Below are positions 1 through 64,000 of a stretch of DNA of 64,000 nt, one piece after another. Position 1 is the first letter of the stretch. Every line of letters begins with the position of its first letter. This DNA is from an uncultured Chloroflexia bacterium (GTDB taxonomy: Bacteria; Chloroflexota; Limnocylindria; Limnocylindrales; CSP1-4): NCBI GenBank assembly GCA_963746845.1, contig CAVVCZ010000001.1, positions 128,001 through 192,000 on the forward strand, in the 5' to 3' direction. The notes beneath the pieces were generated by a model. It was not told the origin of the DNA. It was given only the letters and a program-made list of their open reading frames with translations, and ran no database searches. Made by a program: the position numbers and the translations under genes.

Positions 1-2
1 AC

Positions 3-209
3 CGACGATCTCGGGCCACCAACGTCGCCGGCGCGTTCGAGCTGGCGCCGGGCGGCGGCGTCCGCGGATCGCGCCCGCTCGACGGTCGCTGGATCGTGCT
101 CGTCGACGACGTGGTCACGACCGGCGCGACCCTGTCGGCGTGCGCGACACCCCTCCTCGACGCGGGCGCCGTCGGGGTGTCGGCGGTGACGGTCGCGCGG
201 GAACGCTGA
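3..209 (+). CDS. comF: ComF-family phosphoribosyltransferase-like protein, C-terminal part (truncated by window edge)
   Basis: Manual translation ...RATNVAGAF...IVLVDDVVTTGATLSACA...VTVARER* contains the PRTase VDDVxTTGAT loop; typical position upstream of hpf. Confidence 0.85.
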   Translation, partial: RRSRATNVAGAFELAPGGGVRGSRPLDGRWIVLVDDVVTTGATLSACATPLLDAGAVGVSAVTVARER

Positions 210-389
210 CGACGAGAGGACGACGAGAGGACGACGACGACCACACCGAACCAAAGACGGGTGCCCGCCCCGGCGCTCCGGCGGGGACCCGGGTGTAGAC
301 TCAAATCTCGACGGGGCCGCCCGTCGATTGCCCCTCGGGCTGCCCGATGTCCGCGCGAACGAGGCCGTCAGGCCTCTCGGGAGGAGACC

Positions 390-995
390 GTGAGGACGAT
401 CGTCAAGGGCAAGAACATCGACGTCCCCGACAACGTCCGGGCGTACGCCGAGCGGAAGCTGTCTCGTCTCGAACGGATCCTCGACGATCGCAGCGACGCG
501 CTCGTGGAGCTCTCCGTCGAGCAGCATCGGAGCCTCGCCGACTCCCACATCGTCGAGGTGACGCTCGTCATCGACGGCCGGACCCTGCGCACTCACGCCG
601 CCGCCGCGACCCATCGCGCGGGCGTGGACGAGGTCGTCGACAAGCTGGAGCGACGCGCGGTCGATCATCGCGAGAAGCCGCGGATCCGCGCTCGTCCCTC
701 CCAGGAGAAGGAGATCCTCCGGCGGATCGCCGACGGCACGGCCGAGCCCGCCCGCGAGCGTCGCATCGTCAAGACGAAGCGCTTCGCCATCGAGCCGATG
801 TTCGAGGAGGACGCGCTCGCGCGAATGGACGAGCTCGGCCACCGATTCTTCGTCTACGTCGACGCCGAGAGCGAGCGGGTGGCGATCCTGTACCTGCGCG
901 ACGACGGCGACGTCGGCCTGATCGAGCCGCTCGTCGCCGGCGAGTACACGAAGGGCCGGAGCCGCCAGCCGAGCCGCACGAACGGCCGGCACTGA
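390..995 (+). CDS. hpf: Ribosome hibernation promoting factor (long HPF/RaiA)
   Basis: GTG at 390 after SD GGAGGAG; VKGKNIDV..YAERKL..LER N-domain and C-terminal IVKTKRF.IEPM..EDA...M..LGH.FFVY. Confidence 0.93.
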   Translation: MRTIVKGKNIDVPDNVRAYAERKLSRLERILDDRSDALVELSVEQHRSLADSHIVEVTLVIDGRTLRTHAAAATHRAGVDEVVDKLERRAVDHREKPRIRARPSQEKEILRRIADGTAEPARERRIVKTKRFAIEPMFEEDALARMDELGHRFFVYVDAESERVAILYLRDDGDVGLIEPLVAGEYTKGRSRQPSRTNGRH

Positions 996-998
996 CCC

Positions 999-1313
999 TC
1001 AGGCGTCGGCAACCGACTCCGTCATCGGGCGGGCCCGCCGGTAGATGCCGGCCTCACGCGTCATCAGCTTCCCGTCGACGAGGTAGCGCCGCAGCGCGGC
1101 CACGTCCGGGTGGAGCAGCGCCAGCCGCATGTTGACCTCCTTCTCCTCGTACGGCCGATCCTCGGGGAAGCACTGGTCGAGGATCACCGGCAGGAGGAGG
1201 TCGCGCTTGCTCGGTTTGGCAGGGATCGACACGAGTCGCCCGTCCCGCAGGAAGGCCCGGACGACCTTCTCCTGGTCCGTGAGGCGGCGCGTCGGGGCAT
1301 CGGAACCGGACAT
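999..1313 (-). CDS. DUF2087-family winged-helix protein
   Basis: FLRDGRL.SIPAK..KR..LL, Y.EKEVN..L...HPD.A.LRRYLVD..LM.R..G.Y signature. Confidence 0.85.
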   Translation of the reverse strand: MSGSDAPTRRLTDQEKVVRAFLRDGRLVSIPAKPSKRDLLLPVILDQCFPEDRPYEEKEVNMRLALLHPDVAALRRYLVDGKLMTREAGIYRRARPMTESVADA

Positions 1314-1354
1314 GGGGCGACCGTAGCAGAAGCTCGCCCGGTACGATGGCGACC

Positions 1355-2374
1355 ATGCTTCCCGACGGCCGGCGCATCGGCGCCCACCTCGCGCTCGGCG
1401 ACGGGATGGTCAAGGCGGCCGAGCGGGCGTCCGCGATCGGGGCGGATGCGCTCCAGGTGTTCAGCGACAACCCGACGGCGTGGGGACGTCGGGAGGAGCC
1501 TTCGCCCGAGATCGATGCCTTCCGGCTGGCCCTTTCCACGAACGACATCGCGCCACTCGCGATCCATGCCTCGTATCTGATCAACCTCGCGGGGACCGAC
1601 GACGAGCTTCGTGGGCGCTCGATCGAGCTGCTGGCCGCCGAGCTCGAAGCCGCGGGTCGGTTCGCCGCGAGGTTCGTGAACGTCCACACCGGGTCTCACC
1701 GAGGCGGTGGTCCCGACGCCGGCATCGAGCGACTGACGGACGGGATCGCGGCCGCGCTCGCCGGCGAACCCGCCACGGCGACGCATCCGAGACCCGTGAT
1801 CACGCTCGAGAATTCGTCCGGGGGTGGCTGGGGGCTCGGCGTCGACCTCGATCAGTGGGTCGCGATCGCGGCCGGGATCGAGCGCGCGGGGATCGATCGT
1901 TCCCGCGTCGCCTTCTGCCTCGACACCGCCCACCTGTGGGGCGCCGGCATCGACGTGTCCGATCCCGCGGCGATCGACGCGCTCCTCGGCGCGTTCGACG
2001 AGGCGATCGGCCTGGAGCGATTGCCGCTGATCCATCTGAACGACGCGAAGACCGAGCTCGGATCGCGGATGGACCGTCACGAGCACCTGGGCGCTGGTCG
2101 GATCGGACCGGTCGGGCTGGCCCATCTCCTGCGGCACCCGGCGCTCGCGGGCGTCACGTATGTGCTCGAGACACCCGGGATGGAAGAAGGCTACGACGCG
2201 ATCAACATCGCCCGAGCCGTCGCCCTCGCCCGGGGCGAGCCGCTCGCGCCGCTGCCGCCGGGCGCGCTGTCGCTCGGTGGGAGCCGGTCGCGGGCCGCCG
2301 GACCACCCGACGCGCGAGCGCCGGTCAGCGCGGCAGCCGCGGCGGCCGCCTCGTCGGCCACCCGGCGACCGTGA
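1355..2374 (+). CDS. nfo: Endonuclease IV (AP endonuclease family 2)
   Basis: IGAH, QVF..NP, HASYLINL, H.GSH, LEN, CLDTAH, HLND.K, DRHEHLG.G, LETP motifs; start placed at ATG 1355 (TACGAT 7 nt upstream), alternative ATG 1346. Confidence 0.93.
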   Translation: MLPDGRRIGAHLALGDGMVKAAERASAIGADALQVFSDNPTAWGRREEPSPEIDAFRLALSTNDIAPLAIHASYLINLAGTDDELRGRSIELLAAELEAAGRFAARFVNVHTGSHRGGGPDAGIERLTDGIAAALAGEPATATHPRPVITLENSSGGGWGLGVDLDQWVAIAAGIERAGIDRSRVAFCLDTAHLWGAGIDVSDPAAIDALLGAFDEAIGLERLPLIHLNDAKTELGSRMDRHEHLGAGRIGPVGLAHLLRHPALAGVTYVLETPGMEEGYDAINIARAVALARGEPLAPLPPGALSLGGSRSRAAGPPDARAPVSAAAAAAASSATRRP

Positions 2375-4038
2375 CCGGCGCCCTCGCGGCCGCCCGATCG
2401 CGCGTCTCGACGACGACCCTCGAGTGGGTCGGCTTCGTCGCCATCCTCGCGATCGCCGCGGTCCTCCGGCTCGTGAACCTCACCACGCGCGGGACCTGGG
2501 ACGCCGACCAGGGGCACGACATGCTCGTCCTGCGCGATCTCGTCCAGCACGGGCAGATCCCGCTCCTGGGCCCACCGACCTCGATCGGCGACTTCCATCA
2601 CGGCGTCCTGTACTACTTCCTGCTCGCCCCGGCCGCGGCCCTGTCCGGCGTCGACCCGATCGGCGTGACGGCATGGATCGCCATCGCCGGGATCGTCGCG
2701 GTCGCGGTGACGTTCTGGCTCGGCCGCGCGATCGGCGGACCGGTCGCCGGGTTCGTCGCGGGCCTGCTGATGGCCGTCTCGGCGAGCGCGGTCGACGAGT
2801 CGACGTTCATCTGGAACCCGAACCTGATCGCGCTCTCGAGCGCGATCGCCCTCGCGGCGAGCTGGCACGCCTGGTCGGCGTGGCGGCCGAAGTGGTGGAT
2901 CGCCGCCGGCGCCGCCGCGGTCGTGACGATGCATCTCCACGTCCTGGGGATCCTGCTGACACCGGTCGTCGGAGGGCTCCTCGTCGCCGACATCGTCCGG
3001 CGCCAGCGCGATCGGGACACCGCGGGCGTGGGCGCGGTCGTCGCGTCCGTCGGCTGGTGGATCGTCCTCGCGCTCCTCAGCTACGTCCCGCTCGCGATCC
3101 ACGAGGCCGCCAACAACGCGTCGGAGCTGCGCGCCGCGATCGCGTTCCTCTCCGGCGGCGGCGAGCCGGCGTCGGTCTCGCTCCCGGCCCGGCTGCCGAT
3201 CGTGGCGCTCCGTGTGCTCGGCTGGCCGCTGACAGGGCTGATCACGGACGCCCCGCTCGCCTCGATCCTCAGCGCGACGGTCGTCGTCGTCCTGACGGTC
3301 TGGCGGGGCTGGTTCTCGCACCCGGGCTCGGTCGCCTCGGCCGAGGCCGAGCAGGTCGCGCTGGCGGAGCGGACCGGCGTCCGCTGGCTGGGACTCGGGC
3401 TGCTGTGGACCGTGATCGGACTGACCGTCGGGGCATCGAGCCTCGCGACCGTCGTGGTCGGTCTCCCGAACGACCACTACCACGCCTTCGCCGACCCGAT
3501 GGTGTTCGTCCTCGTCGGTGTCGGGGTCGCGGCGCTCATCCGGATCGGAACGAGAGCTCGTGGTCGCTGGGCCGGACTGGTCCGGGCCGTCGGTTCGCTG
3601 CTCGCAGCCGGGATGGTCGTGACGCTGGTCGGCTGGAACGTGATCGATCAGCCACCCGCGGTCGCGCCCGACGGTGGCTGGCCGGCGGCCGACGCGGCGG
3701 CGGCCCGGATCCTGGTCGCCACCGGCGGCGGACCCGTGACGCTGGACAGCCTGCCCGCGGTGAAGTCGGCCGACGCGGTCCGCTTCCCGCTCGAACGGCT
3801 GGTCCCCGGGATCGTCGTCGACCCGGGGGCCGGGGCCGGGGCCGGAGTCGGCGGACCGGCCCGGGTCGTCCTGTGCGATCAGCTGTTCCACGAGTCGATC
3901 GGGGCCGACTGCGGCGGCCCCGCAGAGGACGCCTGGATCGCGGCCAGGCTCGGGTCGGGCGGCCCGGAGCCCACGGTCGTCGATCGGTTCGAGGCCGCCC
4001 CGGGCCGCTGGGTGACGGTCTACCGCGCCGGCACCTGA
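2371..4038 (+). CDS. ArnT/PMT-like (GT-C fold) polytopic membrane glycosyltransferase
   Basis: GTGA overlap with nfo stop; LR..NL....W..DQG.D, LLGP.TS.....HG.LYY.LLAP, S..IWNPN motifs, many TM segments. Confidence 0.75.
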   Translation: MTGALAAARSRVSTTTLEWVGFVAILAIAAVLRLVNLTTRGTWDADQGHDMLVLRDLVQHGQIPLLGPPTSIGDFHHGVLYYFLLAPAAALSGVDPIGVTAWIAIAGIVAVAVTFWLGRAIGGPVAGFVAGLLMAVSASAVDESTFIWNPNLIALSSAIALAASWHAWSAWRPKWWIAAGAAAVVTMHLHVLGILLTPVVGGLLVADIVRRQRDRDTAGVGAVVASVGWWIVLALLSYVPLAIHEAANNASELRAAIAFLSGGGEPASVSLPARLPIVALRVLGWPLTGLITDAPLASILSATVVVVLTVWRGWFSHPGSVASAEAEQVALAERTGVRWLGLGLLWTVIGLTVGASSLATVVVGLPNDHYHAFADPMVFVLVGVGVAALIRIGTRARGRWAGLVRAVGSLLAAGMVVTLVGWNVIDQPPAVAPDGGWPAADAAAARILVATGGGPVTLDSLPAVKSADAVRFPLERLVPGIVVDPGAGAGAGVGGPARVVLCDQLFHESIGADCGGPAEDAWIAARLGSGGPEPTVVDRFEAAPGRWVTVYRAGT

Positions 4039-4230
4039 GCGTCGTCCAGCCGCGACAGCCGTTCACCACAGGCACGTGAACGTGACTGCGTTCGTCGCGG
4101 ATGGGCGAGGCTGGCAAGGCGCCGGGGAGCAGCGGAGCGAGCGCACTTCAGGGTGCGTGAGCGAGCAGCGCAGCCGGCAACGCAGTCCAGCGTCGTCCAG
4201 CCGCGGCAGCCGTTCACCGCAGGCAAGTGA
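4038..4230. repeat. Hairpin-forming intergenic repeat element (MITE/REP-like) with a 42-nt direct repeat
   Basis: 4038-4079 and 4189-4230 match at 39/42 nt; 4076-4217 has imperfect terminal inverted arms; 32-nt core identical to 53126-53157. Confidence 0.7.
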
Positions 4231-4233
4231 CAA

Positions 4234-4267
4234 GCGAATGCCGGCGCCCCAGACGCCGGCATTCGCT
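4234..4267. terminator. GC-rich stem-loop between convergent genes, probable terminator
   Basis: GCGAATGCCGGCG-loop-CGCCGGCATTCGC inverted repeat. Confidence 0.55.
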
Positions 4268-4360
4268 GTCCCCGAGACCCGGACGTGGAGGGCATCCGGG
4301 TCGTGCCCTGGAAAAAGCGGTGGTGACCCGACGGTTGCCGGGCGGGAGCCTCCCGGGCGG

Positions 4361-4888
4361 CTAGGGTCGACCGGGTCGACCGAGGGGTCGACCGACCGGG
4401 CGACTGGAGCCCATCCGGCTCGTCGGCACCGGCCCGACACCTGCAACCACCGGGCCGGAGCCCATCGTCGCGGAGCGCGCGATCGGGCGCTCCGGCGGAC
4501 GGTTGGACGACGGCTCGGATGGCTGGAAGGTGCGGCCGAACCGGCGCATCCGGACGGCGAGGTAGTACTCCATGATCTGGCGGACCTGCGGCTCGCTCAG
4601 GAGCTCGTCCGCGCGGAGGGCGTACTCGACCCGGGCCGTCGGGTTCGTCGCCCCGGAGGCAACCAGGCCGAGGTACTGCGGGGTGTCGGCATCGTCACGA
4701 AGCTCACGGAGGCCACGGGCGAGCTTGGTCGCCGTGCCGAGGGACGGCATCCGGTCGCCCCGGATCAGCCGGGAGATCGTCGAGTGATCGACGCCGGACT
4801 GCTGGGCAAGCTGGCGCTGCGACATCTTCTTGGCCTTGAGCTGGGCTCGCAGCCACTCGTTGAACGCGCGACCGTTCTGGGTGGTCAT
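4361..4888 (-). CDS. XRE-family HTH transcriptional regulator
   Basis: F..WLR..L....MSQRQLA..SGVDHSTISRL..G.R.PSL.TA..LA cro/C1-type HTH; low-complexity C-terminal tail. Confidence 0.88.
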   Translation of the reverse strand: MTTQNGRAFNEWLRAQLKAKKMSQRQLAQQSGVDHSTISRLIRGDRMPSLGTATKLARGLRELRDDADTPQYLGLVASGATNPTARVEYALRADELLSEPQVRQIMEYYLAVRMRRFGRTFQPSEPSSNRPPERPIARSATMGSGPVVAGVGPVPTSRMGSSRPVGRPLGRPGRP

Positions 4889-5187
4889 GACGTCGTTGGG
4901 CGCTCCGTCTTTCGAGCATGCGGCTGGTGACGCGATGTCGACATGATCACGAACGGCCCCGGATACCCTGTATCACCCGTTCGTACCGCCGCGGGCCACG
5001 CGGCGTCGGCGACGGCCGCCCCGGTGTGGTGGAGTTGGCACGGGTCCGGGCCGGAGCAGGCATGGGACCCCCGTCCCACGTCGGGATTTGCCCGAGAGGC
5101 CCTGGTCGGTTCCCGGCCCCCGATCGTCCTCTCCATCATGCAGCGCGGTGGGAAGCCCTTCGAGCGCCGGCGGGCGCCCGGAACGGA

Positions 5188-6486
5188 TCAAGCGGCGGCG
5201 GGCGTGGCCTCCGGCAGCGGCGCCTCGGTGATGCCGCGGCCCTTGCGCAGCGGCGAGCGCCAGTAGGCGATCGAACCGAACACGATCACCGACAGGACGC
5301 TGATCGCACGGTCGACGAGGACGATCGCGAGCGCCTCGGTCTGGGGCACCCCGTAGACCAGGGTCAGGACCGCGATCACGCCGGTCTCGACGACGCCGAT
5401 GCCTGCGGGGGTGAGTGGCACGGCCGTCAGGAGCGAGCCCGTGAGGGCGACGAAGAACGCGCCGCTGATTCCCAGGTGGACATCCGGGAAGCCGAGCGCC
5501 TCGACGACGAGGAAGAGGCGCATGGCCTCGGTGGTCCAGATCAACCCGGTGAGGACGACGAGCCGTGGCAGCGCCGACATCCCGACCGCGGAGAAGACCC
5601 CCTCCTCGAACCGGTCATACAGCTCGAGAATGCTGTGCGGCAGGGGTAGCCGCACGATCAGGCGCCGGCCGAAGTTCCGCATCGTGAGCAGGCCGAACGC
5701 CAGGATCACCACGACGGCAACGCCGATCGCGAACACGAGCTGGACCTGGTCGGGAAGGCGGCCGCGGAACGACCAGTAGCCGGCCGCCAGCCCGAGGACG
5801 ACGATCGCGAAGAGGTCGAGGATCCGCTCGATGAAGACGGTCCCGAAGGTCCGCGACAATGACACCGGGCTGTTGATCTTCAGCAGGTAGGCCCGGTAGA
5901 GGTCTCCCAGCTTGGCCGGGACGAGGCAATTCACGAGCCAGCTGATGTAGATGATCTCGGTCGCGTCGCGGACCTTGAGGCGGAACCCGGTGCCGCGGAT
6001 GAGGATCGCCCAGCGCAGCCCGCGGAGCGGGAACCCGAGGTAGAACACGAGGGTCGCGGCCAGCAGCAGCCAGACGTTCGCGCCGGCGATCAGCGCCGGC
6101 AGCTCCTCGAGATGGAAGCCCGGCAACGCCCGCGCGAAGAGGACGAACAGGACGATCGGGAGGATCAGGGACAGGATCGTCCGCGGCTGGCGCAGCCGCC
6201 GGCCGAGCGACAGCTGGTCCGGGGTGATGCTCTCCTCGGCCCGGCGGTCCGCGCCCGTACGGCGATCGGTCCCGGAGCGGCGTTCCGCCTCGGATCGGCG
6301 GTCGGCGTCGGCGACGGCCCCGGTGTCCGCGGCCAGGGCGGCCTCGGCATCGGCGGCCGCGGCCGCCTCGAACGCGGCGACCTCCTCCTGGCGCCGCTCC
6401 TCGCCGGTGCGCCGGTCGTCGCCGCTCCGGCGGTCCTCGCCGTCGGGCCCCGTCGGGCCGTGGGCGGTGCCGAAGAGCCCGCTCAC
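5188..6486 (-). CDS. UPF0104 / LPG-synthase-TM flippase-like membrane protein with Arg/Asp-rich N-terminus
   Basis: R..RW, N...PAK.GD.YR, T.F.ERI.D, P.TP.G.G..E motifs; about 8 TM helices. Confidence 0.85.
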   Translation of the reverse strand: MSGLFGTAHGPTGPDGEDRRSGDDRRTGEERRQEEVAAFEAAAAADAEAALAADTGAVADADRRSEAERRSGTDRRTGADRRAEESITPDQLSLGRRLRQPRTILSLILPIVLFVLFARALPGFHLEELPALIAGANVWLLLAATLVFYLGFPLRGLRWAILIRGTGFRLKVRDATEIIYISWLVNCLVPAKLGDLYRAYLLKINSPVSLSRTFGTVFIERILDLFAIVVLGLAAGYWSFRGRLPDQVQLVFAIGVAVVVILAFGLLTMRNFGRRLIVRLPLPHSILELYDRFEEGVFSAVGMSALPRLVVLTGLIWTTEAMRLFLVVEALGFPDVHLGISGAFFVALTGSLLTAVPLTPAGIGVVETGVIAVLTLVYGVPQTEALAIVLVDRAISVLSVIVFGSIAYWRSPLRKGRGITEAPLPEATPAAA

Positions 6487-7217
6487 GGGCCGATCGGCAG
6501 CGATCGATCCGTCGGCGGGCTCACCCGGCCGTTGCCGCGGACCCGCTGGACCACCTTGGCGACGGGCGTCCAGAGCCGGACGTAGAACGACGCCCGACCG
6601 ACGATCAGCTCGGCGGTCGCCAGGGCGGCAAGGAGCCCGGCCGCCGTCGAGGGGTCGCCGTCGAGGGCCGTATACGCCACCCCGACCTCGAACGCGCTGT
6701 GGGCGTCCGACACGGCGATCCCCGGCCGTCCGTGGCGATGGGCGAGCTCGGCGGCCTGCCGGTTGCCGTCACCGAACGCGACCCGGGCGTTGTGCGCCTC
6801 GACCCAGTCCACCTGCGGCACGAGGCGCTCCATCTGCTCGTCGCGCAGGAGCGAGCCGCGGAACCGATCGAACGGATGGGGGATCCCGACGAGGCCGCCC
6901 TGGGCCCGGACGGCGGTGATCGCCTCCTCGGCCGACAGGCCGGGCGGGATCGCCTCAGTCAGGAACAGCGCGACGAGGTCGCCGTCGGCCGTCTTGATCT
7001 CCTCGCCGACGATCAGCGTCAGGTCCGGCGCGATCTCGGCGGCGACGTCCCGGCCCTCGACCGCGCCGTCGATCCGGTCGTGGTCGGTGATCGCGAGGTG
7101 GGTCACCCCGCGCTTGACCGCCGTCCGGATCAGGGACGCGGGCGAGGCCAGCGAATTGAACGACGCCCGCGAGTGGGTGTGGAGATCCGCGAACGACCTC
7201 GCGGGCGTCGCGGCCAC
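6483..7217 (-). CDS. PHP-domain metal-dependent phosphoesterase
   Basis: DLHTHS, AITDHD, GEEI.T..G, PHPF, SDAH motifs. Confidence 0.88.
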   Translation of the reverse strand: MAATPARSFADLHTHSRASFNSLASPASLIRTAVKRGVTHLAITDHDRIDGAVEGRDVAAEIAPDLTLIVGEEIKTADGDLVALFLTEAIPPGLSAEEAITAVRAQGGLVGIPHPFDRFRGSLLRDEQMERLVPQVDWVEAHNARVAFGDGNRQAAELAHRHGRPGIAVSDAHSAFEVGVAYTALDGDPSTAAGLLAALATAELIVGRASFYVRLWTPVAKVVQRVRGNGRVSPPTDRSLPIGP

Positions 7218-7223
7218 CGGTCC

Positions 7224-8222
7224 CTAGACCTGGGAGACGAGCGACTTCTTGAAGAAGTCGAAGTGCTCGAGCGCGAGGCCGGTTCCGAGGGCGACGCAGT
7301 TCAGGGAGTTCTCGGCGACGTGGCACGGGACGCCCGTCACCTGGGTCAGGAGCTTGTCGATGTTGCGCAGGAGCGAGCCGCCGCCGGACATCACCATCCC
7401 CTTGTCGATGATGTCCGAGCTGAGCTCGGGCGGCGTCTGCTCGAGGACCATCCGGACCGCGGCCACGAGCTGCTGGAGCGGTGCCTCGATCGCCTCCATG
7501 ACCTCGGAGCTCGTGATCGGGATCGTCCGCGGCAGGCCCGCGATCAGGTCCCGGCCGCGGACCTCCATCTGGAGCTCGCGCTCGAGCGGCAGGGCGGTCC
7601 CGATCTGGATCTTGACCTCCTCGGCCGTCCGCTCGCCGATCATCAGGTTGTACTTCTTGCGGATGTACGTCGCGATGTGCTCGTCGAACTTGTTGCCGCC
7701 AACCCGGAGCGAGGTCGAGACGACGATCCCGCCGAGGGCGATGACCGCGATCTCCGATGTCCCGCCGCCGATGTCGATGACCATGTTCCCGGACGGCCCG
7801 CTGATCGGGACGTTCGCGCCGATCGCGGCGGCGAGCGGCTCCTCGATGAGGTACGCCTCCTTCGCGCCGGCCTTGAGGGCCGCGTCGCGGACGGCCCGCT
7901 TCTCGACCGACGTGACGCCGGCCGGGACCGAGATCATCACCTCCGGCCGGGAGAAGCCGATCCTGCCCTTCGTCGCCTTGGCGATGAAGAAGCGGAGCAT
8001 CGCCTCGGTGATCACGTAGTCGGCGATGACGCCGTCCTTCATCGGGCGGATGGCGGTGATGTTGCCGGGCGTGCGCCCGATCATCTCGCGGGCCTCCTCG
8101 CCCACGGCCACGATGCGGTTGTCGTCGGAGACCGCGACCACGGACGGTTCCGTGATCACGACCCCCTTGCCCTTGACGTAGACGAGGACGTTGGCCGTGC
8201 CGAGGTCGATGCCGATCTTCAT
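7224..8222 (-). CDS. mreB: Rod shape-determining actin homologue MreB/Mbl
   Basis: [43 protein letters not shown]; lies downstream of murA like Bacillus mbl. Confidence 0.96.
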
Positions 8223-9565
8223 GAGGGTGTGGAAACAGTCCCTTCCTCGATGCGCGCGATCCGGGCTCCCAGATCGGCGAACTTGCGTTCGATGTTCTCA
8301 TAGCCGCGCTGGACGTGGTGAGCGCCGTGAATTGTCGACTCGCCGTCCGCGGCGAGCGCGGCGAGGATCAGCGACGCGCCGGCCCGCAGGTCGCCGATCT
8401 CGGCGTCGGCCCCGGTGAGGGGCGTCCGCCCGTGGATCGTCGCGTGGTGACTGTCGCCGATCTCGATCCGGGCGCCCATCCGGTTCAGGTCCGCGAGCCA
8501 CTCCAGGCGGTCCTCGAAGATCGCCTCGTGGACGCGCGACGTCCCGTTCGCCTGGGTCAGCAGGACGCAGGCCGGCGGCTGGAGGTCGGTGGCGAGGCCC
8601 GGATAGGGCGCGGTCTCGATGTCGCACGCCCGGTAACCGCCTTCGGCCAGGCCGCCACCGTCGACCGTGATCCGGTCCCCGTCGCAGCGAGCCTCGACCC
8701 CGGCCCGGGCGAGGACGTCGAGGAACGCCGACAGGTGCTCGCAGGGCGCACCGGTGAGGGTCACCCGTCCGCCCGTCACGGCGCCCGCGACGGCGAACGT
8801 CCCCGCCTCGATCCGGTCGGGGATGACGTGGTGGTCCGCGCCACGCAGGCGCCGCTTGCCGTGGACCTCGATCGTGTCCGGCGTCGTCCGTTCGACTTCG
8901 GCGCCCATCTTGCGCAGGAACGCGATGAGGTCGTCGACCTCCGGCTCCTGGGCGGCCGGCCGGATCACGGTCTGGCCGTCCGCGAGGGTGGCCGCCAGCA
9001 TCGCGTTCTCCGTGCCCATCACGGACACGAACGGGAACTCGATCTCGGTCCCGCGGAGGCGGCCGGGCGCGGTCGCGAAGTAGTAGCCGTTGCGGTAGTC
9101 GATCGTCGCGCCGAGCCGGCGCATCGCCTCGACGTGGAGGTCGACCGGCCGCCGGCCGATCCGGTCGCCGCCCGGGTTGCTGATGATCACCCGGCCGAAG
9201 CGGGTGAGAAGCGGTCCGAGGAGCATGAAGCTCGCCCGCATCTTCGCCGCCGCCTCGAGCGGCACGAACAGCCACTCGACGTCGCCCGAGGCGACCTCGT
9301 AGACGTTCGGCTCCGGGTGGTCGACGACGACGCCGAGATCGCGCAGGGTCTCGGCCATGACCCGCACGTCCTCGATCTCGGGGACGTTCGTGAACCGGCA
9401 CCGCTCGCCGGTCAGCGTGGCCGCGGCGAGCATCTTCAGCGCCGCGTTCTTCGATCCGCTGATCGGGACCTCGCCGCGCAGCGGCGTGCCGCCGGCGATC
9501 CGGAAGACCTCGCGGGTCACCGGCTCAGGGGTGTACTCCCAATGGAACGGCCTCGCGTCAGCCAA
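8219..9565 (-). CDS. murA: UDP-N-acetylglucosamine 1-carboxyvinyltransferase (Asp variant at the fosfomycin-target Cys)
   Basis: [12 protein letters not shown]...[37 protein letters not shown]. Confidence 0.95.
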
Positions 9566-9610
9566 GGGACACCACCATGGACTTCGTCGCGATTCGTCGT
9601 GCCACGGGCA

Positions 9611-10039
9611 CTAGACGCGTCGCCGGGCCCCTTCGTGCTGGCGTCGCTCCGCGACCCGGATCCGCAGGAGCGCGGTCTGGAGCGACGCCCGGGCAGCGGC
9701 CAGGTCGGCGCCCTCGACGAACCCGCTCTCGAGCGCCTGCTCGGCCTGGCGGCGGGCCTCCTGGGCCTTCTCGAGATCGATCTCGGACGCGATGTCGGCG
9801 GTCTCGGCCATGACGACGACCTTGTCCGGGAGCACCTGGAGGAAGCCGCCGACGATCGCGAACGACTCCTCCTGCCCGCCCTTGCGCAGACGCAGCTCGC
9901 CCGCCCCGAGCGTGGACACGAGCGGCGCGTGATGCGGCAGCACGCCGAGCTCGCCCTCGGACCCGGGCAGGACGACGGCGTCGACCTGGTCCGAGTAGGC
10001 CAGCTTCTCGGGCGTGACGATGTCGAGCTGGAGGGGCAT
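9611..10039 (-). CDS. atpC: ATP synthase F1 epsilon subunit
   Basis: MPLQLDIVTPEK, GELGVLPHHAP, GGFLQV; last gene of atp operon. Confidence 0.95.
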   Translation of the reverse strand: MPLQLDIVTPEKLAYSDQVDAVVLPGSEGELGVLPHHAPLVSTLGAGELRLRKGGQEESFAIVGGFLQVLPDKVVVMAETADIASEIDLEKAQEARRQAEQALESGFVEGADLAAARASLQTALLRIRVAERRQHEGARRRV

Positions 10040-10112
10040 CGCGCCTAGACCTCGGGCCGATGGGGTCGCGGAGCTCCCCCTCGGGCCTCGGTGAGCAGCG
10101 CGCGGGACATCG

Positions 10113-11561
<1,449 letters not shown>

Positions 11562-12413
11562 TTACCGGGCCTGGGCGCCCGACGCGATCTCGATCATCTC
11601 GCGGGTGATGTTGGACTGGCGGACCTTGTTGTAGGCGAGGGTCAGATCGTCGATCAGCTCCTCGGCGTTCTCGGTCGCGTTCTTCATCGCCACCATCTGG
11701 CTCGAGAAGAAGCTGGCCGTCGTCTCGAGGGCCGCCTGGTAGAGGCGGGTCGCGACGTAGCGCGGGAGGAGCCGCTCGAGGACCGCCCCCGGGTTGGGCT
11801 CGAAGATGAACTGGTTGCCGGGGATGCCGGCGGTGTCGGCCGAGGGTTCGATCGGGAGCAGCGTCGACAGGGCCGGGCGCTGGACGAGCGTCGAGATGAA
11901 CTGGCTGTAGACGAGGTCGACCCGCCCGAACGAGCCGTCGAGGAAGCCGTCGGTGACGAGCCGGGCCAGCGGCAGGACGTCCGCGAACGTCGGCCGCTCG
12001 CGGAACCCGTCGAAGTGGGCCTCCATCGGGACCCGGGCACGGCGCATCGCGTCGCGGCCCTTCCGGCCGACCGTGACGACCGTCAGGTCACCCTTCGTCC
12101 CGGTGATGTGCCCGGCCGCGAACCGGATCGTGTTCGTGTTCAGGGCGCCGGCCAGACCGCGGTCCGTCGTGACGAGGATGAGGAGCCGCTTGCCGCCCTC
12201 GCGCTTCTGGAGGAGCGGGTGGTCCTCGCCGCTGAGCACGGTCGAGAGATCCGCGAGGACCTCGTCGATCTTCTCGGCGTATGGCCGGGCCGCCAGCGTC
12301 GATTCCTGGGCGCGCTTGAGCTTCGACGCTGCCACGAACTGCATCGCCCGGGTGATCTGCTTGATATTCCGGCTGGACTGGATCCGCCGCCGGATATCGC
12401 GCTGGCTGGCCAT
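11562..12413 (-). CDS. atpG: ATP synthase F1 gamma subunit
   Basis: I.RRI.S..NI.QIT.AM..VAASK, DRGL.G..N, AM..AT.NA, RQ..IT.E..EI. Confidence 0.97.
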   Translation of the reverse strand: MASQRDIRRRIQSSRNIKQITRAMQFVAASKLKRAQESTLAARPYAEKIDEVLADLSTVLSGEDHPLLQKREGGKRLLILVTTDRGLAGALNTNTIRFAAGHITGTKGDLTVVTVGRKGRDAMRRARVPMEAHFDGFRERPTFADVLPLARLVTDGFLDGSFGRVDLVYSQFISTLVQRPALSTLLPIEPSADTAGIPGNQFIFEPNPGAVLERLLPRYVATRLYQAALETTASFFSSQMVAMKNATENAEELIDDLTLAYNKVRQSNITREMIEIASGAQAR

Positions 12414-13949
<1,536 letters not shown>

Positions 13950-13962
13950 GGGGCAGGGTCTC

Positions 13963-14505
13963 CTACAGGGCGCCCGAAGCGAGCTGGTTCCGCAGCCGCT
14001 CGAGGCGGCCCCGGACGCTCCCGTCGATCAGTCGGTCGCCGACACGGACGACGAGCCCGCCGAGCAGGCTCTCGTCGACATCGGTCTGGAGGGCGATCCG
14101 GCCGCCCGTCATCTGCTCGAGGCGGGCCGTCAGCGCCCGCGTCTCGGTGTCGGTCAGGGGGAGTGCGCTCGTCGCGGTGGCGTGGATGATCCCCTGGCGG
14201 ATGTCGTCCAGCCGCCGGAACTCCTCCGCGACCCGCGGCATCTGCTCGATCCGGCCCCGCCGGACGAGGAGCTCGACGAGGTTGCGGGCAGGCGTCAACA
14301 GACCGGCGAAGACCCGCCGCGCCACGTCCTGGCGCCCCTCGAGGGGCAGGGCCGGGTTGGCGAGGACCGTCATCAGGTCCGGGCGTTCGAGCTCGGCCGC
14401 GGCCGAGTCGAGGTCCCGCCGCCACGTCTCGATCGAGCCGTCGCGGGTGGCGATCTCGAAGGCGGCCTCGGCGTACCGTCGCGGCGCGCTGTCGCGTTTC
14501 GCCAT
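13963..14505 (-). CDS. atpH: ATP synthase F1 delta subunit
   Basis: [26 protein letters not shown]. Confidence 0.95.
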
Positions 14506-15086
14506 CAGCCGCCGCGATCCGACGTCGGGGCCGTGCCGGCCTCGCGGAGGAACTCATCGACGAGCCGTCGCTGACGGTCGTCGTTCATCGTCTCGCCCAC
14601 GACCCGGCCGGCCGCCCGGAGCGCCAGGTCGGCGACCTCCGCCCGCAGCTCGCCGATCGCGCGCAGCTTCTCGGCCTCCAGATCGGCGCTCGCGCGGACG
14701 CGGATCCGCTCCAGCTCCTCGCGGGTCGCGGCCAGGTCGCGCTCGCGCGACTCGTCGGCGACCTTCTGGGCCCGGGCCAGGATGTCGTTGGCCTCGCGAC
14801 GGGCTTCCTGGAGCGCGGTGAGCCGGTCGGCCTCGGCGGACTCGCGCGCCTGCCGGGCCTGCTCCGCGTCGCGGAGACCCTCCTCGACCCGCGCCCTGCG
14901 CTCGGCCAGCATCCGCTGGAGCGGCTTGAACGCGAACGTCCAGATGATCGCCAGGAACACGACGAAGTTCGTCGCGGCGATGAGCACCTGGAACAGGTTG
15001 ATCTGGAACAGCGGCTCGGCCTCGGCGTCCGCGGCGAGGCGGACGGCCTCACCCGAGATGCCGGACGCGATGGCCAGAAGGTCCAC
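14505..15086 (-). CDS. atpF: ATP synthase F0 b subunit
   Basis: N-terminal TM (NF.VF..I.W.FAFKP), ERR..V...L coiled coil; operon position. Confidence 0.93.
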   Translation of the reverse strand: MDLLAIASGISGEAVRLAADAEAEPLFQINLFQVLIAATNFVVFLAIIWTFAFKPLQRMLAERRARVEEGLRDAEQARQARESAEADRLTALQEARREANDILARAQKVADESRERDLAATREELERIRVRASADLEAEKLRAIGELRAEVADLALRAAGRVVGETMNDDRQRRLVDEFLREAGTAPTSDRGG

Positions 15087-15110
15087 GATGGAAACTCCGA
15101 TCCGGACCGG

Positions 15111-15335
15111 CTACGCGCTCGGGCCGGTGATGAAGATCGCGAGCAGGCCCACGACGATCGCGAGGACGCCGAGGCCTTCGGCGAACGCCGCGAGGATGAT
15201 CGCGATGCCGCGGATCTGGCCGGCAGCGTCAGGGTTGCGACCGATCGCCTGGGCCGACAGGCCGGCGAGGATGCCGATGCCGATGCCCGGGCCGATGACC
15301 CCGAGGGCGGCGAGACCGGCGCCGATGTGCTCCAT
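15111..15335 (-). CDS. atpE: ATP synthase F0 c subunit (H+-type by motif)
   Basis: GPGIGIG, AIGRNP loop, carboxylate in FAEGL (no Na+-type Q/ES motif). Confidence 0.96.
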   Translation of the reverse strand: MEHIGAGLAALGVIGPGIGIGILAGLSAQAIGRNPDAAGQIRGIAIILAAFAEGLGVLAIVVGLLAIFITGPSA

Positions 15336-15415
15336 GCGAGATGTCCTCCTGTTCCCCGGGCAGGACGGCCCGGGTTCGATCGATGTGGGCTCCCGCGCTC
15401 ACGCTCGGGACGGGA

Positions 15416-16468
15416 TCAGTGGGCGGGCTGGAGCGTCTGCGGCTCCGTCCCCTTGAGCTCTGCGAGCGCCTCTTCGGCGAGGTGCCCCTCCTCCTCGTGA
15501 TGGCTCTCGATGGCCAGGGTGATGAAGAGCAACGTCAGGATGCTGAAGATGAGGGCCTGGATGGCATTGAGCATCAGCTCGAGCGCGATCAGCGCCACCG
15601 GCACGAAGAACACGGTCAGGGTCGTCATCACCCCGAGCGCGACCTCGCCACCGTAGATGTTGCCGAACAACCGCATCGACAGCGTCACGGGCTTGACGAA
15701 CTCGAGCATCAGCTCGATCAGGCCGACGAAGAGGGCGATGATGCCGGCCCCGATGCCGTTCTTGAACTCGTACAACGGGAAGAACTTGCCGAGGTAGCCG
15801 CCGACGCCGAGCTTCCGGAAGCCCTCGATCTCGAAGATCAGGAAGCTCACGAGGGCCATCCCGAGCGTGATGTTCACATCGCTCGACGGTGCCCGCAGGA
15901 ACTCGACCTTGCCGACCGGCGGGATGAGCCCGATCCAGTTGTCGAACAGGACGAGCAGGAACGCACCGACGAAGATCGGGATGTAGGGCGTGGCGGCCGC
16001 TCCGGCGATCCCGAGACCGAAGTCCCGGAGCTGCTCGTAGACCGTCTCGATGATGTTCTGGCCGCGGCCCGGGATGAGCTTCGAGCCGCGGACCATGAGG
16101 ATCACCGTGATCAGGACGACGGCCATGACGATCCACATCGTGAGGAGCGTGTTGCTGATGCTCGGGTGGAACGTCACCAGGTCGCCCGCGGCCGGGGCGT
16201 TGGCCGGGTCGAAGTCGTAGACGGTGTGCGGGGCGGGGAACTCGAGCGCGTTCTCGATGAAGCAGGCCGGGAAGGGGCAGGCCGTGCCGGCCGTCGGGTC
16301 CTTCGGCGTCTGCGGGAAGAGGATGAACGCGAAGATGTCGAGCACGATCACGGCGCCGATGAGCGTGAACCAGCGGGCCGACAGCCCACGGCGCTTGCGC
16401 TCGGCCGGCGGCGGCGGGGCGGTCGGGGCCTGGGCAGCGGCGTCGGCCGGGCCCTGCTCGATCGTCAC
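15416..16468 (-). CDS. atpB: ATP synthase F0 a subunit
   Basis: P.R.Q...E..Y, KP.TLSMRLFGNI, IQA.IF..LT; GTG start with GGAGGG SD. Confidence 0.95.
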   Translation of the reverse strand: MTIEQGPADAAAQAPTAPPPPAERKRRGLSARWFTLIGAVIVLDIFAFILFPQTPKDPTAGTACPFPACFIENALEFPAPHTVYDFDPANAPAAGDLVTFHPSISNTLLTMWIVMAVVLITVILMVRGSKLIPGRGQNIIETVYEQLRDFGLGIAGAAATPYIPIFVGAFLLVLFDNWIGLIPPVGKVEFLRAPSSDVNITLGMALVSFLIFEIEGFRKLGVGGYLGKFFPLYEFKNGIGAGIIALFVGLIELMLEFVKPVTLSMRLFGNIYGGEVALGVMTTLTVFFVPVALIALELMLNAIQALIFSILTLLFITLAIESHHEEEGHLAEEALAELKGTEPQTLQPAH

Positions 16469-16537
16469 GATCCCTCCACACACAGGAGCGCGGCCGTGCG
16501 CCGCGCTCTCGTCTTCGTCATCCGGTCCGTCGGCGTT

Positions 16538-16762
16538 TCAGTCGATCGTCTCGAGGAACCTGCTGACCAGCCGGTAGATCATCACCGTGCCCGACCCTGC
16601 TCCGAGGAGGAAGCCGACGATCACGAAGACCGGAACGGTCATCCCGAGCTGCCCGTCGATCCAGTGGCCGACGAGCACGCCCACGAGGGTGGTGACCAGG
16701 AGCGAGAGGCCGATTTCCGAGAAGAGGGCCGCATAGGCCCAGCCCCGGCCGGGCTCGATCAT
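16538..16762 (-). CDS. AtpZ/AtpI-family small membrane protein
   Basis: Two TM helices with G.WID..LG..P motif; first gene of atp operon. Confidence 0.85.
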   Translation of the reverse strand: MIEPGRGWAYAALFSEIGLSLLVTTLVGVLVGHWIDGQLGMTVPVFVIVGFLLGAGSGTVMIYRLVSRFLETID

Positions 16763-16787
16763 GGGTGACCTACCAAGGCGCGCGGAG

Positions 16788-16796
16788 TATAGCAGA
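16788..16796 (-). promoter_or_regulatory. Extended -10 promoter element of the atp operon
   Basis: Minus strand TGcTATACT about 25 nt upstream of the ATG at 16762. Confidence 0.6.
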
Positions 16797-16834
16797 GGGC
16801 GCGGCCGCCTCCCGGTGTGGCGACCCCCGCGGCG

Positions 16835-19093
16835 TCAGGTCCGGATGGTGCGGCTCAGGACGAACGACGAGGTGTTGCCGGCCCTGTCCGAGGCCCGGAC
16901 GCGGAACCGGACCGACCGCTGGATGTGGACGGTCACGCCCGCGATCCGGTCGGCCGACGACTTCAGCTGGAGCGATGTCCAGGCGCCACCGTTGATCGAG
17001 ACCTGGACCTGCTCCCAGGCGAGGCCCGTCTGTGCTTCGGTGACGGTCCAGCGGACGCTGAGCCAGGTCGTCGTCCTGCCCTTGACGTGTGTCGGGGTCA
17101 CGACCGGGACGGAGACCGTCGGCTTGATCGTGTCCTTGACGACGTTGACCTGGACGCTCGCGGTGTCGGTCAGGCCGTGCCCGTCGGAGATCGTGTACGT
17201 GAAGACGTCGATCCCACCGGTCGTGCCGGTGGGACGGTAGGTCAGGCCGGTCCCGCCACCGGTGATCGCGACCGTCCCGTGGCCGCCGTTCGTCACCGAC
17301 ACGATCGAGAGCGTCTCGACGGCGTCCGGGAGCCAGGTGTCGTTCGCCAGGACGGGGACGGCCTGCGCCCCGACGCCGAGATACACGTTGACGGGAGTCG
17401 GAACGCCGTCGTTGACCGCGTTGGGCTTGTCGTTCACGGGCGTGATCGTGACGGCGATCGTGCCGGTCGAGCTGCCGCCGTGGCCATCGGACACGGTGTA
17501 CGTGATCGTGTCTCCGCCAAATGCGTGGGCGTTCTGTTTGTAGCGGACGCTCGTGGGCGTGAAGGTGACCACGCCCTTCGTCGCACCGCCCGCGCCGGTC
17601 ACGGTCAATGTATCCCCCTCGACATCGCTGTCATTGACGAGGACCGAGACGCTTGACGGCACGGCCGTGCCCGGAACCTCCGTCACAGTCAGCGTGTCCG
17701 GGACCGTGGTCGGCGGGTCGTTGACCGGGGTGATCGTGACGTTGACCGTCGCGCTCGCCGTGCCGCCGTGTCCGTCGTCGATCGTGTAGGTGAACGAGTC
17801 GCTGCCATTCGCGTTGGCGTTCGGCTTGTAGTGGAGCGTCGTGGCGGTGAACGTGAGCGTGCCCAGGGCCGCCCCGCCCGCGTTGGTGATCGCGAGCACG
17901 TCGCTTTCGGGATCGGAGTCGTTCCCGAGGACATCGATCGTGGTCGCGGGCGCGTCCTCGGCGATCGTCGCGCTGTCGTCGGTCGCAAGTGGCGGGTCGT
18001 TGTCGCTGTCGACGACGATCTGGAACGTGACCGGGGCGCTCGTGTCGGCCGGGTGGAGGTTCGGCAGCAGGTAGCTCTCGAGCCCGCCGTCGTCCTTGGC
18101 CACGACGGTGACGCTCGTCGAGCCGGAGGCGTTTGCGACGGGCGTGAAGGTGAGCGTCCCGTCCGACGCGATGGCCGGTGTGGCGCTGAACAACCCGGGG
18201 TTCGTGTCGCCCGTGACCTCGAAGTGGACCGCCTGCGACGACTCGTTCGGCGGGCCGGGCGAGATCGCGGTCGCCCACGCCGCGCTGTACGCCACGTCCT
18301 CCGTCCCGTGGACGGTGAGCGCGCCGGGCGTGAACGTCGGCGCGTCGTTGACCGGCGCGACCCAGATCCGGAGCGTCGCCGAGCCCGACCGCGCGCCATC
18401 CTCGTCGATGACCTGGTAGGTCAGGCTGTCGGACTGCCACGTGCCGCCCGGCTGGTCGCCGGCCGTCGTGTTGTAGTTCGGGTCGGGCGTGTAGCCGATG
18501 ATCCCCGGCTGATTGGGCAGCCAGACCGCCGTCCCGTGACCCTGCCCGCCGGTCACGTCCCACGCGACGATCGTGCCGTCCGCGTCCGTGTCGTTCCCCG
18601 TCAGGTCGCAGTCCGCTGCGAAGGTGATCGTCGCGGAGTCCTCGAGGATCGGGAACGATCCGCCGAACGGATCGGGCGGAAAGCAGCCGGCGGCCGGGTC
18701 ATCGACGGCGACCGGCGGGGCGTTGACCTTGATCGTGACGGTCGCGGTGTCGTCGCCGTCCGGGTCGTTCGTCACCGTGTAGTCGAAGGTGTCCGGACCG
18801 GTGTAGCCGGCATCCGGCTCGTAGGTCACCGACAGGCCGTCGTCGGCGAGCGTGACCGTGCCGTGAGTCGGGTCGGTCGTTGCCGAGATCGCGTCGCCGG
18901 GTGCGACCGTGTCGTTGTCGAGGACGTCCAGGGTCTCCGCCGAGGCGTTCTTCTGGACGACGAACGAATCGTCGACCGCGGCGGGGGCGGCGGCGAGGAC
19001 AGCGGCCGGCCACGAGCCCGCGGCCAGCATGGCCGTCAAGACCGCGAGGGTGATCGCCGGCAGGCGGCGACCGGCGCGGTCCGAGTTCGTCAC
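16835..19093 (-). CDS. Secreted Ig-like/cadherin-like (Big_9 / tandem-95 type) repeat protein with C-terminal FN3-like domain
   Basis: Signal peptide, then about six repeats P.A.DD...VL.ND.D...YTP...G.D.FTY.I.DG; GTG overlaps upstream TGA. Confidence 0.82.
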   Translation of the reverse strand: MTNSDRAGRRLPAITLAVLTAMLAAGSWPAAVLAAAPAAVDDSFVVQKNASAETLDVLDNDTVAPGDAISATTDPTHGTVTLADDGLSVTYEPDAGYTGPDTFDYTVTNDPDGDDTATVTIKVNAPPVAVDDPAAGCFPPDPFGGSFPILEDSATITFAADCDLTGNDTDADGTIVAWDVTGGQGHGTAVWLPNQPGIIGYTPDPNYNTTAGDQPGGTWQSDSLTYQVIDEDGARSGSATLRIWVAPVNDAPTFTPGALTVHGTEDVAYSAAWATAISPGPPNESSQAVHFEVTGDTNPGLFSATPAIASDGTLTFTPVANASGSTSVTVVAKDDGGLESYLLPNLHPADTSAPVTFQIVVDSDNDPPLATDDSATIAEDAPATTIDVLGNDSDPESDVLAITNAGGAALGTLTFTATTLHYKPNANANGSDSFTYTIDDGHGGTASATVNVTITPVNDPPTTVPDTLTVTEVPGTAVPSSVSVLVNDSDVEGDTLTVTGAGGATKGVVTFTPTSVRYKQNAHAFGGDTITYTVSDGHGGSSTGTIAVTITPVNDKPNAVNDGVPTPVNVYLGVGAQAVPVLANDTWLPDAVETLSIVSVTNGGHGTVAITGGGTGLTYRPTGTTGGIDVFTYTISDGHGLTDTASVQVNVVKDTIKPTVSVPVVTPTHVKGRTTTWLSVRWTVTEAQTGLAWEQVQVSINGGAWTSLQLKSSADRIAGVTVHIQRSVRFRVRASDRAGNTSSFVLSRTIRT

Positions 19094-20124
19094 TCGATGG
19101 TCACCGGCTGCGTGTCGGTGTTCGTCTTTCCATCGCCATTCGAGACGGTGAGGGACACCGTGTACGTGCCCGGATCCGCGTACGTGTGCAGTCGGATCGG
19201 CGAGACGCCGGTTTCCGGAGGAGTCCCGTCGTCCCAGTCGAAGGAGTACGTGACCGCCCGTGCCGATCCCGTCCCATTGCACGTTGCGACGTGCGCCAGG
19301 ACCGTGCACTCGAGGTGCGCGACCGGCGGCAGCGGCTTCGGGGTCGGCTTGGGGGTCGGCTTCGGCGTCGGGGGCGGTGTGGGCTCGGGAGTCGGCGGCG
19401 GGGTCGGGACCACGTTCCGGGTCGGCGCGGGCGTCGGCCGTGGGGTTGGGGCGGGCGTCACGACCGGCGTCGGGGCGCCTGCCGAGGGCGATGTGGCGGG
19501 CTCGCTCGGCGCGGGTTCGATCGATGCAGGTTCGCTCGACGGAGCGGCGTCGCTCGGATCAGCGGAGCCGCTCGGTGCGACGGCAAGATCGGACGACGCA
19601 GGTCGGTCCGCCGACGACGTCGGTCCGGCGGCAACCGGAATGTGACGCGGCTGGAAGATCGTCGTGAAGACGGCGAAGACGAAGACGATCGTGGTCACCG
19701 GGGCGAGGGCGGCCGCCAGGATGATCGGCAATCGGCGGGAGCCCGCTCGCCGGGTCGTTGCTGGGGCCTTCGCAGCCCGGGTGGGTGCCGCGACCGCCAG
19801 GGGCTGGACCTCGGGCTGCGGGGTGCCTGACGTCACGGCGACCGTCGGCGTGATCACCACGCGATGGGTGACGATCGTCGAGCCGGCCGGGAAGATGGTC
19901 GACGCCGGGACGGGCGCCGAAGGGGCCTCGGTTGGCGGGACCGCGTCGCTCCCGTCCGATCGTGCCCAGAGGCGACGGCGGGTGGTCTTGCGGAGCGCCC
20001 AGATCCCGACCGAGTCGTCGACGACACGCGGAAGCACAACGTGACCGGATTCGGTCCGCAGCAGGAAGCGGCCCGCGATGAGGAGCAAGGCGACGACGAC
20101 GAGCGCCCCGACGAAGAATTCCAA
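19090..20124 (-). CDS. Membrane-anchored protein with Pro/Thr linker and C-terminal PKD domain
   Basis: Two hydrophobic segments, PTP repeats, Y.FDW.DG...H.Y..PG.YTV.LTV PKD motif; TTG start uncertain. Confidence 0.72.
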   Translation of the reverse strand: MEFFVGALVVVALLLIAGRFLLRTESGHVVLPRVVDDSVGIWALRKTTRRRLWARSDGSDAVPPTEAPSAPVPASTIFPAGSTIVTHRVVITPTVAVTSGTPQPEVQPLAVAAPTRAAKAPATTRRAGSRRLPIILAAALAPVTTIVFVFAVFTTIFQPRHIPVAAGPTSSADRPASSDLAVAPSGSADPSDAAPSSEPASIEPAPSEPATSPSAGAPTPVVTPAPTPRPTPAPTRNVVPTPPPTPEPTPPPTPKPTPKPTPKPLPPVAHLECTVLAHVATCNGTGSARAVTYSFDWDDGTPPETGVSPIRLHTYADPGTYTVSLTVSNGDGKTNTDTQPVTIE

Positions 20125-20333
20125 CGAGCGGTAGCCCCGAGCACCCGGCCGGCTGACCGCCGGCGCCGAGCGATCCTAGCATCGGTCGCGGGACCGGCCC
20201 ACTGCGCCGGAATCCCTAGAACCGCACTCGACCCCACGAGGGTCCTGCCCCAGACGTCTCATGTCGCGCGGACGCACCGGAATGGCGCGCTCCCGGCCGG
20301 TCCGTCGCCCGTCGGACTCGGTCCGGGCGTCCC

Positions 20334-21428
20334 CTAGAAGTCCAATTCGTCGGGGTCGAACCCGCCCCGCGCGAGGATGAACAGGACGAACCCGCTGGCG
20401 ATGAGGACGCCCATGAACGCGTACAGCTGGGTCGATCCCGACAGGAACATGCCGAGCAGCGCCAGCAGGATGCAGATCGAGTAGATCAGCAGGACCGTCT
20501 GCCGATGCGAGAGCCCGATGTCGAGGAGGCGGTGATGGAGATGGCCACGGTCCGGCGAGAACGGTGACCGGCCCTCGGCGAGGCGACGGACGATGATCCA
20601 GAAGGCGTCGATGATCGGGACGCCGAGGATCAGCAAGGCGACGGCGACCTTGGCGGTGCCGAGGATCGACAGCACCGCCAGGGTGTAGCCGAGGAACATC
20701 ACCCCGCTGGTCCCGGTGAAGATCGACGCCGGGTGGAAGTTCCAGCGAAGGAACCCGAGCAGGGATCCGGCCAGGATGAAGCACAGGACCGTGATGAACG
20801 GCTGGCCGAACGGGCCGACCTGTGTCGTCAGGCTGATGATCCCCAGCGTCAGCGCCGCGATGAGCCCGATCCCGGACGACAGGCCGTCGAGGCCGTCGAT
20901 GAAGTTGATGCTGTTCATCATCCCGGCGATCCACAGGACCGTGAACGCGATCCCGAGGATGCCCTCCAGCTGGATCACCCTCGTGCCGAACGGGTTGGCG
21001 ATGAAGTCGACCGTGATCCCGCAGACGATCGCGAACAGGGCCAGGCCGATCTGGCCGAGGAACTGCCAGCGCGCGCGCAGGTCGTAGTAGTCGTCGACGA
21101 CACCGAACGCGGCCGCGACGACTCCGCCCACGAGCAGCCCGAGCATCTCGTAGGGCCCGACGGTCGCCGGAATGGTCACGATGCCGAACGTTGCGTTCAG
21201 GATCAGGGCGACGAGGGTCACCGACACGAACGCAACCGCGACTGCGACGCCGCCGCCGCGCGGGACCGGCGAGGTATTCACCCGCCGGTGACCCGGCCGG
21301 TCCACCGCGTCCATCCGGATCGCCACCCGCCGGATCGGCGGGGTCAGGAAGTAGGAGATCGCGGCCGCCGCGACGAAGGCGAGCAGCAGGAACGGGATGA
21401 CGCCGGCGGCGATCGGGATGAATGTCAC
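20334..21428 (-). CDS. wecA: WecA/TagO-like polyprenyl-phosphate GlcNAc-1-P transferase (MraY/GT4 family)
   Basis: D.P..RR....P.PR.GG, G..DD, N..NF.DGLDGL, D..HLHH.L. Confidence 0.88.
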
Positions 21429-22774
21429 GCCGGGCGGCGCAGACCCGGAACCGGGAACGCGGCGGCGATCGCCGCCACGCGTGGCGCGAGCTCGGCCAGA
21501 CCGGAGGCATCGTCGTGGCGGTCGATCGCGTCGGCGATGATCGCCGCGATCTCGCGCATCTCGCGCTCGCCCATCCCGCGTGACGTGACGGCCGGCGTGC
21601 CGACGCGGATCCCGGACGACGTGTTCGGCGGCTGCCGGTCGAACGGGATCTGGTTCTTGTTCACGGTGATCCCGATCTCGTCGAGGAGGTGCTCGGCGTC
21701 CCTGCCCGTCACGCCTCGGGACATCACGTCGACGAGCATCAGGTGGTTGTCGGTGCCGCCCGAGACGACCCGCAGCCCGCGCTCGGCGAGGACGCCCGCG
21801 ATCGTCGCGGCGTTGTCGATCGTGCGCTGCTGGTCGCGCCGGAACTCCTCGCCCAGGGCGAGCTGGAACGCGACGGCCTTGCCGGCGATCACCTGCATCA
21901 GCGGTCCACCCTGGACGCCCGGGAACACCGTGCGGTCGATCGTCGCCGCGAGCGCGGCGGTCCCGGACGGGCCGGCCTTGACGTTCGGGAAGGCCGCGGG
22001 GTCGACCGATGACGGCAGCTCGAACCGGCTGAAGATCATCCCGCCGCGCGGTCCGCGAAGCGTCTTGTGGGTCGTCGTCGTCACGATGTCCGCGTGGGGG
22101 AACGGCGAAGGGTGGACGCCCGCCGCGACGAGGCCGGCGATGTGGGCCATGTCGACGAACAGGAGCGCCCCGACGCCATGGGCGATCGCCGCCATCCGCT
22201 CGAAGTCCCAGATCCGCGGATACGCCGACGCGCCGGCCACGATCACCTTCGGGCGGACCGCGGCGGCCTGGGCCTCGAGCGCGTCGTGGTCGATCCGCTC
22301 GGTGTCCTCGCGGACGCCGTAGGCGTGGACCTCGAAGAACCGGCCGGAGAAGTTCAGCTTCATCCCGTGGGTCAGGTGCCCGCCCTGGTCGAGCTTCATT
22401 CCGAGGATCCGGTCGCCCGGGTCGATGACGCTGAAGTAGGCGGCCATGTTGGCCTGGGCACCTGAGTGGGGCTGGACGTTGACATGCTCGGCGCCGGGGA
22501 AGAGCCGGAGCGCCCGCTCGCGGGCGAGGTTCTCGGCCACGTCGACGAACTCGCAGCCGCCGTAGTAGCGCTTGCCCGGCAGGCCCTCGGCGTACTTGTT
22601 CGTGAGCCAGCTGCCCTGCGCCTCCATCACCGCGGCCGAGGTGTAGTTCTCCGAGGCGATCAGCTCGATCTTGTCGTGCTGGCGACGACGCTCGCCCTCC
22701 ATCGCCGCCCACAGCTCGGGGTCGAGGTCCGCGATCGAGGCGTCAGCGGTCCGCATCCCGTCCGTGATCGCCAT
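21425..22774 (-). CDS. glyA: Serine hydroxymethyltransferase
   Basis: [41 protein letters not shown]; ATG with GGAGGG SD. Confidence 0.97.
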
Positions 22775-22910
22775 CGCGTCATCCCTCCATCTGGGCGTCG
22801 GGGCCCGGGTCGCCGGACGTCGGACCGGGGCGCGCGCAAGGGCGGCGCAGGTGCCCGCGGTGTCGAGCACATCTTCCCATGCCGCGCTACGAGGCTGCGG
22901 CGGGCGAGCC

Positions 22911-23570
22911 TCAGGACGAGGCGGGGTCCGGCGCGAGCGCGCCGGCCGGCAGACCGAGGACCGCGGCCACCGCCTCGGCCGGGATCGCGCCGGCCCGCAG
23001 GATCCGCGGCGGATCGGCGGTGCAGTCGACGACGGTCGACGGCGGGCCGCCGTGGGCCGGGCCGCCGTCGAGGACGACCGCGACGGCGTGACCCAGCTGC
23101 TCGACGATCGCGGATGCGTCGCCGGCCTCCGGTGCGCCGGAGCGGTTCGCCGAGGTCGTCGGCAGCGGGCCGACCGCGGCGGCCAGGGCGCGCGGCGCTT
23201 CGTGGTCGGGGACACGGAGGCCGATCGTCGCGGCCCCGCCGGTCAGGACCGCGGGAAGCATGACGTCGGTCCGTTGCGGCACGACGAGCGTGAGCCCGCC
23301 GGGCCAGAACGCCTCCGCGAGCGCGGCCGCGGTCGGCGGCCACTCCCCGATCGTGGGCGCCTGGGCCGCGTCGGCGAGGAGCAGCATGATCGCCCGGTCC
23401 GGCGGCCGGTCCTTGGCGGCGAACAACGCCTCGATGCCCCCGGGCGTGTCGAGGGCCACGCCGATGCCGTACACCGTGTCCGTCGGCAGTGCGACGATCC
23501 CGCCGGCCTGCAGCGCCTCGATCGCGACGGCCCGCCCGGCGGCGTCGTCCGCGACGACTCGGGCGGTCAT
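22911..23570 (-). CDS. tsaC: L-threonylcarbamoyladenylate synthase (YrdC/Sua5 domain only)
   Basis: PTDTVYG, K.RP, FWPG.LT, R.P.H, TSAN.SG, PSTVVD, LR.G. Confidence 0.92.
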
Positions 23571-24502
23571 GCCGCGGACCCGCGGAGGAGCGCCTCCCGC
23601 CGTTCGGCCGACAGCCGCTCCGCGTTCCGCGCCGCCTCCACCGGATCGGCGAGGACGAGCCGTTCGATCAGGTCCGCGACGCCCGCTCGCTCGACGGGCT
23701 GCGCGAGGTACCGGCCCGCCGCGCGGACCTGGGCGGGGGCACCCGCCATGGCCGCGCCGTGCCCGACAGCGGCGATCATCTCGAGGTCGTTGAACTGGTC
23801 GCCGATCGCGAGGACGTTGGCCAGCGGCACGCGGGCACGTCGCGCCAGATGACGGACTCCGACGGCCTTCGAGACCCCCGGGGCCAGGAACTCGAGGAAG
23901 CGCGGATGGCTGATGGTGACGGCGGCACGGCCGGCGAACCGCCGACGCGCGTCGTCCATGATCGCCTCGGGGATCGGCCCGGCCGAGACGGCCAGGACCT
24001 TCGACACCGGGTGGCGGATCCAGGCGATCAGGTCCGGAACGACATGGTCCCGCTCCCCGAGGAACGACGAGTAGTCCTCCGCTCGCGGGTCGTCGGCCTG
24101 GATCACGAACTGCTCCAGGTCGTTCACGTGGGGCTCGAGCCCGGCATCGCGAGCCCACGCGATGACGTCGCGGGCCGCGTCGACCGCCAGCGGCCGGTGG
24201 CGCAGGATCCGCCCGAGAGCCGGATCGCAATCGGCCGGTGGCAGCTCCCGGATCAGGGCGCCCTGGTACGCGACGATCGGGTCGACGAGCCCGAGCCGGC
24301 GGGCGAACCGGCGGGCGCTGGTCGACATGCGGCCGGTGACCAGCGAGACGTGGACCCCGCGGTCGAGTGCGCCACACACGGCGGCGGCGGTCCGCGCCGG
24401 GATCAGCTGGTCGTCGCCGACGAGGGTCCCGTCGATGTCGAGCGCGACGAGCCGGATCGGGAAGGCGGCCCCGGGCCGGCCGGGACTGGGGATGTCAGCC
24501 AC
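23567..24502 (-). CDS. Cof-type HAD-IIB hydrolase
   Basis: DIDGTL, TGR, VSK, GD..ND.EM motifs. Confidence 0.9.
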   Translation of the reverse strand: MADIPSPGRPGAAFPIRLVALDIDGTLVGDDQLIPARTAAAVCGALDRGVHVSLVTGRMSTSARRFARRLGLVDPIVAYQGALIRELPPADCDPALGRILRHRPLAVDAARDVIAWARDAGLEPHVNDLEQFVIQADDPRAEDYSSFLGERDHVVPDLIAWIRHPVSKVLAVSAGPIPEAIMDDARRRFAGRAAVTISHPRFLEFLAPGVSKAVGVRHLARRARVPLANVLAIGDQFNDLEMIAAVGHGAAMAGAPAQVRAAGRYLAQPVERAGVADLIERLVLADPVEAARNAERLSAERREALLRGSAA

Positions 24503-25424
24503 GGATCACCCGCAGGACGCGGGGCAGGCCCGCGAGGTCCGGCTCGACCGTCGCGTGCCACCCCGGGAGCACCTCGGCCACCGCCGCGGGCGCCGTCTCT
24601 CCCTGGTCCGCCCCGATCTCGAGCAGGGCCACGCCGTCGTCGGCGAGCGCGCTCGCCAACCGGCCGAGCAACGCCCGGATCACGTCGAGCCCGTCGGGGC
24701 CGCCGTCCAGCGCGTCCCGTGGCTCGTACGAGGCGGCGATCGGCAGCCCGGCGATCGCGTCCGTCCGGACGTACGGCAGGTTCGCGACGACGACATCGAA
24801 CGGCGCGCCGTCGTCCGGCAGGACCACCGGCAGCAGGTCCGCTCCGGCGAACCGCATCCCATCGGCCGCGGCATGGCCGACGGCGTTCTCGCGGGCAAGA
24901 TCGAGCGCCTCCGCCGACCGATCGGTCGCGAGGATCGTCACGTTGCGGCCCATCGTCACGCGCCGGCCCCGCAGGCCGACCGCGAGCGCCACGGCGATCG
25001 CGCCGCCCCCAGTCCCCACGTCGGCGACCCGGACCGGATCGCCGCCCCGTCCCGGACCCGCCCCTGCCTCGCCCGGCCGCTCTGCCAGGCGGCGCATCAC
25101 CTCGGCGATCGCCAGGTCGACGAGCGTCTCCGTCTCCGGCCGCGGGATGAGCGCCCGGGAATCGACCGAGAACGCCAGCCCGTGGAACTCCTTCAGGCCG
25201 CGGATGTACGCGACCGGCTCGCCCGCGGCCCGCCGGTCCACGGCGGTCTCGAATCGGGCGGCCGCATCGATCCCGATCGGTGCCTCCGGGTAGGCCAGGA
25301 TCGTGGTCCGGTCGACGCCGACCGCCCAGCCGAGGAGCACCTCGGCGTCGAGCCGGGCGCTCTCCGAGCCGGCGGCACGCAGCCGCTCGGTCGCGCCGGT
25401 GAGGCTCTCCCCGATCGTGGCCAT
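24495..25424 (-). CDS. prmC: Release factor glutamine methyltransferase
   Basis: RR..GEP.AYI.G..EF, LIPRPETE, DVGTG.G.IA, NLPY, EP..AL.GG.DG. Confidence 0.95.
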   Translation of the reverse strand: MATIGESLTGATERLRAAGSESARLDAEVLLGWAVGVDRTTILAYPEAPIGIDAAARFETAVDRRAAGEPVAYIRGLKEFHGLAFSVDSRALIPRPETETLVDLAIAEVMRRLAERPGEAGAGPGRGGDPVRVADVGTGGGAIAVALAVGLRGRRVTMGRNVTILATDRSAEALDLARENAVGHAAADGMRFAGADLLPVVLPDDGAPFDVVVANLPYVRTDAIAGLPIAASYEPRDALDGGPDGLDVIRALLGRLASALADDGVALLEIGADQGETAPAAVAEVLPGWHATVEPDLAGLPRVLRVIRG

Positions 25425-25474
25425 CCCTCTCCTCTCGCGCGTCGCCGCCGGCGCGGGCGCTGCCGGCGCCCTCC

Positions 25475-27835
25475 CTACAGGCGGATCGTCACCGACAGGT
25501 CGCCCACCTTGCGGAGGACCTCCGCGCTCGTCGTGCCCCGCCAGCGATGGAACAGCAGGTCGACCGACGCGTCGCCGACCCGCAGGTTCGTCAGGGTCAC
25601 CTTGCCGAGCCAGTCCGGGAGGTTCGGGTGGTGCAGCTCCAGCTCGTGCTGACCCGCGTTCGCACGGAGGCCCAGCATCGTCTCGACGAACAGGAACGAC
25701 GCGCCGGCGGCCCACGCCTGGGGCGAGCACGCGACCGGGTACGGCACGGGCAGCGCCGAGTGATCGCGGTCGAACCCGCAGAAGAGCTCCGGCAGCCGGA
25801 AGTCCGGGAAATGCTGGGCCGCCTGGAACACGTGCCCGACGAGCCGATTCGACTCCTCGTCGAAGCCGTAGCGCTTCAGCCCGGCCGCGATCAGCGACGT
25901 GTCGTGCGGCCAGACCGAGCCCGTGTGGTAGCCGATCGGGTTGTAGCCGGGCTGGTCGCCGGCGTAGGTCCGGATCCCCCAGCCGGAGAACATCGTCGGG
26001 CTCATCAGCCGGTCGGCGACCTCGCGGGCGCGGGCGGGCGTCGCGATCCCGGACCACAGACACTGCCCGGCATTCGAGCCGATCGCGTCGAGGTGGCGCT
26101 TGGCGCCGTCGAGGGCCATCGCGTAGTAGCGCTGGTCGTCGACCCAGAACGCGTCCTCGAACCGGCCGCGAAGCTGCTCCGCCTCGGTCCGCAGACGGCT
26201 CGCCAGCTCCTGGTCACCGCGGAGCGCCGCGAGGTCCGCGATCCGCCGCTTCGCGTCGAACACGTAGCCCTGGACCTCGGCGAGCGCGATCGGCGTCGTC
26301 GGGAAGCCGCCGGCGCGGTCGCGGATCGCGTCGCCCGAGTCCTTCCAGCCCTGGTTGACGAGACCCCGGGGCGACCGCCGCTCGTACTCCACGAACCCGT
26401 CGCCGTCGCGGTCGCCGTACTTGTCGATCCACTCGAGCGCCCGGAGCGCGTTCGGCCAGAGCTTGTCGACGAAGTCCCGGTCGCCGGTCCAGTCGAACGT
26501 CGCCGCGAGCAGGATCAGCCAGAGCGGCGTCGAATCGATCGAGCCGTAGTAGGGCGTGTGGGGCAGCTCGCCGGCGCCTGCCATCTCGCCGGTCCGCAGC
26601 TCGTGGAGGATCTTGCCGGGCTCGGCGTCGCGCCAGTCGTCGACCGCAGTCGCCTGGTACGCGGCGAGCACCTCGAGCGTCTCCATCGCGATCTGCGGCC
26701 GGAATGCGAGCGACTGGAACGACGCGATGATGGCGTCCCGGCCGAACAGCGTCGCGAACCACGGCACGCCGGCCGCGACATAGCGCTGGCCCTCGCCGGG
26801 GCCGTCGTTGATCAGCAGGCGGAGATCGGCGAGCGAGCGGTTCAAGGTCAGGTTGAACAGCTCGTGGTCGGTCTGGATGGCCGTCGTCCCGCGGCCCCAG
26901 GCATGGTACGCACCGGCACCGTCGTCGCCGCTGACGCGGGGCGTCTCGGGGAAGAGGGTCGCGGTGTCGTCGCCGGAGGCCCCGATCCCGGCCGCGCCGC
27001 CGCGGGTCGGCGGCGTCGGCGCGATCGACGGCCAGATCGTCCACTGGAGCTCGTGCCGCTCGCCCGGCGCGAGGCGGAGGTCCCACCGGAACCGGACGGA
27101 CCCGCCGCTCTGGACCTGGTCGTCGGACTTCGCGTCGATCGGGCCGAACCACGAGGCCGCCTCGGAGAAGGCGATGTGGGTCGATCGCCGGCGATCGTCG
27201 AGGCCGTCGTACCGGAAGGTGGCCCGGGTCGAGGTCAGCGCCACCGGCAGGAGCGTGCCACGCTTCGGCCGGGGATAGCCGCGGACCTCGAAGATGTCGG
27301 CGTCGTCCGCACCGAGCTCCAGCTCCACCGGGACCAGGAGCTCCGTGCCCGCGTGGTTGACGATCCGGAGCCGCTCCTCCATCGCCCCGACACCGATCAG
27401 CCGGTCGCGGGCGATGCCCATCGTCCGCCCGACGACCGTCTGGTCGTTCTCGTGCATCTTCGTGTCCGGGTTGCGGTCGGCGCTCGGGTTCGTCAGCTGG
27501 ATCGACCCGCGGTAGTTGGCGCCCATCGAGCCCTGGAGCAGGACGGGCCGGGTGCCACCGACCCTGAGCGCGCAGCACGACAGCAGCCGGGTGTCCGAGA
27601 GGTACAGCCCGAGCCCGCGCGAATCCGGGTGGATGTCGCCGAACGGGTCCGTCAGCAGGTACAGGTTGCCGTGCTTCAGGACCTGGACGCTGCCGAGGTC
27701 GGTCGCCTTCTCGATCGGGACGGCCCGGGCCTCGATGAAGGTCGTCCCGCCGTCGGCAGGCGGCCCGGCCGGCGGCGCCTTCGTGACCGCCGGGGCCGCA
27801 GCCGCGGCGGCGTCAGCTCGGCGTGCCATCGCCAT
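25475..27835 (-). CDS. Amylo-alpha-1,6-glucosidase / glycogen debranching-like enzyme
   Basis: GL...DTR.LS, AG.PWF.TLFGRD, EPGKILHE.R, YYG..D.TPL, NQGWKDS.D, YNP..YH.GSVWPHD, PQAWAA; start may be 27829. Confidence 0.9.
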   Translation of the reverse strand: MAMARRADAAAAAAPAVTKAPPAGPPADGGTTFIEARAVPIEKATDLGSVQVLKHGNLYLLTDPFGDIHPDSRGLGLYLSDTRLLSCCALRVGGTRPVLLQGSMGANYRGSIQLTNPSADRNPDTKMHENDQTVVGRTMGIARDRLIGVGAMEERLRIVNHAGTELLVPVELELGADDADIFEVRGYPRPKRGTLLPVALTSTRATFRYDGLDDRRRSTHIAFSEAASWFGPIDAKSDDQVQSGGSVRFRWDLRLAPGERHELQWTIWPSIAPTPPTRGGAAGIGASGDDTATLFPETPRVSGDDGAGAYHAWGRGTTAIQTDHELFNLTLNRSLADLRLLINDGPGEGQRYVAAGVPWFATLFGRDAIIASFQSLAFRPQIAMETLEVLAAYQATAVDDWRDAEPGKILHELRTGEMAGAGELPHTPYYGSIDSTPLWLILLAATFDWTGDRDFVDKLWPNALRALEWIDKYGDRDGDGFVEYERRSPRGLVNQGWKDSGDAIRDRAGGFPTTPIALAEVQGYVFDAKRRIADLAALRGDQELASRLRTEAEQLRGRFEDAFWVDDQRYYAMALDGAKRHLDAIGSNAGQCLWSGIATPARAREVADRLMSPTMFSGWGIRTYAGDQPGYNPIGYHTGSVWPHDTSLIAAGLKRYGFDEESNRLVGHVFQAAQHFPDFRLPELFCGFDRDHSALPVPYPVACSPQAWAAGASFLFVETMLGLRANAGQHELELHHPNLPDWLGKVTLTNLRVGDASVDLLFHRWRGTTSAEVLRKVGDLSVTIRL

Positions 27836-28949
27836 CCCCCGCGCCGCTGCCGTTCAGGCTCGCGAGCCGGTCGGCCTGATCGGCCATCACCAGGGCGTCG
27901 ATCAGCCGGTCGATGTCGCCGTCCAGGACGCGTGGCAACGCCGAGAGGTCGAGGTGGATCCGGTGATCCGTGACCCGGTCCTGCGGGAAGTTGTACGTCC
28001 GGATCTTGTCGGACCGATCGCCCGCGCCGACCATGAGCCGCCGGGCCGCCGAGCCCTCCTCGCGCTGCTTCTGGAGCTCACGCTCGTACAGGCGCGAACG
28101 AAGGACCGACAGAGCCTTCGCCTTGTTCTTGTGCTGGCTCTTCTCGTCCTGGATCTCGACGACGAGGCCGGTCGGCAGGTGGGTAATCCGGACGGCCGAG
28201 TCCGTCGTGTTCACGGACTGGCCGCCGGGTCCCGACGACCGCTTGACCTCGATCCGGAGGTCCTTGTCCTCGTCGATGTCGATCGCGACGTCGTCCGCCT
28301 CGGGCATCACGACGACCGTCGCGGTGGAGGTGTGGATTCGCCCGGACGATTCCGTGGCCGGGATCCGCTGGACGCGGTGGACGCCGCTCTCGAACTTCAA
28401 TCGGCTGTACGCCCCGTCGCCGTGCACCTGGACGATGGCCTCCTTGACCCCGCCGATCCCGGTCTCGTTCATGCTGAGGAGCTCCGGGGTGAACCGGTGC
28501 CGCTCGGCGTAGCGGACGTACATCCGGTACAGCTCGGACGCGAACAGCGCCGCCTCCTCCCCGCCGGTCCCGGCCCGGATCTCGAGGATCACGTCCCGGT
28601 CGTCGTTCGGGTCGCGCGGGAGCAGCAGGACCTTGAGCTCCTCGAGGAGTCGCTCCTCCTCGGCGGTCAGCCGGTCGAACTCCTCCGACGCCATCGCATG
28701 GAGGTCCGCGTCACTGTCCCCCGCATCGCGCATCTCGCGAACGCCGGCGAGCTCCGACCTCGTGGCCTCCAGGGAGCGGAACGCCTCCACGACCGGCTCG
28801 AGCCGGGCCATCTCCTGACCGAGCCGCCGGATCGCATCCGGATCGCTCGTGACTTCCGGGGTGGCGAGCTGCGCCTGCACCGCGTCGTACTGCGCGGCCA
28901 CCTCCTTCAGGCGGGCGTCCAGACCGGTCCGGTCGCCGTCCCCGCTCAT
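27813..28949 (-). CDS. prfA: Peptide chain release factor 1
   Basis: EIRAGTGG.EA, PAT specificity motif, GPGGQ, RTYNFPQ.RVTDHRI; ATG overlaps upstream TGA. Confidence 0.97.
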   Translation of the reverse strand: MSGDGDRTGLDARLKEVAAQYDAVQAQLATPEVTSDPDAIRRLGQEMARLEPVVEAFRSLEATRSELAGVREMRDAGDSDADLHAMASEEFDRLTAEEERLLEELKVLLLPRDPNDDRDVILEIRAGTGGEEAALFASELYRMYVRYAERHRFTPELLSMNETGIGGVKEAIVQVHGDGAYSRLKFESGVHRVQRIPATESSGRIHTSTATVVVMPEADDVAIDIDEDKDLRIEVKRSSGPGGQSVNTTDSAVRITHLPTGLVVEIQDEKSQHKNKAKALSVLRSRLYERELQKQREEGSAARRLMVGAGDRSDKIRTYNFPQDRVTDHRIHLDLSALPRVLDGDIDRLIDALVMADQADRLASLNGSGAGDGDGTPS

Positions 28950-29983
28950 GCTCCCGGGACGGGCGGGTCGATCGTCACCGCGGCGGCCGCGGTCGCCTCG
29001 GTGGCTCCTCCGTCCGACGCCCCGACCGGGATCGCCTCGCGATGACCCGGCAGGACCATCCGGTCCCGCTCGAGGGTCCCGCTCCCCGTCGGCAGGGGTT
29101 CGCCGTCCGCCTCGAGGGCCTGCTCCATCGAGACGATCGCGACCTCGATCATGTCCGCCGTCGGCTGCTTCGTCGTGATCTTCTGGACGAGGATCCCGGG
29201 GTACATGATCGCCCGCACGATCGCGTTGCCGCGGTGCTTCGCGCCCCATTTCAGGATCTCGTAGCCGACCGCCGCGATGACCGGGATCAGGAGGATCCGG
29301 CTCGCGATCATCACGAGCGGCTCCTGCCGCCCGACGAGGCTGAACGCGATGATCGACAGGGCGATGACGACGACGAGGAACTCCGTGCCGCAGCGCGGAT
29401 GGGCGGTCGGGTACTTCCGGACGTTGTCGACGACGAGCGGGTCGCCGTGCTCGAGCGCGTGGATCGTCATGTGCTCGGCGCCGTGGTACTGGAACACGCG
29501 CTTGACGTCGTCGGCCCGGGAGATCAGCAGCAGGTAGCCGATGAAGATCGCCACCCGGATGAAGCCCTCGACCAGGTGCTGGACGACCCCGTTCTGGATG
29601 TTCGACGTCGTGGCGCTCGCGATGAACAGCGGCAGCAGGAAGAAGATGCCGACCCCGAAGAGGAGCGTGATCCCGAGCATGAGCGCGATCGCGCTCTTGC
29701 CGAGCTCGACGCCCTCGTCGCCGTCCTCGCCGGTGCCGGCCGCCTGGATCGAGGCGCTCCGGACGAGCCAGCGCGTCCCGACGAAGAGCGTCTCGTACAG
29801 GACGACGAGGCCGCGCAGGAACGGCATCCTGGACCAGCGGCTGCCGTGGAAGCCGCTGTCGAGCGGCTCGGTGGCGTAGACGATCCGGCCGTCGGGGTGA
29901 CGGACGGCGACGGCGATCGCGTCGCGGCCGCGCATCAGGACGCCTTCGATCAGCGCCTGGCCGCCGTACGAGTAGCGAGGCAT
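28946..29983 (-). CDS. DUF1385 (YqhQ-like) membrane protein
   Basis: YGGQA.IEGV.M, P.LRG...L, F.YHGAEH, HPRCGT.F, LQ..TT..P. Confidence 0.92.
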   Translation of the reverse strand: MPRYSYGGQALIEGVLMRGRDAIAVAVRHPDGRIVYATEPLDSGFHGSRWSRMPFLRGLVVLYETLFVGTRWLVRSASIQAAGTGEDGDEGVELGKSAIALMLGITLLFGVGIFFLLPLFIASATTSNIQNGVVQHLVEGFIRVAIFIGYLLLISRADDVKRVFQYHGAEHMTIHALEHGDPLVVDNVRKYPTAHPRCGTEFLVVVIALSIIAFSLVGRQEPLVMIASRILLIPVIAAVGYEILKWGAKHRGNAIVRAIMYPGILVQKITTKQPTADMIEVAIVSMEQALEADGEPLPTGSGTLERDRMVLPGHREAIPVGASDGGATEATAAAAVTIDPPVPGA

Positions 29984-29992
29984 GGGGGAAGT

Positions 29993-30776
29993 CTAGCCGC
30001 CCGGGGCGATCCGTCCGCCTCGCTCGATCGTCCCATCGGCCGCGGCGATCCGTCGCCGGGCCGCCTCGACGTAGGCCGGCTCGAGCTCGATCCCGATGAA
30101 CTGCCGGCCGAGCTCCAAGGGCAGCGACGCCGGTCGAGCCGACGCCCATGAACGGGTCCAGCACCACGTCGCCGGGGTTGGAGCCCCATTCGACGAGCTG
30201 GCGCAGCACCCGGAGCGGCTTCTGGGTCGGGTGGACCGGGTCCTTCACCCGCTCGCGACCCGCGCAGATCGGGGCCTCGATGAAGTTGTGCATGTCCCGC
30301 TGTCGCCCGAAGTTCCAGGTGTGGCCCTTGTCCCAGCACGCGACGATCAGCTCGCACGAGTTCAGGAACCCGGCCCGACGGAGCTTGGGCGGCGGGTTCG
30401 TCTTGTGCCAGACGACGAACTGGAACGTGTCGAAGGCCGGGTCGAAGACCTCGTGCCAGCGGCCCAGCAGGTTGTAGCTCGTGAAGGCGAACAGCGTGCC
30501 TGTGGGCTTGAGGACGCGTCGGAACTCCGCGAGCCAGTCGGCGGGCTCGAACGGGAGCTGGTCCCACGCTGCGACGTCGTTGTTGAAGTCCTTGCGCCAC
30601 GACATCGCGATGTTGCCCGTGGAGTAGGCGCCGAGGTTGTACGGCGGGTCAGTGCAGATCAGGTCGACACTGTTGTCCGGGATGCGCGCGAGGAGCTCGC
30701 GGCTGTCGCCCCGCCACAGGGCTGCGACGTCGTCGACCGACTGGTCAGTCGCCGCCGGATCCGCCGCCTCGAGCAC
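29993..30776 (-). pseudogene. Beta-class amino DNA methyltransferase (CcrM/M.HinfI-like), interrupted by a 1-nt frameshift near 30117 (mutation or sequencing error)
   Basis: DPPY, W.K.NP.P, PIC.G.ER, HPTQKP, LDPFMG.GSTG in one frame; ELGRQFIGIELEPAY..A..RI continues in the next frame to TAG at 29993; length is 261 codons + 1 nt. Confidence 0.85.
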
Positions 30777-30832
30777 CCGCGAATCGTAGCGGTCGCGGAC
30801 GGCGGGGGCGCGCGCTCGGCGCCTCGAATCGA

Positions 30833-30859
30833 GAACGGCGGGTCGTGGACCCGCCGTTC
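30833..30859 (-). terminator. Stem-loop downstream of rpmE
   Basis: GAACGGCGGGTC-GTG-GACCCGCCGTTC perfect 12-bp stem; weak U-tract. Confidence 0.55.
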
Positions 30860-30885
30860 GGCGTCTGATCCGGGATTGGGACGGG

Positions 30886-31098
30886 TCAGGCCCGGGCCTG
30901 GCGCTCGAGTCGCTTCTGGAACCGCTCGACCTGGCCGGCGGTGTCGATGATCGTCTGTTTGCCCGTGAAGAACGGGTGGCAGTTCGAGCAGACGTCGACG
31001 CGCAGCTCGGGACGGGTGGATCCAACGACCCACTCGGTGCCGCACGAGCCGCAGTGGACCTTGGCCTCGTAGTACTTGGGATGGATGTCGGGCTTCAC
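30886..31098 (-). CDS. rpmE: 50S ribosomal protein L31 (Zn-binding form)
   Basis: MKPDIHP.Y, C..C, DVCS.CHPFFTGKQ, GQVERF. Confidence 0.97.
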   Translation of the reverse strand: MKPDIHPKYYEAKVHCGSCGTEWVVGSTRPELRVDVCSNCHPFFTGKQTIIDTAGQVERFQKRLERQARA

Positions 31099-31175
31099 GG
31101 TTCCGTTCTCTCCTCCGACGCCTTCCGTTCCGGGACGAACGCCCGGCCGGTGGTCGACGGCTTGCGCTGCTGGCT

Positions 31176-31595
31176 TCAGGCCTCGGCAGCCGCGGGGGTG
31201 CTGGTGGCGGCCTTCGCGGCGGTCTTCGTCGCGGCAGCCTTGCTTGCGGTCTGTGCGGTCTTCGGGGCCGGCGCGGCCTTGGTGGCCCTGGCGGTCGGCG
31301 CGGCCTTCGCGCGGGCCGCGGGCGCCGCCTTCGGCGCGGTCTCGAGGGCCTCGACGCGGATCCGCTTCTTGTTCTTCGTCGCGTGCTCGAACCGGACCTT
31401 GCCGGTCGTCGTCGCGAACACCGTGTAGTCGCGGCCGAGCCCGGTGCCGGTGCCGGCCAGGAACGTCATCCCGCGCTGGCGGACGATGATCGAGCCGGCC
31501 GGGACGATCTGGCCGTCACCGACCTTGACGCCAAGGCGCTGGCCGACCGAGTCCCGGCCGTTCTTCGAGCTGGAGCCAGCCTTCTTGTGGGCCAT
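31176..31595 (-). CDS. rpmA: 50S ribosomal protein L27 with Ala/Lys-rich C-terminal extension
   Basis: [16 protein letters not shown]...[14 protein letters not shown]. Confidence 0.96.
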
Positions 31596-31600
31596 CGGGT

Positions 31601-32266
31601 CTACTCGTCCTTCTTCGTCGCGGGCGGCTTGGGCTTGGGGGTCGACTTCGTCGCCGGCTTCGTGTCGGCCGCGCCGCTCTGGGTCTTGGCTCGGGGCGTC
31701 TTCGGCTCCGCCTTCGCGGGAGCGGCCTTGGCGGCCGGCTTCGCGGCGGTGCCCTTGGCCGCGGGCTTGTCCGTTGCCTTGCCGGTCGCCTTGGCCGGCG
31801 TCTTCGCCGGAGCCTTGGCGGCCGACGCCTTGGCGAGCTTCTCCGCGAGGGCGGCGTCCTCGGCGGCCTGCTTCGCTGCAGCTTCCTGGAGACGATCGCG
31901 CTCGGTCTTCGCGGCGGCATCCGCCTTCCGCTTGTCCTCGGCCGCGCTGCGCTCGCCGAGCTTGACGTCGGTGATCCGGAGGATCGTCAGCTCCTGGCGG
32001 TGGCCCTTCTTGACCCGGCGCCGCGCCTTGGGGCGGTACTTGAACGAGATCACCTTCTCGCCGCGATCCCGACGGACGACCTCGGCCTCGACCGCCGCGT
32101 CGGCGACGATCGGCCGCCCGATCGCGGACTCATCGCCGTCGGCGACCAGCAGGACGCGATCGAGGGTGATGTTGCTGCCCGGCTCGGCGTCGAGGAGCTC
32201 GACCTCCAGCTCGGTCCCGACCTCGACGCGGTATTGCTTCCCGCCGGTCTCGATGACTGCGTACAT
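31601..32266 (-). CDS. rplU: 50S ribosomal protein L21 with long Ala/Lys/Pro C-terminal extension
   Basis: [22 protein letters not shown]. Confidence 0.96.
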
Positions 32267-32355
32267 GGAACCCTTCGGATTGGTGCGGCGGTCGTGGGCC
32301 GACCGCGACAACGGACATGGAGAGTCGCCCGGCAGGGGCCGGAACGCGGAGGCGG

Positions 32356-32385
32356 AGTGTACGTTCGAACGGGCTCGAGCGTCAA
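32356..32385 (-). promoter_or_regulatory. Sigma70-type promoter of rplU-rpmA-rpmE
   Basis: Minus strand TTGACG-N18-TACACT about 90 nt upstream of the rplU ATG. Confidence 0.65.
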
Positions 32386-32419
32386 TTGCGCGGCCGGTCC
32401 GCAACCGGCCGTTGTGTCC

Positions 32420-33184
32420 TCAGCCGGCCCCTTCGCGCCGGAGCTCGTCGGCGAGGATCAGGCGGGTCCGGGTCATCGACCGGACACCGAGCGGGAGCCC
32501 GCTCGCGTCGGCGAGGGCGGCCACGACCTCCTCGGGACGCCCGGCGCCGAGCTCGGGGTCGAACCGCGTCCGGGCGGCGACGACGGACGTCCCGGTCGCA
32601 GTCCTGGCCGGGTCGATCGCGACGTCGATCAACAGCGGCCGCAGGTCATAGCGCTTCTCCGTCGTGCCCTTGAGCCGGACCCGAGGGATCGCGTCGGCGG
32701 TGGCGAGCGCCTCGGCCGCGGCGGCCAGTCGCCGCGCGCGGCCCTCGTCCCCTTCCACGCCGTCGACCTCGATCCGCCAGTCCGCCGCAGCGACCTGGCC
32801 GGCCAGCGCCGCGGATCCGAGCCAGACGTCCTCCGCGTCGACCCACGCATGAGACGCGGGCAGACTCGATCGGAGCGACTCGCGCAGCCGCCAGACCGGG
32901 ATGCGCTCGACGAGCCACAGCTCGAGCAGCTCCCGCTCGCCGCGCGCCGCGGCCGGTAGCGGCGCCCCGAACGCGATCCGCGCCCGGCCGTCGGGTCCAT
33001 CGAGACCCGCGACCGGGAGGCCGGACCGGAGCAGCGTCTCCTGCCAGGCGTCCAGCGCGATCCGCCCGACCTGGTCGGCGTCAACCGGGCCACGGGCGAA
33101 CGCGATCCGCCAGCGCTGGCGCGGCTCGCGCGACGGCGCCGGGCGATCCGCGGGATCGGACGCGTCCCCGGAACGGCGATCCAC
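32420..33184 (-). CDS. DUF2344 / TIGR03936-like (radical-SAM-linked) protein, divergent
   Basis: R.RI.F.R, R.GLP, I.F..PLP.....E.E..EL, K..D.RP, G..RP.E; usual position upstream of rplU; start uncertain (33184 or 33214). Confidence 0.7.
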   Translation of the reverse strand: MDRRSGDASDPADRPAPSREPRQRWRIAFARGPVDADQVGRIALDAWQETLLRSGLPVAGLDGPDGRARIAFGAPLPAAARGERELLELWLVERIPVWRLRESLRSSLPASHAWVDAEDVWLGSAALAGQVAAADWRIEVDGVEGDEGRARRLAAAAEALATADAIPRVRLKGTTEKRYDLRPLLIDVAIDPARTATGTSVVAARTRFDPELGAGRPEEVVAALADASGLPLGVRSMTRTRLILADELRREGAG

Positions 33185-33204
33185 GTCTGCTAGTCTCCCG
33201 CGCG

Positions 33205-33855
33205 ATGGATCCATACAAGGTCCTCCAGGTCGATCCCGAGGCGGAGGACGAAGTGGTCCAGGCCGCGTATCGGCGGCTGGCGCAGAAGTATCACCCCGAC
33301 GTGGCGGGCCCGGATGGCTCGGCCCGGATGGCGTCGATCAACGCGGCGTGGGAGCTCCTCCGGGATCCGGGCCGCCGCGCTGCGTACGATCGGGAGCTGC
33401 GGGCGGCGGCGCGGGCCGCCGAACGTGCGGCCGAGGCGGCGTCGGCCCCTCCACGGGCGAGTGCGGCCCCGACGGCGGCGGCCGGCGGGCCCGCGTCCAC
33501 GGTGGGTCCGACCGCACCGCGGCCGCCGGAGACGGTGTCCTCGGACTGGTCGAGCGGGCGCTCGAGCACCGGGAGCGGCTACGACCCGTCCCGGATGCGC
33601 GCACCGGACGGGCACGGGGCGGCCGGTCCGCCGCCGGGCGATCCGTCCGGCACGGTCCTCGCCTTCGGGCGGTACGCCGGGTGGTCGCTCGGCGAGATCG
33701 GCCGCAAGGACGTCGACTACCTCGAATGGCTCGACCGGATGCCGATCGGCCGGCCGTACCGCGACGAGATCGACGTGCTGCTCCGCAAGGCCGGCCGACG
33801 ACGCAGCGCGACGGGCGACGCGGCGGACCGCCGAGGGCTGTTCCGCCGGCGCTGA
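33205..33855 (+). CDS. J-domain protein with C-terminal FG(R/K)Y.G...YL.WL (DUF3820-like) module
   Basis: DPY.VL.V...A....V..AYRRLA.KYHPD, IN.A.E.L.DP..R..YD; C-terminal FGRYAGWSL.EI...D..YLEWL. Confidence 0.85.
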   Translation: MDPYKVLQVDPEAEDEVVQAAYRRLAQKYHPDVAGPDGSARMASINAAWELLRDPGRRAAYDRELRAAARAAERAAEAASAPPRASAAPTAAAGGPASTVGPTAPRPPETVSSDWSSGRSSTGSGYDPSRMRAPDGHGAAGPPPGDPSGTVLAFGRYAGWSLGEIGRKDVDYLEWLDRMPIGRPYRDEIDVLLRKAGRRRSATGDAADRRGLFRRR

Positions 33856-33875
33856 GCCGACCCGGCCCGCGCCGC

Positions 33876-35150
33876 TCAGACGGGCGCGATGTCCGCCGCG
33901 GCGTCGGGAGCATCGGCGGCGCCTGCGGCGTCCGCGGCGCCGGAACGACGGACGACCCACGACACCGTCGTCCCCTGGATCAGCAGGGTGAACAGCACCA
34001 CGCCGAACGTGATCCCCTGCAGGAGGTCGCGGTTCGGCAGATCGGCCGGCAGCGACAGGGCGAGCGCCACCGATACGGCGCCGCGGAGGCCGGCCCAGAA
34101 CAGCACATGCAGCCAGGCGAGCGGGACGGCGGTGTCCGCCGCGCGACCTGGGCGGCGGACGATCCGCAGCACGCCGCCGAGCAGTCCGTAGACGACGACC
34201 GCCCGGGCGATGAGGATTGCGACGATCCCCCACCCGATTGGCCCGAGTGCGTGGACGATCGTTCCCGGGGCGATCGAGACCCCGACCAGGAGGAACACCG
34301 TGGCCGTCAACAGGAAGGCGACGAGCTCCCACACGACGTCGATCGTTTCCGTCGCGCGCTCGGACAGGGCATCGCGCGCCAGGTTCCCGAAGACGCCGGC
34401 CGCGACGAGCGTCGCGATCACGCCCGATCCGCCGAGCTGGGCGGCCACGAGATACGTCCCGTAGGCGAGCACGATCGTGATCGTCAGCTCGATCAGGTGG
34501 TCGTCGACACGCCGGATCAGGCGCGCCGCCCCCCAGCCGACGGCGGCCCCCAGCACGCTGCTGCCGACGACGGACAGGATGAACTCGAGCGCGGCGGCAC
34601 CGACGGACCCGTGACCGGCGAGGAGGTCGAGTGCGAGCGCGAACAGGACGATCCCGGTCCCGTCGTTGACGAGGCTCTCCATCTCGACCGTCGTCGCCAG
34701 GCGCTCCGGGACGCGCACCCGTCGGAACGTCGACAGGACCGCCGCCGGGTCGGTCGCGGCAACCATCGCCCCGACGACGAAGGCCTCGGTCGGGGTCAGG
34801 ACCGTCGTCGCCGCCAGGATCAGCGCGACGATCCCGGCCACGATCACGACCCCGGGGATCGCGAGGAGGAAGATCCCGGCCGCGGTCGGGCGGAGCACGT
34901 CAATGTTCGTGCGGAACGCGGCCTCGAACACGAGGCCGGGCAGGACGATCGCGAGCAGCAGGTCCGGGCTGACCGGGAGCGCCGTCGAGAGCGAGACGCT
35001 CGGCCCGACGAGGGCGATGACCAGGCCGACGACGACCAGCACGACCGAGGACGGAAAGGCCCAGCGGCGGGTCAGGATCGCGACGGCGGCGGACGCCGCC
35101 AGCAGGGCGACGAGCAGCCAGAGTGGGGCGAGCGACCCGGGATCCGTCAC
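33876..35150 (-). CDS. CPA1-family (NhaP-like) cation/H+ antiporter
   Basis: LP.L.FEA, ATDP.AV, ESL.NDG, W.GLRGA.S.ALAL. Confidence 0.92.
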   Translation of the reverse strand: MTDPGSLAPLWLLVALLAASAAVAILTRRWAFPSSVVLVVVGLVIALVGPSVSLSTALPVSPDLLLAIVLPGLVFEAAFRTNIDVLRPTAAGIFLLAIPGVVIVAGIVALILAATTVLTPTEAFVVGAMVAATDPAAVLSTFRRVRVPERLATTVEMESLVNDGTGIVLFALALDLLAGHGSVGAAALEFILSVVGSSVLGAAVGWGAARLIRRVDDHLIELTITIVLAYGTYLVAAQLGGSGVIATLVAAGVFGNLARDALSERATETIDVVWELVAFLLTATVFLLVGVSIAPGTIVHALGPIGWGIVAILIARAVVVYGLLGGVLRIVRRPGRAADTAVPLAWLHVLFWAGLRGAVSVALALSLPADLPNRDLLQGITFGVVLFTLLIQGTTVSWVVRRSGAADAAGAADAPDAAADIAPV

Positions 35151-35193
35151 GGCCCCGCCGCCGCATCGCCGCGCCCGTCATCGGACGCGGCGC

Positions 35194-36354
35194 TCACCAC
35201 TCGGCGCGGGTTTGTCTGATGTTGATGCTCTGGACGATGCCGAGGCCCACGGCGAGGCTGATCAGCGACGCGCCGCCGTGCGAGATGAACGGGAGTGGGA
35301 TGCCGGTGATCGGCATCAGCCCGATGACCATGCCCAGGTTGACGAACAGCTGGAACACGATCATCGACGCGAGCCCACTGGCGAACACCATCCCGAACGG
35401 GTCCTTCGAGCGCCAGCCGGCGACCATCACGCGCCACACGAGCGCCGAGAACAGGACGAGCAGGATCATGGCGCCGATGAACCCGAGCTCCTCGAGATAG
35501 ATCGCCGCCACGAAGTCGCTCTCCTGCACGGGCAGGAAGTTCAGCTGGTTCTGGGACCCGTTCGTGAGTCCCGTCCCGGTCCAGCCGCCGGAGCCCACCG
35601 CGATCAGCGACTGGTTCACCTGGTAGCCGGCGCCCTGCGGGTCCGTCGCGGGGTTGATGAAGGCGTTGATCCGGGCCTTCTGGTAGTCGCGGAGCAGGTA
35701 GGTCCAGATCACCGGGAGCGACGCGAGGACGAGCGCCATCATCCCGCCGAGCCAGGCGAGGCTCGCCCCGGACATGAACAGCATCCCGCCGAGGATCGCG
35801 AGGAGCACCAGGGAGGTGCCGAGGTCCGGCTGGAGCATGACGAGGATCCACGGCGGGGCGACGAGGACGCACGCCCCGAGGATCGACGGCAGCGACCGGA
35901 GCTTGCCCTGCCGGGCGCCGAGGTAGTTCGCGAGGACGACGATCATCAGGATCTTCGCCAGCTCGCTGAACTGGAAGTCGAACGGGCCGATCGAGATCCA
36001 GCGCGACGCGCCGCCCACGCCGTGGCCGATCGCCAGGGTCAGGGCGAGCAGCCCCAGCTGGAGCAGGTACAGCGGCCAGGCGAACGTCTTGAGCCACTTG
36101 TAGTCGAACGCGGTCGTCACGACGAACGCGATCAGGGCGATCCCCGTCCACATCAGCCCGCGCACAAACGTCGTCCCGTTCGAGAGCACTGCCTGACCCT
36201 GCTCGACGCTGTTGGTGTAGGCCATCACGAGGCCGAGGACCGAGAGCAGCCCGGCGTAGGCGGCGAGCTGAAGGTCGAACGCGCGCCAGGCGGCCCCGAT
36301 GGACTTCGCCGCCCAGTCGGTCATGCGGGCCGGCTCGGCGCGGATCACGCCCAT
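35194..36354 (-). CDS. rodA: SEDS-family peptidoglycan polymerase RodA
   Basis: GA.RWI, FQ.SE..K, QPDLGT, YQ..RI, GYQ..QS.IA.GSGG, P.TGIPLPF.S.GG; follows mrdA. Confidence 0.93.
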   Translation of the reverse strand: MGVIRAEPARMTDWAAKSIGAAWRAFDLQLAAYAGLLSVLGLVMAYTNSVEQGQAVLSNGTTFVRGLMWTGIALIAFVVTTAFDYKWLKTFAWPLYLLQLGLLALTLAIGHGVGGASRWISIGPFDFQFSELAKILMIVVLANYLGARQGKLRSLPSILGACVLVAPPWILVMLQPDLGTSLVLLAILGGMLFMSGASLAWLGGMMALVLASLPVIWTYLLRDYQKARINAFINPATDPQGAGYQVNQSLIAVGSGGWTGTGLTNGSQNQLNFLPVQESDFVAAIYLEELGFIGAMILLVLFSALVWRVMVAGWRSKDPFGMVFASGLASMIVFQLFVNLGMVIGLMPITGIPLPFISHGGASLISLAVGLGIVQSINIRQTRAEW

Positions 36355-36394
36355 GGCCGGCTCCCGGAGGCGCCCTGGATCGTCGACGTCGTCA

Positions 36395-38317
36395 TCAGTT
36401 CGACTGGTAGAAGTTGCCGCGCTCGAGGAGATTGAAGTTCCGGTAATCGTGCTTGATCCCGTAGTGGAGCTGCAGGTAGTACTTGACGATCTCGGTGGCG
36501 GCGTTGCCCTTGGTCCGCGAGTCGTAGGCGAAGGCGAGGACGACCAGGCCCGCGTCCTCGCGGCCGACGGCCTTGAGCCCGCCGGGGTCCGACGCGCTCT
36601 TCGCGGGGTTCTTCGGCACGAACGCGATGAACCACGAGTGGAACGGGAGGCGGCCCCGGCTGTCGCGGAGCCCGAACTCGGCGGTTCCGGACTTGCCGGC
36701 CACGACGATCGGCAGGTCGACCAGGTTGTACGTGTGCCGCACGAGCACGACGTTCCGGGCGGCCTCGCGCATCACCTTCAGGGTGCTCCGCGGCACGTCC
36801 AGCCGGCGGATGAGCTTCGGCTTGAACGGCCGGACGACCGTGCCATCCGGCCCGACGATGTCGTGGACGATCTGCGGCTGGTACAGCTTCCCGCCGTTCG
36901 CGAGGGCCGCGTACGCGTTGATCAGCTGGATCGGGGTGACGACGTCGTAGCCCTGGCCGATCCCGGCCTGGTACGTCTCGCCCGGGAAGATATCGTCGCC
37001 GAACGTTGCCTGCTTCCAGGCGTTCGATGGGACGATCCCGGAGACCTCACCGGGCAGGTCGATCCCGGTCGGCGCCCCGAAGCCGAACTCTTTCGCCCAG
37101 TGGGCCAGTCGGTCGATCCCGAGCATGCCGGCGAGCTGAAAGAAGAAGGTGTCGCTGGAGTGCGCGAACCCGAGCTTGATCGGGATCGGGCCCCAGCCGC
37201 GATGGTTCCACTCCCAGAACTTCGTCTGGCCGAGGAGGAGGTACGGCCGGGTCCGGACGCGAGTCTGCGGCGTGATCTTGTGATCGGTCAGGGCGCCCGT
37301 CCCCGTGACGAGTTTGTACGTCGAGCCCGGCGGGTAGTGGGCCTGGGTGGCGTGGTTCAGCAGCGGCTTGTTCGGGTCCGCGAGGAGCTTCGCATACGCC
37401 TTGCTGCTGATCCCGCGGGCGAACGCGTTGTCGTCGTACGTCGGCAGGCTGACCATCGCGAGGATCTCGCCGGTCTGGGGGTTCTCGACGATCACGACGC
37501 CGCGCTTGAGCCCGGCCGCGCGCATGCCCCACTGGAGGGCCTTCTGGGCGAGCTGTTGCTCCTTCGTGTCGATCGTCAGGTGGAGCGAGTCGCCCGACGT
37601 GGCCTGCGAGACCGTCTGCAAGTCCTGGACCACTCGGCCGGCGGCGTCCTTCTCGACCGTCTTCTCGCCATAGGTGCCCCGGAGCTGCGTCTCGTAGTAC
37701 GCCTCCAGACCCGTCTTCCCGAGGAGGTCATCGGGGAGATAGCCCTTGGCCTTCAGGTCGGCGAGCTGATCGGGTGCGACCGGTCCCGTGTAGCCGAGGA
37801 TCTGCGACACGAGCGGGCCCTCGGGGTACTGGCGGCGCGCCTCGACCGCGACCTCCACACCGGGCAACGCATCACCTGCCTCGGCGAGGAGCCGGGCGGT
37901 CGCGTCGGGCACGTCCGTCGCGACCCTGACCAGGTCGAATCGCGAGCCCGGGTTGCTGTCGATCGCGCCGTTGATGTCCGCTGGGTCCATGTTCAGCAGT
38001 GTCGCCAGCCGCGCCACGACTTCGTCGCGTCGCTCCTCCGGAAGGTCGACCGGCCGGATCTTCACTGCGAACGTCGGCACGTTCGTCACGAGCGCCACGC
38101 CCTTCCGATCGAAGATCAGGCCGCGTGCCGACGGGATCGCCTCGGCCGCGGTCCGGTTCCCTTCGCTGAGGGCCGTGAACTGTCCGCCGTTGACGATCTG
38201 CAGGTAGAACAGCCGTGTCGTGAGGCCGGCGACCGCAAGAATCGCCGCCAGACCGAAGACGAGGAAGCGGCTGCTCGGGCGCGAGTATTCCGTTCGGCCG
38301 TCCACGAACGGGTTCAT
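36395..38317 (-). CDS. mrdA: Penicillin-binding protein 2
   Basis: RG.I.DR.G, GK.GLE, YPPGSTYK (SxxK), SSD, KSGTAE. Confidence 0.93.
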   Translation of the reverse strand: MNPFVDGRTEYSRPSSRFLVFGLAAILAVAGLTTRLFYLQIVNGGQFTALSEGNRTAAEAIPSARGLIFDRKGVALVTNVPTFAVKIRPVDLPEERRDEVVARLATLLNMDPADINGAIDSNPGSRFDLVRVATDVPDATARLLAEAGDALPGVEVAVEARRQYPEGPLVSQILGYTGPVAPDQLADLKAKGYLPDDLLGKTGLEAYYETQLRGTYGEKTVEKDAAGRVVQDLQTVSQATSGDSLHLTIDTKEQQLAQKALQWGMRAAGLKRGVVIVENPQTGEILAMVSLPTYDDNAFARGISSKAYAKLLADPNKPLLNHATQAHYPPGSTYKLVTGTGALTDHKITPQTRVRTRPYLLLGQTKFWEWNHRGWGPIPIKLGFAHSSDTFFFQLAGMLGIDRLAHWAKEFGFGAPTGIDLPGEVSGIVPSNAWKQATFGDDIFPGETYQAGIGQGYDVVTPIQLINAYAALANGGKLYQPQIVHDIVGPDGTVVRPFKPKLIRRLDVPRSTLKVMREAARNVVLVRHTYNLVDLPIVVAGKSGTAEFGLRDSRGRLPFHSWFIAFVPKNPAKSASDPGGLKAVGREDAGLVVLAFAYDSRTKGNAATEIVKYYLQLHYGIKHDYRNFNLLERGNFYQSN

Positions 38318-38817
38318 CGCGGCGCGCGCTCCTCTTCATGCACGAACCGGTCGTGGATCGACACGGCGAGCGGGCCGAAGATCGCGGCGACGATCACGTC
38401 ATACAGCACGCTCGGTGCGACGAACCGCAGCGGATCCGTGATGGCCGCTGCGGGACGCAGGATCGAGAACAGGAGGACGAGGGTCATCGAGTACAACAAG
38501 CTGAGGATGGCGGTGGCGATGATGGCGACGATCGGACGGATGCGATGGAGGGGGCGGGCGATCGCCGCGGTCAATCCGACGGCGATGAGCAGGGCGAAGG
38601 CGGTGCTGCCAAGGGGTCGTTGCGAGAGGGTGTCGAGCGCGAGCCCGCCGGCGAACGCCCAGACGAGACCGCTGTCGAGTCCGACGGCGACCGTCCAGAC
38701 GACCGCCAGGACGAAGACGAGATGCGGCTGGGCATCGCCCACCCGGAGATATGGGGTGATGGTCGATTCGACGATGGCAGTCACCGTCGCTGCGATCGCG
38801 GCGACCAGCAAAGTCAT
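38314..38817 (-). CDS. mreD: Rod shape-determining protein MreD
   Basis: P.LV, G...AF.GGL.LD.LS..PLG; hydrophobic; ATGA-coupled to mrdA. Confidence 0.85.
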   Translation of the reverse strand: MTLLVAAIAATVTAIVESTITPYLRVGDAQPHLVFVLAVVWTVAVGLDSGLVWAFAGGLALDTLSQRPLGSTAFALLIAVGLTAAIARPLHRIRPIVAIIATAILSLLYSMTLVLLFSILRPAAAITDPLRFVAPSVLYDVIVAAIFGPLAVSIHDRFVHEEERAPR

Positions 38818-39022
38818 GGACAGTCCGATCCTCGGCGATCCCAATCGCGCCCAGATCGCGCGTGACGTCTGACGATCGGCGGCGGCGGTGACGTTCGGCG
38901 GCAGTATCCCATGCATCGTCCCGAACGGGCAATGGTCGGTGGGGACACGCGCGCACGCAGGCCCGACGGACCGATCTTGCGGCACTCCCGCCGCCGCCCT
39001 CACGGAATCGTCCCGTTGCCGG

Positions 39023-39038
39023 GGTTTCACGTGAAACC
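39023..39038. promoter_or_regulatory. parS centromere-like site
   Basis: GGTTTCACGTGAAACC perfect palindrome, 14/16 match to TGTTTCACGTGAAACA, about 160 nt upstream of parA. Confidence 0.85.
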
Positions 39039-39155
39039 TCGAGGCTCCGCCGCAAGGCGCAAGTGACCGGGAGGCGATGCCCGGTGAACCCGCGGATGAG
39101 CGCCCTGGACGACCATGCCGCGAGGCGCCGAATCGAGGGGCCGAACCGCCCCGGA

Positions 39156-39164
39156 TGCTAGAAT
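39156..39164 (+). promoter_or_regulatory. Extended -10 promoter element of the parAB-gyrB operon
   Basis: TGcTAGAAT 35 nt upstream of the parA GTG. Confidence 0.6.
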
Positions 39165-39199
39165 AGGTGCTCGTGACAGCTTCTTCGTGGCGATCCTGA

Positions 39200-43457
<4,258 letters not shown>

Positions 43458-43461
<4 letters not shown>

Positions 43462-44429
43462 GCCCGACCGCGACCCTCAGCCCGATCACGGCCCACGCGA
43501 ACGCGTTCGTGGCCGATCGCCGGCCGGAGGCCGAAGACCTCGGTCGCCGCCTCGCGGACGAGGTCAACGACCCGGACGCGTTCGCCGCGATGCTCCGCGC
43601 CGGGTTCGAGGATCTCTCGGACCCGGCCTATCTCGAGGGTCAGCGCCGGATCGCACCGGGGATCGGGGGGCTCCACGGCGTCCGCTGGCCCCTGATCGAG
43701 GCGGTCAAGCGCGGGTTCCGCGGATCGACCCGCACGGAGCGGACATCCGGCTGGCTCTTCGTCGTCGACCGTCTCCTGCGGGAGCGCACGCTCGAGGAGC
43801 ACTGGTTCGCGTTCGGCCTGCTCGAGCGGCTGATCGTCGACGACACGGAACGTGCGTGGCAGCTGCTCCGCCGAGCCTCGCAGGAGGCCGGCGACTGGAT
43901 CACGGTCGACAGCCTCGCCCACCCGGTCGGCAAGGGGATCCTTCTCGAACCCTACCGTTGGGCGGAGCTCGAGCAGCTGGTCTACAGCCCGTCGCGATGG
44001 GAGCGGCGCCTCGTCGGGAGCACGATCGCGACGATGCCGTTCGTCGATCGACGCCACGGTCGCGATCCCGAGGTGGCCCGCCATGGGCTGATGCTGATCG
44101 GGGAGCTGATCGGCGACGCCGAGCCGGACGTGCAGAAGGCGCTCGCCTGGGCGCTGCGATCGCTCGCGGGCGTGGATCGCGCCGGCACGACGGCCTTCCT
44201 CGACGACCAGTCCGCGATCGCCGCCGCGGCCGGCGACGGGCACCGCGCGTGGGTCATCCGCGACGCGCTGCCCAAGATCGACCCCGCCGATGCCGACCGG
44301 ATCCGGGCCCGACTGGACGGCATCCGCCGGCACGCCGGCGCCCCCTCGACCTCCCGCGCGGCGGAAGCCGTGGCGCGCTTCGACGACGGCCGTCTCGGTG
44401 TGCCGATCCCGCAGCCACCACTGATCTGA
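43458..44429 (+). CDS. AlkD-like HEAT-repeat DNA alkylation repair family protein
   Basis: GVR.P, W..VD.LA, S..RWERR, D.E..VQKA..WALR; ATGA overlap with PaaI stop. Confidence 0.75.
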
Positions 44430-44486
44430 GACCGACGATGATCACGACATCGACCCAAACGAACGATCGTTAGGAGAGCCTGACCC

Positions 44487-47051
44487 GTGACCGACGACCT
44501 GGGCGAGATCCGCGCGATCCGCATCGAGGACGAGATGCGGACGAGCTACCTCGATTACGCGATGAGCGTGATCGTGTCGCGCGCCCTGCCTGATGTCCGT
44601 GACGGGCTGAAGCCGGTCCACCGCCGGATCCTCTACACGATGGGCGAGATGGGGCTCAGCGCCACGAGCTCCTTCCGCAAGTGCGCCGCGATCGTCGGCG
44701 AGGTGATGGGCAAGTACCACCCGCACGGCGACGTCGCCCTGTACGACGCCCTCGTCCGGCTCGCCCAGGACTTCTCGATGCGCTACCCGCTCGTCGATGG
44801 CCAGGGCAACTTCGGCTCCGTGGACGGCGACTCCGCGGCCGCGATGCGCTACACCGAGGCGCGCCTCACCGCGATCGCCGCCGAGATGCTCGACGACATC
44901 GACAAGGAGACGGTCGACTTCGAGGACAACTACGACGGAACGCAGAAGCAGCCGACGGTCCTGCCGGCGAGACTCCCGAACCTCCTCGTCAACGGCAGCA
45001 GCGGGATCGCGGTCGGCATGGCGACGAACATCCCGCCGCACCATCTCGGCGAGGTGTGCGACGCGACCGTCGCGCTGATCGACGATCCCGCCATCACCTC
45101 GGACGACCTCTCGAAGTTCGTCCTCGGGCCGGACTTCCCGACCGGCGGCACGATCTATCGCTACGAGGTCCAGCGGAACCCGCTGACCGGCGAGAACGAG
45201 ACGGTCGACGCGATCCGCCAGATGTACGCCCACGGCCGCGGCCGGGTCGTGATGCGCGCCCAGGTCGCCTTCGAGGAGGTCCACGGCGAGCGGATGGCGA
45301 TCATCGTCACCGAGCTGCCGTACCAGGTGAACAAGGCCGCGCTCCTCGAGAAGATCGCCGAGCTCGTGAAGGACAAGCGGATCGAGGGGATCGCGGACCT
45401 GCGCGACGAGTCCGATCGCGACGGGATGCGCATCTACATCGAGATCAAGCGCGACGCGAACCCCCACAAGGTGCTGAACAACCTGTTCAAGCACACCCCG
45501 ATGCAGCTCGCGTTCAACATGAACATGCTCGCGCTCGTCGACGGCCAGCCCCAGACGCTGCCGCTCAAGAGCGTCCTCCAGCACTGGGTCGACCACCGCC
45601 GCGAGATCGTCCGCCGCCGGACGGAATACGACCTCGGCAAGGCGCGCGCCCGGGCCCACATCCTCGAGGGCCTGAAGATCGCCCTCGACAACCTCGACGC
45701 GGTGATCAAGACGATCCGCGAGTCGCGCGAGGTCGAGGACGCCCGCGCGAACCTGATGAAGCGGTTCGACCTGTCCGAGCTGCAGGCGAACGCGATCCTC
45801 GACATGCGCCTGGCCCGTCTCGCGGCGCTCGAGCGGCAGAAGATCGAGGACGAGTACCTCAGCATCATCCAGCTGATCGCGGAGCTCGAGGACATCCTCG
45901 CGAACCCCACCCGCGTGCTCGGGATCATCAAGGACGAGCTCGCGGAGCTGAAGAAGAAGCACGCCGGTGAGCGCCGGACCCGCGTCGCCGACGACTCCAG
46001 CCGGGAGATGACCGACGAGGACCTGATCGCCGACGAGGATGTGGTCGTCACGATCAGCGGCCGCGGCTACATCAAGCGCCAGCCCGTCGCCACGTACCGC
46101 CGTCAGCATCGCGGCGGCAAGGGGATCATCGGCCACGTCACCCGCGAGGAGGACGCGGTCGAGCACCTGATCGTCGCGAACACCCACGACTGGGCGCTGT
46201 TCTTCACGAACCGCGGCCGGGTGTTCTCGGCGAAGGTCCACTCCATCGTCGACGCGAGCCGCCAGGCGAAGGGCACGCCGATCATCAACCTGCCGGGCGT
46301 CCAGGTGGAGGCCGGCGAGGTCCCGATGGCGACCATCGTGCTGCCGAACTTCGAGCCGGGGCACTTCCTCGTCATGGCGACGCGCAAGGGGATCATCAAG
46401 AAGACGCCGCTCGAGCTGTTCGAGCGCGTCCGCTCGACCGGGATCCTGGCGATCACGATCAACGACAACGACGAGCTCGCCTGGGTCGACGTGTCCAGCG
46501 GCTCGGACGACGTGATCATCGCGACGGCCGAGGGCATGCTCGCCCGGTTCTCCGAGGAGGAGGTCCGCCCGATGGGCCGGGTCGCGGCCGGCGTGATCGG
46601 CATCCGGCTCCTGAAGAAGGAGGGCGACAGCGTCGTCGCGATGAGCGTCGTCGACCCCGAGGCCGACCTGCTCGTCCTCACCGAGACCGGCTACGGCAAG
46701 CGGGTGGCGCTGACCGAGTTCAGGCGTAAGCACCGCGGCGGGCAGGGCGTGCGGCTCATCGCGCTCGAGGGCAAGAAGACCGGCATCGTCGCGGCCGTCC
46801 AGCAGGTCACAGAGGAGGACGAGGAGCTCCTCCTGATCAGCGCCGGCGGTCAGGTCATCCGGACCGAGACGAACTCGATCAACCGCTATTCCTCGGGCGC
46901 TCGCGGCGTCATCGTGATGCGTCTGGCCGAAGGCGACCGGGTCGTGGCGATCGCCGCGTTCCGCGCCGGGCTGGCAGATCGCGATGGCATCGAGGACAAT
47001 GACGCCCCCGAGCCGGACGGCAGCGGCCCGGCCCCGGGTCGCGGCGCCTGA
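44487..47051 (+). CDS. gyrA: DNA gyrase subunit A
   Basis: [31 protein letters not shown], GyrA-box QHRGGKG, beta-pinwheel repeats. Confidence 0.97.
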
Positions 47052-47086
47052 CGGCGATGCGATCGGTTCTCGGTCGGGAGGACGCC

Positions 47087-48220
47087 GTGTACGCGGATCA
47101 GTTCGAGATCTACCACGGCAACGCGAACCCGGATCTCGCCCGGAAGATCGCCCGCTGGCTCGGAACGGAGTGCGGCAAGGCCGAGGTCTTCCAGTTCGCG
47201 AACGAGAACATCTTCGTCAAGATCCTCGACAACGTCCGCGAGAAGGACATCTTCCTCGTCCAGCCGACGAGCCATCCCGTCAACCAGTCGATCATGGAAT
47301 TGCTGATCATGATCGACGCGTTCAAGCGGGCGAGCGCGGGCCGGATCACGGCCGTCATCCCGTTCTACGCGTACGGCCGCTCGGACAAGAAGGACCAGCC
47401 GCGGGTCCCGATCACCGCCCGCCTGATCGCCGACATGATCACGGTCGCCGGGGCGGACCGGGTCCTGACGATGGACCTCCACCAGGGCCAGATCCAGGGC
47501 TTCTTCAACATCCCGGTCGACGAGCTGACGGCCGTCCACCTCCTGTCGAACTACTTCATCCACAAGCACCTCGAGGATGTCGTCGTCGTGACCGACCTCG
47601 GGTTCGCGAAGCGGGCCCGCACGTTCGCCGAGCTCCTCGACGCCCCGCTGGCGATCATCGAGAAGCGGCGGATCGGGAACCTCGACCGGGCGGAGCTGAT
47701 GAACGTCATCGGCGAGGTCCAGGGCAAGCGGGCGATCATCGTCGACGACGAGATCGACACCGCCGGCACGCTGACCGAGATCGTCCGGGCGCTGGAGCGT
47801 GAGGGCGTGACCGAGATCTACGCGTGCGCCACGCACGGCGTCCTGAGCGACCCGGCGGTCGACCGGCTCCGGGACTCGAATCTGCGCGAGGTGGTGCTCA
47901 CGGACTCCGTGCCACTGCCCGCCGTCAAGCGCCTCTCCAAGATCACGACGCTGTCCGTGGCGCCGCTCATCGGCGAGGCGATCAAGCGGATCCACCGTGG
48001 CGAGTCCGTCGGCGCGCTGTTCAGCAGCGAGGTCTCGTTCACCCAGGAGATGCTCCTGTGGGAGGATGGCCAGCAACGGCGGATGGACACCCGCCAGGAG
48101 CCCGGCCACGAGGCCGAGGGCGGTCATGACCGCGGAGCCGACGGCGAACCGGACGGCGGCTCCGACGATGCGGAGGACGACCCAGTCCTCCTGAGCGCGA
48201 CACGACAGGGAGATCGATGA
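47087..48220 (+). CDS. prs: Ribose-phosphate pyrophosphokinase
   Basis: F...N..V.I..NVR, YAY.R.D.K..PR.PI.A.L.A, DLH..QIQGFF.IP.D, IVDDEIDTAGT; GTG with GGAGG SD (alternative ATG 47057). Confidence 0.95.
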   Translation: MYADQFEIYHGNANPDLARKIARWLGTECGKAEVFQFANENIFVKILDNVREKDIFLVQPTSHPVNQSIMELLIMIDAFKRASAGRITAVIPFYAYGRSDKKDQPRVPITARLIADMITVAGADRVLTMDLHQGQIQGFFNIPVDELTAVHLLSNYFIHKHLEDVVVVTDLGFAKRARTFAELLDAPLAIIEKRRIGNLDRAELMNVIGEVQGKRAIIVDDEIDTAGTLTEIVRALEREGVTEIYACATHGVLSDPAVDRLRDSNLREVVLTDSVPLPAVKRLSKITTLSVAPLIGEAIKRIHRGESVGALFSSEVSFTQEMLLWEDGQQRRMDTRQEPGHEAEGGHDRGADGEPDGGSDDAEDDPVLLSATRQGDR

Positions 48221-48477
48221 GCCTCCAGCTCCACCGACCGGACGGCCGGGGCGGCGTCGAGCCGCGACCAGTCGGCGAGCCGAACTGGCGCGGTCAGCTC
48301 CAGTCGAAGCGCTGGGGGATGAACCGGCGCGACGGCCGGTTGCCCGACCTCAAGAACCCGGAGATGAACCCGACCTCGACGCCGATGGCGGTCCTGTTCT
48401 GGATCGGGCTCGGCGTCCTGACGTTCCTCCTGCTCGTCGCCGGCTACGGGACCGGGTTCTGGAAGTTCGCGGCCTGA
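48217..48477 (+). CDS. Small hypothetical protein with C-terminal TM helix
   Basis: ATGA overlap with prs stop, GGGAG SD, GC-rich third positions, single hydrophobic segment. Confidence 0.65.
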   Translation: MSLQLHRPDGRGGVEPRPVGEPNWRGQLQSKRWGMNRRDGRLPDLKNPEMNPTSTPMAVLFWIGLGVLTFLLLVAGYGTGFWKFAA

Positions 48478-48559
48478 CGGTCCGTCGACCGGGGGGCCAC
48501 GTCGCAGGCCATCACCGACCTCTCAGAAACGACTCACGCCGGCCGCGAACCATCGGCCG

Positions 48560-49348
48560 ATGAGCTCCCGAACTGCCCTCCTCGGTGGCGTCGCCGTTGC
48601 CCTGCTCCTGATCGGTGGCGGCGCCTTTGCCTATGTCACGTTCCTGCAGGGCGACAACGTCGCGCCGCTCTCGCTGTCCAGCCCCGCTCCCGCCGCCTCG
48701 ACGCCGACGACCGGCAACGCGTCCACGGGCACCGGCTCGACCGACGCCACGTCGAGCGCCGGCACGAGCCTCGCCCCGTCCTCCGCGGCCCCGATCGACG
48801 CGGCGAGCATCCCCGGCACCTGGACGATCTCGGCCGATTCGATCGTCGGCTACCGCGTCCGCGAGCGCCTCGCCAGCCTGTCCGCCGACAGCGACGCCGT
48901 CGGCCGCACGAACGGGATCACGGGCACGGCGGCGATCGCGGCCAGCGGGGGCGCCCTGAGCGTGACCGACGCCAGCTTCTCGGTCGACATGACGTCGCTC
49001 GCGAGCGACAAGCAGATGCGCGACAACCGGCTCCGGAACGACGGGATCCAGACCGACAGGTTCCCGACCTCGACGTTCAAGCTGACCCAGCCGGTGGCCC
49101 TGCCGGCCACGGCCACCACCGGGGCGGTCGTCGACGTCACGCTCCACGGCGACCTGACGCTCCACGGGGTCACGAAGACCGTCGACATCCCGGCCCAGGC
49201 CCGGGTCAGCGGGAACGTCATCCAGGTCGCCGGCTCGCTGACCTTCCCGTTCAGCGACTACGACATCAACCCACCGAACATCGGCGGCTTCGTCTCGGTC
49301 GGCGACTCGGGAACGCTCGAATTCCAGGTCAACCTGACCAAGAGCTGA
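48560..49348 (+). CDS. YceI-family lipid/polyisoprenoid-binding protein
   Basis: N-terminal TM, W.I...S..GY.V.E, L.SD...RD, GDLTLHGVTK. Confidence 0.9.
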   Translation: MSSRTALLGGVAVALLLIGGGAFAYVTFLQGDNVAPLSLSSPAPAASTPTTGNASTGTGSTDATSSAGTSLAPSSAAPIDAASIPGTWTISADSIVGYRVRERLASLSADSDAVGRTNGITGTAAIAASGGALSVTDASFSVDMTSLASDKQMRDNRLRNDGIQTDRFPTSTFKLTQPVALPATATTGAVVDVTLHGDLTLHGVTKTVDIPAQARVSGNVIQVAGSLTFPFSDYDINPPNIGGFVSVGDSGTLEFQVNLTKS

Positions 49349-49397
49349 GGGGCCCTCGGCCGGGGATCGCCGGGACTCACCCTATACTTCGGCCGCT

Positions 49398-52391
<2,994 letters not shown>

Positions 52392-52490
52392 CCAAGCACT
52401 CCGATCCTCTCCGTCCACCCGGCTGATGCTCGTCCTCCACCCCCGCCGCCGCACGCGCCGCGTCGCCCGGGCGGGTCGCAGCTCACGCGC

Positions 52491-53087
52491 GTGAGGCGCG
52501 CCATCGGTGTCGTGGTCGTCGGAGCGATCATCGGCGCGGTCGTCGTCGTCGCATGGACGACGTGGCGGATCTGGGACGTGGGCAGCCACGACGACCGACG
52601 GCCCGTCGACGCGATCGTCGTCCTCGGCGCGGCCCAGTACAACGGCCGGCCGTCGGCGATCCTCAAGGCGCGCCTCGACCATGGGATCGACCTGTACCGG
52701 GCGGGCCTGGCCCCGTACCTCGTCGTGACCGGCGGGAAGGCCGAGGGCGATCGTACGACCGAGGCCGCCTCCGCCCGGACATACGCCCTCTCGAAGGGCG
52801 TCCCGGACCGGGCGATCCTCGTCGAGGACAAGGGCCGGACGACCCTCGAGTCGCTGCGCGGCGTGGCGGAGATCCTGCGCGACCACCGCCTCGACACGGC
52901 CCTGTTCGTCTCGGACCGGACGCACATGCTCCGCGTCCTGCGGATCGCGAGGGATGAGGGCATCGCGTCGTTCGGGTCACCGACGACGTCGAGTCCGTCC
53001 GACGCGAGCCTCGAGAACCGGGTCGAGGCCACGGTCCACGAGCTCGGCGGGCTCACGCTCTACTTCGTGGCCGGGCAGACCCTGTAG
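52491..53087 (+). CDS. YdcF/DUF218-family protein
   Basis: DAIVVLGAA, RL..G..LY, TGG, EA......Y, E.....T..S, SD..H..R, E..G. Confidence 0.9.
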   Translation: MRRAIGVVVVGAIIGAVVVVAWTTWRIWDVGSHDDRRPVDAIVVLGAAQYNGRPSAILKARLDHGIDLYRAGLAPYLVVTGGKAEGDRTTEAASARTYALSKGVPDRAILVEDKGRTTLESLRGVAEILRDHRLDTALFVSDRTHMLRVLRIARDEGIASFGSPTTSSPSDASLENRVEATVHELGGLTLYFVAGQTL

Positions 53088-53177
53088 TCCCAGGCGCCAC
53101 AGCCGGAACTGCGTTCGAGGCCCGCGAGCGAGCAGCGCAGCCGGCAACGCAGTCCAGGGTCGTCCAGGCGCGACAGC
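53088..53177. repeat. Second, internally deleted copy of the 4038-4230 repeat element
   Basis: GAGCGAGCAGCGCAGCCGGCAACGCAGTCCAG identical to 4159-4190; ACTGCGTTCG shared with 4085-4094; flanks similar. Confidence 0.7.
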
Positions 53178-53180
53178 TGA

Positions 53181-53238
53181 GATTCTTGGCAAGAATCGTG
53201 TTCTCCCCCTTGGCCGTATGAGTTCTGCGTGCGATACT
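53181..53238 (+). promoter_or_regulatory. Palindromic operator-like site plus sigma70-type promoter
   Basis: GATTCTTG-G-CAAGAATC (53181-53197); TTGGCC(53210)-N17-GATACT(53233) with extended TG. Confidence 0.5.
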
Positions 53239-53330
53239 GCGGCGAATTCGCGGGCTCGGGTCGGAGGGACCTCACGAGCCGCTCGCGTGCCGCGCCCCAA
53301 TCCTGCCCCAGCACGAGAGTGAGGGTTGAG

Positions 53331-53555
53331 TTGAAGCAGGCCGAGGAAGCGTCGTTCGTCGATCTCATCGCCTGTGAGCGTGACTGCCGATCGTGCAGTT
53401 ACGCAGCGGCGCTCGACTGTGACGGCAACTGCGGTGTCTGTCCCCACAACTCCTACTGTCCCTGCGTGAACCCCGTCGTCGCCCGGAGCAAGTCCGCCCT
53501 GCGGCTGATCGAGCTCCGCCCGATCCTCCTGCAGGACCTCCAGACCCGGAACTAG
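53331..53555 (+). CDS. Small Cys-rich hypothetical protein (two CxxxCxxC + CxC)
   Basis: TTG after GAGGG; MKQAEEASFVDLIACERDCRSCSYAAALDCDGNCGVCPHNSYCPCVNP...QTRN*; TAG overlaps prfB GTG. Confidence 0.65.
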   Translation: MKQAEEASFVDLIACERDCRSCSYAAALDCDGNCGVCPHNSYCPCVNPVVARSKSALRLIELRPILLQDLQTRN

Positions 53556-54701
53556 TGGACGCGTCCACGGTTCGAGACCTGGCGGATCGGATCCGGTCGA
53601 CCTCGGGGCGTCTTTGACCTCGGGACGAAGGAGCGGCGCGTCGCCCAGCTCGACGCCCTGACGCAGGAGCCCGGCTTCTGGGACGACCAGCGGTCCGCCC
53701 AGAGGATTCTCCGCGAGGCGGACGGCCTCCGATCCGAGATCGAGCTGTGGCGCGGCTTCGAGAGCCGCGTCGACGACCTCCTCACGACACTCGAGCTCGT
53801 CGAGGAGTCGGCCGACCCGGAGCTGTCCGCCGAGCTCGACAGCACCGCCGCCGCGCTGGAGCGCGACTTCGCGCGCGAGCAGACGGCCCTTCTCTTCTCG
53901 GGTGAGTACGACCAGGGCGGCGCGATTCTCTCGATCAGCGCCGGCGCAGGTGGCACGGAGGCGACCGACTGGGCGGAGATGCTCCTCCGGATGTACCTGC
54001 GCTGGGCCGAGCGCCACCGGTTCAAGACCGAGATCGTCGACCAGCAGGAAGGTGAGCAGGCGGGGATCAAGAGCGCGACCGTCGAGGTCGACGGCCGCTC
54101 GGCGTATGGCTGGCTGCGGGCGGAGCGCGGCGTCCACCGGCTCGTGCGGATCAGCCCGTTCGATTCGCAGAAGCGTCGCCAGACGACGTTCGCCCTCGTC
54201 GAGGTCCTGCCCGAGGTCGGCGACGACATCGAGATCGAGCTGAACTGGGACGAGATCCGGGTCGACACGTTCCGCTCCCAGGGCGCCGGCGGCCAGCACG
54301 TGAACAAGACGGACTCGGCCGTCCGGCTGACCCATCTCCCGACCGGGATCGTCGCCCAGAGCCAGAACGAGCGGAGCCAGACCCAGAACAAGGAGCTGGC
54401 GATCCGCGTCCTCAAGGCCCGTCTGCTGGAGCGCGCGCTCGAGGAGCAGGAGGCCGAAGTCCGGAAGCTGAAGGGCGAGCACGTCGAGGCGGGCTGGGGC
54501 AACCAGATCCGGAGCTACGTGCTCCACCCCTACCAGATGGTCAAGGACCTGCGGACGAACCACGAGACCGGCAACACCCAGGCCGTCCTCGACGGCGACC
54601 TGGACGAGTTCATGCGGGCCGAGCTCGAACGGCTCGCGACCGGGGGTGCGTCGGCCCGCGGCGACGCGGTCGAGGACGGGGAAGCCGTCGGCGCCGGGTG
54701 A
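53555..54701 (+). CDS. prfB: Peptide chain release factor 2, programmed +1 frameshift at CTT-TGA-C (53612-53618)
   Basis: 20 codons to CTT TGA with GGGG just upstream; +1 frame gives DLGTK...PGFWDD, GAGGTEA.DW, SPF, GAGGQ, WG.QIRSYV.HPY. Confidence 0.96.
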
Positions 54702-55672
54702 CCGTCGCGAGGGGGACCGGCTCGGGCGACGCCACGGCCGGGAGCGAGCACGTCCTCCGCCCGGCCGGGGCCGACGAGCTCGGGACGTGCGCGGGGATCT
54801 GGCGCGATGCCCTGAACGACTACCTGGGCCGGCTCGGCCAGCCGGACATCCCCGACGATCTCGCGCCGATCCTCCGCCTGTACGCGCACCTCCGGACGAC
54901 GGACCCCGCGACATTCGTCGTCGCCGAGCGCGGTGGCCGGATCGACGGGTTCGCGGTCGCGCTCCGGCGCGACGACCTGTGGTTCCTCTCGATGCTGTTC
55001 GTGCGGCCCGGCGCCCAGGCGCGGGGTCTCGGCCGCGCGCTGCTCGCGGCGGTGTCGCCGGCGGAGGGCTGGTCGGGTGTCCGGGCGACCGCGACGGACA
55101 GCGCCCAGCCGATCTCGAACGGACTGTACGGGTCGCTCGGGATGGTGCCGAGGGTCCCGCTCCTCCGCCTCGTCGGGCTGCCCGAGCGCCCGGACGCGCT
55201 CGAGCCGCTCCCCGACGGTGTCGAGGCCGTGCCGTTCGCCGAGGTCGACGACGGCAGCGCCGGCCTGGAGCGCGCGGCCCTCGAGGCGGAGCTGTCGGCC
55301 CTGGATCGCGAGATCGCCGGCTTCGACCGGGCGGTCGACCGACCGCTGCTCCAGCTGGAGGGGCGGATCGGGTTCCTCTACCGCGATCGCTCCGGCGACC
55401 CGGTCGGGTACGGCTACGCTGCGGAGTCCGGGCGGGTCGGGCCGGTCGCCGTCCGCGACGAGTCCCTGCTCGGGCCGGTCGTCGGGCATCTCGTCCGGGC
55501 CGTCCGGCCGCGCGGCGCGTTCGGGATCTGGGTCCCGGGCTCGGCGGGCCGTGCCGTCGTCCCGCTGCTCCGGGCGGGCTTCCGGTTCGACGGGTTCCCC
55601 GTGCTGCTGTGCTGGGATCGCCCGTTCGCCGACTTCAGCCGCTACCTGCCGATGTCGCCGGGGCTGCTGTAG
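54698..55672 (+). CDS. Tandem GNAT-family N-acetyltransferase
   Basis: LFV.P..Q.RGLGR.LL, LY..LG, second domain G.VGPVA; GTGA overlap with prfB. Confidence 0.85.
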   Translation: MTVARGTGSGDATAGSEHVLRPAGADELGTCAGIWRDALNDYLGRLGQPDIPDDLAPILRLYAHLRTTDPATFVVAERGGRIDGFAVALRRDDLWFLSMLFVRPGAQARGLGRALLAAVSPAEGWSGVRATATDSAQPISNGLYGSLGMVPRVPLLRLVGLPERPDALEPLPDGVEAVPFAEVDDGSAGLERAALEAELSALDREIAGFDRAVDRPLLQLEGRIGFLYRDRSGDPVGYGYAAESGRVGPVAVRDESLLGPVVGHLVRAVRPRGAFGIWVPGSAGRAVVPLLRAGFRFDGFPVLLCWDRPFADFSRYLPMSPGLL

Positions 55673-55872
55673 CCCGCGTGCCGCGGCTCGGCCGCGCGGC
55701 CCGCGTCGACGGGGCGGCCATGCGGTGCCGGTACCTTTGGTGTGGTTGGCGGGGGTCCGGAGCCGGTGATAGCCTCTCGGGCAGATGAGGCTCCTCCAGT
55801 CGTGCCCGCGGACGGAGCAGCGGTGACCGAACCCGTCGCCGTCAGCCGATCGACCCGTCCCTGGAGCCGCGC

Positions 55873-56655
55873 GTGACTCTCGCCTCGACCAAGACCGCCA
55901 CGCCGTCCCGATCCGTCCGCGAGCGCCTGCTCGGGCGCGGTCGCGACCACGTCGCCGCCGATCGCGCGGTCCTCGTCCTGCAGGAGGTCACGAAGACCTA
56001 TCCGAACGGAAAGACGGCGCTGCGCGAGGTCGACCTCGTGATCCCCGAGGGGGACTTCGTCTTCCTCGTCGGTCCGTCCGGGGCGGGGAAGTCGACCTTG
56101 ATCAAGCTGCTGATCCGCGACGAGGTCGCGACCCAGGGCCAGGTGGTCCTCGACGGCTCCGACCTTGCCCGGCTCCCGCGGCGGGCCGTGCCGAAGGTGC
56201 GCCGGAAGATCGGGATCGTGTTCCAGGACTTCAAGCTCCTGCCGACGAAGAGCGTCTGGGAGAACGTGGCGTTCGCGCTCGAGGTGACCGGCACGCCCCG
56301 CCGGAAGATCCGGCCGGCGGTCGACCGCGTCCTCGCCCTCGTCGGGCTGACGGCCCAGCGCGACCAGCTCCCGAGCACGCTGTCGGGCGGCGAGCAGCAG
56401 CGGACCGCGATCGCGCGCGCCCTCGTCCACGACCCGCGGCTGATCATCGCGGACGAGCCGACCGGCAACCTCGACCCGCTGATCAGCTGGGAGATCATCC
56501 AGCTCCTGCTGCGGATCAACGAGCTGGGCGTCACGGTGATGATGGCCACCCATGACGCGGACGTCGTCACGGCGCTCCGCAAGCGCGTCGTCGCCCTCGA
56601 AGAGGGCCGGATCATCCGCGACGAGGTCGGTGGCGCCTACCACCGGGCCGACTGA
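55873..56655 (+). CDS. ftsE: Cell division ABC ATPase FtsE
   Basis: GPSGAGKST, RR.IG.VFQDFKLL, LSGGEQQR, ADEPTGNLD, ATH. Confidence 0.93.
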   Translation: MTLASTKTATPSRSVRERLLGRGRDHVAADRAVLVLQEVTKTYPNGKTALREVDLVIPEGDFVFLVGPSGAGKSTLIKLLIRDEVATQGQVVLDGSDLARLPRRAVPKVRRKIGIVFQDFKLLPTKSVWENVAFALEVTGTPRRKIRPAVDRVLALVGLTAQRDQLPSTLSGGEQQRTAIARALVHDPRLIIADEPTGNLDPLISWEIIQLLLRINELGVTVMMATHDADVVTALRKRVVALEEGRIIRDEVGGAYHRAD

Positions 56656-56658
56656 CCG

Positions 56659-57543
56659 ATGATCGGGTTCCTCTTCTTCAGCCTGAGCCGCGCCTGGCAG
56701 GGGTTCTGGCGAAACGCGCTGATGAGCCTCGCCGCCACCGCGACGATGGTCCTGATGCTCATCCTGCTGGCGGGCTTCTGGATCATCCAGACGGGGCTGC
56801 TCTCGGCGCTCGACTTCACCGAGCAGAAGGTCGAGGTCACCGCGAACGTCAAGGTCGACGCGACCGCGGACGACATCGCCGAGCTCCGGCTCCGGATCGA
56901 GGCCCTGCCGCAGGTCACCACCGTGACCTTCGTGAACAAGGACGAAGCCCTGGCCCGGTTCCAGCAGTCGATGAAGGAGCAGGGTCGCGAGGACCTGACG
57001 AAGTACGTCGACTCGAACCCGTTCACGCCGAGCTTCGAGGTCAAGCTGGTCGACCCGGGTCAGGCGGGGGTCGTTGCCGACGCCCTGCGCTCGGACCCCG
57101 CGGTCCGCAACGTGCTCGACACGAAGGAGACCGCGCAGAACGTCAAGACGGTCACCGACATCCTGCGAACCGCGGGCAGCGTGATCCTCCTCGTCATCGG
57201 GGTCATCGTCCTGTTCATCATCGTCAACACGATCCGGCTCGCGGTGGTCGCCCGAGCCGAGGAGATCGAGATCATGCGGCTCGTCGGCGCGTCGGACGCG
57301 TTCATCCGCTGGCCGTTCGTGTTCGAGGGGGCGATGGTCGGCCTCCTCGGGGCCGCGATCACCCTCGGCTGCCTGTACCTCCTGGCCGACCCGATCGGCA
57401 GCTTCATGGTCGACTTCTTCCGGGTCCTGCCCCTGAGCTTCGGATCGCTCGCCCGGGACCTCGTCCTGATCGTGACCGGGGCCGGTCTCGGGCTCGGCGT
57501 CCTGGGCTCGTGGGTGTCCGTGCGGACCTATCTGATCCGGTAG
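56659..57543 (+). CDS. ftsX: Cell division permease FtsX
   Basis: RN..MS.A, NTIRL...AR..EI.IMRLVGA...FIRWPF..EG. Confidence 0.93.
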   Translation: MIGFLFFSLSRAWQGFWRNALMSLAATATMVLMLILLAGFWIIQTGLLSALDFTEQKVEVTANVKVDATADDIAELRLRIEALPQVTTVTFVNKDEALARFQQSMKEQGREDLTKYVDSNPFTPSFEVKLVDPGQAGVVADALRSDPAVRNVLDTKETAQNVKTVTDILRTAGSVILLVIGVIVLFIIVNTIRLAVVARAEEIEIMRLVGASDAFIRWPFVFEGAMVGLLGAAITLGCLYLLADPIGSFMVDFFRVLPLSFGSLARDLVLIVTGAGLGLGVLGSWVSVRTYLIR

Positions 57544-57704
57544 ATCGCGCGCGCCGCGCCTCCGGCGAGCCGCCCTTCGTTCCGTTCCTGTGAAGTTCCG
57601 TTCACGCTCGATCCACGCCCCGTCGGGGCTGCGTAGGATCGTTCAGGGCAGGTGTACCCTTGGCGCCCGCCCGCCAGCCTCAGCAGCGGAGAACCACGTC
57701 CTCG

Positions 57705-59153
57705 ATGCTCCCGTCCGACCCCGCGACCCCCGGATCCGCGGCGACCCCAGATCCGTCCCCGACCACCGCTGAGGCAGCGACCGCCCCGGTCCCCCAGGCC
57801 GCCGCGGCACCTGGATCCGCCCTGACCCCAGATCCCGCTCCGGCGGCCGCCACATCCGCCCTCGAGGTCCAGCCGACCGCCGTCCAGACGCGCGGCTCCG
57901 GCGCACGGACGCCGATCCTCGCCCTCGCGATGGTCGTCGTCTCGATCCTCGCCGGCGGCGCGCTCTTCGTCTCGGGCTTCCTCGTCGGCCAGCGCAGCGC
58001 TGATCAGCCGGGCACCCCGGTCGGCGCCGAGGAGGGCTTCCAGCCGTTCTGGGACAGCTACAACACGATCCTGAAGCGGTTCGCGCTCGGCGGCGTCGAC
58101 CAGCAGAGCCTCGTGAACGGCGCGATCAAGGGCATGGTCGATTCGCTCGGCGACCCCTACTCGGCCTTCCTGACCCCGGATCAGTACCGGGAGGGCCTCC
58201 AGGACCTGTCCGGTCAGTTCGAGGGAATCGGCGCCGAGATCGGGACGACGAACGCGAAGGGCGCGACCTCCGACTGCACGACCCTCGGGACCGACTGCGT
58301 CATGACCGTCGTCAGCCCTCTCGACGGCTCGCCGGCCGAGAAGGCGGGCGTCAAGGCCGGCGACCAGATCGTCGCGATCGACGGCACCAAGCTCGACGGG
58401 CTCACGGTCGACGCCGCGCGTGACAAGGTGCGTGGCAAGAAGGGTACCGAGGTCACCCTGTCCATCGTCCGCGGCGGCGCCACCCCGACCGACATCACGG
58501 TCGTCCGCGACATCATCGTGAGCAAGGAGGTCATCTCGAAGTCGCTGGCCGACGGCAAGGTCGGCTACATCGCGGTGACCGGCTTCTCGGACAACTCCGC
58601 GTCCAAGTTCCACGACACCCTGCAGGCTGACCTCAAGGCCGGCCAGAAGTCGTTCGTCCTCGACCTCCGCGGCAATCCCGGCGGCTACGTCAACGCGGCG
58701 CGGCTGATGGCGAGCGAGTTCATCGCCGACGGGCCGATCTTCTGGGAGCAGGCCGCCGACGGGACCCAGACGGAGACGACCGCGACCGGGCAGGGGATCG
58801 CAACGGGCGCCGACATCAAGCTCGTCGTCCTCGTCGACAAGGGCAGCGCGTCGGCGAGCGAGATCGTCGCGGGCGCCCTCCAGGACCGCAAGCGGGCGAC
58901 GATCGTCGGTGAGACGTCATTCGGCAAGGGCACCGTCCAGCAGTGGATCCAGCTCCAGGACGGATCGGCGCTCAAGCTCACGATCGCGAAGTGGCTGACG
59001 CCGGACAAGCACTGGATCCACCACGTCGGGATCATCCCGGACGTCCCCGTGGCGACGCCGGCCGACGCGACGCCGGACAAGGATCCCGTGCTCGACAAGG
59101 CGGTCAGCCTGCTGACGGCCCAGGCTGCGGCCGCGCTGCGACCCGCCGCCTGA
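57705..59153 (+). CDS. ctpA: S41-family carboxyl-terminal processing protease (PDZ)
   Basis: L.DPYS, GIG, SPAEKAG, LDLRGNPGG, SASASEI, FGKG.VQ, GI.PD; start uncertain (57660 or 57705). Confidence 0.92.
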   Translation: MLPSDPATPGSAATPDPSPTTAEAATAPVPQAAAAPGSALTPDPAPAAATSALEVQPTAVQTRGSGARTPILALAMVVVSILAGGALFVSGFLVGQRSADQPGTPVGAEEGFQPFWDSYNTILKRFALGGVDQQSLVNGAIKGMVDSLGDPYSAFLTPDQYREGLQDLSGQFEGIGAEIGTTNAKGATSDCTTLGTDCVMTVVSPLDGSPAEKAGVKAGDQIVAIDGTKLDGLTVDAARDKVRGKKGTEVTLSIVRGGATPTDITVVRDIIVSKEVISKSLADGKVGYIAVTGFSDNSASKFHDTLQADLKAGQKSFVLDLRGNPGGYVNAARLMASEFIADGPIFWEQAADGTQTETTATGQGIATGADIKLVVLVDKGSASASEIVAGALQDRKRATIVGETSFGKGTVQQWIQLQDGSALKLTIAKWLTPDKHWIHHVGIIPDVPVATPADATPDKDPVLDKAVSLLTAQAAAALRPAA

Positions 59154-59166
59154 TCGGGCCGCCGTC

Positions 59167-59195
59167 TTGCACCTCGCCCGACCATCCTGTACGGT
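59167..59195 (+). promoter_or_regulatory. Sigma70-type promoter upstream of the small ORF and smpB
   Basis: TTGCAC-N17-TACGGT. Confidence 0.55.
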
Positions 59196-59223
59196 GTTCG
59201 GGAACGAAAGGAGGTGATGTGCA

Positions 59224-59274
59224 GTGATCGACAGTACGCGTAGCTGCACCACCTCGCAGGAGATGGCCGTCTAG
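59224..59274 (+). CDS. Candidate 16-aa small ORF / leader peptide MIDSTRSCTTSQEMAV upstream of smpB
   Basis: AAAGGAGGTGAT SD (59207-59218), GTG at 59224, TAG at 59272; own promoter and downstream hairpin. Confidence 0.5.
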   Translation: MIDSTRSCTTSQEMAV

Positions 59275-59305
59275 TCGGACACCCTGTGGGTGGATGAGCT
59301 TTCGG

Positions 59306-59334
59306 ATGCCGGCCCTTCAGGGCCGGCATTCGTG
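59306..59334 (+). terminator. Terminator-like hairpin between the small ORF and smpB
   Basis: ATGCCGGCCC-TTCA-GGGCCGGCAT 10-bp stem, weak U-tail. Confidence 0.55.
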
Positions 59335-59406
59335 CGTCCGGGAGGCGGGACCCGGACGCGCCCACTCCCTCACACTGACCGCAGCCACCTCACGAAGGAA
59401 CGATCC

Positions 59407-59874
59407 GTGGCCGACGAGAAGACGATGGCCCTCAATCGGCGGGCCCGTCACGACTTCAACATCGACGAGACGTTCGAGGCCGGGATCGTCCTGACCGGGA
59501 CGGAGATCAAGTCCATCCGCGCCGGGAAGGTCAACCTGTCGGACGCGTATGCCCGGATCGAGCGCGACGAGGCCTGGCTGGTCGGCGCCCACATCGCCCC
59601 GTTCGAGCAGGCGAACCGCTACAACCACGATCCGAAGCGGGTCCGGAAGCTGCTCCTGCACCGCTCGGAGATCGACGAGCTGCTCGGACGGACGAAGGCG
59701 AAGGGCCAGACGATCGTGCCGCTCCGGCTGTACCTGACCTCGAAGGGGCGCGCCAAGCTGGAGCTGGGTCTCGCGCGAGGCAAACAGCTGCACGACCGTC
59801 GTCGGGACATCGCCGATCGCGACGCGAAGCGCGACATCGCGCGCGAGCTGGCCGACGCGCAACGCGGACGGTAG
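59407..59874 (+). CDS. smpB: SsrA-binding protein
   Basis: NRRARHD..I.E..EAGIVL.G.E.KS.R, NH.P.R.RKLLLH..EI, GK..HD.R; GTG with AAGGA SD. Confidence 0.96.
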   Translation: MADEKTMALNRRARHDFNIDETFEAGIVLTGTEIKSIRAGKVNLSDAYARIERDEAWLVGAHIAPFEQANRYNHDPKRVRKLLLHRSEIDELLGRTKAKGQTIVPLRLYLTSKGRAKLELGLARGKQLHDRRRDIADRDAKRDIARELADAQRGR

Positions 59875-59893
59875 CCGTCGTCCCCCGTTAGGC

Positions 59894-59909
59894 TGCTTCA
59901 CGTGAAACT
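59894..59909. promoter_or_regulatory. Second parS-like site overlapping a start codon
   Basis: TGCTTCACGTGAAACT, 14/16 match to the parS consensus. Confidence 0.6.
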
Positions 59910-60990
59910 GTCCGGCGCGACCGTCGCCACCCCGCTGCGCCTCGGACCGACGATCCGGGCGGTCGACCTCCACGCCGGCGGCGAGCCCGGCCGGGTCATC
60001 GTCGATGGCGTCGCCGACGTGCCCGGCGCGACGATGTTCGACAAGATGACCTGGCTTGCCGCGAACCGCGACGACCTCCGGCTGCGGATGCTCCGGGAGC
60101 CGCGCGGCTTCCCTGCGGCGAACTGCAACCTCGTCCTGCCGTCGTCGAACCCGGAGGCGGCCGCCGGGTACGTCATCATGGAGCAGGTCGAATACCCGGG
60201 GATGAGCGGGACGAACACGATGTGCGTCGCCACCGCCCTCCTGGAGCTCGGGCTGGTGCCGATGACCGAGCCGGTCACGGAGCTGACGCTCGAGGCGCCG
60301 GCGGGGCTGATCCGGATCCACGCCGGGTGCCGGGATGGCAAGGTCACCGGGGTGACGTTCCGGAACGTGCCGGCCTTCGCGACCCACCTCGACGCGGTCG
60401 TGGAGGTCCCTCATCTCGGGACGGTCACGGTCGACGTCGCCTACGGCGGCATGTTCTACGTCATCGCTTCCGCCGAGGCGTTCGGGCTCCGGCTCACGCC
60501 CGACGAGGGAGCGGACATCGCCCGGATCACCGAGATGATCAAGGCAGCCGCCGCCGATCAGCTGCCGGTGGTCCACCCGGAGCAGCCGGCGTTCGCGGGG
60601 ATCACGATCGGCCAGCTGTCCGGGCCGGCCCACGATCCGGCGAACGCGATGCGGAACGTCGTGACGGTCTCGAGCGGGATGCTCGACTGGGACCGCCCGG
60701 GGACGTGGACGGGCGCGATCGATCGGTCGCCGTGCGGGACGGGAACGTCCGCCAGGATGGCGACTCTCCACGCGCGCGGTCGGCTGGCGATCGGCGAGGA
60801 CTTCCGCCACGAGGGGATCCTTGGGACGGTGTTCACGGGCCGGCTCCTCGAGGAGACGATGGTCGGGGGACGGGGCGCGGTCGTCCCGCAGATCACCGGC
60901 CAGGCGTGGATCACGGGGATCGCCGACTACGTTCTCGACCCGACCGACCCGTTCCCGGACGGCTTCACGATCGGCGACATCTGGGCCTGA
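59902..60990 (+). CDS. Proline racemase superfamily protein (Ser/Cys active-site pair)
   Basis: D.H..GEP.R, EPRG, MSGTN in place of MCGH, D.AYGG, DRSPCGTGTSA, DPF..GF. Confidence 0.9.
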   Translation: MKLSGATVATPLRLGPTIRAVDLHAGGEPGRVIVDGVADVPGATMFDKMTWLAANRDDLRLRMLREPRGFPAANCNLVLPSSNPEAAAGYVIMEQVEYPGMSGTNTMCVATALLELGLVPMTEPVTELTLEAPAGLIRIHAGCRDGKVTGVTFRNVPAFATHLDAVVEVPHLGTVTVDVAYGGMFYVIASAEAFGLRLTPDEGADIARITEMIKAAAADQLPVVHPEQPAFAGITIGQLSGPAHDPANAMRNVVTVSSGMLDWDRPGTWTGAIDRSPCGTGTSARMATLHARGRLAIGEDFRHEGILGTVFTGRLLEETMVGGRGAVVPQITGQAWITGIADYVLDPTDPFPDGFTIGDIWA

Positions 60991-60997
60991 CCGCGCC

Positions 60998-62686
60998 TCA
61001 GCGCAGGAAGTAGCGCCGGCTCAGCGGGACCTCGTCGACCGGCTCGATCGCCATCGGGCGTCCATCGAGCGTGACCGCCCCGTCGGTCGGGTCGACCTCG
61101 ACCGGCGCGGCGGCGCGGTTCAGCCACAGGTCGTCCCGGGTCAGCCCGCGGGTCGCGCCGATCGGCAGCACATCGCGCCCGGCCACGGACCGGGCGCGGA
61201 GACCCGAGACCGCCGAGGGTGCCCCGAACGTGACACCGAGCCGGGCGGCGGCGGCAGCTGACCCGCCCCACTCCGGGCGGTAGCGCGTGGGCTCGGCGCG
61301 CTCGACCGTCGCGTTGCCCTCGCCGAGCGGCGCCCACGCCGGATACCCGCTCTTGAGCACGAGCTCCGGCTTGGCACCGAACCATGCGGGCTTCCAGAGG
61401 ACGATGTCGGCGAGCCGGCCCGGCCGCAGCGACCCGACGTGGTCGGCGAGCCCATGCGTGATCGCCGGCTCGATCGTGACCTTCGCGAGATAGCGCAGGA
61501 CCCGCTCGGTGTCGTCCGGGATGCCGTCGCCGCCGACGACCCGTGTCAACGTGCTACCACGCCACCGTGTCATCACGCTGGCAAGCTGAAGCGTGCGGCG
61601 GATGGTCTCGAGGATCCGGCCCATCCCCTGCGAGTCGGAGTTCACGATCTGGATCGCCCCGAGATCGTGGAGCGGCCCCTCCGCCGCCATCGATGCCGGG
61701 TGGATCCGCTCGGCGGCGAGCCGGACATCCGCCGCCACGCCCATCGACCCGCCATGGTTCAGCACGATCATCGCGACGTGCTCGGCCGCCGCGTGCCGCC
61801 CGAACGGGAGCGTCGGCGTCGTCGACGAGCAGATGATGTTCGGCTCGCGGACGAGCCCGATCAGGTCCGGGATGTGCCCGCCGCCCGAGCCCTCCACGTG
61901 GTAGGCGTGGACCGTGCGGCCCGCGATCGCCGCGACCGTGTCCTCGAGCTCCGCGGATTCGTGCAGCCCGTCGGTGTGGAGCGACACGGCGACACCCGCC
62001 GCGGCCGCGAACGACAGCGTCGCGTCGATGATCTCCGGCGTCGCACCGTAGTCCTCGTGGATCTTGAACCCGACGGCGCCCGCCTCGACCAGGGCCGCGA
62101 GATCCGCGGGATGGGTCGACCGCGCGCATGCCTGCAGCCCGACGTTCAGCGGCCAGCCGGCGATCGAGGCGAGCATCCGCTCCATCGCCCACGGCGGCTC
62201 CTCGAACCCCGCGGTGACGAGGGTGGTGACCCCGCCCGACAGGGCCGCCGGCATCAGCTCCGGGCTGATCAGGTGGACGTGGCTGTCGATCGCGCCGGGG
62301 GTGGCGATCAGCCCGTAGGCCATGATCGGGGCGGTGTGCGGCCCGATCTCGAGCTCGATCCCGTCGCTGATCGCCGGGTTCCCGGCCCGCCCGACCCCGA
62401 CGACCCGCCCGTCCTTGATCCCGATGTCCGCCTTGACGATCCCGATCGTCGGATCGATGACCAGCGCGCCGGCGACCACGGCGTCGAGCTCCGACGGCGA
62501 TGCCCGGCCGGTCTGGGTCATCCGGGGTCGGAGCGTCTTGGCATAGCCCCAGATCGGCTCGTCGCCCGGCGCCTGGCGGTCCTCGCCGACCGTGACCCAC
62601 AGGTCGGTGTCACCGAGGCGGACCCGATCACCGGCGGTCGGGCCGTACCGGGCGAGGCGATCTTCCGGCGAGAGCACGCGGCTCAT
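60998..62686 (-). CDS. ureC: Urease alpha-subunit-like amidohydrolase (divergent)
   Basis: YGPT.GD.VRLGDT, G.AGNP, DSHVH, GFKIHED.G, LHTD, YHVEG.GGGH.PD, SDSQ.MGR, RY.AK.TI.PA. Confidence 0.88.
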   Translation of the reverse strand: MSRVLSPEDRLARYGPTAGDRVRLGDTDLWVTVGEDRQAPGDEPIWGYAKTLRPRMTQTGRASPSELDAVVAGALVIDPTIGIVKADIGIKDGRVVGVGRAGNPAISDGIELEIGPHTAPIMAYGLIATPGAIDSHVHLISPELMPAALSGGVTTLVTAGFEEPPWAMERMLASIAGWPLNVGLQACARSTHPADLAALVEAGAVGFKIHEDYGATPEIIDATLSFAAAAGVAVSLHTDGLHESAELEDTVAAIAGRTVHAYHVEGSGGGHIPDLIGLVREPNIICSSTTPTLPFGRHAAAEHVAMIVLNHGGSMGVAADVRLAAERIHPASMAAEGPLHDLGAIQIVNSDSQGMGRILETIRRTLQLASVMTRWRGSTLTRVVGGDGIPDDTERVLRYLAKVTIEPAITHGLADHVGSLRPGRLADIVLWKPAWFGAKPELVLKSGYPAWAPLGEGNATVERAEPTRYRPEWGGSAAAAARLGVTFGAPSAVSGLRARSVAGRDVLPIGATRGLTRDDLWLNRAAAPVEVDPTDGAVTLDGRPMAIEPVDEVPLSRRYFLR

Positions 62687-63291
62687 TCCCCGTCTCCAGG
62701 CGCGCGGTCGCCGGCGAACCGCACGATCTCGACCGTCTTCTCCTCGCCCGGCGCCCACCGCTCGGCGTCGCCGGCCGGCAGGTCGAGCCGGAACCCGGCC
62801 GCGGCCACGCGGTCGAAGACCAGCCGCTGGTTCACCCGGTCGAACGGCATGTGCGACGACACCCGGACGACCCGGCGCGACGTGTTGCGCACGGCGAGAG
62901 ACCGGCGCTCGGCCGCGGCGGCGGCAGGCGCCAACGGACCCGGGCCGGCGACGATCGCGCCCGGTCCATCAACCGGCATCGGTCGACCGGCGCCGAGCGG
63001 ATCCACGAGGACCACGAGCCGCGTCCCGTCGCCGACGAGCACCTCCAGGCGGACCTCGTCGACGAGCTCGCGGACGCCGTCGAGCACCTCGTCCGGCCCG
63101 ACCGCCCCGAGTCCGGCGGCCTCGACCGCGTCGAGCCCGGCTCCATCCCGCGCCGCCTCGAGCATCGCGTCGCAGATGATCGCGATCGTCTCGGGCGCGT
63201 TCAGCGGCAGGCCGCGAGCGCGTCGTCGACGGGCGAGCTCGGCGGCCGAGAACAGGAGCAGCCGCTCCTCCTCCCAGGCGGTCAGGCGCAT
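62683..63291 (-). CDS. ureA: Fused urease gamma/beta subunit-like protein
   Basis: M.LT..E.E.L....AAE.AR.R..RGL.LN.PE, E....DGT.LV (gamma); V.N...R.V.V.SH..F..VN..L.FDR..A.G.RLD.PAG (beta). Confidence 0.88.
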   Translation of the reverse strand: MRLTAWEEERLLLFSAAELARRRRARGLPLNAPETIAIICDAMLEAARDGAGLDAVEAAGLGAVGPDEVLDGVRELVDEVRLEVLVGDGTRLVVLVDPLGAGRPMPVDGPGAIVAGPGPLAPAAAAAERRSLAVRNTSRRVVRVSSHMPFDRVNQRLVFDRVAAAGFRLDLPAGDAERWAPGEEKTVEIVRFAGDRAPGDGE

Positions 63292-63344
63292 GCCCGGATC
63301 GTAGACGGTTGCGTGCCGCGGGCAGGGCCTCGCGGAGGAGCCCG

Positions 63345-64000
63345 TCAGTTCGTCGCGACGCGGACCTGGTGACCCGCCGGCGACGCGCTTGCCGGGGCCG
63401 CCGGCGCCGGTGCGACGGCCGGTCGACGTCCGGCCTGGACGAACATCGCAACCCCGATCGCCGAGGTCGCCGCGCAGGCGAGCAGCCCGACGGTGACGTC
63501 GATCAGGCCGATCTCGAGCAGCGCGCTCATCAGGAAGGCGGCCACGATCCCACGGGCGCCGGTGAGCGCGTTCCAGCCGGCCATCGCCGCCGCGCGGGAG
63601 GCGAGCGGCGTCTGATCGCTCACCGCCGCGGCGATCCCGACATCGATCGACGCGCTGCCGATGCCCCCGGCGATCGCCGCGAACCAGAGCACGACGACGC
63701 TCGGGGCGAACGCGTAGGCGACGAGGGACAGCAGGCCGATCGCGCTCCCGAGACGCAGCGACGCAAGCGCGCCGAACCGGTCGGCGACGAGGCCCCAGAG
63801 CGGGAACGCGACGGTGGTCGCGATGGCGGCGAGGATGCCGATCACGCCCACGTCCGACAGGCTCAGGTTCAGCCGGTCGACATGGACGAGCGCGAACAAT
63901 GGCGCGGCAGCGATCAGACCGCCGCCGTAGAACCCCTGGGCGAGGGCGATCCGGGCGAGGAGCGGGCGCTCGCGCAGTGCGCGGATCGACTCCCGGGCGG
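63345..64000 (-). CDS. MFS transporter, C-terminal part (truncated by window edge)
   Basis: WG..ADRFG motif, multiple TM helices; frame open to the window end. Confidence 0.8.
   Translation of the reverse strand, partial: ARESIRALRERPLLARIALAQGFYGGGLIAAAPLFALVHVDRLNLSLSDVGVIGILAAIATTVAFPLWGLVADRFGALASLRLGSAIGLLSLVAYAFAPSVVVLWFAAIAGGIGSASIDVGIAAAVSDQTPLASRAAAMAGWNALTGARGIVAAFLMSALLEIGLIDVTVGLLACAATSAIGVAMFVQAGRRPAVAPAPAAPASASPAGHQVRVATN

Follow-up and report, generated by a model that had tools for sequence, protein, structure and literature searches.

An intact, conserved urease relative without accessory genes that probably splits urea-like compounds

Introduction

Nickel enzymes have their textbook example in urease, whose maturation by UreD, UreE, UreF, and UreG serves as a model of how metals are trafficked. 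A pair of genes from an uncultured Chloroflexota genome (G000; 92.4% complete, 12 contigs) raises the question of what a urease-like enzyme does, and how it obtains its metal, when its substrate pocket is altered and no helper gene lies beside it. The pair occupies positions 60998–63291, minus strand, of the window, the 64,000-nucleotide stretch of that genome analyzed here. We propose that these genes encode an intact, conserved, helper-free relative of urease that probably splits urea-like compounds. That the core is a functional, helper-independent ureido-hydrolase appears highly likely from the sequence comparisons below; the identity of the main substrate is proposed with more reserve.

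Gene organization of the locus

As described in an initial annotation, the system consists of two genes only, a gamma–beta fusion (ureAB) and an alpha subunit gene (ureC), with the open frames and Pfam domains given in Table 1. The ureC start codon overlaps the ureAB stop codon as ATGA; the length of the product is counted from this ATG, and the open frame extends to a GTG at 62758. UreAB aligns with residues 1–193 of Helicobacter pylori UreA. With gamma and beta encoded together with alpha, the parts of a holoenzyme are complete. Crude ORF picking suggested single-chain ureABC fusions; these were rejected, since ureAB and ureC are matched in different frames.

The flanking genes are also those first reported, an MFS gene upstream on the same strand and a convergent gene on the other side, now assigned to the Pro_racemase family. 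The latter scores 363 bits against the NCBIfam model for trans-3-hydroxy-L-proline dehydratase, below the cut-off of 550, and adjoins ureC in 35 of 80 related loci (rows counted by hand). It is probably context, outside the urease-like system.

The MFS gene and ureAB are 53 nt apart; the search for terminator-like sites was negative, as were scans for tmRNA and promoters at the window's locus. The MFS gene is likely the first gene of an operon, and MFS, ureAB, and ureC would most likely be transcribed together as that operon. A c-di-AMP riboswitch (Rfam RF00379; 68 bits against a gathering threshold of 38) precedes the MFS start; this riboswitch class is found before osmolyte and ion transporters. 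In 34 of 57 related loci, ureAB is preceded by an orthologous MFS gene, the two being adjacent or separated by a single small gene, and 39 of 42 MFS orthologs are preceded by the riboswitch. The link between the MFS gene and the urease-like genes is loose, because the former is present in only four of the 16 ureC-positive genomes in a 36-genome sample and because one genome (G098) carries the riboswitch–MFS pair without ureABC. The small conserved gene between MFS and ureAB (nine loci) was considered as a new metallochaperone and rejected, as there is no His/Cys motif; it encodes a coiled-coil membrane protein with two TM segments, for which neither Pfam nor NCBIfam gave a match.

Table 1. Features of the urease-like locus (positions in the window, except for the riboswitch)
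Feature	Position	Strand	Description
ureAB, fused gamma–beta subunit	62683–63291	-	202 aa; Pfam Urease_gamma 1–98 and Urease_beta 112–196
ureC-like alpha subunit	60998–62686	-	562 aa; Pfam Urease_alpha and Amidohydro_1
MFS transporter gene, 3' part	63345–64000	-	Pfam MFS_1; full protein of 419 aa, extending past the window
Pro_racemase-family gene, convergent	59902–60990	+	Pfam match of 397 bits
HxH metal ligands (HVH)	62273–62281	-	His136 and His138; alignment, ortholog conservation
KIHED	62051–62065	-	Lys208 (carbamylated in ureases), substrate-polarizing His210, Asp212; alignment, ortholog conservation
DSQGMGR	61616–61636	-	Asp351 ligand; Ala to Gly at a pocket position; alignment; Asp 68/70, Gly 70/70
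Shortened pocket loop TAGFEEPPW	62189–62215	-	11 residues fewer than the canonical GGGTGPxxGTxATTxTPG
Mobile-flap motif VLNHGG	61748–61765	-	canonical MVCHHL; Cys to Asn, catalytic His retained, second His to Gly
"Switch II" region ADVRLAAERIHP	61697–61732	-	HpUreB Asp336 (nickel-tunnel acid) to Ala; Arg338 retained; Arg340 to His
Gly536	61079–61081	-	equivalent of HpUreB Tyr543 (UreD-interface residue); alignment
UreAB Ala180	62752–62754	-	equivalent of HpUreA Glu177; alignment
c-di-AMP riboswitch	L003 6619–6747		14 nt upstream of the MFS start; about 620 nt beyond the end of the window

Urease fold, metal center, and substrate pocket

The modeled alpha subunit has the urease fold, with an N-terminal Urease_alpha domain and an amidohydrolase barrel. 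A fold search with the AlphaFold model (pLDDT 83), a check proposed at the outset, returned all solved ureases at TM 0.89–0.92, with 39%–42% identity over the structural alignment. Among the NCBIfam profiles, ureC passes the "subfamily" model NF009686 (616 bits, cut-off 354) and stays under every urease-alpha equivalog cut-off (TIGR01792, 538 < 680; NF009685, 541 < 907; NF009834, 505 < 1001).

The motifs in Table 1 were read from a residue-by-residue alignment with H. pylori UreB (1e9y_B) and from the translated coordinates. Two further metal ligands, His237 and His263, are present, and all six metal-center residues are retained, together with the catalytic flap His, the Arg, and the equivalents of His219 and Asp221. 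The complete ligand set of the initial annotation is thus upheld by the alignment and by conservation: in 70 orthologs at 67%–89% identity, the ligands H, H, K, H, and H are invariant (70/70 each) and the Asp occurs in 68.

Around this center, the pocket is changed at three places. The nonamer TAGFEEPPW stands in place of GGGTGPADGTNATTITPG, with 9+2 gap columns against 1e9y_B and 11 columns in a MAFFT alignment, in agreement with the shortening by about 11 residues that had been noted; AGFEEP is retained in all variants listed among the 70 orthologs. In the flap, the change from MVCHHL to VLNHGG with its first His kept, and, farther on, that from DSQAMGR to DSQGMGR, were found again at the positions of Table 1. 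The N, H, and G of the flap, like Gly354 of the second motif, are each conserved in 70/70. The loop, flap, and ligand features do not result from chance, since they are invariant in the 70 orthologs; from the alignment, the tree, and the ortholog tallies, the loop deletion and the altered flap are fixed across three phyla.

In canonical ureases, the backbone carbonyl of an Ala in the longer loop binds urea. The pocket positions are read here with the roles that we assume for Ala167/170 and Ala363/366. Read in this way, the pocket would have been rebuilt on the side where urea's far NH2 is held (loop shorter by 11 residues, Ala to Gly, Cys-His-His to Asn-His-Gly); together, the alignment and those assumed Ala roles suggest a wider pocket.

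A phylogeny against bona fide UreC, also proposed initially, groups the window's ureC in a non-canonical clade (SH-aLRT 99; 32 rows), within a short-loop subclade drawn from three phyla (SH-aLRT 100; 21 rows). The non-canonical clade is defined by the shortened loop, the flap without Cys-His-His, and DSQG, and has no accessory genes. The window's ureC belongs, therefore, to a deep, uncharacterized, helper-less branch of urease alpha subunits. That branch is spread over Chloroflexota, Actinomycetota, and Dormibacterota and includes hundreds of sequences from soil and fresh water. We found neither a solved structure of any clade member nor, in the literature, a biochemical study of one; literature searches on atypical or helper-less ureases, and on citrullinase with urease, gave nothing relevant.

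Possible substrates

From the conserved residues, the enzyme would contain a two-metal center with a carbamylated lysine as the bridge; the flap histidine would serve as general acid, and the C–N bond of a ureido group would be hydrolyzed in the manner of urease. The center would assemble without UreD, UreE, UreF, or UreG, with Fe, Mn, Zn, or adventitious Ni as candidate metals. The rebuilt pocket suggests as preferred substrate an N-monosubstituted urea, namely an N-carbamoyl amine similar to N-carbamoylputrescine, with urea as a possible second or alternative substrate. Because the MFS importer lies upstream in the probable operon, the substrate would come from outside the cell, and an importer with a c-di-AMP riboswitch leader would supply it. 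The best explanation, to which we give an even chance, is that of a ureido-amidohydrolase that assembles by itself and cleaves either an N-substituted urea or urea, or takes both; what it cleaves and which metal it holds are the conjectural parts. A main substrate other than plain urea is, by itself, slightly less probable.

The neighborhoods of homologs sharing the deletion, inspected as the initial annotation advised, contain deiminase genes. Of the 57 classified helper-less loci outside Limnocylindria, 11 have agmatine-deiminase-like genes within the operon or next to it (11/59 with L054 and L055), versus 0/56 canonical loci. These genes, of the PAD_porph family, are found in 6/14 short-loop loci outside Limnocylindria and in 5/45 mid-loop loci, and in two loci (L047 and L048) the PAD_porph gene sits between ureAB and ureC. 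The four tested match agmatine deiminase best, with 317–326 bits, under the cut-off of 382. Operons pairing the helper-less branch with such genes are recurrent in Actinomycetota. The products of agmatine-deiminase-type enzymes are N-carbamoyl amines, and these neighbors therefore give indirect support to a larger, substituted-urea substrate.

According to one study (PMC13625781), N-carbamoylputrescine has two known routes, through AguB and through putrescine carbamoyltransferase, with AguB/NCPAH as the usual partner of agmatine deiminase. Neither enzyme reaches its cut-off in nine genomes with PAD_porph-associated loci. The argument from a missing AguB is soft, because CN-hydrolase matches of 250–265 bits (cut-off 410) exist in five of the nine, with a 210-bit partial match in a sixth, and a match below the same cut-off is present in the window's genome. 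AguB/NCPAH, which has the CN-hydrolase fold, catalyzes the reaction proposed as most likely for the clade; fold and mechanism are unrelated, and the likeness is functional and hypothetical. More broadly, and tentatively, the helper-less branch with the window's gene could be no urease at all but a new type of N-carbamoyl-amine amidohydrolase with a self-assembled, non-nickel metal center. It would follow a deiminase in turning guanidino-amines of the agmatine type into free amines, in place of AguB or putrescine carbamoyltransferase, and would in Limnocylindria have been rewired to c-di-AMP-controlled import.

The different, larger substrate first suggested thus has indirect support. The remodeled pocket and the deiminase neighbors elsewhere speak for it; against it, no PAD_porph deiminase was found in the window's genome, and an agmatinase-family gene, of the urea-producing type, is present there (TIGR01230, 188 bits, cut-off 174). 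Citrulline was also considered, as the genome has an arginine deiminase, and is unlikely, given that arcA, arcB, and arcC form a complete cluster, together with an arcD-like carrier, elsewhere in it; none of 205 loci has an OTC or carbamate-kinase gene beside it.

The agmatinase-type gene leads to the strongest alternative, that the enzyme is the organism's plain urease, fed with urea by agmatinase or by uptake and acquiring its metal without helpers. A urease would fit a genome with that gene and without urea carboxylase, the sole other urea-degrading enzyme searched, for which no match was found. Arginase-family, urea-forming genes adjoin the short-loop genes in two loci, L045 and L054. Urease_alpha has a single match in the whole genome, and the 14 Actinomycetota and Dormibacterota short-loop genomes have one full Urease_alpha gene each; a second, canonical urease gene is found in no short-loop genome (14 + 17 genomes; G162 adds a weak 22.8-bit partial match), as expected if the enzyme is the cell's urease. 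All the residues known to act on urea are present (the ligands, the catalytic His, the Arg, His210, and Asp212), so that plain urease activity is fully possible. Bacillus subtilis, run as a control through the same profile searches, is likewise positive for Urease_alpha and negative for UreD, UreF, UreG, and UreE_C. Against a plain urease stand the fixation, in three phyla, of a changed flap and of the deletion of the very loop whose carbonyl binds urea, a partner MFS that matches no type of urea transporter known, and the presence in other loci of deiminases that yield substituted ureas, not urea. We regard this alternative as a serious one, though clearly short of even.

Behind the substituted-urea reading and that of a plain urease comes a urease fold turned to other chemistry; the substrate could then be, for example, a carbamate ester, an amide, a guanidine, or a compatible solute whose import c-di-AMP controls. 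Such a shift would agree with the remodeled pocket, with the MFS gene behind its riboswitch, and with the mid-loop relatives, which adjoin COG1574-type Amidohydro_3 genes in 26/45 loci and genes for polyamine-type ABC binding proteins in 13/45. It points to no particular candidate, however, and the catalytic set is exactly of the ureido-hydrolase type; we consider it improbable.

Accessory genes and nickel-delivery residues

The lack of ureD, ureE, ureF, and ureG, first noted for the flanks, extends to the whole genome and to relatives. Profile searches of the 92.4% complete genome found no UreD, no UreG, and no UreE_C (the C-terminal profile; the N-terminal UreE domain lay outside the search), and for UreF only a sub-threshold, 20.6-bit stretch containing two stop codons. 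UreG and UreD are above cut-off in 0/16 related genomes of the family, and UreG in 0/14 of the Actinomycetota and Dormibacterota genomes with the same short loop. As a positive control, G126, the one genome in the class whose ureC is of canonical type, has UreG and UreD adjoining that gene. Over 205 loci (12 left unclassified by motif), UreG lies within the locus in 52/56 with canonical motifs versus 0/137 with helper-less motifs. No nickel importer was found in a search limited to NicO/NiCoT, which says little.

The residues through which nickel is delivered have changed as well. In H. pylori, PMC10121161 reports that HpUreB D336A, HpUreB Y543A, and HpUreA E177A each abolish UreD-dependent activation. 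All three positions are replaced here (Table 1). The residue at HpUreB position 336 is acidic in 20/20 canonical versus 5/41 non-canonical sequences, and Tyr occupies position 543 in 17/20 versus 1/41. The replacement of UreD-docking and nickel-tunnel residues fits another way of acquiring metal. That the gene encodes an ordinary nickel urease whose ureDEFG was missed, as an assembly in 12 contigs and not fully complete might allow, is very improbable in view of these replacements, of the helpers adjoining ureC in nearly all canonical loci, and of the absence of UreG from both sets of genomes and of UreD from the related ones, several in very few contigs.

Known systems resemble this one in different respects. 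Canonical Ni-ureases (Klebsiella aerogenes 2KAU, Sporosarcina pasteurii 4UBP, H. pylori 1E9Y) share the fold, the gamma, beta, and alpha parts, the metal ligands, the carbamylatable Lys, the flap His, and the Arg; the window's enzyme differs by the loop shorter by 11 residues, the Asn and Gly of the flap, DSQG, the lack of UreD, UreE, UreF, and UreG, and the replaced docking residues. Helicobacter mustelae UreA2B2 (PDB 3QGA), which we take to be an iron urease independent of accessory proteins, was invoked early on as a parallel. The analogy stands, both systems having a fused small subunit, a large subunit, and no dedicated helpers, but kinship does not: 3qga_C scores like any canonical urease (444 bits versus 458 for H. 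pylori UreB) and aligns at canonical length (query 9–560 to 7–566). B. subtilis UreABC is, like the window's enzyme, a urease in a genome without recognizable accessory genes, as the control searches found. The B. subtilis urease acquires its metal without helpers, inefficiently; it presumably has canonical pocket motifs, on three separate subunits. In Streptomyces, fused ureAB plus ureC clusters without accessory genes are described as a genomic observation for S. coelicolor (SCO5525-5526) and S. avermitilis in PMC2492869, and such clusters are listed among urea-utilization genes in PMC3293853. The likeness established with the window's locus is one of gene arrangement, and both Streptomyces genomes, unlike the window's, also carry a complete canonical urease operon.

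The part of the urease family that has lost helpers and docking residues and has rebuilt its urea pocket is, then, large and widespread. If our reading of it is correct, metagenome surveys that equate ureC with urea-hydrolyzing potential may over-count, and the scaffold of urease may be able to work with a different metal, on a different substrate, or both.

Selection and degenerate relatives

The gene pair is intact, and ureC is under purifying selection. Between the window's ureC and its 15 nearest orthologs, dN/dS is 0.10–0.24, with no sign of the decay that the initial annotation had asked about, and the median over 2415 ortholog pairs is 0.23. With intact frames, invariant ligands, and such ratios, a decaying or non-catalytic remnant is hardly credible for the window's gene, even though degenerate copies do occur among its relatives. 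One relative (G062) carries a frameshifted copy, and the representative library contains full-length urease-alpha relatives without the ligands (P0143, P0175, P0179, P0185, P0197, P0211, P0216, P0253, and P0262).

Gene organization and active site of UreC

The window carries an intact two-gene urease homolog, under selection and without helper genes (those of UreD, UreE, UreF, and UreG, the nickel-insertion accessory proteins), that belongs to a deep non-canonical clade. The ureC ATG and the ureAB TGA share an ATGA overlap, and the MFS gene lies on the same strand, 53 nt from ureAB. The G+C content of the urease region (~72%–74%) is that of the remainder of the window.

Features of the urease region and of related loci (L003 is a stretch of the window's own contig reaching past the right end; G000 is the window's genome; other L numbers, save L061 and L144 of G000, are loci of compared genomes)
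Feature	Location	Strand	Remarks
ureAB	window 62683-63291	minus	fused gamma-beta urease gene, 202 aa
ureC	window 60998-62686	minus	urease alpha gene, 562 aa
MFS transporter gene		minus	419 aa; upstream of ureAB, extends beyond window end
Pro_racemase-family gene	window 59902-60990	plus	downstream from ureC, convergent
Four ORFs	window 55873-59874		260, 294, 497, and 194 aa
c-di-AMP (ydaO/yuaA) riboswitch, RF00379	L003 6619-6747	minus	68 bits, gathering 38
tmRNA gene (example)	L079 4381-4753		
Gene between MFS and ureAB (examples)	L113 5557-6432; L092 5577-6383; L098 3115-4029		six more loci
Second-site ureAB-ureC	L041 (G062:C1) ~5243-9725		
arcA, arcB, arcC cluster	G000:C2:27513-30660 (L061, L144)		with NhaC/ArcD-like carrier

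The motifs were checked by per-residue alignment to Helicobacter pylori UreB and on the translated coordinates. All the metal ligands listed in the initial annotation are present (HxH, the Lys carbamylated in ureases, two more His, and Asp), and so are the flap His, the active-site Arg, and the two substrate-polarizing residues of KIHED (His and Asp). The three departures it described hold in the same alignment: TAGFEEPPW stands instead of GGGTGPxxGTxATTxTPG, with a pocket loop 11 residues shorter, VLNHGG takes the place of MVCHHL in the flap, and DSQAMGR becomes DSQGMGR. UreC shares with canonical ureases the metal ligands and the fold (TM 0.89–0.92 against all solved ureases for an AlphaFold model with pLDDT 83) but differs in the loop, flap, and DSQ motif: The distal pocket is rebuilt. 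With 616 bits, the protein clears the cut-off of 354 set for the NCBIfam "subfamily" model of urease alpha but falls under all the equivalog cut-offs (e.g., TIGR01792, 538 vs. 680).

In an alignment of the window protein with 69 full-length single-HSP orthologs (out of 80 related loci), the five His/Lys ligands are invariant (70/70) and the Asp occurs in 68/70. The flap N-H-G, Gly354, and Arg327 are each found in 70/70, and the AGFEEP loop is kept. Against its 15 nearest orthologs, ureC has a dN/dS of 0.10–0.24 (Nei–Gojobori); across 2415 ortholog pairs (0.05 < dS < 1.5), the median is 0.23 and the maximum 0.43. Decay, raised initially as a possibility, is contradicted by these ratios and by the invariant His/Lys ligands. 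More than 100 database clusters at 80%–90% identity, titled "urease subunit alpha", come from Chloroflexota/Ca. Limnocylindrales.

Place in the urease family

A tree of 45 rows, taken from full-length 50%-identity representatives (quick IQ-TREE, LG+G4, SH-aLRT only, midpoint root), separates canonical sequences (loop of 21 residues, MVCHHL, DSQAMGR), ligand-less homologs, and a non-canonical clade (32 rows, SH-aLRT 99). In the latter, the loop has 16–17 (mid-loop) or 10–11 (short-loop) residues, the flap lacks the His-His pair and mostly the Cys, and DSQG prevails. The short-loop subclade (21 rows, SH-aLRT 100) is nested within it and joins proteins of Limnocylindria, Actinomycetota, and Dormibacterota. 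No solved structure represents the non-canonical clade; the PDB matches of the window protein and of P0127, another representative of the family, are all canonical ureases. Clusters with only ure(AB)C were recorded in Streptomyces in 2008 (PMC2492869) and among urea-utilization genes in 2012 (PMC3293853), in both cases without functional work in the accessible text. The literature searched, with subscription journals mostly outside it, yielded no biochemical or structural study of the clade.

Nine full-length urease-alpha homologs (P0143, P0175, P0179, P0185, P0197, P0211, P0216, P0253, and P0262) retain few or none of the metal ligands. Such ligand-less homologs separate from active ureases in the tree and are probably a family of pseudo-ureases.

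Absence of helper genes

Urease_alpha matches once in the genome G000 (3.56 Mb in 12 contigs; completeness 92.4%). The initial annotation reported no accessory genes next to ureC, and the lack extends genome-wide: UreD, UreG, and UreE_C were not found, and UreF gave nothing beyond a 20.6-bit stretch that contains two stop codons. Neither NicO nor urea carboxylase was found in G000. A sample of 151 genomes from the class gave a match in 17 besides G000. Sixteen belong to the window's family (68%–86% identity), with UreG and UreD in 0/16. The other, G126 (48% identity), has a canonical-type gene adjoined by UreG and UreD, and so serves as a positive control for the search. The short-loop form occurs also in Actinomycetota (records labeled Euzebyaceae, Egibacteraceae, and Streptosporangiaceae) and in one Dormibacterota genome. 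Urease_alpha occurs as one full gene in each of these 14 genomes, with a weak partial match of 22.8 bits besides in G162; UreG is above cut-off in none of them (weak 23–45-bit matches in four).

The motif state of urease alpha predicts linkage to helper genes. In 205 loci scored by tblastn with query proteins drawn from the loci, UreG and UreD adjoin canonical-motif genes in 52/56 and 45/56, non-canonical ones in 0/137 each (80 Limnocylindria, 12 other short-loop, and 45 mid-loop loci), and those unclassified by the motif rules (L054 and L055 among them) in 2/12 and 1/12. P0127 recovered 31 loci: 19 are canonical (UreG 18/19, UreD 17/19), and neither gene is present in those with a mid-length loop (0/12 each). 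Genome-wide, UreG passes the cut-off in 1/12 mid-loop genomes (G165) and reaches 192 bits (cut-off 204) in two more, so that the helper-less state is not universal among genomes of the wider clade.

According to a cryo-EM and mutagenesis report on the UreFD/urease complex (PMC10121161), three substitutions in the H. pylori subunits abolish activation (D336A, at the tunnel acid, and Y543A of HpUreB; E177A of HpUreA), and HpUreB Arg338 and Arg340 flip toward UreD. The window equivalents of the three substituted residues are Ala325, Gly536, and UreAB Ala180; of the two arginines, Arg338 is retained, whereas His replaces Arg340. In 20 canonical versus 41 non-canonical sequences with intact ligands, residue 336 is acidic in 20/20 versus 5/41, Arg340 occurs in 20/20 versus 20/41 (with His in all 21 short-loop sequences), and Tyr543 in 17/20 versus 1/41. 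Judged by these residues, the window homolog has lost the UreD interface.

We consider it likely that ureAB-ureC encodes a functional, helper-independent ureido-hydrolase. UreAB-UreC would assemble its own metal center, and a ureido group would be hydrolyzed by the urease mechanism.

Deiminase partners and the substrate

In the Actinomycetota/Dormibacterota short-loop loci, PAD_porph genes are present in 6/14 (L044, L047–L051), and between ureAB and ureC in L047 and L048. They directly follow ureC in 5/45 mid-loop loci and occur in 0/56 canonical loci. For four of them, the best-scoring family is agmatine deiminase (317–326 bits, cut-off 382). Further neighbors of short-loop genes are arginase-family genes (L045, L054), arginine deiminase (L050), DUF1989 (L054), and amidases (L052, L055). 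The helper-less mid-loop loci of freshwater and soil Actinomycetota (L146–L155, L182–L220) have adjoining COG1574-type Amidohydro_3 genes in 26/45 and polyamine-type ABC binding proteins in 13/45.

Homologs of agmatine deiminase yield N-carbamoyl amines, then cleaved by AguB or putrescine carbamoyltransferase (PMC13625781). Neither family passes the cut-off in the nine genomes with deiminase–urease linkage; sub-threshold CN-hydrolases (250–265 bits) are present in five, with a 210-bit partial match in a sixth. G000 also has such a CN-hydrolase; PAD_porph was not found there.

The pocket changes together with the recurrent deiminase partners suggest N-substituted ureas as substrate. That the main substrate is not plain urea is a nearly even prospect. 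A plain urease acting on urea, plausible if rather doubtful, would agree with the agmatinase-family gene of G000, the arginase neighbors, and the lack of another urease, but the rebuilt pocket and the deiminases point away from urea.

G000 also contains a complete arginine deiminase cluster, away from the urease-like genes. None of the 205 loci shows OTC or carbamate kinase as a neighbor.

The Limnocylindria neighborhood

In Limnocylindria, ureAB-ureC occupies a fixed chromosomal site, convergent with (Pro_racemase)-smpB-ctpA-ftsX-ftsE, and ureAB is present in 79/80 loci. The four window ORFs before the urease genes match ftsE, ftsX, ctpA, and smpB of relatives in length and follow the order of nearly all related loci; these names are assigned by position and length. 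The Pro_racemase-family gene is convergent with ureC in the window and in 35/80 related loci (counted from table rows). Its highest-scoring model is trans-3-hydroxy-L-proline dehydratase, at 363 bits against a cut-off of 550, and it has no evident link with the urease genes.

Where at least 1.9 kb is available upstream (57 loci), an orthologous MFS gene lies immediately 5′ of ureAB on the same strand in 29, is separated from it by one small membrane-protein gene in five, is elsewhere in the locus in seven, and is absent in 16. A 36-genome sample has the MFS gene in only 4/16 ureC-positive genomes. The riboswitch, ~620–750 nt past the right end of the window and 14 nt 5′ of the MFS gene, was confirmed by Rfam in 10/10 other loci tested (59–69 bits), and a similar match precedes 39/42 MFS orthologs. 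It travels with MFS, not with ureABC; in G098, the riboswitch–MFS unit stands alone at the same chromosomal place, without ureABC.

In 9/10 related loci scanned (L064, L079, L089, L092, L098, L115, L118, L143, and L180), this unit is closely preceded by a tmRNA gene; smpB is downstream from ureC. The MFS, ureABC, and Pro_racemase cassettes therefore fill a variable ssrA–smpB stretch. ARAGORN detects no tmRNA within 12 kb on the contig of the window itself.

Nine loci conserve a gene of ~230–300 aa between MFS and ureAB, with no Pfam or NCBIfam match. Its product has a membrane helix at each terminus, joined by a long helical segment, and lacks a metal-binding motif. In L041, a second-site ureAB-ureC copy follows a 707-aa COG1574-type Amidohydro_3 gene, and its ureC is divided between two reading frames, owing to a frameshift or an assembly error.
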